Assembly (NCBI GenBank): GCA_963718915.1
Contig: CAVRAI010000003.1
Location: 780,001 to 812,000, forward strand
DNA: 32,000 nucleotides
From: an uncultured Chloroflexia bacterium
GTDB lineage: Bacteria > Chloroflexota > Ktedonobacteria > Ktedonobacterales > JADMIN01
Direction: 5' to 3'
The notes beneath the pieces are model-generated. The model did not search any database. It worked only from the letters and a program-made list of their open reading frames with translations, and was not told the DNA's origin. Position 1 is the first letter of the stretch. Every line of letters starts with the position of its first letter. Positions 1 to 32,000 of this stretch are shown here, one piece after another. Position numbers and translations under genes: made by a program.

Positions 1-573
1 AATGGCGATACGACCGATGCGCTGGGTGGGCACGGGATCATCCCCACCCACTGGCACGGCTGGAATCAACTGGCGGCGGCTGAGATCAATGGCATGATAG
101 CGTTAGAGAAAGTGACGGTGGCGAACGTGAGCACTATTCCGACAGGTTGGAAAGACGATGGCAAGACGCTGGTGGCGCCCAATGGCGTGCCGGTGGTCAT
201 GGGTTTTCGCGAATATGTGCTGGCTCAGGCGGGAGTGGGTGGCTGGGACGCGAACAACTGGCCGCTGGCGGCGGAGCAGGTGATCGTGAGTGGCAGCGTC
301 GAGCCGGGGAATACGGCGATTGGGCCGGGAAGCAGGCAAGACTTCCGGCTGACCTCGCTGGGCTGGACGGCGAGCCGAAACGTCTATGTGATCTACGTCG
401 GGCAGGATATCCGCGCATTGGAGCAGCAACTCGCCGCGGCGAACGCCCATGTGGCGCAACTGGAGGCGCAGCTTGCCAGCATGCCCGCCCCCGCGCCCGC
501 TGACCCGAAGGCCACGGAGGCGCTTGCCGCGATGGTGGAGCTGGCGAAGGCGCTCAAACTGGTGGCGGCGTAG
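1..573 (+). CDS. hypothetical protein, 5'-partial (open to window edge), Ala-rich coiled-coil-like C-terminus
   Basis: Frame 1 has no stop from base 1 to TAG 571-573. It keeps G/C-rich third positions upstream of the first ATG (94) and there is no SD before 94, so the gene probably starts outside the window. The C-terminus carries LEQQLAAANAHVAQLEAQLA. No family recognised. Confidence 0.6.
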   Translation, partial: NGDTTDALGGHGIIPTHWHGWNQLAAAEINGMIALEKVTVANVSTIPTGWKDDGKTLVAPNGVPVVMGFREYVLAQAGVGGWDANNWPLAAEQVIVSGSVEPGNTAIGPGSRQDFRLTSLGWTASRNVYVIYVGQDIRALEQQLAAANAHVAQLEAQLASMPAPAPADPKATEALAAMVELAKALKLVAA

Positions 574-676
574 CCAGGCTCTTTCGTTGCTCCAGATAGA
601 AGCGCTGAAGCATCATCAGGCGCCAGACAGCGTAGATGGCGGTCAGCATCCCGATGGAGAACGCGAGAATCGCCAT
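554..676 (-). CDS. candidate 40-aa single-TM micro-protein just downstream of amt
   Basis: Below the ORF-track cutoff. ATG 676 to TGA 554 gives MAILAFSIGMLTAIYAVWRLMMLQRFYLEQRKSLATPPPV. It has one clear hydrophobic helix and G/C in the third position of about three quarters of codons. There is no SD, and it overlaps the convergent 1..573 gene end by 20 nt. Confidence 0.3.
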   Translation of the reverse strand: MAILAFSIGMLTAIYAVWRLMMLQRFYLEQRKSLATPPPV

Positions 677-742
677 CCAGAGCCGCGTGGGAACGCGCTG
701 GGCATCCGCAGATCATTGCAGGCTGTTCGAGGCCATCATATG

Positions 743-1966
743 TTAGAGACTGTCGTAGGCTACTTCGCCATGTAAGATCTCGTCGAGGCCAGCAATTTCC
801 GTTTCTTTGGAGACCCGCACCGGCTCGAACCGGTTGATCAGACGCAAGATGCCGTAGGTCACGACAAAGGCGTAGAGTGCGGCAATGGCGACGCCTGCCA
901 CCTGGACAGCGAACTGGCGACCATTGCCTTCGAGCAATCCCGCGACCCCGTTGATGGCCGCGCTGGCGAAGACGCCCGTCAAGATGACACCAAGACCACC
1001 GCCAACTCCGTGCACGCCCCACACATCCAGCGCGTCGTCCCACTTCCGTCGCACACGGAGTTGAATCGCCAGATAGCAGACGCCAGCGGCGCACAGGCCG
1101 ATCACCAGCGCGGCCCAGGGCGGCACAAATCCAGCGGCAGGCGTGACCGTCGCGAGGCCAGCCACAGCGCCAGTGAGCGCGCCGGTCATGCTGGCGCGAT
1201 GTTCACGCCACCAGACGAGCGCCAGCCAGGCGACCATGCCCGCCGCCGCTGCTGTGTTCGTGTTGACGAACGCGACCGCCGCCACGCCGTTCGCCGCCAG
1301 CGCACTGCCGCCATTGAAGCCGAACCAGCCGAACCAGAGGAGGCCCGCGCCCAGCGCAACAAAGGGCACATTATGCGGAGTGGCGGAATCAGCGGTATGA
1401 AGCGTGCGGGGGCCGATGAAGAAGACCGCAGCGAGCGCCGCCATACCCGCGCTCAGGTGAACGACGATGCCGCCCGCGAAGTCCACGACGCCCATCTTGG
1501 CGAGAAAGCCTCCGCCCCAGACCCAATGGACGAAGGGAATGTAGACGAGCAGACTCCACAAGACGAGGAAAATGAGGTAGGCCTTGAAGCTGACTCGGTC
1601 GGCGAATGCGCCACTGATCAGGGCAGGAGTAATGATGGCGAACATCACCTGAAACAGGAAGAATGCGAGGAAGGGAATGGTTGGGGCATAGGTGTGGCTG
1701 GGGGCAAGGCCGACGCCCGCCAGGCCGACCTGGCGCAGATCACCAATGAGACCCAGCGTGTCGCCGCTATAGGCGAGGCTGAAGCCAACCAGCACCCAGA
1801 GGAGAGTTACCACACCCATGGCGATGAAACTCTGCATCATAATGGTCAAGACGTTTTTGCGACGTACCAATCCCCCATAGAAAAAGGCCAAGCCGGGCGT
1901 CATGACGAGGACCAACGCTGCGCTGAGCAGCACAAAACCAGTATCGGCGCCATTGATAGAACCCAT
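743..1966 (-). CDS. amt: ammonium transporter (Amt/MEP family)
   Basis: ORF 743..2260 trimmed to ATG 1966 (MGSINGADTGFVLLSAALVLVMTPGLAFFYGGLVR..), with AGGAGAG 7 nt upstream. Multi-TM protein with the Amt hallmark LLWFGWFGFNGGSA. The 98 codons upstream of 1966 are R/P/S-rich junk. Confidence 0.9.
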   Translation of the reverse strand: MGSINGADTGFVLLSAALVLVMTPGLAFFYGGLVRRKNVLTIMMQSFIAMGVVTLLWVLVGFSLAYSGDTLGLIGDLRQVGLAGVGLAPSHTYAPTIPFLAFFLFQVMFAIITPALISGAFADRVSFKAYLIFLVLWSLLVYIPFVHWVWGGGFLAKMGVVDFAGGIVVHLSAGMAALAAVFFIGPRTLHTADSATPHNVPFVALGAGLLWFGWFGFNGGSALAANGVAAVAFVNTNTAAAAGMVAWLALVWWREHRASMTGALTGAVAGLATVTPAAGFVPPWAALVIGLCAAGVCYLAIQLRVRRKWDDALDVWGVHGVGGGLGVILTGVFASAAINGVAGLLEGNGRQFAVQVAGVAIAALYAFVVTYGILRLINRFEPVRVSKETEIAGLDEILHGEVAYDSL

Positions 1967-2364
1967 GAAGGAACTCTCCTCTGTGAGACTCGGTGGCGCG
2001 CCGTTGCGCCAACGCGGGATCGTTCGACAGCCTTTCAGGATAGCCAGGGCGCGCGGATGGATAGACGAGTGGGTATGCGTGAGCGAGGAGGAGACCAGCG
2101 TGCGGCGGGACGCTGCGCCCCGACGTAGTATTTGCCACCAGTATAATGGAGTAGTCAATGGCCAGTCAGGCGCGGGCTGAGGTGGCGAATTACGGCGCCT
2201 CTGAAGACGGTCGTGTCCACGAGTCGCTGGGATGAATTCTATCGAGAGCCAGGACTTCACTGGCTGTGGTCGGCTATACTGGGATCAGACGTCGTGCTCC
2301 GACCAGTGGCTGTTTTGGGTTCATACCTCAATCCTCAATCTCACGAATCTCATGGAGGCGCCAT

Positions 2365-2853
2365 ATGTCCACTCCTACCACGTCTGGCACTCCCTCGCCG
2401 ACTCCTGGCCCAGCGCCTCGCGGAGCTTCGGCGATGCAGCGGTGGTTTCTGCGGGCGATGGTGGGCATCTATCGCCGGACAGGCGGACGCATCGGGGGAC
2501 GGGTCGGCTCGACGCCGGTCCTGCTGCTGACGACCACTGGCCGCAAGACGGGTTTGCCTCACACGACGCCCGTTGGCTACTTCGACCTGGGCGATGACCT
2601 GGGCGATGTGCGGTTTGTGGTGGCCTCGAACGGCGGCGCGCCACGCCATCCTGCCTGGTATTTCAATCTGACCGCGCACCCTGAGGTACGGGTTGAGGTG
2701 GGTCGTGACGCTTATAGCGCTGTTGCGAGGGTGGCGATGGGGGACGAACGCGGGCGGCTGTGGGACTATGTGATGGAGACGGCGCCGCCCTATCGCCGCT
2801 ATCAGCGGGCTGCGCGCGAGATCCCGCTGGTGGTGCTTCGCCGCACCGAGTGA
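2365..2853 (+). CDS. deazaflavin (F420)-dependent nitroreductase-family oxidoreductase (DDN / PF04075-like)
   Basis: ATG 2365 has GGAGG 6 nt upstream. The segments TPVLLLTTTGRKTGLPHTTPVGY, VVASNGGAPRHPAWYFNL and REIPLVVLRR match the DDN-family pattern as I remember it. Confidence 0.8.
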   Translation: MSTPTTSGTPSPTPGPAPRGASAMQRWFLRAMVGIYRRTGGRIGGRVGSTPVLLLTTTGRKTGLPHTTPVGYFDLGDDLGDVRFVVASNGGAPRHPAWYFNLTAHPEVRVEVGRDAYSAVARVAMGDERGRLWDYVMETAPPYRRYQRAAREIPLVVLRRTE

Positions 2854-2971
2854 GTATCAAGTGTGTTGGGCAGGTGATCGCGCCTTGCTGTGCGCCTTGC
2901 TGATGCCTAGCTGATTGTGTGGAATGCCCGACGCGGGGAGTTGATGCGCGGTAGCTGCTGTGTCGGTAACG

Positions 2972-3057
2972 ATGCCACCCAATCCGAAGGCGACCGAGGC
3001 GCTGGCAGTGCTGGTGGAGCGGGCGAAGGCGCTCACGCTGGTGGCTCCGTAGCCTGG
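2972..3057 (+). repeat. degenerate second copy of the 3' end of the 1..573 gene (26-codon remnant MPPNPKATEALAVLVERAKALTLVAP*)
   Basis: Hand alignment to 481..578 (MPAPAPADPKATEALAAMVELAKALKLVAA*) gives 63 of 77 aligned bases identical after a 9-nt gap. Similarity includes the stop codon and the following CC.GG. There is no upstream homology and no SD. Confidence 0.7.
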
Positions 3058-3270
3058 TATCTGTGGAAGGTGATGCCACCGGGTCTGCAACGGGTGAGAG
3101 TCATATTGGCCCAGTCGCGTGCGGTGCGAGTGAATGAGATAGGAGCGAGGTGGGCGACCTGGCATTTGTGGAGCAACGCATATCTGGCGACAACGGTCGA
3201 AAGCTATACTCAGCGCAGACGCGACGATGCAGCTGGACGCTGGATTCGTCTGAGATCAAGGGAGCGCCTC

Positions 3271-3903
3271 ATGCGGTCTCCAGCCACCAAATGCCAGGCT
3301 ATTCTCACTCTTGTGACATTTACCCTTCTCATGGCGCTGCTCGTTGGTTGCGCCAGTGTGGCGCGCCAGCCACCACTCGGCGCGACGGCTACTCCCCAGG
3401 CATCCGCGACGCCACATGCGCGAGCCGGTATTCACGCGGCGACCCTTGGTGGCACGATCAACGACTTCCAGGCGCGCTATCAGGCCGTCGCGAGTACGCA
3501 GAACCTGGTCTACGACGCGACCATCGCCGGGCAGCCAGTTGAAATTGCCCTTGGCCCTGATCTTCCCCAGCAGAGCCTCGATGGTGTGGCCCACATTGCC
3601 GTGGTGACGCTCAGCGTGCCCGCCAACGCCCTCCGCTCCGAACAATGGAGCGCCGCCCTCGCCGCTCAGGTGGCGCAACCGTTTCTGCCCGCCGACGCGC
3701 AGTTCCAGGATACCGTCACCGTGAATGGCTCACCCGATCACATCTACACCAGCGCCAGCGTCGCGGCGACCTTCACGTCCGACCAGTTCGTCACCGACGC
3801 GAACGCGCCCGTCCCTCTCGGCACGTTCGATGATCTCTGCAACCCGCTGCCGTTCTCGAACACTGGTATCGAGCAGTGCACAATCGCTATCGGCAGCAAC
3901 TAG
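3271..3903 (+). CDS. lipoprotein of unknown function
   Basis: ORF 2917..3903 trimmed to ATG 3271 (AAGGGAG upstream). The N-terminus MRSPATKCQAILTLVTFTLLMALLVGC carries an L-V-G-C lipobox. No family recognised. Confidence 0.65.
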   Translation: MRSPATKCQAILTLVTFTLLMALLVGCASVARQPPLGATATPQASATPHARAGIHAATLGGTINDFQARYQAVASTQNLVYDATIAGQPVEIALGPDLPQQSLDGVAHIAVVTLSVPANALRSEQWSAALAAQVAQPFLPADAQFQDTVTVNGSPDHIYTSASVAATFTSDQFVTDANAPVPLGTFDDLCNPLPFSNTGIEQCTIAIGSN

Positions 3904-4018
3904 CAACCAGCGTGATGCCTCTCCAGCCCACACGCGCAACCACTGCCACTCTTTATGAAGCAGGCGCTATCCTGGACCCCTTTTCGTGCCGCTTCGTGAA
4001 TTGATAGCGGCAACCCTA

Positions 4019-5266
4019 TCATGGCAGCTTCAGGATGCCCAGTTGCGCCTTGAGGCGGATGATGCGCCGGAGCGCTGTGTCCAGCCGCGCCTGCGAGATG
4101 CGCCCGGACTGCACGGCCTGCGTCATCGCCGCGACCACCGCCGCCAGACGATCCTGCTCGATGGGCGCCTCGATCAGATCATCGCCCGCCAGAAACGCCC
4201 GCACGCAGGCCTCGGCGATCCCCTGCGCCGGATCGCTGTAGCCTTGCTGCTGCATATAGGCGACGATGCCCTGCGCGTCCATCGCGTCGGTGACGACGAC
4301 CCCCTGGTAGCCCAACTGCCCGCGCAAGACCTGCTGCACCAGCACCGGCGAGAGCGAGGCGGGGTTCTGCGTGTCATAGGCCGGGACGATGACGTGCGTC
4401 ACCATAATCATGTCTGGATGTTGGGGCAGTAATTGCCGGAACGAGGCGAAATCGGTGGCGTTGAGCTGGTTCTGCGAGTGATTGACCGTCGGCAATGTGA
4501 AGTCGGGGTTGCCGGTGGATGCGCCCAACCCCGGCCAGTGCTTCAGCGTCCCGGCGACGCCATTTTGTTGCAGCCCATCGAGGAACGCGCCCGCATATGA
4601 TGTGACCTGGCCGACTGATGTGCCGAACATACGGCTCGGATCGATGCCGCCGCCCTGATTGATATCGGCCAGCGGGGCAAAATCGACGTTGAGGCCGATC
4701 TGCCGCATGCGCTGGGCGTCGGTCTGCGCCTGGAGGTACGCCTGGTGAGGGTCGCCGGTCGCGCTGAGCTGTTGGGGCGAAGAAGTCGGGCCGTAGTAGA
4801 AGGAGAGGCGATCCACCAGACCGCCCTCTTCGTCGGTCGCCAGCAACAGCGGCGTATCGGCGTGCGACTTGAGGTCGCTCACCAGCTGTTGCATGCCAGC
4901 GAGCGTGGTGGGCATCAGCGGGCCGCCATTGTAGTTGGGGAAAATGATGGCGCTGCCGAGATGCCACTGGGTCAGCGCCTGATTGATATCGTCGTTGTAG
5001 CCATTCGCGTAGACGGCCAGCATGAGCGTCTGCCCGATCTGCTGCGCGGGCGTGAGCTTGGCGATATAGGCGTCGATGCGCTGGTCAAGGCTCTGCGCGG
5101 CGGGCGTCGATGTAGCCGTAGCAGCCGTGGCGGTGGCTGCTGGCCCCGTCGTTCCGGTCGTCGGCAGGCCAACGCAGCCCGAGACCATGACAAGAATGAG
5201 CAGCAGTGATGCGCCAAGGGCAGCGCGGAATCGGCGCGGATGGCTCGTCCTCGCGTAATGCTGCAT
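4019..5266 (-). CDS. glycoside hydrolase family 3 N-terminal-domain protein (beta-N-acetylhexosaminidase, NagZ-like), lipoprotein
   Basis: ATG 5266 is preceded by GGGGAG. The signal peptide has a V-S-G-C lipobox. GH3 motifs seen: LLLATDEEGGLVDRL, KHWPGLG, VVVTDAMDA. Confidence 0.85.
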   Translation of the reverse strand: MQHYARTSHPRRFRAALGASLLLILVMVSGCVGLPTTGTTGPAATATAATATSTPAAQSLDQRIDAYIAKLTPAQQIGQTLMLAVYANGYNDDINQALTQWHLGSAIIFPNYNGGPLMPTTLAGMQQLVSDLKSHADTPLLLATDEEGGLVDRLSFYYGPTSSPQQLSATGDPHQAYLQAQTDAQRMRQIGLNVDFAPLADINQGGGIDPSRMFGTSVGQVTSYAGAFLDGLQQNGVAGTLKHWPGLGASTGNPDFTLPTVNHSQNQLNATDFASFRQLLPQHPDMIMVTHVIVPAYDTQNPASLSPVLVQQVLRGQLGYQGVVVTDAMDAQGIVAYMQQQGYSDPAQGIAEACVRAFLAGDDLIEAPIEQDRLAAVVAAMTQAVQSGRISQARLDTALRRIIRLKAQLGILKLP

Positions 5267-5529
5267 GATCGCTCCCCTGGCTGTATGACTCTCACCTATA
5301 ATAGCTAAACGGCTGCTGTCGGCCCTCATGGTTTGGCATGTTTCGGCGCGCAAGCTCTGCTGGAATCCATGGCAAGGCTACCACATGGCCCTTCCAAATA
5401 CAAGACCAGGCGTGCGGCTGAAAGGATCTCTGGCTGCGCGTGACTGCGCAATCGCCGTCGCCATATCGCCGTGCGCGTTATCTCTCCGCCGCTGGCCCGT
5501 TGATATGCGTAGGGAAGGAGCGCGGGCGG

Positions 5530-6738
5530 ATGGCTCGCGGGTGGCGCCCATCAGGAGGAAAACCAGGAGGAAAACAGGGACGTATGGAATCACTTCGACG
5601 CCTGCTGGCTGACCTGCGGGGTCGCTTCGTTTCAGCAATCACGGGACGAGAAGGCCGTTCGCGACAGATCACCATCGCCGCGCTCTCCGCACTCTGTCTG
5701 TTCGCGCTGGCGGCCACGGCGCTCCTCTTCGCCGCACAGAGCGATCCGTCGGCCTCCGGGAACGCGGCGCGGTCGTCATCCCCAACGCTTTTCGCGTCTA
5801 CGCTGACGCCGACCGATCCGCCGACGGCAACCGCGCAGGCAACAGCAACCACCACATCGGGCGGAGGCAAGAAGGTCTCTGGCAAGCCCGTCACAGTGCC
5901 GAAGCCCCCGCCGCCCCCGCCGAAGCCGACGGCGACCCCCACGGCGACGCCCTGCGCGACGGCGACACCCGTGCCGACGGCCACCGCAACGGCGACCGCG
6001 ACCTCCACGGCGACGGCCACCACATCGACCGGGTCATCTGGCGCCGTATCGTTGGCGGCGCTGCGGGTCAACTCCTGCACGCCCTGCGGTGTGAACGCCG
6101 GAAATAATCCGAGCCAGTCGCAGATTCGCGCCGCGCTGGATGCCGCCGCCAACCTGTATGGCCTGCCGCACAACCTGCTCTATGGCTTTGCCTGGCAGGA
6201 GAGCAAGTGGCATCAGGATGTCATGGCGTGTGATGGCGGCGTTGGGCTGATGCAAATTCAGTACTACTACTCCGACTATTTCAACCACTCCAGCGTGCTA
6301 AACGCGAGCGGCTGCGGCGTCTCGGACACCAGCTACGATATCTACACGCTCAGCGGCAACGCCAATCTCGGCGCGAAGGTCGTCAAGTATCTCTCGTGCT
6401 ATTACATGCGTATCGCGTCGGGCAAGTATCAGGCTGCCGGGCTGGGTTTCCCCGATACGACAAGCAATCCGAGCCTCTGCGCCACGCTCTACAACAACAA
6501 CACCAACGGGCCGACCGCCACGCTCTATCAGGATTTGCCGTCATCCGTGGGCGATGGCTGGAGCTGTCCGCTCGATCCGACACAGGGGCTGACGAGCGCC
6601 GAGGTGCTCGACTACAGCGCCAGCGCCTATAACGCCGGGCAGACCGCCATCTATAACTGTAGCTGCATCCCCAATCTTGGCTACGTCGGCGCCGTCGAGT
6701 ACTGGACCAGCCAGTTTGCCCAGGGCGCGCTGCCGTAG
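5530..6738 (+). CDS. membrane-anchored lytic transglycosylase (SLT-domain) protein with T/A/P-rich linker
   Basis: ATG 5530 has GGAAGGAG 9 nt upstream; an alternative start is ATG 5584. One TM helix (ITIAALSALCLFALAATALLFAA) is followed by a low-complexity linker. The SLT-like catalytic region reads LLYGFAWQESKW...GVGLMQIQ. Confidence 0.7.
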   Translation: MARGWRPSGGKPGGKQGRMESLRRLLADLRGRFVSAITGREGRSRQITIAALSALCLFALAATALLFAAQSDPSASGNAARSSSPTLFASTLTPTDPPTATAQATATTTSGGGKKVSGKPVTVPKPPPPPPKPTATPTATPCATATPVPTATATATATSTATATTSTGSSGAVSLAALRVNSCTPCGVNAGNNPSQSQIRAALDAAANLYGLPHNLLYGFAWQESKWHQDVMACDGGVGLMQIQYYYSDYFNHSSVLNASGCGVSDTSYDIYTLSGNANLGAKVVKYLSCYYMRIASGKYQAAGLGFPDTTSNPSLCATLYNNNTNGPTATLYQDLPSSVGDGWSCPLDPTQGLTSAEVLDYSASAYNAGQTAIYNCSCIPNLGYVGAVEYWTSQFAQGALP

Positions 6739-6786
6739 TTTCGAGTGCTTCCTAAATGAGGGGCGACATGCCAGGGGAGTTCTACA

Positions 6787-7215
6787 TCACATCTCAGGAC
6801 TCGTCACGTCACCTTCCTCATCGTCTTCCAGAATGATCAGCACGGAGACTGATATCTGCAACTGCGCCGCCCCCGCCGCCGCGACGATCTCAGCCGGAAT
6901 GCCAAAGCCACCCATCGCCTCCTCACGAATTGTACTGATCCAGAGTTCGGCGTTGACAGCATCCCGGTCGAGTTGGGCCAGGCCGGGCGTCAGGCGTCGT
7001 AGAATATCGGCGACACGCGCGGTCGCCTCAGGAAGTGGGAGGCCATCCTCCCACTCGCTTCTATCTATCAGGTCTAAGCCCCACACATCGACAGGTTGCT
7101 TCCGCCGCCTGGGAGGGATCAACTCACCCTTACGCCGGTCGAAGGTTGGTGCGATCCCCAAGAGGTGGGTTACGTCTTGGGAGGGCGGTAGATCGCCCGA
7201 GAGGCGGAAACTCAT
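6787..7215 (-). CDS. DUF4279-like protein
   Basis: ORF 6787..7281 trimmed to ATG 7215. The N-terminus MSFRLSGDLPPSQDVTHLLGIAPTFDRRKGE resembles the DUF4279 N-terminal pattern, from memory. Confidence 0.55.
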   Translation of the reverse strand: MSFRLSGDLPPSQDVTHLLGIAPTFDRRKGELIPPRRRKQPVDVWGLDLIDRSEWEDGLPLPEATARVADILRRLTPGLAQLDRDAVNAELWISTIREEAMGGFGIPAEIVAAAGAAQLQISVSVLIILEDDEEGDVTSPEM

Positions 7216-7498
7216 GCTGGTGCGACTTTTCCAGTGACTCACGGCTGTCGATTTTCCTCTCGTATAGTTCGAGCCATTCATCTGTTCATTCTATCAACTT
7301 CTTAAAGGTGTAGCTTTTTTGAACTCACCTGTCGCGAGGCGTAGGGAGCTGGGCCGACCTGTCGCGTTGACGCCTGCCTGGCTTCCCATCTACCATGAAG
7401 AAGAGCCGCAAGCTGTGGCGCTGCCAGTAAGGAATGGCGCGCAATGGGCCAGCGGCAGACGGTGGTGGGGAATATCAAGGAGGCGGGGAGGAAACAGG

Positions 7499-7759
7499 AT
7501 GATAGGATTACTCACACGGGCGCGGAACAATGTGTCGCTCACTCCGGCTGAGCGCGCGCTGCTCAAGCTGATCGAGGGGCTGGTCTGCACGGCGTTGGTG
7601 GCGGCGCTACCCGTCGTCGCGGATGCGCTGAGCAATGGCGCCATCAACTGGGCGGATGTGGGACGCGCGGCGCTGGCTGCCGGGGCGACGGCGGCGCTGT
7701 TGGCGCTCATCAAATACTGCAAGGCATATGGCGACCCGCCGCTGCCATCCCAGCTCTGA
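7499..7759 (+). CDS. small (86 aa) two-helix membrane protein, unknown function
   Basis: ATG 7499 follows AAGGAGGCGGGGAGGAAACAGG. The sequence MIGLLTRARNNVSLTPAERALLKLIEGLVCTALVAALPVVADAL...AALAAGATAALLALIKY is hydrophobic. The 60 codons upstream in the ORF track look non-coding. Confidence 0.55.
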   Translation: MIGLLTRARNNVSLTPAERALLKLIEGLVCTALVAALPVVADALSNGAINWADVGRAALAAGATAALLALIKYCKAYGDPPLPSQL

Positions 7760-7797
7760 TGCTATTGGATAGATGAGGCACAGCTCGGAAAACAATG

Positions 7798-7821
7798 TGA
7801 GGACGGTGGTTGCCGTCCTCA
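7798..7821. terminator. 9-bp GC-rich hairpin between convergent small genes (possible bidirectional terminator)
   Basis: TGAGGACGG (7798-7806), a 6-nt loop, then CCGTCCTCA (7813-7821). No U-tract. The right arm can alternatively pair with TAGATGAGG (7770-7778). Confidence 0.4.
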
Positions 7822-7872
7822 TCTAGACCTACGCTTCGAGAGGGTTTCCAGTGTGCCCGCTACTTCACGACG

Positions 7873-8052
7873 CTACATCAGGTGGGCGTGCGAGGCCGTT
7901 TCGGCCTGTGGGATGGGTTCTGGCAGATCACAGGCGGTTTCTTCGACGTCACGTCCTCGTGAAATCAGGCGCACGAAGAAGAACATCAGACAAAACACAC
8001 CACCCCAGAATGCGAATACGGCCAGTACCCAGAGGACATCACTAAAGGACAT
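7873..8052 (-). CDS. 59-aa single-TM protein (absent from ORF track)
   Basis: ATG 8052 has AAGGGGGA 4-5 nt upstream, and the stop is TAG at 7873-7875. The product is MSFSDVLWVLAVFAFWGGVFCLMFFFVRLISRGRDVEETACDLPEPIPQAETASHAHLM. The plus-strand ORFs covering this region are Arg-rich junk. Confidence 0.5.
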   Translation of the reverse strand: MSFSDVLWVLAVFAFWGGVFCLMFFFVRLISRGRDVEETACDLPEPIPQAETASHAHLM

Positions 8053-8240
8053 GGCATCCCCCTTTTTACGGCGCTTTCGCGTCTATTCCGCGGCGCTACC
8101 TCCCGCATGTACCCCTATTGTATCCCACTCGACATAAACAGTGAACAGTGAGCGCGCGGATTTCGTCCCGGCTGCGCACAGCGGCGCGTATACTTTACGA
8201 AGTGGGTGTAGAGCGTGAAAGGAGAATGAGTGAGTAGCCT

Positions 8241-8963
8241 GTGCTGAAACGTGAGAAAGCGGGTTCGTCTCCGGCATCCATGCCCCTTTCGCTCCGCTGG
8301 GATGCGCCGCTGCCCGACCTGGCGTTTCTGGGGCTATTCCTGCTGATGGCGCTCTGCCACCTGGTCTCGGCGCTGCTGGCGCTCGGCTGGATCACCGCCG
8401 CCATCTGCGATGGCGTTGTCCTCGGCTACCTGGCAGTTGTGCTGTTGGCGCGTCCCGAATGGGGGCCACTCATCGGGCGTCTGCTGCTGTTTGGCCTCGT
8501 TGCGGGAGTTGTAGAGTTGGCCACCGACGCCGCCGGGGAACAAATCGCGCGTTCGCTGGTCTATCCCGCCGACGAACCGATGCTCTGGCAGTCGCCCGCC
8601 TACATGCCCATCTCGTGGATGGTTGTACTGACGCTGCTCGGCTACCTTGGCTGGCGGCTGGCGGGGCTGCTGCCGCTCTGGTGGGCCGTGCCGCTCGGCG
8701 GGCTGGCGGGCATGCTCATCATCCCGTTCTATGAAGAAAGCGCCTGGTATGCTGGTTGGTGGCGCTACACCACCCTGCCGCGTCTGGGCCACACGCCTGT
8801 CTATGTCTTCCTTTTCGAGGGCGGCATCGTGGCAATCCTGCCACTGCTCGCGCGCGGGCTGGAGCGGCTCCGGCTGGGATGGGTGGCGGCGCGTGGATTC
8901 GTCCTCGGCGCGTGGATGCCGCTGGTGGCGTTCGTCTCGTGGCGACTGCTGGGGCAGGGATAG
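8241..8963 (+). CDS. polytopic integral membrane protein, unknown function
   Basis: 240-aa ORF with at least 6 hydrophobic segments. The start is uncertain: GTG 8241 or ATG 8280. No family recognised with confidence. Confidence 0.7.
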   Translation: MLKREKAGSSPASMPLSLRWDAPLPDLAFLGLFLLMALCHLVSALLALGWITAAICDGVVLGYLAVVLLARPEWGPLIGRLLLFGLVAGVVELATDAAGEQIARSLVYPADEPMLWQSPAYMPISWMVVLTLLGYLGWRLAGLLPLWWAVPLGGLAGMLIIPFYEESAWYAGWWRYTTLPRLGHTPVYVFLFEGGIVAILPLLARGLERLRLGWVAARGFVLGAWMPLVAFVSWRLLGQG

Positions 8964-8988
8964 GCGCGATTGGGGTACAATAGCCCGT

Positions 8989-9723
8989 ATGAGTACCGTT
9001 TCGACCATTCTCCATATCTACGGCCACGACGCCGACGCCGTCGAGAGTGCGCTGACCACGATCTTCGCATCCGAAGATCGCGTGAATGCGTTGCGGCTCG
9101 AAGGAACCTTCAGCGCGGTGCTTGAGCGCGTCACCGATCCCGACCTGGATGCCGCCTACCGCTACCTCATCTGCCGCCCGCACGATGTCTCGCGCTGGAC
9201 ACCTGTGCTGGAGCTGGGCAACCGCACCGAAGGCCTGGATGTCGAACTCTCGCGCGCACTGGATGGCGCGCCTGTCTTCACCGTCTTCGACTATGGCGAG
9301 ACCGTCTCCGGCTACACGCTGGCGCGTGGCGGCGCACAGGTTGACCGCTATATCAGCGATCCCACCTGGCTCGAAGATGATGGCGAGAGCGCCGGAGACC
9401 CCACGCCCGCGCCCGACCTGGAGGCGCTACGGGGGCATCCTGAGCGCTTCGCCGATTTGCTGCCGCCCGATACCGCGCCGGAGGACTTCGTGCGGATCGT
9501 GCTGGCGCCGGGCTGGTGGGAGGACTACGGCGCGAGCACTGGCGTGAACCTCCCGGCGGAGGAGCGCGCCGAGGAAGATGATCTCGTCGATGAGCGCGAC
9601 CGCATGCGCTGTATCGCGCTGGCAATCGAACTCTGGAGTCCCACCGAGTATCCGCTGACGCAAGACCTGGACGACCTCGCCAATCAAACGGTTGGCCCTG
9701 GCATCATCCTGGCCTTCAACTGA
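8989..9723 (+). CDS. acidic cytoplasmic hypothetical protein (244 aa)
   Basis: ORF 8647..9723 trimmed to ATG 8989 (MSTVSTILHIYGHDADAV..), 26 nt after the stop of the upstream membrane gene. The upstream 114 codons overlap that gene and are R/W/C-rich. D/E-rich; no family recognised. Confidence 0.7.
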   Translation: MSTVSTILHIYGHDADAVESALTTIFASEDRVNALRLEGTFSAVLERVTDPDLDAAYRYLICRPHDVSRWTPVLELGNRTEGLDVELSRALDGAPVFTVFDYGETVSGYTLARGGAQVDRYISDPTWLEDDGESAGDPTPAPDLEALRGHPERFADLLPPDTAPEDFVRIVLAPGWWEDYGASTGVNLPAEERAEEDDLVDERDRMRCIALAIELWSPTEYPLTQDLDDLANQTVGPGIILAFN

Positions 9724-10154
9724 GCGGCGGACACCAAGCATTGCGGCGTTCAGCCTGCTACTTGTCCCAACTCATCCGTTCGTTTTGTGGCATCCTTGCA
9801 CCCGTGTGCGGCCGCTGCGGACTTGCGTACTGGCTTCCAAAGGTCCTGTTATGGTACGATTTCATCCGAAACTTTGCGTAGACTGAGTACAGAATTCGTC
9901 GTGGTTATCTGGTTACTGCCCGGTGAGGAAACCGTTCCACTCTGTGGGATATGGTGATGAAGATATCCGGAGGCTGGCTGGCGGCGAGAGATATCTCATC
10001 TTTTGGTGGCGATTCCAATACTGTACACATACAACTATGCAAACATTTCTGATGTTCCTGTCGCCCTCCTATTCGATATGCCAGGAGGCCGAGGCAAGCA
10101 ACTGGGACATGGAGCGTCACAAGAGTATCTGTGACGAAAATCGCCGGAGGAGAA

Positions 10155-10784
10155 ATGGCTCAGCAACTGCCGCGAAAGCATGCGATAGACTATTACGATA
10201 CCCAGCCGACACCCGCAACCGCGCAGGCCGTTGAGGCCGATACGGCGATTCTGCCAAAGGTGAAGACGGATCGCAGTCTGCCAAGCTATCAGCCGACGGG
10301 CATGGCGAAGGTTGACCGTCTGCTCGACCTCACGGACCGATTGACTGGCGGTCGCGCCGAGTGGATTCAGCGGGCGTTCAGCTATCTCTTCATCGGCGGC
10401 ATCGCGGCGATCATCAACCTGATTACCCTGCAGATCACGCTCAACCTGCTCACGCCCTCCACACTTTCGTACCAGATTCACTATGCCATCGCCTTTGCCG
10501 TCGCCACAGAAGTCTCGATCATGGCGAACTTTATTCCGAACGACCGGATCACCTTCAGTCATTTGGCGGGACATAGCCGCTCCTGGATTCAGCGATGCGC
10601 GCGCTTCCATCTCACCTGCACAGGTGGCATCATCGTGACACTCGCGGTCTCCAGCCTGCTACACCTGATTTTTAAAGTGCCCGCGCTGCCCGCTCAGGCG
10701 GTGGCTCTTATCATTGCAACCGCGTTCAACTTCACCTTCCACCATCTCTTTACCTACCGGCACAAGCCAGCCACCGCACTCTAG
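10155..10784 (+). CDS. GtrA-family membrane protein
   Basis: ATG 10155 directly follows GGAGGAGAA. GtrA-like pattern: FSYLFIGGIAAIINLITLQI...ATEVSIMANFIPNDRITF...ATAFNFTFHHLFTYR, with 4 TM helices. Confidence 0.8.
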   Translation: MAQQLPRKHAIDYYDTQPTPATAQAVEADTAILPKVKTDRSLPSYQPTGMAKVDRLLDLTDRLTGGRAEWIQRAFSYLFIGGIAAIINLITLQITLNLLTPSTLSYQIHYAIAFAVATEVSIMANFIPNDRITFSHLAGHSRSWIQRCARFHLTCTGGIIVTLAVSSLLHLIFKVPALPAQAVALIIATAFNFTFHHLFTYRHKPATAL

Positions 10785-10927
10785 ATCATCGCCCGGACAG
10801 GCAGGCCGGAAGGCCGGTATGGCTCGTATCATTTCTGCCCTCTTGCCCCCATGCGGTGAGAGGGCATGTTCGTGAGACGCATCTCGAAACAATTGTGATC
10901 TATTGCATTCCACAGCGGGTAATTATA

Positions 10928-11052
10928 AGGTAAGATAGACATAACCGCGTTGAGCGCCTGGCGCGCTTACTCTCTGCGGAAGGATACCCAGCGTATCTGT
11001 GTGGGTGGGGCCGCAAGTTTGCGAAGGGTCATCCGGTAAAACGTTATCTTAC
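10928..11052. other. candidate structured RNA module closed by a perfect 9-bp helix (strand and function unknown)
   Basis: GGTAAGATA (10928-36) pairs with TATCTTACC (11044-52). Internal helices are AGCGC/GCGCT, TGCGG/CCGCA and ACCCA/TGGGT. It lies in ORF-free DNA. I could not match it to any Rfam family I know. Confidence 0.25.
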
Positions 11053-11102
11053 CCATCATCTGATCATCAGTCTAGCCAGTTTTTAGGGGCGGCGAAGCAA
11101 CC

Positions 11103-11132
11103 ATTGACAGCGTTCATGTGAAGCTGTTACGC
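11103..11132 (+). promoter_or_regulatory. sigma70-like promoter TTGACA-N18-TACGCT facing csrA
   Basis: Perfect -35 at 11103-11108. The -10 TACGCT at 11127-11132 keeps the conserved T1, A2 and T6. Confidence 0.4.
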
Positions 11133-11605
11133 TACTGCCAGGGTTTTTGCCTGACTGCACCCGCGACGGTTATCGTGTGAGAGATCCATACCGCCGACGT
11201 GCAGTGACGAGATGCGCCAGGCAATGTCATGGATGGCAGTGTGCGGTCTGGCGCGGCAAACTACCTGTGCTTGCGACTGGCTCATGGTTCCCAGACCAGA
11301 CAGAGCTGAATCCCCACAAAAAGGAGGTGGCCGGAGACGGTCTCCCCAGGGAAATTGCGTGTGCGCAAGGAACCTCGGCAGGCTGTTGGTGAACAAGACG
11401 CCGTGTCTCGCGCAGCATCAAACAAACCCTCCAGTTCGCATTTTTACCGATATTCACCTGCGCGAGAGAAGCTGTCGGCCACTGGGCGCGAACAAGTTCA
11501 CAAAGTTGTGCGCGCAATGCGGTACCAGAAGGCGGCGTCTACGTTGTTAAGAGTACAACGGCTTCTGTAGCTGGCATGTGCAAGCATTCCGCGGAGGCAT
11601 ACCCG

Positions 11606-11731
11606 CATGATGGCGCGGTTCTCGTCCATGGAAGATCGCTTCTGGCGCATCGAGGATTCGGGAATCGACAGCAGAGAAACGGGCAGGCGTGCGGGCGCGA
11701 TTCTGAGTGTGAGCTATACCAGTGACAGATG
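11606..11731 (+). CDS. speculative 41-codon ORF in the csrA upstream region
   Basis: GGAGG (11592-96) lies 9 nt before ATG 11606. The product is MMARFSSMEDRFWRIEDSGIDSRETGRRAGAILSVSYTSDR*. About 70% of codons end in G/C. No homology recognised. Confidence 0.2.
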
Positions 11732-11973
11732 ACATCGGACTTGTATTGTGTCTTCTTATGTCTTCTGGACGACGGCAAACGACGAAGCACGCAGACCCTG
11801 GAGGGCCAATGGTGGCCAGGGTGGAGCCTCCTCCCAAAATGGTTTGTGCGAGCGAGCGGTCGTTGCAGCGCGACCACAGGGCTATTCTCCAGGATCAGAG
11901 GGTAGCGAAGCAGGGAATGCCAGCCAGGTGAATCCGGCGCTGGAACGTCACAGCCTTGAGAGGGGTACAAAGC

Positions 11974-12408
11974 ATGCTTGTGTTACGCAGAAAAGCTGGC
12001 GAGGCGATTGTCCTCAATGGTACGATCACCATCCACGTCCTCGCCGTAGAGGGCGAACGAGTCAAGCTAGGTATCAACGCGCCGCCAGAAGTTGTTATTG
12101 TACGCTCCGAACTGCTGGAGGGTCAGGGATCCGGCCCAGCCAGTTCGATGCCCGGCGCGCCGGTTCCCCCGCGCGAGCCACGTCCCTACACCTACCGCGA
12201 TCCCGGTTCCAATGGGCAGCGCCCCCAGCGTGAGCTTGAGGAAAGCAATACATCAGGGGAAACACCCGGTCCGGGGCGTCCGCCGACGAATGGCGCGAAT
12301 GGTATGAATGGCGCGAATGGCGCGAATGGCGCGAATGGCGCGAATGGCAATGGCGAATGGTATGTATGGTGGGACAGCACGCTATGCGCCGCGTCGTCGC
12401 ATGTATGA
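11974..12408 (+). CDS. csrA: carbon storage regulator CsrA with a long P/G/N-rich C-terminal extension
   Basis: ATG 11974 has GAGAGGGG 8 nt upstream. The N-terminal 50 aa (MLVLRRKAGEAIVLNGTITIHVLAVEGERVKLGINAPPEVVIVRSELLE) are canonical CsrA. The 3' end is uncertain; an alternative frame runs to 12463. Confidence 0.85.
   Translation: MLVLRRKAGEAIVLNGTITIHVLAVEGERVKLGINAPPEVVIVRSELLEGQGSGPASSMPGAPVPPREPRPYTYRDPGSNGQRPQRELEESNTSGETPGPGRPPTNGANGMNGANGANGANGANGNGEWYVWWDSTLCAASSHV
12286..12360 (+). repeat. 9-bp tandem repeat (GCGAATGGC, ~8 units) inside the csrA tail, encoding (NGA)n
   Basis: Reads ACGAATGGC GCGAATGGT ATGAATGGC, then GCGAATGGC four times, then AATGGC GAATGG, in frame with csrA. 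Confidence 0.9.
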
Positions 12409-12596
12409 TGATCCAAACGCGCCGATGCCGCCGCTTCCCAATCCGAATCCACGCTACCGCTGATACCAACGCTCCGTGCGTTATCCGGGTCAGATCGGTA
12501 TGAGCATCGTTTGCCCATCACCCGTCAGGGAATCCTCTCCCTGGCGGGTTGCTCCATTGCTTCGTGTCACATCGTCAACTTGACTCAGGTCTTGAC

Positions 12597-13781
12597 TCAG
12601 GCGGCAAGCCGCGCCACATAGTTGTCGGCAGCGCCGTCCCCGCTGATCCAGATGGCGCCATTGTGTCCCAGCGCCATCCCAAAGGGAATGCTCTGCGATG
12701 CGGGCAATGTGTAGAACGTATAGAGGTCATCGCTGGCCTGATAGTGTACGACCGCGTTCGCGCCCGCGCTGGCAAACCAGACCGAGCCATCGCCGGTTGT
12801 CACCAGGCCGTAGAGAATGCTGGGGTCGCCCGCTGTGTGTGGCGTCGCACGCTCCGTGACCTTGCCTGTCGCCGGATCGATGCTCCCCAGGATGGCTGGC
12901 TGCATTTCTGTAAACCAGATACGCCCCGATGCATCCGCGGCCATCGCATAGACCGCTGCCTGCCGGTTGGCAAGCGGCATCAGCGTCACTTTGCCTGTTA
13001 CAGGATCGAGCCTGCCCACTGCGCCGCCGTTCAGATAGCCAAACCAGACGCCGCCGGGGGTGACCGACAGGCTGAACGGATAGGAGCGCGTGGCGCCCTG
13101 TGGGACGGGCGCTGGCCACGACTGCATCGCGCCTGTGGCCGGGTCAAGCCGCCCGATGCGCCCGCCGAGCAGCGTAAACCAGAGCGTGCCGTTCGCATCG
13201 AACGCGAGGTCCTGGGGCGCCATGCGCGGCCCAATCGCGGTATCGAGCGGATAGGTTTTGAAGGTCTGGGTGGTCGGGTCGAAGCGCCCGATATAGTTGG
13301 CCGCCTGCTCAGTAAACCAGACGTCGCCCTGGCGGTCTATCGCCGTCGCCATGATGTTGTATTTGCCACCGGGCGGCGTCCACTCCGTCACCTGTCCGGT
13401 CTTGGGATCGATACGGGCAAGCTGATTGGTCACCATCTCGCCGACCCAGATATTTCCCTGCGCGTCAACCGCTGGCTGCATCAGCCCCGCGCGCGAGGTG
13501 GGCATTGAGATGATCTCGGCGTTCGCGCTTTGCACGATGGTCGCCGATTGCGAGGCAGGGGTTGCCGTGCCACCAGTCTGACGCGCCGTCGTTGAAGTGG
13601 AAGACGATGGCATCCGGCTGATGACGAGCACCGTCGCGAGCAGCGCTACCAGCACCAGCACGCCAAATCCCGCATCGCGCCGCACCAGGCGTCGCCAGAA
13701 TGGTGGTCGAGTGGGAGGCGGAGTATCCAGCGTTTCTGGCGTAGGCTCCACTGCCTCGGTTGTGTCTGGTCTATCAGCCAT
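12597..13781 (-). CDS. membrane-anchored Vgb-like (streptogramin-lyase / COG4257-type) beta-propeller repeat protein
   Basis: N-terminal TM helix (GFGVLVLVALLATVLVI) followed by repeated G..WFTE....IGR.DP.TG blades. ATG 13781 is preferred, because the ATG at 13826 would overlap the ubiD end. Confidence 0.75.
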   Translation of the reverse strand: MADRPDTTEAVEPTPETLDTPPPTRPPFWRRLVRRDAGFGVLVLVALLATVLVISRMPSSSTSTTARQTGGTATPASQSATIVQSANAEIISMPTSRAGLMQPAVDAQGNIWVGEMVTNQLARIDPKTGQVTEWTPPGGKYNIMATAIDRQGDVWFTEQAANYIGRFDPTTQTFKTYPLDTAIGPRMAPQDLAFDANGTLWFTLLGGRIGRLDPATGAMQSWPAPVPQGATRSYPFSLSVTPGGVWFGYLNGGAVGRLDPVTGKVTLMPLANRQAAVYAMAADASGRIWFTEMQPAILGSIDPATGKVTERATPHTAGDPSILYGLVTTGDGSVWFASAGANAVVHYQASDDLYTFYTLPASQSIPFGMALGHNGAIWISGDGAADNYVARLAA

Positions 13782-13798
13782 AGGGTTGATCTTATCCG

Positions 13799-15264
13799 TT
13801 AAAGCTTGATGCCGTATTCTGCCCATCGTTCTGTGACCAGCGCCCTCATCTCGGGTGACATTTCTATATCATCGGGCCAGGGCCGGGGATGTCCTTCCTC
13901 CGGGAACTTGGCCGTCGCGTCCAGGCCCATCTTCCAGCCATACTTTTCGTAGGGCGACGAGTGATCGAGCGCATCCACCGGGCCATCTACCAGCAGCGTA
14001 TCACGCTTCGGGTCAACGTTGTTGCCCACGCGGAAAAGCACCTCATGCATATTCTGCACGTCCACGTTCTCATCGACGACGATGATGAACTTCGAGAGCA
14101 TCATCAGCATCATGCCCCAGATGCCCGCCATCACCTTCTTCGCCTGGCCGGGATAGCGCTTGCGAATCGAGACGACGACGATGTTATGAAATCCGCCCTC
14201 GACCGGCATATTGATATCGACGATCTCTGGCAACACGACGCGCAACAAATGCAGGAAGAAGCGCTCGGTCGCCTTGCCCAGATAGGCGTCCTCCATCGGT
14301 GGTTTGCCAACAATAGTCGTGGCATATAGAGGATTACGGCGCGAGGTGACGGCGGTGATATGCATCACCGGATAGGGTTCGACGGGTGTATAGTGGCCGG
14401 TGTGGTCGCCAAACGGCCCCTCGGGGCGTAGCTCGTCGGTATCGACGTAGCCCTCCAGCACGATCTCAGCCTGGGCGGGCACCTTCACATCCACCGTCTT
14501 ACACTGCACCACCTCGACGCCCTTATGTCGCAGGAAGCCCGAAAACAGCAACTCGTCCACACCGGGGGGCAGCGGCGCGCTGGCGGCGTAGATGCTGGCG
14601 GGATCGGCGCCGATGACGACCGCGACCTCCATCCGCTTCTTGCTCGCCGCCCTGGCCTGGCATCGCGGAAGTGCGCCGCGCCACCTTTGTGAATCTGCCA
14701 GTGCATGCCGACGGTGCGCTCGTCGTAGACCTGGACGCGATACATGCCGATGTTGCGCTTGCCCGTCTCTGGGTCCTTCGAGTGACACATCGTGAGTGTC
14801 AGATACTGGCCGCCGTCTTTCGGCCAGCATTTGAGAATCGGCAAGTGAGCGATGGAGGGCTTGTCGGTGACGACGACCTCCTGGCAGGGCGCGTGGCTGA
14901 CGGTGTGCGGGCCGATGCGCGCCAGTTGCGCCAGTTCAGGCAGCAGTTTCGCCTTTTCGATGATGCCCTCCGGCGGGCGATTCTGCACGAGGTCGAGCCA
15001 CTTCTTGATGCGCGCGCCCAGTTCGTCGAGCGAGGTGACGCCGAGCGCCCAGGACATCCGCTCTTCGCTGCCGAAGAGGTTGATGACGACGGGCATATCG
15101 TAGCCGCGCACGTTCTCGAAGAGCAGCGCTGGCCCGCCAGCCTTGACGACACGGTCGGCGATCTCGGTGATTTCCAGCTCGGCGGAGACGGGCGCGGTGA
15201 TGCGCTGAAGCTGCCCCTGCTTCTCCAGAAACGCTATGAAGTCGCGCAGATCCTGAAACGCCAT
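13799..15264 (-). pseudogene. ubiD: UbiD-family decarboxylase interrupted by a 1-nt deletion (or a sequencing error)
   Basis: The N-terminal half is in ORF 14485..15270 (MAFQDLRDFIAFLEKQGQL...MHWQIHKGGAAHFRDA). The C-terminal half is in ORF 13799..14830 (QARAASKKRMEVAVVIGADP...GPFGDHTGHY...). The frames meet at GAT GCC|CAG, where CC (14659-60) would need to be CCC. Confidence 0.85.
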
Positions 15265-15391
15265 GCGCACCGCTGCCTCTCCGCGATGAGCGCGTCACGC
15301 ATTCGCCGCGTGAACTATACCGCGCCCATCATAGGAAATTATGGGGTGCGGCGAGAAGCAGCGTCAAGGAGGCGGAAGGTATCATTCCTGT

Positions 15392-15712
15392 TCAACAACT
15401 GCCTCTGCGCCGTCTATGTCTCTTGTGGCGTTTATGCTTGTATCGTTCGCGCCGCATTAGCCTGTGCCAGGTATTCAGCTTCCTGATGAGCCATGAATCG
15501 GGCTGGCTGAAGGTCCAGCAACAGCAACAGGTTAACCATGCTCCATTCGGTAGCAGATGAATCACTACACCCGCCGGACGATCACGCCACCTGCCCCAGC
15601 CGTGGCACTGAGGGCAACAATAACCCCTTGTTACGCCTGCGTCGTGTAAATCCTCACAATCAAAGTAGATCGTTCTAAATTCGTCTCGCCACATCCATTC
15701 TTGCGCGTTCAT
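15392..15712 (-). CDS. speculative Cys-rich small protein with poly-basic tail
   Basis: ORF 15392..15778 trimmed to MNAQEW... It contains CCPQCHGWG and LTCCCCW and ends RRERYKHKRHKRHRRRRGSC. No SD, AT-richer DNA, no family recognised. Confidence 0.3.
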   Translation of the reverse strand: MNAQEWMWRDEFRTIYFDCEDLHDAGVTRGYCCPQCHGWGRWRDRPAGVVIHLLPNGAWLTCCCCWTFSQPDSWLIRKLNTWHRLMRRERYKHKRHKRHRRRRGSC

Positions 15713-15876
15713 TTTCGGGTATTCGCGCCCCACCCGATTGCACTTTATAAGTGTTAGCAATTGCCAACATTTTGCCAATCCTCAACCGTACGAAGATACT
15801 GCACGGTTCATCGCTCTGCAAGCCCGCGCAGGCGGCCTTTGCGGCGTAGCCCATAGGCGCGGCTTCAGCCGCCAGC

Positions 15877-16371
15877 CTACTCGCCTTGCTCCTCATCCTT
15901 GCTTCCATCAGGCAATGGCAACTGACGGGCTGCCATTCTTCCCTGCCGCAATGTCTTGTAGTTCTCGCCGCTGACGACCGGATGGCCCGTGCGCGTCTCG
16001 ATGTCACGGCGTGCCGCGCCGCCGACCTCGCCCGCTTCGTGAGCGTCATCTCGTAGCTCCTCGAAGCCCTGGCTGTCGCGTGTCTGATGTAGCTCTGCCG
16101 CCGTTGCCTCCGCCAGCGTGCTCAACGCCAACTCGACGCGGGTCATCGAGTCGCGCAGATTCTGCGCCCGCCCGATATGCTTGATCGCCTGATGGTCGCG
16201 CACGCCCACGTCGAATGTGCCACGGTGCAGCGTATCGGTGAGCGCGGCGAACTGTCGGCCCTCCTGCGCACCGCGCTGCTGCCACTCGTCGGTCAGCTCA
16301 TCGCCGAAAGGAGATAAGCTCAGATTGGCGCTCTCAATGGCCTTATGCTCATCGCTCATAATTTTCGCCAT
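15877..16371 (-). CDS. C-terminal fragment of a Bro-N/DinD-like family protein, expressed (if at all) as a separate ORF
   Basis: GDELTDEWQQRG..NLRDSMTRVELALSTLAEATAAELHQTRDSQGFEE..GGAARRDIETRTGHPVVSGENY matches the C-terminal half of Bro-N/DinD-type proteins as I recall them. Start taken at ATG 16371 (MAKIMSDEH); the ORF is open from GTG 16413. Confidence 0.65.
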   Translation of the reverse strand: MAKIMSDEHKAIESANLSLSPFGDELTDEWQQRGAQEGRQFAALTDTLHRGTFDVGVRDHQAIKHIGRAQNLRDSMTRVELALSTLAEATAAELHQTRDSQGFEELRDDAHEAGEVGGAARRDIETRTGHPVVSGENYKTLRQGRMAARQLPLPDGSKDEEQGE

Positions 16372-16975
16372 CCTGCTTTCGTTATCGGACCACTTGTGAC
16401 AATCGCGCCACACACGCCCTCTACGCCGCTTCGATGAACGCGCTCAACTCTTCAAGTGTTTGGACGCCATTCTTCTCCGCGCTCAACACCAGGGAGAAAT
16501 TGGGGCCTGGCGTGAGAACACCCTTCAGCAGGGCAGTCCGAATCACGCAAAGTACTGGACTACCTACGCCAAATCCACTGATCTCAAACAGGGTCAGGAG
16601 CACACGCTGAATTTGTTCTGGGGAGATTTGCGATAAGACAGAGCTATTGCGCGCGACAGAAGAGCTATTATAGATCGGCTGCTTCGCATCAAGATATTGT
16701 TGCTCCAGAGATTCCAGGACGCGGTGATCGGTCACTTCTTCCAGTAGCTCGAATTGGAAGGCGGCTTCCCCGTATTTGTCCCACGCTTTCTGGAGACGTT
16801 TCGCATGATGGATTCCCCGACGAAGGGCTGCTTTATGCTGATTCAGATGCAAGAATATATCGTAGCTACTCCCGATGTACTGCTCCTGCGTTTGAATGTT
16901 GGTGATCGCATAGATACCGGAATTACGCGTATTCTGGCCATCGGGTAGTTGGCGCTTTTGACGCCTCTTCCAGGC
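16372..16975 (-). mobile_element. putative GIY-YIG homing-endonuclease insertion within a Bro-N/DinD-like gene
   Basis: This segment separates the recognisable N- and C-terminal halves of one protein family. It encodes the nuclease core. I counted 48-52% G+C in two 60-nt lines, against 72% in a housekeeping line. The boundaries are approximate. Confidence 0.45.
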
Positions 16976-17284
16976 CGGTAGCGAAAAGAGGAGAGACATT
17001 ACTGTGGTAAAGTCGGCACAATCCGTTTGGCGCATCTTGCCATCAAGCGCGGGTATCGTTAGCACCTGACAGTTTGCCAGCAGTTGACTAAACCCTTCCG
17101 TTTGCTTAATTCGCTTCAAGTCTGTCCAATACATGCGTGGCCGTGGCGAATCCGTTAGCAGCCCCACCACATCAATCACGCTGAAGAACCAGCGTCCCTC
17201 GTGCCAGACATGCCGAATCTGCGCGGTGGCCTCCGCGTCGAAGATGCTGAGTTGCGCGTCGCCTTGCTGCTGCCCATCTGCCAT
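16421..17284 (-). CDS. Bro-N domain fused to a GIY-YIG homing-endonuclease domain plus an unassigned ~80-aa tail
   Basis: ATG 17284 has GGAGG 8 nt upstream. Bro-N-like region: IRHVWHEGRWFFSVIDVVGLLTDSPRPRMYW. GIY-YIG core: SGIYAITN / YIGSS / RRGIHHAKRLQKAWDKYGEAAFQFELLE / LEQQYLD / IYN. Confidence 0.8.
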   Translation of the reverse strand: MADGQQQGDAQLSIFDAEATAQIRHVWHEGRWFFSVIDVVGLLTDSPRPRMYWTDLKRIKQTEGFSQLLANCQVLTIPALDGKMRQTDCADFTTVMSLLFSLPAWKRRQKRQLPDGQNTRNSGIYAITNIQTQEQYIGSSYDIFLHLNQHKAALRRGIHHAKRLQKAWDKYGEAAFQFELLEEVTDHRVLESLEQQYLDAKQPIYNSSSVARNSSVLSQISPEQIQRVLLTLFEISGFGVGSPVLCVIRTALLKGVLTPGPNFSLVLSAEKNGVQTLEELSAFIEAA

Positions 17285-17393
17285 CGAACCAACCTCCAGA
17301 CTACTCGCCGCTTGTACGTCTGTTCCTTTATACACTGCCTGTACACAGATGTATAGTTGGCAAGCTAGCGTGTCTGGAAGCGAGCGATAGCCT

Positions 17394-18167
17394 TCACTCC
17401 CACTTGAAGGTGAGCGCCGCCGCCGCCAGCAGCACGACAGCCCACGCCGTGAGCAGTAACAGGCTGCCGCCGTGGATGCCCACTGGACTCATTGCCGAGC
17501 GGAGCGCGTCGGAGAGGGCGGCGGCGGGCAGAATCTGCGCCAGCCACGCGATGACTTCCGGCAGGTGATCGGTAGGCAGCACCACGCCGCCAATCGCCAG
17601 GAAGAGAATGAAGAGACCGTTGGCGCCTGCCAGCGTCGCCTCAGCGCGTAGCGTCCCCGCCATCAGCATCCCCAGCCCGACGAACGCCGCCGTCCCAATC
17701 AGCATCACCAGCAGCGCCAGCGGCAGCGAGCCAGTGGGCCGCCAGTCGAAAAAGATGGCGGCGATCAGCACCAGCAGCACTGTCTGCGCCGCCTCGATGG
17801 CCAGCACCGTCACAATCTTGGCGGCAATCAGTCCCCAGCGTGGTAGCGGTGTGCTGCCCAGCCGCTTGAGCGAGCCATAATAGCGGTCGTAGGCGGTGGC
17901 GATACCCAGGCTGACGAGGCTGGTGGACATGATTGCAGCCGTCAGAATCCCCGGCAGCAGGAAGGCGATCTGCGCGCTTTGCGTGCCCGGCGCAATATGC
18001 AGCCACATCGCCAGAAACAGCAGCACGGTCGGAATGATAATCGTGACGAGCAGGCTCTCGCCCCGGCGCAGCGCCATCGTCAACTCGGCGCGCGTCTGCG
18101 CCAGAATCGCCTGGTTCACCGGGGCCGCGCCTGGAGTTGTGGTTGTCTTGGTTGCTGGCGCGCTCAT
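17394..18167 (-). CDS. ABC-2 type transporter permease
   Basis: 257 aa with 6 hydrophobic segments and a typical ABC-2 layout. It lies downstream of an ABC ATPase on the same strand. Confidence 0.8.
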   Translation of the reverse strand: MSAPATKTTTTPGAAPVNQAILAQTRAELTMALRRGESLLVTIIIPTVLLFLAMWLHIAPGTQSAQIAFLLPGILTAAIMSTSLVSLGIATAYDRYYGSLKRLGSTPLPRWGLIAAKIVTVLAIEAAQTVLLVLIAAIFFDWRPTGSLPLALLVMLIGTAAFVGLGMLMAGTLRAEATLAGANGLFILFLAIGGVVLPTDHLPEVIAWLAQILPAAALSDALRSAMSPVGIHGGSLLLLTAWAVVLLAAAALTFKWE

Positions 18168-18438
18168 AGAAATGCGACCAAGATACCCCTACTTCAGAGG
18201 AGATGAATGGCCGCCCTCCTTTCCATTGCTACTTGTCCGTGTGGTATACTGTCTGTGTGCTTAGGCACTCTGGCGAGTAGGCCAGAGCAACGGTTCGCAC
18301 TTTCTCAATCAAACATTCGGCGGGTTGCGGTACAGAAACGGTGTACCGTGTAAAATGTTTGCCGTACCTACTCACCGGGCCGCAGTCAATCGGCCTATGG
18401 CGTCCACGGCTCTCACCGTGAGGCGCAAGCTCTCGGAT

Positions 18439-19429
18439 TTATCCGGGGGTTGTTGACTCGCGTATTTCCTTCCCGGTCAACTGGAGGAAGACATCTTCCA
18501 GCGAGGCGCGGCCCACCCGTAGCTCGCTCAACGTCACGCCCGTCGCTCGTAGCGCCGCCGTTAGCTCGACCAGCAGCGCCGCCGCGTCGCCCGTCTCGAT
18601 CACATAGGAGCCGGGCGCATCGCTTCGAGCCATGCGCGCGCCTGGCAGCTTGCCCAGCGCCGCCACATCCACCGCGCCGGGAGCGGTGAAGCGTACCTCG
18701 GTCGTCGTGGTGGATTGCGCACGGGTCAGTCCTGCGGGCGTGTCGAGCGCCAGCAGCTCGCCGTGATCGATGATCGCGATACGGTCGGCCAGCCGCTCCG
18801 CCTCATCCATGAAGTGCGTCGTCAAGCAGCAGCGTCGTGCCACGGTCGCGCAGCTCGCGCAGCATCTCCCAGGTTGCCCGCCGCGCCTGCGGGTCCATCC
18901 CCGTCGTCGGCTCGTCCAGAAAAATCAGTTCCGGGCGGCCCACCAGCGCCAGCGCCAGCGAGAGCCGACGCTTCTGCCCGCCGGAAAGCTGGCGGCAGCG
19001 CGTCCCGGCGGACTCGGTCAGTCCGACCACCTGCAGCAGTCGTTCGGGGTCTTCGGGTGCGCTATAGAAGCGGGCGAAAAGATCCAGCAGCTCGCGCGTG
19101 GTCAGGTAGTTGTAGATGCCATCCTGCTGGAGCATCACACCGATGCGCGGCTTGAGACGCGCGCCATCGCGGCGGGGATTCAGCCCCAGCACGCGCACCT
19201 CGCCGCTATCGGCCGTGCGATAGCCTTCGAGAATCTCGACGGTCGTCGTCTTGCCCGCGCCGTTCGGCCCCAGCAGCGCGAAAATCTCGCCGCGCGCGAC
19301 GGTGAAGCTCAGGTCACCAACGGCCTTTTTCTCGCCATACGACTTGGTCAGCCGCGCGACGACGATTGCCGCATCGCCCGCGCTGACTCCCGTCGCCGCT
19401 CTCTGGGCATGGGTATTAGCAGTATTCAT
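18439..19429 (-). pseudogene. ABC transporter ATP-binding protein (DrrA-like) interrupted by a 1-nt insertion (or a sequencing error)
   Basis: Walker A (GPNGAGKTT), signature (LSGGQKRRL) and Walker B (LIFLDEPTTGMD) are in ORF 18803..19525. The H-loop onward (LTTHFMDEAERLADRIAIIDHG) is in ORF 18439..18843. The frames join at CTG CTT (g) ACG ACG CAC, with the extra base near 18823. Start ATG 19429. Confidence 0.85.
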
Positions 19430-19742
19430 GCACTGTGCTTTCCGAAAATCTCTGAGTCCAATTCTGAGTCCAATGCGGGCGCCTGCGCGCGGCTGGGACA
19501 CGATCCGATCTGCCGTGGGGCGCACTCGTGGGTATTGTAGCGTATCGCGCGCTCAGTGACATGACGGATGTGACCCAGGTACGGACAGCCCGGCGGAGCA
19601 TCTTTGGGCATCCGGGCCAATGACGCCCACTGTGCTGTCCATCTATAGTGCGGGTGAATGCCCGAAATAGCGTTGTTAATCCTTGCCTGCCCGTTACTGA
19701 ATCGGCGGAGCAGATTTACCATAGCAGTCAAAGCGAGGCGTC

Positions 19743-20957
19743 ATGTCTTCCCAGTCAGCCATTGCCGATAGATCATCTGCATTATCAGCCGTTACTCCAC
19801 GCGCCGAAGCGCCCTGGTGGGATGGTCTGCCGCCACATATCTCCGCCTTGCTGGACATGCCAGATGCGCGCGCGTTGGAGCCAGCCCAACGCAATGGCCT
19901 GGATCTGGTCGTCGTCGGTGGCGGCGTGGCGGGTCTGAGCGCGGCGGGCGCGGCGGCGGCAACGGGCGCGCGTGTCTTGCTGCTGGAGGCGGCGCCAAAG
20001 CTGGGGCTGGGCGCGACAGGCCGGAACGCGGGCATCCTGAGCGCGGGCGTCAACATGGGCATCACCGATACTCCTCCCGATAGCCTCGCCGCCGAGCTAT
20101 GGCCCGCTACCTATCAGGAGATGTTGCGCGTCCATGAAGAGGCTGCCCAGCCTGGCACGGTGCTTCATGCTCAGCGCACGCGCTCGTTCAGCCTGGCAAC
20201 CAGCGCCACCGCCGCCCGCCGCCTCGAACGCGAGGTACGCGCACGCATCGCGGCTGGGCTACGCGCCGAGATCTGGACGGCGCAACAGGTCGCCGAGGTC
20301 ACGGGCGGACGGCTGGCAACCGCTGAGGTAGTTGCCGCAATGTGCCTGCCCGATGAGGGGCGCATCCACCCGCTGACGCTGCTGGCGCACCTCGCCCAGT
20401 TTGCCCGCCAGCGTGGCGCGATGCTGGCCGGGCAGGCGACGGTCTCGGGTATGGAGGTGGAGCGCGGCAAGGGCTGGCGACTGACGCTGGAGAACGGGTC
20501 ATTCGTGACGGCGCGCGCGCTCATCTGGGCAGTCGGTCCAACCATTCGCCCAAACGCGCGGCTCTATGCGCTTGCCTTCGCCGCCGATCTGCCTGAAGAC
20601 TTCCCGGTATTCTGGGATGCCGCGCCCTATGTCTACTACGATTACCGACCCGGCGATGGGCGCATGACGGTGAGCGGCGGACGCTACGGCGCGCCAGACG
20701 CCACCAGGGAGCGCGACGCTGCCTATCACGCGCGCATGATCGAGGCGACGCGGCGCTGGCTGCCGGAATTCGCGGGGATCGAGCCGCGCTGGGCCTGGGG
20801 CGTTGACCTCGATAGCACGGCTGACCTGCTGCCTCACCTGCGTCCGCTGACCAAGAGCGCGCCGGGACTGGCCATCGAGGGGCTGGGCGCGCTGGGTGTC
20901 TTGCCTGGCCTCGTGTTGGGCAGGCGCGCCGGAAGTGACCTCGCGCGAAACACATAA
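19743..20957 (+). CDS. FAD-dependent oxidoreductase (DAO/glycine-oxidase-like family)
   Basis: Rossmann motif DLVVVGGGVAGLSAAGAAAATGARVLLLEA and a 404-aa DAO-like layout. Confidence 0.8.
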   Translation: MSSQSAIADRSSALSAVTPRAEAPWWDGLPPHISALLDMPDARALEPAQRNGLDLVVVGGGVAGLSAAGAAAATGARVLLLEAAPKLGLGATGRNAGILSAGVNMGITDTPPDSLAAELWPATYQEMLRVHEEAAQPGTVLHAQRTRSFSLATSATAARRLEREVRARIAAGLRAEIWTAQQVAEVTGGRLATAEVVAAMCLPDEGRIHPLTLLAHLAQFARQRGAMLAGQATVSGMEVERGKGWRLTLENGSFVTARALIWAVGPTIRPNARLYALAFAADLPEDFPVFWDAAPYVYYDYRPGDGRMTVSGGRYGAPDATRERDAAYHARMIEATRRWLPEFAGIEPRWAWGVDLDSTADLLPHLRPLTKSAPGLAIEGLGALGVLPGLVLGRRAGSDLARNT

Positions 20958-20987
20958 CCCCTCTCGGACCATGTCCACATTCTGGAT

Positions 20988-21031
20988 TCTGGCTCCCCTC
21001 CCCGACGCGGGGAGGGGATGGGGGAGGGGTC
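20988..21031 (+). repeat. intergenic hairpin repeat, copy a (TCTGGCTCCC - 9-bp hairpin - ATGGGGGAGGGGTC)
   Basis: CCCCTCCCC (20995-21003) pairs with GGGGAGGGG (21009-17). It sits between the convergent stops at 20957 and 21037 and aligns closely with copy d at 29008..29051. Confidence 0.75.
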
Positions 21032-21036
21032 TGCCG

Positions 21037-22326
21037 CTACACTGCCGAGCGGTGATGACGCGCGCGGTTCGCCTGTGTGAGATCGCTGAAGAGCCGCAGA
21101 TAGTTGCGCAGGTTGGCCGTCGAGAGGAAGTTCTGGCGCACCACCTCGCGACCAAGCACGCCCATCTTGCGCGCCCGCGCTGGATTGCGCATCAGCTCCA
21201 GCACGCGCTTGCTGCATTCCTCGATGCTGTTCACCAGATAGCCCGTTTCGCCATCCTGGATTTGCAACGGGATGCCGCCGACGTCGCCGCCGACGACCGG
21301 TTTACCCTTCCACAACCCCTCGGAGATGGTCAGGCCAAATCCCTCACGCAGTGACTTCTGGAGTACGACCGTCGCCATACGCTGAATGGCGTTCACCTCG
21401 ACATTGCCCACGCCGTCGATGTTCGAGAGCAGGTGAATATCGGGGTCGCCGTCGGCGTAATCTTTCGTGCGCTGGTAATACTCCATCCCCTCAGGATCAT
21501 CGTGCGCCATCGAACCGACCATCACCAGCTGCACATCCGGGAACTTCTGGCGCACAGTGCGATAGACGTCGATGACACCGAGCGGATCTTTCCAGGGGTC
21601 GAAGCGCGACACCTGCACCAGCATCGGCCGCTCGGGGTCCATGCCGTAGAGGCTGACGATGCGTGCGGCATCCTCATCGCTCATCGGCGCGTTCTTCGGG
21701 CTGAGCGGATCGATGGCGGGAGGCACAATCGCCACCTTGCCGATATGCAGGTCCTTCTTCACATACTCCGGCATCGTGAAGATGGCGGCGTCATAGGCCT
21801 GGACGTAGGGCCGCAGAAAACTCCAGTAGGTCTCGTTGGCGGCGGTGAGATCGATGTGGCAGCGCCAGATCCACTTGCCGCCGTCACCCGCGCGGAGCAT
21901 GCGCAACGGCGCGGGCTGTGGGTCATGAACAATGATAAAGTCGTAGTCGTTCTCGAAGTAGACTGCGTTCTCAACATTGGAATGGAGATACGCCGCCTTC
22001 ATCGCGGGCGTCAGCTCCAGTTCCATCCCCTGCAGCGCATTGTGCATGCTCTTGGTGACGGTGAAAAAGTCATCCGTGCCAGAGATGACGCGCCAATGGG
22101 CATCCAGACCAGCGCTGCGCATCAGCGGGATCAGCGTGTGCAGCATCTCCGCCACGCCGCCACCATACGCCGTGGACGAAATATGCAAGACGCGCGCGCC
22201 CTGAAACGGCTTGGCCATCCGGTGCAGTTCGGCGATAATATCTTCGCCGACGACCGATTCATAGTCTGCCAGTGATTTTTCGACGAGTACAACGTCTTGC
22301 ATGCCTGGGTTACGAATCTCCTGCAT
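21037..22326 (-). CDS. treT: trehalose glycosyltransferring synthase (TreT-like, GT4)
   Basis: It aligns along its whole length with the Thermococcus TreT sequence as I remember it (LADYESVVGEDII.., HISSTAYGGGVAEMLHTLIPLMRS, FFTVTKSMHNALQG, WRCHIDL, QVSRFDPWKDP, AHDDPEG, REGFGLTISEGLWKGKPV, DGETGYLV). AAGGAG lies 10 nt before ATG 22326. Confidence 0.85.
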   Translation of the reverse strand: MQEIRNPGMQDVVLVEKSLADYESVVGEDIIAELHRMAKPFQGARVLHISSTAYGGGVAEMLHTLIPLMRSAGLDAHWRVISGTDDFFTVTKSMHNALQGMELELTPAMKAAYLHSNVENAVYFENDYDFIIVHDPQPAPLRMLRAGDGGKWIWRCHIDLTAANETYWSFLRPYVQAYDAAIFTMPEYVKKDLHIGKVAIVPPAIDPLSPKNAPMSDEDAARIVSLYGMDPERPMLVQVSRFDPWKDPLGVIDVYRTVRQKFPDVQLVMVGSMAHDDPEGMEYYQRTKDYADGDPDIHLLSNIDGVGNVEVNAIQRMATVVLQKSLREGFGLTISEGLWKGKPVVGGDVGGIPLQIQDGETGYLVNSIEECSKRVLELMRNPARARKMGVLGREVVRQNFLSTANLRNYLRLFSDLTQANRARHHRSAV

Positions 22327-22688
22327 GCGGGTTTAGCTCCTTGACCATGTGTGAAAAAACGTCCCGATAGCCCCACTTGCCCCGGGAAAATAATGCCTTC
22401 GTGTACGTGCGTGTACCGTTACTGGGTGTGCCGTGCACAGACAAACAGCATAGTAGAGAATGGAAAACCTTCGGCCGTCGTGCGCCGCATATCCTTCGCC
22501 ACACATAACCACGCCCGTCCGCATGGCTGCACGGCTGATGTAGCGCCACGCGGAGCAGTTGGGTACGGTGAGCGTATCACCTTTCACGGCCGATGAGGAT
22601 AAGAAATAGGTACTGCCTCGACAAATTGGTTCGCACGTTAACAATACGCGGAAGATGCGTTGCGGTTGGGGCGATAGACCAGTTATCT

Positions 22689-23294
22689 TCAGCCCGCGAC
22701 GGGAAGGCGTCCGCAGTGGACGACCAGATTCTCCTCGACCTCGACGATCTCGCGAATCAGCAACTCGCGGCCAATGCGGCGCAGATGATCATCGAGGTAG
22801 GGCGAGCGCCAGAGATTGATCGTGGCCTCACCTTCTGGTGAGAGCAAACGCGCCACATCGCGCAGGAAACGCCCGCCCAGCACGCCATGCGCCATCTTGC
22901 CCGCGGTATAGAGGTCCACACAGATGGCGTCATAGGTCTCGCGGCAGCGACGCGCATAGTCGAAGGCGTCCGCGACGACGATCCGCACGTGCGCCTGGGC
23001 ATCCAGCCCGAACTGCTGTCGCGCCAGCCAGACCACCGCTGGATCGTACTCCACGCCAGTGATTGGCAGTGGGCCAAAGCGCTGCGTCATCAGGTGGGCG
23101 ATGGTACCGCCGCCAAGCCCCAGAATCAGCGCATTTCCGGGCTGATTGTGCGGCAGCATGGCGTCCCAGATATCCGCCTGATACGCTGCGTCCACGCCGA
23201 CTGATTGAATGACTCCGCCAACACGCAGCACCAGACGGCCCTGCTCGACCACCGCAATCGGCGTCTGCCGTGTTCCTCGAATCGCCTGCCCCAT
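22689..23294 (-). CDS. spermidine-synthase-like class I SAM-dependent methyltransferase-fold protein
   Basis: SAM-binding motif ALILGLGGGTIAHLM, then VEYDPAVV and DAICVDLY; a SpeE-like pattern. Weak SD. Confidence 0.7.
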   Translation of the reverse strand: MGQAIRGTRQTPIAVVEQGRLVLRVGGVIQSVGVDAAYQADIWDAMLPHNQPGNALILGLGGGTIAHLMTQRFGPLPITGVEYDPAVVWLARQQFGLDAQAHVRIVVADAFDYARRCRETYDAICVDLYTAGKMAHGVLGGRFLRDVARLLSPEGEATINLWRSPYLDDHLRRIGRELLIREIVEVEENLVVHCGRLPVAG

Positions 23295-23479
23295 TGTCGC
23301 TGCCAGCGCCTCTCACCCAGATCGTCCAACACTGCGGTATGCTGGACCATCGCATCCCCTTCGAAGCAGGCGCACAGCACTCCAGTTTATGAGTATATAT
23401 TAAAACCACCGCGCGCGCTATACTGAAACGTGGCAATTGCTTTCCGTGTGATGATCTCCACACAACAACAGGATGTCCG

Positions 23480-24697
23480 ATGACTCAGATTGCGCATGAT
23501 GACGACACGCTCCCCCAGATGACGCTCCAGCCGGGGCGCGACTATACCCTGCTGCACGGGCATCCGTGGCTCTTCTCGGGCGCCTTTCGCGCGCTGCCCG
23601 CCGATGCGCCAGCCGGAATAGTCGCCGACGTGTTGAATGCCGCGGGCGAGTGGGTGGCGCGGGGACATCTCAACGCGCGCAACAGCCTGGCTTTCCGCGT
23701 GCTCACTCGCATACCCGACGAGGCAATCGACGAGGCGTTCTATCGTCGTCGCATCGAACGCGCGGCCAGTCTGCGCCGCCTGCTGGCTGCGGATGTCACC
23801 GGCTACCGGCTTATCAACGCCGAGGCCGACGGGCTGCCAGGGCTGATCGTGGATCGCTACGACCGCTGGCTGGTGGCCCAGTTTTCGACGGCGGGGGTTG
23901 AGCGCCAGCGTGAGATGATTCTTGACGCGCTGGAGGGCGCGCTGACTCCGGCGGGCATCCTCGTCCGCGACGACATCCGTGTGCGCGAGCGTGAGGGGCT
24001 GCCCATGGGCGGGGCTACCGTCGTTCGTGGCAGCGTGCCGGAGGAAATTGAGATCACCGAGGGGGCCGTGCGCTACCTGATCGATCCGCACGGCGGACAG
24101 AAGACCGGCTTCTTCCTCGATCAGCGCGAGAAACGCCAGCGAACGCATCAGCTCGCTCCGCATCTGGCGTCTCTGCTCAACCTCTACGCCTATAGTGGCG
24201 GCTTTGCGCTGGCGTCGCTGGCAGGCAATCCAGCCATCCGTACCGTCAACATCGATTCGTCTGGCCCGGCGCTGGCCCTCGCCCGGCGCAACTACACGCT
24301 CAATGGCCACGATCCTGAGGCGCACGGCTTCGAGGAGCGCGACGTCACCCGTTACCTCCAGGCGGCAGGCGATACTGGACAGCGCTTCGACCTGGTGGTG
24401 GTGGATCCGCCCGCCTTTGCCCGCAGCCACGCCAAGAAGGAGCGCGCGCTGCATGCCTACGAGCAGCTCAACACGCTGGCGGCGCGAGTCGTCGCGGCGG
24501 ATGGGCTGCTGCTCACCTGTTCGTGTTCTGGCGCGGTGAACGCCGCCGAATTCGAGACGGCCGTGCGCGCGGGGCTGGTACGGGCGGGACGTAGCGCCCA
24601 GATCATCGAAATCTTCGGGCCAGCGCTCGACCATCCGACGTTGCCCGGCTTCCCTGAAGACCGCTACCTGAAGGCGCTGCTGCTGCGGCTGGCATGA
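23480..24697 (+). CDS. rlmI: 23S rRNA m5C methyltransferase RlmI-like (PUA + class I SAM MTase)
   Basis: Collinear with E. coli RlmI from memory: HPWLFSGA, YRLINAEADGLPGLIVDRY, GQKTGFFLDQR, LNLYAYSGGFALA, DLVVVDPPAF, LLTCSCSG, DHP..PGFPE.RYLK. Confidence 0.8.
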   Translation: MTQIAHDDDTLPQMTLQPGRDYTLLHGHPWLFSGAFRALPADAPAGIVADVLNAAGEWVARGHLNARNSLAFRVLTRIPDEAIDEAFYRRRIERAASLRRLLAADVTGYRLINAEADGLPGLIVDRYDRWLVAQFSTAGVERQREMILDALEGALTPAGILVRDDIRVREREGLPMGGATVVRGSVPEEIEITEGAVRYLIDPHGGQKTGFFLDQREKRQRTHQLAPHLASLLNLYAYSGGFALASLAGNPAIRTVNIDSSGPALALARRNYTLNGHDPEAHGFEERDVTRYLQAAGDTGQRFDLVVVDPPAFARSHAKKERALHAYEQLNTLAARVVAADGLLLTCSCSGAVNAAEFETAVRAGLVRAGRSAQIIEIFGPALDHPTLPGFPEDRYLKALLLRLA

Positions 24698-24914
24698 CCA
24701 CCGCAACCTCTACGAGAACGCGGGCGTACATAACGTAGCGATAAACGTCACTCGGCCACGAAGCCCGCCCGCGTGGGGCGTGTCTCGCCAGCGGGCGAGC
24801 ATAGTGCGGTGGGGATTAGCCGCGGCATTCATGTCGCGAAGCTGGCCCATTACCCACCTCGCTCTAAAGGCTGGCGCCGTCACCACGAAACCAATAGACT
24901 CAGGAGCTTCTGAC

Positions 24915-26099
24915 ATGCGCCTCATTCTCTATCTCGGCAAGGGGGGTGTCGGCAAAACGACGCTCGCCGCCGCAACCGCTGCCCGCGCCGCGCAGCTTGG
25001 CAAGCGCACGCTGGTTGTCAGCACCGACCTCGCCCACAGTCTGGCCGACGCGCTGGATCGTCCGCTGACCGCCGAGCCGATGCAGATCGCCGACTCACTC
25101 TGGGCGCAGGAAATCAACGTTCTCGACGAGATGCGCTCGCACTGGGGCCGCGTGCAGAACTACATCACGACGGTACTGAAGAAGCAGGGCATCAGCGATG
25201 TCGCGGCGGAGGAGATGGCGCTCATTCCCGGAATGGATGAGATCGTGGCGCTGCTCAACATCTATCGCCAGGCGCGCGACAGCAGCTATGACGTGGTGGT
25301 GATCGACGCCGCGCCGACGGGCGAGACGGTGCGGCTGCTCAGCATGCCCGAGACGTTTCTCTGGTATGTCAACCAGGCGAATGGCTGGAAGGGCATCGCG
25401 TTCAATGCCGCCAAACCGCTGCTCAAAACGTTTTTGCCGGGCGTCAATGTGCTTGACTCGCTGGCGAAGCTCAACGAGCAGGTGGCGGCGCTGCGCAAGG
25501 TGCTGACCAATCCCGATATCAGTTCCTACCGGCTGGTGGTCAATCCTGAGAAGATGGTCATCAAGGAAGCCCTGCGCGCCGAGACCTACCTCGCGCTCTA
25601 TGACTATCCCATCGATGGTGTGATCTGCAATCGCGTTCTGCCGCCACCACCGCCCGGTGGCTATCAGGATGAACTGCTGCGCGAGTTGGCCGCCCAGCAG
25701 CGCCGCTACTACGAGCAGATTCACACGACTTTCGCGCCGCTGCCGGTCTGGGACGCGCCCTATCGCTCGCGGGAGATTCTCGGGGCGGAGGCGCTGGCCG
25801 CGCTCGGCTTGGAAATCTGGGGCGATGCGGATCCCACGCAGGTCTTCTTCCGTGGCAGCCCACAGGAGATGGTGAAGCGCGGCGACAGCTATCTGCTGCG
25901 GCTGCCACTGCCACACGTCGAGCTTGCGAAGGTAGTCATGACGAAGAAAGGCGATGAGCTGATCGTCGAGGTGGGTAACTTCAAGCGCGATATCGCCCTG
26001 CCCGCGGTCCTCGTGCCAATGGAGGCGACCGTCGCCCGGATGACTGACGGCGCCCTGGAAGTCACCTTCACCATGCCCGCCAGCAGCGCCAAAGTGTGA
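24915..26099 (+). CDS. ArsA/Get3-family P-loop ATPase
   Basis: ATG 24915 has CAGGAG 8 nt upstream. Deviant Walker A LGKGGVGKTT, then VVSTDLAHSL and DVVVIDAAPTGETVRLL. Confidence 0.85.
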   Translation: MRLILYLGKGGVGKTTLAAATAARAAQLGKRTLVVSTDLAHSLADALDRPLTAEPMQIADSLWAQEINVLDEMRSHWGRVQNYITTVLKKQGISDVAAEEMALIPGMDEIVALLNIYRQARDSSYDVVVIDAAPTGETVRLLSMPETFLWYVNQANGWKGIAFNAAKPLLKTFLPGVNVLDSLAKLNEQVAALRKVLTNPDISSYRLVVNPEKMVIKEALRAETYLALYDYPIDGVICNRVLPPPPPGGYQDELLRELAAQQRRYYEQIHTTFAPLPVWDAPYRSREILGAEALAALGLEIWGDADPTQVFFRGSPQEMVKRGDSYLLRLPLPHVELAKVVMTKKGDELIVEVGNFKRDIALPAVLVPMEATVARMTDGALEVTFTMPASSAKV

Positions 26100-26121
26100 G
26101 ACCCGACCTGACCTGATCTGA

Positions 26122-26214
26122 CCCGACCTCACCTCCAGCCACCTCTCCCACAGGAGCGCGCGTTTCCCGTGGCTCTCCCATGTGTGAGGGTGACCACTAT
26201 GCTGGGGTGAGGTC
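26122..26214. repeat. two degenerate copies of the hairpin repeat in inverted orientation (copies b1, b2)
   Basis: GACCTCACCTCC (26125-36) is the reverse complement of the family tail. CGTGGCTCTCCCA....GCTGGGGTGAGGTC (26168-26214) is a plus-orientation copy with a decayed stem. Confidence 0.5.
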
Positions 26215-26348
26215 TATGCTTTTCCCGATATGCTATCCTCTTGATGGTGAACCGCAGACACGCATGCCGCAACGGTGCGGTGCGTGGTTCACCAGAGACG
26301 GTGTAGCGTCACATAGCGGGCATATCAGGGCAGGGAGACGACGACACG

Positions 26349-26826
26349 ATGGCGAATGACCGACAGCAGCAGGAATCTAAGGCGCGCTTCCGGGTGGCGG
26401 CCTTCGCGATTATCGAGCAGGAGGGAAAGTACCTGCTGGCGCGGCGGCGCGACATCGGCTGGTGGAATCTGGCGGGCGGCGGGACTGGAAAACGGCGAGA
26501 CGGTGGACGAAGGCATGACGCGCGAGGTCATGGAGGAGGTGTGTCTCACCGTGACTATCGAGCGGGTCGTGGGTATCTACTCCAAGCCGCGCAAGAATGA
26601 GGTGGTTGTCACCTTCCTCTGCCATCCAGCGCCCAACGCTGGCATACCAGGAACAAGCGACGAGGTCTCCGAGGTGGGCTGGTTCACCCCCGATAATCTG
26701 CCCGACGACTTTCTCCCCAAACATCGCCAGCGACTGCAAGATGCGTTGATCGGTCAGCGTGAAGCCATCGTGCGAGCGCAGCGCACCAGCACCGAAGAAG
26801 ACCAGGGATTGCCCGCAAACAAGTGA
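26349..26826 (+). pseudogene. NUDIX hydrolase interrupted by a 1-nt insertion in a G-run (or a sequencing error)
   Basis: ORF 26349.. gives FRVAAFAIIEQEGKYLLARRRDIGWWNLAGGG. ORF 26356.. continues with the NUDIX box LENGETVDEGMTREVMEEVCL. Skipping one G at 26481-83 restores GGGLENGET. Confidence 0.8.
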
Positions 26827-27015
26827 GCGCACCCTACCGCCGCTCAAATGGGCTACCCCGTTTGGGCTGTTATGGCTCTCTGTGAGGCGATTCATGGCGC
26901 ACGGGATTCTTGTGTGCAATACTACCCACAGTATCAGAAACTGGCTACCCGTCTCGTTTCAGCGTGCTCTGGATCGGATCGGGCGCAACCGGCTACAACA
27001 GGGAGGACGAACGCG

Positions 27016-27969
27016 ATGGATATTGCCACGCTCGAAGCGCCTCCCGCCTCGATTCTGATCGTCGAAGATGAGGAGCCTCTTGCCCACATGCTCGGCTCAA
27101 CCCTGGCCGCCGAGGGCTACGCGCCGACGATTGCCTATACCGGTGAGGACGCCATCTCCTTCGCGCTCCGCGAGCCACCGCAACTCATCTTGCTCGATCT
27201 GATGCTGCCCGGCATCGACGGCTTCGACGTCGTCTCGGCGATTCGCGCCAACGCGCGAACGACACACATCCCCGTCATGGTGCTCACCGCCCGCCACGAT
27301 ATCAGCGTCAAGATGCGCGCCTTTGCCTCGAAGGTTGATGACTACATGACCAAGCCATTCAATGGCGAGGAACTGGTGGCGCGCATACGCACCCAACTGC
27401 GCCACCTGCGCGAGACGCTGCTTTCCCCGCTGACGGGCCTGCCCTCCGGTCTGCGTGTCGAACACGCCATCGCCGAGCAACTGCGGTCTCCCAGGCCATG
27501 GGCCATCCTCTATCTCGACCTGGACCACTTCAAAGCCTATAACGATGTCTATGGCCCCCTGCGGGGCAACGACCTCATCCGGCTGCTGGGGCGGGCGACG
27601 TCGGAAAGCCTGCGCGCTGAGGGCAATGCGAGCGATTTTCTGGGCCACATCGGCGGCGACGACTTTATCCTTATCACCACCCCCGAACGTATGGAGCCGC
27701 TCTGTTGCGGTATCGTCGCCGCCTGGGAACGCGAGAGCCGCGCACTCTACTCGCTCGAAGACGCCGCGCGCGGTTCGCTCATCGCTCGTGACCGGCAGGG
27801 ACAGGAACAGGTCTACCCGCTGGTCGGCGTCTCGATTGGCGTCGTGACCAATCTCCACCGCTCGATCACTACGATGGAAGAGTTCAGCCGTATCGCCGCC
27901 GAGGTCAAGGCGCAGGCGAAAGCCATCCCTGGCAGCAGCTTTTACATTGACCGCCGTGGCGGCGACTAG
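27016..27969 (+). CDS. response regulator: REC domain + GGDEF-type domain with non-canonical GGDDF motif
   Basis: ATG 27016 has GGGAGGA 8 nt upstream. REC region: ILIVEDEE..LILLDLMLPGIDGF..DDYMTKPF. GGDEF-like region: LTGLP..LYLDLDHFKAYND..HIGGDDFILI. Confidence 0.85.
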   Translation: MDIATLEAPPASILIVEDEEPLAHMLGSTLAAEGYAPTIAYTGEDAISFALREPPQLILLDLMLPGIDGFDVVSAIRANARTTHIPVMVLTARHDISVKMRAFASKVDDYMTKPFNGEELVARIRTQLRHLRETLLSPLTGLPSGLRVEHAIAEQLRSPRPWAILYLDLDHFKAYNDVYGPLRGNDLIRLLGRATSESLRAEGNASDFLGHIGGDDFILITTPERMEPLCCGIVAAWERESRALYSLEDAARGSLIARDRQGQEQVYPLVGVSIGVVTNLHRSITTMEEFSRIAAEVKAQAKAIPGSSFYIDRRGGD

Positions 27970-27989
27970 GAGAACCTCTGCCCTGAGTG

Positions 27990-28045
27990 GATCTCACCCT
28001 CCACATGCACTCCGCTCCAGTTATCCCCTCCCCGAGGGAGGCGGC
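27990..28045 (-). repeat. hairpin repeat, copy c (minus orientation, degenerate)
   Basis: GATCTCACCCTCCA (27990-28003) is the reverse complement of a TGGAGGGTGAGATC tail. The hairpin is CCTCCC (28027-32) / GGGAGG (28036-41). Confidence 0.5.
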
Positions 28046-28221
28046 TGTTAAGAATACTCTGGTTCCCCTGTGATACGTCGTCGCGTCATTCCGTAGGAGG
28101 ATCACTGCCTGCTCCCCTGGCAGCCTCGCGGCTTGGCGGGATGACAAACGACAACAGAAGGGTGCGACGTAGTATCATACTGTTGCAGGTTGCCGGGCCA
28201 AACGCGAATGGTCTGCAGCTC

Positions 28222-28818
28222 TTAGCAGGTCCACGGGGTAGCGTTGTCGGGACGGAATGTGGCGAGGATGGACTCGTCCTGCGCCTGAGTGGCGTTACTT
28301 GACTGTGCGTCGCCGGCGTCCAGCGCGAAGGCCGTGGCCTGCGCATTGACGAAGGCCCACGACCGCATGGATTGCCCCTCGCCGCTGAGCGGCGTGTAGG
28401 TCATCGGCAGACCTGCCAGCGTGATGTGCTGGACCTCGCCGCTCGCCGGTGGACAGTACATTCCTTGGATGTTGAGGGCTGGTTCGTGATCTTGCACCAA
28501 CACGCGCACCGCCATCTGGTTATTGGGAGCAATAACGAGATAGAGCACGGACCCGTCCTGCTGCGGGACGGTCTGTGGCGTCCATCCCGGCGGATAGGCA
28601 AGGCTAAAGTGCCACCCAACCAGGACCGACCATCCGTCGGGGACGTTGGTGGGCGTCGGGGCCGGGGCGAGTGTAGGCGTCGGGGCGAGAGTGGGCACGC
28701 TGGTCACCGTCGCGGTGGGTGATACACTCGCCGTCGCCGCGGGGGCGCACGCTGCAAGGCAGAGGAGCGCGAGCGCACCCAGAAGTGCGAAGACCGGCCG
28801 GGTCGAGAAGCGAGGCAC
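28222..28818 (-). CDS. lipoprotein of unknown function
   Basis: GTG 28818 has AGGAGG 5 nt upstream. The signal peptide carries an L-A-A-C lipobox, followed by a T/P-rich linker. No family recognised. Confidence 0.7.
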   Translation of the reverse strand: MPRFSTRPVFALLGALALLCLAACAPAATASVSPTATVTSVPTLAPTPTLAPAPTPTNVPDGWSVLVGWHFSLAYPPGWTPQTVPQQDGSVLYLVIAPNNQMAVRVLVQDHEPALNIQGMYCPPASGEVQHITLAGLPMTYTPLSGEGQSMRSWAFVNAQATAFALDAGDAQSSNATQAQDESILATFRPDNATPWTC

Positions 28819-29007
28819 GGGTCCCTCCTAACAACAGCAAGTATACAAGCAACACGCCGCTACAGTAGCAGGGACGCATGCTCCTGTCAAGCGACTGCTG
28901 CCATGTTGCGCCGTGCCCATGCGCGGCACAGCTCCCGGCCCACTCGTCACCCTAGGGAGACCATTCTACAACGGTCCAGGGTGACGGGGCATGAGACAGG
29001 ATAGAAA

Positions 29008-29051
29008 ACGCGGTTCCTCTGGCTCCCATCTCCCACTGGGAGATGGGTTGG
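29008..29051 (+). repeat. intergenic hairpin repeat, copy d (TCTGGCTCCC - 10-bp hairpin - TTGGGGGTGAGGTC)
   Basis: CCCATCTCCC (29015-24) pairs with GGGAGATGGG (29028-37). The flanks match copy a. Confidence 0.75.
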
Positions 29052-29104
29052 GGGTGAGGTCCGCAGCCATCAGCAAAAATATATACCCCTCGGCAAACTG
29101 CTAC

Positions 29105-29133
29105 TTGACACAATACCTGCCTGCCGCTATACT
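29105..29133 (+). promoter_or_regulatory. near-consensus sigma70 promoter TTGACA-N17-TATACT
   Basis: -35 TTGACA at 29105-10, an exact 17-nt spacer, and -10 TATACT at 29128-33. It lies ~320 nt upstream of the GTG at 29457. Confidence 0.6.
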
Positions 29134-29139
29134 ACGCCC

Positions 29140-29456
29140 CAACCTTGTCTGCTAGTCCATTTCGACTGGGCTGCTACGAAATATCACGTAGCGAGACATC
29201 TGTCGCCTTTTGGCGACGACAAGGAAGTAGCGACAAGAGAGCTGTCTCTGGGAATGGAGATTCCCGGCGGAAGTGTATCTCGTACGCATCCGCTCGCATC
29301 TCAACCACGCTGTCCTATCGGGTCTATCTGGCCAGGTTCGCTCGCGCGGTCTGCGAGCATTGGCGGATCCAGGGGAGGAAAACCGCCGCGGGAACCTGGT
29401 GATTTCCCCACCATGAGAGGCCGTGAAAAACGGTCCTCGTAAGGAGAGACACTGCG
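29140..29456 (+). promoter_or_regulatory. long hairpin-rich 5' leader of the secreted-protein gene
   Basis: Hairpins at 29173-92, 29202-17, 29236-49 and 29250-65 (the last with loop GGAG). A three-helix junction is formed by P1 29332-39/29392-99, P2 29340-58 and P3 29362-87. A further hairpin at 29417-38 abuts the SD AAGGAGAG (29441-48). Confidence 0.4.
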
Positions 29457-30458
29457 GTGAAGAAGCTACGTATCGCCCTCATTCCCCTGACCATCGTGGC
29501 CGTTGCGGCCATAGCTGTCATGCTCGCCTTTGGCGGACACGTCACCAGCGCCAGTGCAGCCGCGGGCGGCTCTGACGTCTTGCACGGCAAGCTGCTGAAG
29601 CCGCGCCCGGCAAAAGGCGCGTCTCCCCAGGCCGTCACTAACAGCAATCTGGTCTATTCTGGCGGCCCCGTCTCACTCACACCAACCGTCTATATCAGCT
29701 GGTGGGGCAGTCAGTGGAACACCGGGTTCTCCTCGGGTGGCTATACCAGCGCGCAGGCGCAGACCTATGTCACCGGCTTCTTTGGCAATGTCGGCGGTAG
29801 CTCCTGGCATCAGATTGATACACAGTATTGCCAGGGCGTGGCGGTTGGTACCACGAACTGTGGCACGAGCGGCCAGCACATCACCAACCCGACCGCTATT
29901 CTCGCGGGCACGTGGGTGGATACCACCTCACTTCCGAAGCGTGTCACACAGGCCACCATCGCCAGCGCGGCGGTTCGCCTGATGACTCACTTCGGCGGCT
30001 TCAATGCCAACGCGATCTACCTGGTCTTCACGCCAAGCGGTCACTCGATGAGCGGCTTCGGCACGCAGTGGTGCGCCTGGCACGACAATACCTCCAGCGG
30101 CGGCCATCAGGTGGCTTATGGCTATATCCCCTACATGCCAAGCGCGGGTTCGAGCTGTGGCATGAACTTCGTCAACGCCACGAACAATAGCTACGGCAAT
30201 GGCTACTTCGACGGCTTCTCCATCGTTGCGGGGCATGAGTTCATGGAGGCCGAGTCCGACATGACCCCTAGCACCAGCATCGCCTGGCAGGGTCCCGGCG
30301 GCGGCAGCGACGAGAACGCCGACAAGTGCGCCTGGAACCAGAATGGCGGCACATCGGCCAATATCACGCTGGGCAGCAACTTCTACGCTGTGCAGCCCAT
30401 CTGGAGCAACAACTCCACCACCAGCGGCGGCAGCCACTGTGTCACATCGCACACATAG
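29457..30458 (+). CDS. secreted protein of unknown function (signal peptide; contains HEFMEAESD)
   Basis: GTG 29457 has AAGGAGAG 8 nt upstream. N-terminal signal/TM MKKLRIALIPLTIVAVAAIAVMLAFGG. Conserved-looking NLVYSGGPV..PTVYISWWG. G/S/T/N-rich with several Cys. Confidence 0.75.
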   Translation: MKKLRIALIPLTIVAVAAIAVMLAFGGHVTSASAAAGGSDVLHGKLLKPRPAKGASPQAVTNSNLVYSGGPVSLTPTVYISWWGSQWNTGFSSGGYTSAQAQTYVTGFFGNVGGSSWHQIDTQYCQGVAVGTTNCGTSGQHITNPTAILAGTWVDTTSLPKRVTQATIASAAVRLMTHFGGFNANAIYLVFTPSGHSMSGFGTQWCAWHDNTSSGGHQVAYGYIPYMPSAGSSCGMNFVNATNNSYGNGYFDGFSIVAGHEFMEAESDMTPSTSIAWQGPGGGSDENADKCAWNQNGGTSANITLGSNFYAVQPIWSNNSTTSGGSHCVTSHT

Positions 30459-30592
30459 CTTTCTCGTCCTCTAGCGCGGACAGGGTGGGGGAAATATCCC
30501 CTGCCCTGTTTTTGTCTCCGCGAGAATGGCATCGCCGTGCGATACAATAGCAGTGACGAGTCTTGCGAGCGGAAAGAAAGCGTTATCAAGCG

Positions 30593-31009
30593 ATGAATGA
30601 TGCAGGGCCACCAGTACCATCCCCTGACACTGATACGTACGTGGATGAGGCGCAACGTAAAGCTACTCGCGACAACGCCCGGCGGGTGCTGCGCGAGAGC
30701 GGCGTCGCCGACATTCTCCGCAGGCTGAATAGCAATGCGCTGCAGGGGCGCGGCGCCTTCGAGGAGTATGATTCGGGCGTCATCTTCAGGTGGGGACATG
30801 GCTATACGCGCCGCCATATCTGGGTGCATGTCGAGGGCGATGAGCTGCGCTTCCGGCTCGCGCCGCATCTGCGCTGCTCCCGGCCCGTGCCCCTTTGCGA
30901 TGGCGAATACCATATCTTCACCGAGGAGACCTGGAGCATCCCTGGCGCGGTTCTCAGCGAGGTTGATCGTAACTATCGGAAACCAGTTGCCGAAGCATCG
31001 GAGGACTAG
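30593..31009 (+). CDS. hypothetical protein (138 aa)
   Basis: ORF 30563..31009. ATG 30593 is preferred over TTG 30563. Weak SD, and no family recognised. Confidence 0.5.
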   Translation: MNDAGPPVPSPDTDTYVDEAQRKATRDNARRVLRESGVADILRRLNSNALQGRGAFEEYDSGVIFRWGHGYTRRHIWVHVEGDELRFRLAPHLRCSRPVPLCDGEYHIFTEETWSIPGAVLSEVDRNYRKPVAEASED

Positions 31010-31014
31010 CATCT

Positions 31015-32000
31015 ATGACACGACCGCTGACCCCGGAAGATTTCTATGCCATTCGCCTCGTCGAAGAATCGCGCATCTCACCCGACGGCTCGCGTATCGC
31101 CTATGTGGTCCAGGGTATGGACCGCGAGAGTTACGAATATCGCCGCTCGATCTGGGTCGTGCCCGCCGAAGGTGGAGAGCCACACCGCCTGACCGCCGGG
31201 CCGAATGACCACTCGCCGCGCTGGTCGCCGGATGGCCGCGCGCTGGCGTTCGTGCGCAGCCCAGCCCGTCCGGCGCCGCCACGCACGAAGGCGGAACGTG
31301 ACGCGGGCAAGGGCCAGGGGCAAATCTGGCTCCTGTCGCTGGATGGTGGTGAGCCAACCCAGCTGACCACATTGCGCTATGGCGCGGGCACGCCAACCTG
31401 GTCGCCCGATGGCGCGACGATGCTCTTTACGGCGAAGTCAGGTGAGCCGGAAGAACCTGAGGTGGCGGATGCGGCAATTGGCGAGGACACGATGCATCTG
31501 CCGCGCGTGCGCACGATCAATCGCCTTTGGCACAAGCTGGATGGTGTCGGCTTCATCTACGAGCACCGCACACACCTCTTCACCGTCCCGGTCAGTGGCG
31601 GCGAGCCACATCAGTTGACCGATGGTGACTACGATGACGGCGCGCCCGACTGGTCGCCCGATGGCAAGATGATAGCCTTCGCCTCGGATCGCACCGACGA
31701 CCGCTGGACATGGCCCGGCGCGTCGATCTGGACGCTCAATCTGGCCAGTGGCGCGCTCACCCGCATGACCGATGAGGCGCTCTCGTGCCACGCGCCAAAG
31801 TGGTCGCCCGATGGCAAGACGATAGCCTTCCTCTCTACCACACGCCGCGAGAGCGATGGGCATGGCGATCTCTGCGTCGTACCCGAGAACAAGCCCTGCA
31901 AACATCGCCAGCTCACAACTGATTTCGTCCCCAACTGCGAGGACACCTGCATCGACGATATGCGCGCGGGCCACGGCGGGGCGCACCTGGTCTGGTCGCC
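31015..32000 (+). CDS. S9-family (prolyl oligopeptidase / acylaminoacyl-peptidase-like) serine peptidase, N-terminal beta-propeller part, 3'-partial
   Basis: Not in the ORF track because there is no stop before the window end. ATG 31015 has GGAGGA 10 nt upstream. Frame 1 is open to 32000. Product begins MTRPLTPEDFYAIRLVEESRISPDGSRIAYVV... and has repeated WSPDG(R/A/K/K) blade motifs at least 4 times. Confidence 0.8.
   Translation, partial: MTRPLTPEDFYAIRLVEESRISPDGSRIAYVVQGMDRESYEYRRSIWVVPAEGGEPHRLTAGPNDHSPRWSPDGRALAFVRSPARPAPPRTKAERDAGKGQGQIWLLSLDGGEPTQLTTLRYGAGTPTWSPDGATMLFTAKSGEPEEPEVADAAIGEDTMHLPRVRTINRLWHKLDGVGFIYEHRTHLFTVPVSGGEPHQLTDGDYDDGAPDWSPDGKMIAFASDRTDDRWTWPGASIWTLNLASGALTRMTDEALSCHAPKWSPDGKTIAFLSTTRRESDGHGDLCVVPENKPCKHRQLTTDFVPNCEDTCIDDMRAGHGGAHLVWS

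What the first reader, a model, noticed from the sequence alone, without database searches (positions are those of the whole stretch)
15290..17390. AT-richer islet: a GIY-YIG homing-endonuclease module fused in frame to a Bro-N domain, apparently splitting a Bro-N/DinD-family gene into two ORFs
ORF 16421..17284(-) starts with a Bro-N-like N-terminus (IRHVWHEGRWFFSVIDVVGLLTDSPRPRMYWTDLKR..LDGKMRQTDCADFTTVMSLLFSLP). It then runs, with no intervening Met, into a textbook GIY-YIG core (SGIYAITN..EQYIGSS..RRGIHHAKRLQKAWDKYGEAAFQFELLEEV..LEQQYLD..PIYN) and an ~80-aa unassigned tail.

Seven nt after its stop, a second ORF (15877..16371/16413) encodes what I recall as the C-terminal half of the same family (GDELTDEWQQRG..NLRDSMTRVELALSTLAEATAAELHQTRDSQGFEE..GGAARRDIETRTGHPVVSGENY). 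In intact homologues as I remember them, the two halves form one polypeptide joined by ~40 residues (..SIPSPKAEPFK.WLA..). Those residues are missing here and are replaced by ~185 codons of nuclease.

Free-standing GIY-YIG endonucleases normally begin within ~10 residues of the GIY motif. This one depends on the upstream host exon for translation.

The block is AT-richer: 48-52% G+C in two hand-counted 60-nt lines, against 72% in a housekeeping line. It sits between ubiD and an ABC exporter with no integrase.

Interpretation: either a homing-endonuclease invasion that split its target gene (analogous to mobE splitting phage nrd genes), or a new Bro-N-targeted nuclease architecture.
Basis: partly seen in the sequence, partly recalled or inferred. 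Interest (0 to 1): 0.7.

Follow-up and report, generated by a model that had tools for sequence, protein, structure and literature searches.

The report
Nuclease cassette replacing a gene's middle
A foreign, AT-richer 847-bp cassette encoding a homing-endonuclease-type GIY-YIG nuclease has overwritten the middle third of a DNA-binding (Bro-N/DinD/DdrC-like, candidate defence) gene in a Ktedonobacterales genome. Close relatives carry the intact gene, or a second nuclease subtype, at exactly the same chromosomal site, which gives a clean chromosomal snapshot of a selfish-nuclease life cycle.

Summary
ORF1 (17284..16421, -) has a Bro-N-like N-terminus fused to an I-TevI-type GIY-YIG domain plus a family-specific helical tail. 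ORF2 (16359..15877, -) is the C-terminal domain of the same host family.

The uninterrupted allele exists. Relatives at about 90% nt identity carry a single intact ~300-aa gene between the same ABC2 and ubiD genes.

It is a replacement, not a simple insertion. Window 16300-17146 (GC3 ~57% against 76-83% in the flanks) replaces codons ~47-158 of the intact gene. The block carries its own diverged Bro-N remainder, the nuclease, a spacer and a new 20-codon leader for ORF2. About 51 host codons are lost, and no intron or intein is present.

The block behaves as a mobile cassette:
- It sits behind unrelated N-termini and in another genomic context.
- Its dS (0.3-0.7) is far below that of the flanks (1.7-2.5).
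- A second nuclease subtype occupies the same site with the same boundaries.

In other loci the fusion gene lies in tandem upstream of a complete family gene.

This copy has His at the catalytic Arg (I-TevI R27), so it is probably attenuated.

Best reading (about 0.6): a homing-endonuclease-type cassette or its relic. The main rival is recombinational effector swapping in a defence-like gene.

The parts
17285..17393 (-). Resident intergenic region between the ABC2 permease gene and ORF1. It presumably holds the promoter/RBS of the resident gene, now driving ORF1.
   Evidence: 87% nt identity to the equivalent spacer of the intact-allele locus L001/L002; alignment.
17147..17284 (-). Resident 5' end of the host gene: codons 1-46 of ORF1 (MADGQQQGDAQLSIFDAEATAQIRHVWHEGRWFFSVIDVVGLLTDS).
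   Evidence: 90-92.5% nt identity to all syntenic alleles, with or without a nuclease. omega 0.05 and dS 0.39 against L001. GC3 76%.
16300..17146 (-). The foreign cassette as a whole (847 bp). It contains the diverged Bro-N remainder, linker, GIY-YIG domain, helical tail, stop, spacer and a 20-codon leader for ORF2. It replaces codons ~47-158 of the intact gene.
   Evidence: Homology to intact alleles and to subtype-2 alleles breaks at window 17151/17146 and resumes at 16299-16304. GC3 is 56-60% against 76-83% in the flanks. No terminal repeats.
16964..17146 (-). Cassette-borne remainder of the Bro-N domain (ORF1 codons 47-107, signature TDCADF ... SLLFSLPAWK).
   Evidence: Only 51% nt / 46% aa identity to syntenic intact L001, with saturated dS. 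80-82.5% nt identity to the nuclease-bearing loci L014 and L009. Co-varies with the nuclease across 25 homologues. omega 0.12-0.24.
16925..16963 (-). Basic linker (codons 108-120, RQKRQLPDGQNTR), predicted disordered.
   Evidence: pLDDT <50 for residues 108-119 in the AF2 model.
16664..16924 (-). I-TevI-type GIY-YIG catalytic domain (codons 121-207).
   Evidence: Pfam PF01541 and TIGR01453 both above cutoff. PADLOC 'HEase' models, E=8e-12. Sequence and fold match to I-TevI.
16847..16849 (-). Codon 146, CAT (His), at the position of the catalytic Arg27 of I-TevI.
   Evidence: HMMER alignment to 1mk0/1ln0. All other 31 family members listed have Arg here. The other catalytic positions (Y, Y, H, H, E, N) are kept.
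16421..16663 (-). Family-specific four-helix C-terminal tail of the nuclease (codons 208-287) plus the stop codon. Possible DNA-binding or oligomerisation module.
   Evidence: AF2 helices 222-286. No PDB fold match. phmmer against 1.84 billion representatives finds it only in this fusion family. omega 0.17-0.38.
16360..16420 (-). Cassette-borne spacer between the ORF1 stop and the conserved ORF2 start.
   Evidence: Homologous, together with the leader, to L009 (80%) and L014 (76%) and absent from intact alleles.
16300..16359 (-). Cassette-borne leader of ORF2 (MSDEHKAIESANLSLSPFGD). It supplies the start codon and resembles the N-terminus of family genes.
   Evidence: Conserved in L014 (MSDYGKAFENSNLGLPPFGD), P0129 and P0132. 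By eye it resembles the N-termini of the L011 downstream gene (..SASITLPFDDG..) and of P0009 (MSDEHGSAQEPAAIALFDDE). GC 50%.
15877..16299 (-). Resident 3' part of the host gene, translated as the body of ORF2 (ELTDEWQQRG ... to the stop). It corresponds to the C-terminal helical-bundle domain.
   Evidence: 84-88% nt identity to syntenic alleles. omega 0.04-0.09. GC3 77%. Matches PDC-S13 profile positions 153-274. Corresponds to the high-confidence helices 174-284 of the intact-protein model.
15392..15733 (-). Separate second low-GC insertion: a small Cys-rich ORF (113 aa from GTG) with a basic tail, lying between ORF2 and ubiD. It is not part of the nuclease cassette.
   Evidence: Absent from L001 (137-bp spacer). 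A 116-aa homologue is present in L015 3969..4319. No other homologue found. GC3 57%.

Best explanation
**What is there.** The resident gene between the ABC2 permease and ubiD belongs to a ~300-aa Bro-N / DinD-like / DdrC-like family, PADLOC candidate defence family PDC-S13. Its codons ~47-158 have been overwritten by an 847-bp foreign cassette (window 16300-17146).

**What the cassette encodes.**
- a co-adapted remainder of a Bro-N domain;
- an I-TevI-type GIY-YIG nuclease;
- a family-specific helical tail;
- a spacer, then a new ATG and 20-codon leader.

**The result.**
- ORF1 is a chimera: the resident promoter and first 46 codons joined to the cassette nuclease.
- ORF2 is the cassette leader joined to the resident C-terminal domain, translated separately.

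**Proposed mechanism (inferred).** The cassette is a homing-endonuclease-type selfish element.
1. Its nuclease cuts cassette-free alleles or paralogues somewhere in the replaced segment. That segment includes the family's most conserved motif, IQSIPSPKAEPxKQWLAxVGxERL.
2. The break is repaired from a cassette-bearing copy.
3. Crossovers fall in the two most conserved blocks on either side: WFFSVIDVVG, and the start of ELTxEWxxRG.
4. Cassette-bearing alleles are immune because the segment is deleted or recoded.

**Deeper ancestry (inferred).** The fusion was a self-contained gene lying in tandem upstream of a complete family gene. The downstream gene later lost its own Bro-N and middle region.

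**State of this copy.** The catalytic Arg is replaced by His (H146). This copy is therefore probably an attenuated or dead relic fixed in its host.

**ORF2.** It appears to be kept by selection as a stand-alone C-terminal domain.
For: **Shown.**
- *Empty site.* L001-L008, L013 and L015 carry one intact gene at the same ABC2-gene-ubiD locus. Flank identity is ~80-93% (L015 ABC2 79.6%).
- *Sharp boundaries,* supported by three independent measures:
  - nt identity to L001 is 90-95% in the resident 5' end, falls to ~50% and then to gaps across the cassette, and returns to 82-92%;
  - dS runs 0.39, then saturated, then 0.8;
  - GC3 steps from 76 to 56-60 and back to 77.
- *The cassette segregates independently of its flanks.*
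  - P0013-15 share 93-98% of residues 1-46 with ORF1, but only 40-55% of the Bro-N remainder, GIY domain and tail.
  - P0004/5 show the reverse pattern.
  - Window against L009, which sits in a different genomic context: cassette dS 0.32-0.67 against flank dS 1.7 and 2.5.
- *A second subtype at the same site.* A second nuclease subtype (~54% aa identity) occupies the same chromosomal site in L026/L028/L030. Its boundaries match, at window 17151 and 16299-16301. It has a different leader (MPN|ELTEEW).
- *More than one copy per genome.* Two copies lie on different contigs of one MAG.
- *Association with the host family.* Every full-length nuclease copy found is fused to a Bro-N part, and most lie next to a family gene or its remnant.
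- *Decay series.* Frameshifted tail in L010; truncated P0008, P0016 and P0028; R-to-H substitution here.
- *Nuclease class.* TIGR01453 and PF01541 above cutoff, PADLOC 'HEase' models, and the I-TevI fold.
- *Selection on the nuclease.* omega 0.23-0.28.
- *Selection on the C-half.* omega 0.045 between two split alleles, at dS 0.66. At least three different junctions each keep an ATG in front of the C-half.
- *No alternative vehicle.* No intron, terminal repeats or transposase.
Against: - No cleavage activity, target site or unidirectional conversion has been shown. Ordinary homologous recombination in a variable, defence-like locus could give the same mosaic.
- Window and L014 have similar dS in the cassette (0.56), the C-core (0.66) and ABC2 (0.44). 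Shared vertical descent of those two is therefore possible.
- The Bro-N remainder is under purifying selection and is always present. This fits a dedicated functional protein (sensor plus effector) as well as it fits a selfish gene.
- Canonical GIY-YIG homing endonucleases have the catalytic domain at the N-terminus and a C-terminal DNA-binding domain. They are not fused to host domains.
- The tandem layout (fusion plus a complete family gene, in L011, L010 and L031) is not what simple homing produces.
- The right-hand junction is identical in all copies of a subtype. This needs either crossovers always at the junction or some other constraint.
- The window copy has lost the catalytic Arg.
Confidence: 0.6

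Rival explanations
1. **Effector swapping in a defence-like gene.** The Bro-N domain is a sensor or DNA-binding module. The GIY-YIG module (and, in other loci, T5orf172/MUG113) is an alternative effector replacing the DinD/DdrC-like C-terminal part. The three allelic states at this locus are exchanged by ordinary homologous recombination at conserved blocks and kept by diversifying selection. The nuclease acts for the cell (for example against phage DNA), not for its own spread. ORF2 is a partner or a leftover.
For: - The intact gene matches the PADLOC candidate defence family PDC-S13 over its full length, E=4.6e-105.
- The locus is a variable islet: DUF4145 and other cargo in L014, a small gene pair in L015, and ORF3 here.
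- Two different nuclease families are fused at the same Bro-N boundary (P0098).
- The Bro-N remainder and the nuclease are under purifying selection.
- The fusion is family-wide, and no free-standing GIY+tail form was found.
- The tandem layout with a complete family gene recurs.
Against: - PDC-S13 is an untested candidate (bioRxiv 10.1101/2024.01.29.577857).
- The nuclease is of the I-TevI/seg homing class.
- Transfer into flanks as divergent as 59-68% nt identity is hard to achieve without a stimulating double-strand break.
- The downstream family gene decays repeatedly in independent ways, and nuclease copies themselves decay, as expected for a selfish element.
- The catalytic Arg is lost in this copy.
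Confidence: 0.27
2. **Ancient, vertically inherited two-gene operon.** A Bro-N-nuclease gene plus a C-domain gene is the fixed ancestral state. The intact single-gene form in relatives is the derived state, or a different paralogue.
For: - The two-ORF arrangement recurs down to 43% identity.
- Window and L014 could share it by descent.
Against: - Intact alleles sit at the identical syntenic position, with ~80-93% identical flanks (L015 ABC2 79.6%) and with identity breaks exactly at the cassette borders.
- The GC3 step argues for foreign origin.
- Flanks and cassette are phylogenetically discordant.
- The window's ABC2 is closer to cassette-free L001 (90.3%) than to cassette-bearing L014 (85.7%).
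Confidence: 0.04
3. **Intron- or intein-encoded endonuclease.** A group I intron ORF in frame with the upstream exon, or an intein, whose removal restores a single intact protein.
For: - TIGR01453 is named 'group I intron endonuclease' and scores just above its cutoff.
- The ORF is in frame with upstream coding sequence.
Against: - No Rfam intron hit, at the gathering threshold or at E<=10.
- About 51 codons of the intact gene are absent from the locus, so no splicing could restore the protein.
- A stop codon, a spacer and a conserved new start separate the ORFs.
- No Hint/intein domain in Pfam.
Confidence: 0.02
4. **Assembly or binning artefact.** Two unrelated sequences have been joined.
For: The window comes from a metagenome-type assembly, and ubiD next door carries a frameshift.
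Against: - The same arrangement, with the same junctions, is found in independent assemblies and samples (L014, L009, P0132; subtype 2 in L026-L030).
- The reading frames are intact and under purifying selection.
Confidence: 0.01

Closest known systems
Free-standing GIY-YIG homing endonucleases of T4-like phages (Seg proteins) and I-TevI
   Same: - Catalytic domain class: TIGR01453/PF01541, and the I-TevI fold at TM 0.85.
- AT-richer than the host.
- Presence/absence polymorphism at one site.
- Mosaic flanks consistent with co-conversion.
- Decayed copies.
(. Background: PMC2330249, PMC2988022.)
   Different: - The nuclease domain is internal. It is preceded by a Bro-N domain and followed by a novel helical tail, rather than N-terminal with a Zn-finger/HTH DNA-binding domain.
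- It lives in a bacterial chromosomal gene (Ktedonobacterales), not in a phage.
- It is translationally fused to the 5' end of the invaded gene.
- This copy has His at the R27 position.
- Activity is untested.
Genes in pieces made by a homing endonuclease: phage Aeh1 nrdA split by mobE (PMC3045599; mobE in PMC2790892)
   Same: - An endonuclease gene sits inside a host gene, leaving two separately translated fragments.
- Sequence brought by the mobile element becomes the new end of a host fragment. Here this is the 20-codon ORF2 leader.
- The downstream fragment remains under purifying selection.
   Different: - MobE is HNH-type and is not fused to the upstream fragment.
- In Aeh1 no host codons are lost and the fragments reassemble into an active enzyme.
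- Here ~51 codons (three predicted helices) are lost and part of the upstream domain is replaced by a diverged copy.
- Reassembly of ORF1 and ORF2 is unknown.
Fractured genes with a free-standing endonuclease between split-intein halves (PMC2677866)
   Same: A host gene is split into two ORFs with an endonuclease gene in the gap. The arrangement recurs in environmental sequences.
   Different: No intein halves are present here. The nuclease is fused to the upstream fragment, and host sequence has been deleted.
Bro-N / KilA-N proteins fused to T5orf172 or GIY-YIG domains (phage and virus proteins; ICP1 homing-endonuclease lineage and its domesticated relatives CapR and Odn: PMC8096241, PMC8263062)
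   Same: - The domain combination: an N-terminal Bro-N-type DNA-binding domain plus a GIY-YIG-superfamily nuclease.
- P0098/L031 in this same family carries T5orf172/MUG113 at the same junction.
- There is precedent for chimeric nucleases that acquire a new DNA-binding domain.
   Different: - Those are phage or satellite genes.
- Here the fusion is embedded in, or tandem to, a chromosomal Bro-N/DinD-like gene with allelic empty sites.
- The nuclease is of the classical I-TevI type with an extra family-specific tail.
Host gene family: PADLOC PDC-S13 candidate; E. coli DinD; Deinococcus DdrC
   Same: - The intact homologue P0039 matches PDC-S13 over its full length (E=4.6e-105).
- It has a Pfam Bro-N domain.
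- It shows weak DinD similarity in the C-part (E=0.004).
- Its AF2 model resembles DdrC (Foldseek E=6.5e-6, probability 1.0).
   Different: - PDC-S13 is untested.
- The DinD equivalog model scores 16 bits against a cutoff of 242.
- The DdrC resemblance is structural only, on a predicted model with large rmsd.
- The window's copy lacks profile positions 100-152.

Membership tests
GIY-YIG nuclease superfamily, I-TevI-like homing-endonuclease catalytic domain | Sequence match to curated family models above their cutoffs | tested here: met
   PF01541: 35.7 bits against 22.6. TIGR01453: 58.6 against 56.05, which is marginal. PADLOC HEase PDLC03701: E=8.2e-12.
GIY-YIG nuclease superfamily, I-TevI-like homing-endonuclease catalytic domain | GIY-YIG fold (three-stranded sheet flanked by helices) | tested here: met
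   AF2 model, domain pLDDT 85-94. Foldseek to 1ln0/1mk0: E=3e-6, TM(target) 0.83-0.85, rmsd 1.8-2.1 A.
GIY-YIG nuclease superfamily, I-TevI-like homing-endonuclease catalytic domain | Complete catalytic residue set (I-TevI Y6, Y17, R27, H31, H40, E75, N90) | tested here: not met
   The equivalents of Y6, Y17, H31 and H40 are present in the alignment; the E75 and N90 equivalents were assigned from family alignment A3. The R27 equivalent is His (H146, codon 16849..16847). The other 31 family members listed have Arg.
Homing endonuclease gene (functional definition) | Presence/absence polymorphism at one defined site among otherwise collinear genomes | tested here: met
   Intact alleles in L001-8, L013 and L015; cassette alleles in the window, L014 and L026-30. 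All lie between ABC2 and ubiD.
Homing endonuclease gene (functional definition) | Flanking-marker mosaicism, and a cassette younger than its flanks (co-conversion or horizontal spread) | tested here: met
   Segment identities. Cassette dS 0.3-0.7 against flank dS 1.7-2.5 for window vs L009. Sliding identity.
Homing endonuclease gene (functional definition) | The encoded enzyme cleaves the cassette-free allele at a specific site, and repair copies the gene in | not testable with these tools
   Needs in vitro cleavage and in vivo homing assays. The target is only hypothesised to lie in codons 47-158 of the intact allele.
Group I intron with internal endonuclease ORF | Ribozyme core (P3-P9) detectable, and exons contiguous after removal | tested here: not met
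   No Rfam hit at the gathering threshold over the window, or at E<=10 over 15200-17450. About 51 host codons are absent.
Intein | Hint splicing domain in frame with both exteins in one ORF | tested here: not met
   No Hint/intein Pfam hit. A stop codon and a 61-nt spacer separate the ORFs.
Transposon / insertion sequence | Terminal inverted repeats, target-site duplication, transposase or integrase | tested here: not met
   No flanking repeats at the cassette borders. The only cassette protein is the nuclease.
Bro-N domain (Pfam PF02498) | Match to the Pfam model above the gathering score | tested here: inconclusive
   The ORF1 N-terminus gives no hit at E<=0.1. Its intact homologues (67% identity over 106 aa) score 29-31 bits against 25.6. 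The predicted alpha/beta topology of residues 24-99 is the same in both AF2 models.
PADLOC PDC-S13 (candidate single-gene defence family) | Full-length match to the PDLC04920 profile | tested here: not met
   Intact homologue P0039 covers profile positions 11-274 of 286, E=4.6e-105. In the window, ORF1 covers 11-99 and ORF2 covers 153-274, and positions 100-152 are missing. The window therefore holds a disrupted member.
E. coli DinD (NCBIfam NF008573 equivalog) | Score above the equivalog cutoff | tested here: not met
   16.4 bits against 242 for P0039, covering the C-part only. 'DinD' is only a source annotation for relatives.
DdrC-like DNA-damage response proteins | N-terminal winged-helix domain plus C-terminal helical bundle, as in 7qvb/7udi | tested here: inconclusive
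   Foldseek E=6.5e-6, probability 1.0, but TM 0.36-0.48 and rmsd 13 A over 243 columns, on a predicted model. No sequence test was done.

The most novel reading that the evidence does not exclude
The locus may be a three-state cassette system rather than a one-off invasion. A DNA-break-binding or defence-candidate gene (DdrC/DinD/PDC-S13-like) is the dedicated habitat of a family of Bro-N-guided GIY-YIG-superfamily nucleases, with at least two GIY-YIG subtypes and a T5orf172 type.

These nucleases would use a recoded copy of their host's own DNA-binding domain both for targeting and as a built-in immunity patch. They would leave the host's C-terminal domain expressed as a selected stand-alone partner.

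In that reading the nuclease and the split host protein form a new functional pair: a selfish element co-opted into, or parasitising, a DNA-damage or defence pathway. Intact and nuclease alleles would be kept in the population by balancing selection.
Probability: 0.15. Interest if true: 0.8.

Novelty: new variant of a known kind. Interest (0 to 1): 0.55.

Why it matters
- **A rare type of example.** Homing-endonuclease genes that are neither in introns, inteins nor phage genomes are seldom documented in bacterial chromosomes. Here one locus shows every stage in public data:
  - the empty site;
  - two competing cassette subtypes with identical borders;
  - recombinant flanks;
  - frameshifted and truncated copies;
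  - a catalytic-site substitution;
  - progressive decay of the neighbouring host gene.

  This makes the homing cycle (invasion, fixation, decay) directly testable in Chloroflexota.
- **A possible tool.** The nuclease carries an unusual targeting arrangement: a Bro-N domain in front of an I-TevI-type domain, followed by a novel helical tail. It could be a source of new modular site-specific nucleases.
- **The host gene.** It belongs to an untested candidate defence family whose predicted fold resembles the DNA-break-binding protein DdrC. The split alleles are natural domain-dissection experiments for that family.
- **Annotation.** ORF2-type 'hypothetical proteins' and GIY-YIG calls at such loci are two pieces of one disrupted gene plus a mobile cassette.

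Tried and rejected
- **Group I intron.** Rfam found nothing relevant at the gathering threshold over the whole window, or at E<=10 over 15200-17450. Only a weak CRISPR-DR28 hit and a snoRNA chance hit appeared.
- **Intein or IS element.** No domains and no terminal repeats.
- **Direct Pfam Bro-N call on ORF1.** It failed, so transitive homology was used instead.
- **P0139 as a nuclease-loss allele.** P0139 joins 15 N-terminal residues directly to the C-half, and I first read it as loss of the nuclease. After seeing the tandem loci, I re-read it as another downstream-gene deletion junction. Its context was not fetched.
- **A break point at residue ~108.** I proposed that downstream-gene remnants end at residue ~108, which would mark a cleavage site. 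This was an artefact of how I cut the query: the remnants in L016 and L018 run to about residue 121.
- **Free-standing ancestors of the nuclease+tail.** phmmer of the tail against 1.84 billion representatives found only this fusion family and spurious repeat proteins.
- **ORF3 homologues.** None in the 5.8-billion-protein search. Only the L015 copy was found, by DNA comparison.
- **Source record of the window protein.** Not on record in the contig index, and no names in the cluster table.
- **DNA of the P0027/P0202 locus.** Not retrievable.
- **Promoter/terminator scan.** Nothing above shuffle expectation.
- **Scan of species-representative genomes.** Only 3 loci, so the taxonomic spread is poorly sampled.

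Full report
**1. What is in the window**

On the minus strand lie, in order:
- the ABC2 permease gene (18167..17394);
- ORF1 (17284..16421; 287 aa from the ATG, 304 aa from an upstream GTG);
- ORF2 (16413/16359..15877);
- a small ORF3 (15733..15392);
- ubiD.

ORF1 carries a GIY-YIG domain:
- Pfam PF01541, E=1.1e-8, above cutoff.
- NCBIfam TIGR01453 'group I intron endonuclease', 58.6 bits against 56.05.
- PADLOC 'HEase' models, E=8e-12.
- phmmer to the I-TevI catalytic domain, E=4e-6.

An AlphaFold2 model built on 25 homologues (mean pLDDT 78) shows three modules:
- an alpha/beta N-terminal domain (residues 24-99);
- a disordered basic linker (108-119), then a GIY-YIG domain (121-205) that superposes on I-TevI 1ln0 with TM 0.85;
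- a four-helix tail (222-286) with no PDB match.

Pfam Bro-N does not hit ORF1 itself. However, its first 106 residues are 67% identical to ~300-aa Ktedonobacterales proteins that pass the Pfam Bro-N threshold. ORF2 hits the same proteins at 87-93% identity over their residues ~159-290.

**2. The uninterrupted allele exists at the same chromosomal site**

Locus L001 (Ktedonobacterales MAG GCA_036273675.1) has the order ABC ATPase - ABC2 - one intact 303-aa gene (P0039) - ubiD. L002-L008, L013 and L015 show the same arrangement.

A DNA alignment of window 15200-17450 with L001, together with sliding identities, gives this pattern:
- 90-95% identity through the upstream spacer and the first 46 codons;
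- a fall to ~50% over codons 47-107;
- no homology across the nuclease, spacer and leader;
- an abrupt return to 82-92% at window 16304/16299, the start of 'ELTDEW'.

About 51 codons of the intact gene (residues 108-158) are absent from the window. In the AF2 model of the intact protein these are helices 106-125, 127-141 and most of 145-167.

GC3 steps at the same borders:

| Segment | GC3 (%) |
|---|---|
| ABC2 | 82.6 |
| Codons 1-46 | 76.1 |
| Bro-N remainder | 57.4 |
| GIY domain | 56.0 |
| Tail | 59.3 |
| Leader | 60.0 |
| C-core | 77.3 |
| ubiD | 80.9 |

The foreign block is therefore window 16300-17146 (847 bp). It replaces about 340 bp of the resident gene.

No intron is detectable. There are no terminal repeats and no intein domain.

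**3. The block is a cassette that moves independently of its flanks**

Across 25 fusion homologues, the Bro-N remainder, GIY domain and tail co-vary as one unit. Residues 1-46 segregate independently:
- P0013-15 share 93-98% of the N-terminus with ORF1, but only 46-51%, 53-55% and 40-41% of the three cassette segments.
- P0004/5 share 75-81% of the cassette segments, but only 51-53% of the N-terminus.

In L009 the same cassette subtype, with the same ORF2 junction (..SPFDD|ELT..), sits in a different gene neighbourhood. Window against L009 gives:

| Segment | dS |
|---|---|
| Cassette (Bro-N remainder, GIY domain, tail, leader) | 0.32-0.67 |
| Codons 1-46 | 1.7 |
| C-core | 2.5 |

L026/L028/L030 carry a second nuclease subtype (~54% aa identity) at the same ABC2-adjacent site. 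Homology to the window stops at 17151 and resumes at 16299-16301 in all three. Their downstream ORF starts 'MPN|ELTEEW', 12 nt after the nuclease stop.

The window's ABC2 gene is closer to cassette-free L001 (90.3%) than to cassette-bearing L014 (85.7%). One MAG has two copies on different contigs (L011 and L012).

Three allelic states therefore coexist at one site. Cassette history is discordant with flank history.

**4. Deeper anatomy: the fusion is a self-contained gene**

Scans of species-representative genomes and of metagenomes with a nuclease profile gave 13 loci. Every full-length copy has the Bro-N part in frame upstream. What lies downstream varies:
- a complete ~300-aa family gene (L011/L020, 12 nt after the stop);
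- the same in L010, where a frameshift in the nuclease tail makes a 587-aa read-through ORF;
- only the C-core (window, L014, L009, L026);
- a gene lacking just the Bro-N domain (P0202, next to P0027);
- short remnants (L012, L016, L018);
- nothing (L017, L022).

The window's ORF2 leader (MSDEHKAIESANLSLSPFGD) is conserved among split alleles. By eye it resembles the N-termini of family genes (L011 gene B '..SASITLPFDDG..'; P0009 'MSDEHGSAQEPAAIALFDDE'). My inference is that the cassette derives from a tandem pair, nuclease fusion plus complete family gene, in which the downstream gene lost its Bro-N and middle region. That derivative then spread.

A different nuclease of the same superfamily (T5orf172/MUG113, P0098) is fused at the same Bro-N boundary. 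It too lies immediately upstream of a Bro-N family gene (L031).

The tail domain occurs only in this family.

**5. Functional state**

- The nuclease module shows omega 0.23-0.28 (window against L014 and L009). It has been under selection as a protein.
- The Bro-N remainder shows omega 0.12-0.24.
- The C-core shows omega 0.045 between two split alleles (window against L014, dS 0.66) and 0.086 against L009.
- At least three different junction types each retain an ATG in front of the C-core.

This argues that the C-terminal domain is kept as a stand-alone product. There is a caveat: recombination with intact alleles could import sequence that was already selected.

In the window copy, the residue aligned with I-TevI Arg27 is His (H146, CAT at 16849..16847). 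All other listed family members have Arg. From my own knowledge, R27A is a catalytically inactive I-TevI variant; the 1ln0 chain sequence itself reads Ala at this position. This copy is therefore probably attenuated or dead.

**6. The host gene**

- The intact homologue matches PADLOC PDC-S13 over its full length (E=4.6e-105). ORF1 covers profile positions 11-99 and ORF2 covers 153-274.
- PDC families are untested candidates found embedded in known defence systems (bioRxiv 10.1101/2024.01.29.577857).
- The DinD equivalog model hits only weakly (16 bits against 242).
- The AF2 model of the intact protein (pLDDT 81) resembles Deinococcus DdrC (Foldseek E=6.5e-6, probability 1.0, but with large rmsd).
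- The spacer between this gene and ubiD is itself a variable islet in relatives. In the window it holds ORF3, a separate low-GC orphan gene.

**7. Interpretation**

*Shown:*
- a foreign cassette with sharp borders has replaced the middle of a resident gene;
- empty-site alleles and alternative-cassette alleles exist;
- the cassette is horizontally exchanged;
- its nuclease is of the I-TevI class.

*Inferred:*
- that the exchange is driven by the nuclease (homing);
- where it cuts;
- what ORF2 does.

I favour a homing-endonuclease-type element, or its relic (about 0.6). The reasons are:
- the nuclease class;
- the transfer into flanks only 59-68% identical, which is hard without a double-strand break;
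- multiple copies in one genome;
- the constant association with this gene family across contexts;
- the decay series.

The main rival (about 0.27) is recombinational effector swapping in a defence-like gene. It is supported by the PDC-S13 match, the variable islet, the selected Bro-N remainder, and the two nuclease families fused at one boundary.

A vertical ancient operon, an intron or intein, and an assembly artefact are each contradicted by specific results (sections 2 and 3).

**8. Comparison with what is known**

- It works most like the free-standing GIY-YIG endonucleases of T4-like phages (PMC2330249, PMC2988022).
- Its consequence for the host gene is most like Aeh1 nrdA split by mobE, where element-derived sequence also becomes part of the host fragments (PMC3045599).
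- The Bro-N plus GIY-YIG/T5orf172 combination is already noted in the literature (PMC8096241).

What is new:
- the setting, a chromosomal gene in Ktedonobacterales;
- replacement rather than insertion;
- a cassette that carries a recoded piece of the host's own domain fused to the nuclease;
- two subtypes sharing one site;
- a novel tail.

I rate it a new variant of a known kind, with interest 0.55.

Noticed in passing
window 13799-15270 (-), indels near 14656 and 14642: ubiD is split into two overlapping ORFs (261 aa and 343 aa). Relative to the L001 ubiD there is a 2-nt deletion and a 1-nt insertion 14 nt apart, giving a net frameshift. This is either a pseudogene or an assembly error.
   Followed up: partly
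window 15392-15733 (-): ORF3 is a 113-aa Cys-rich protein (CCPQCHGWG...CCCCW) with a strongly basic tail and GC3 of 57%. It is absent from L001, and a 116-aa homologue lies in L015 3969..4319. It has no other homologue, Pfam hit or PADLOC hit. It is a second, independent low-GC insertion in the same islet.
   Followed up: partly
L014 2720-4089; L013 6789-8053; L015 3277-3944: The spacer between the Bro-N/DinD-like gene and ubiD is a variable islet in relatives. L014 has a DUF4145 gene plus a 276-aa gene. L013 has two ORFs. L015 has a 79+85-aa gene pair, followed by an 85-nt remnant of another allele's 3' end (93% identical to the window) and then the ORF3 homologue.
   Followed up: partly
L010 5590-7353: In a Chloroflexia MAG the nuclease tail is frameshifted. 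The ORF reads through into a complete downstream family gene, giving a 587-aa ORF. This is a decayed copy or an assembly error.
   Followed up: no
L031 2601-4132: A Bro-N + T5orf172/MUG113 fusion (P0098) is joined at the same Bro-N boundary. It overlaps by 4 nt a 290-aa gene that has a full Bro-N domain (50% identity to P0039 residues 1-127) but a different C-terminus. This is a second nuclease family in the same tandem layout.
   Followed up: partly
P0039 (intact homologue; L001 8001-8912): The predicted structure of the intact host-family protein resembles the Deinococcus radiodurans DNA-damage response protein DdrC (7qvb, 7udi, 8u0g; Foldseek E=6.5e-6, probability 1.0). This links the PADLOC candidate family PDC-S13 and 'DinD-like' annotations to a DNA-break-binding fold.
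   Followed up: partly
L011 and L012 (MAG Ktedonobacterales LS_FP_2_bin.4): One MAG carries two diverged copies of the nuclease fusion on different contigs. One has a complete downstream family gene. The other has only a degenerate remnant (..IIQSIPSPKVA..).
   Followed up: partly
P0139 (171 aa, context not fetched): P0139 joins 15 N-terminal residues (MSDDDQATPDVAQQG) directly to ..IVIRDELTNEW.. of the C-half. The junction is 5 residues upstream of the one in the window, with a possible 'QG' microhomology. It looks like an independent deletion of the Bro-N and middle region.
   Followed up: no
window 15820-15843 (-): A sub-threshold Rfam match to CRISPR-DR28 (25 bits against 35, E=0.13) lies in the GC-rich stretch just after the ORF2 stop. 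There is no repeat array, so it is probably chance or a hairpin.
   Followed up: no
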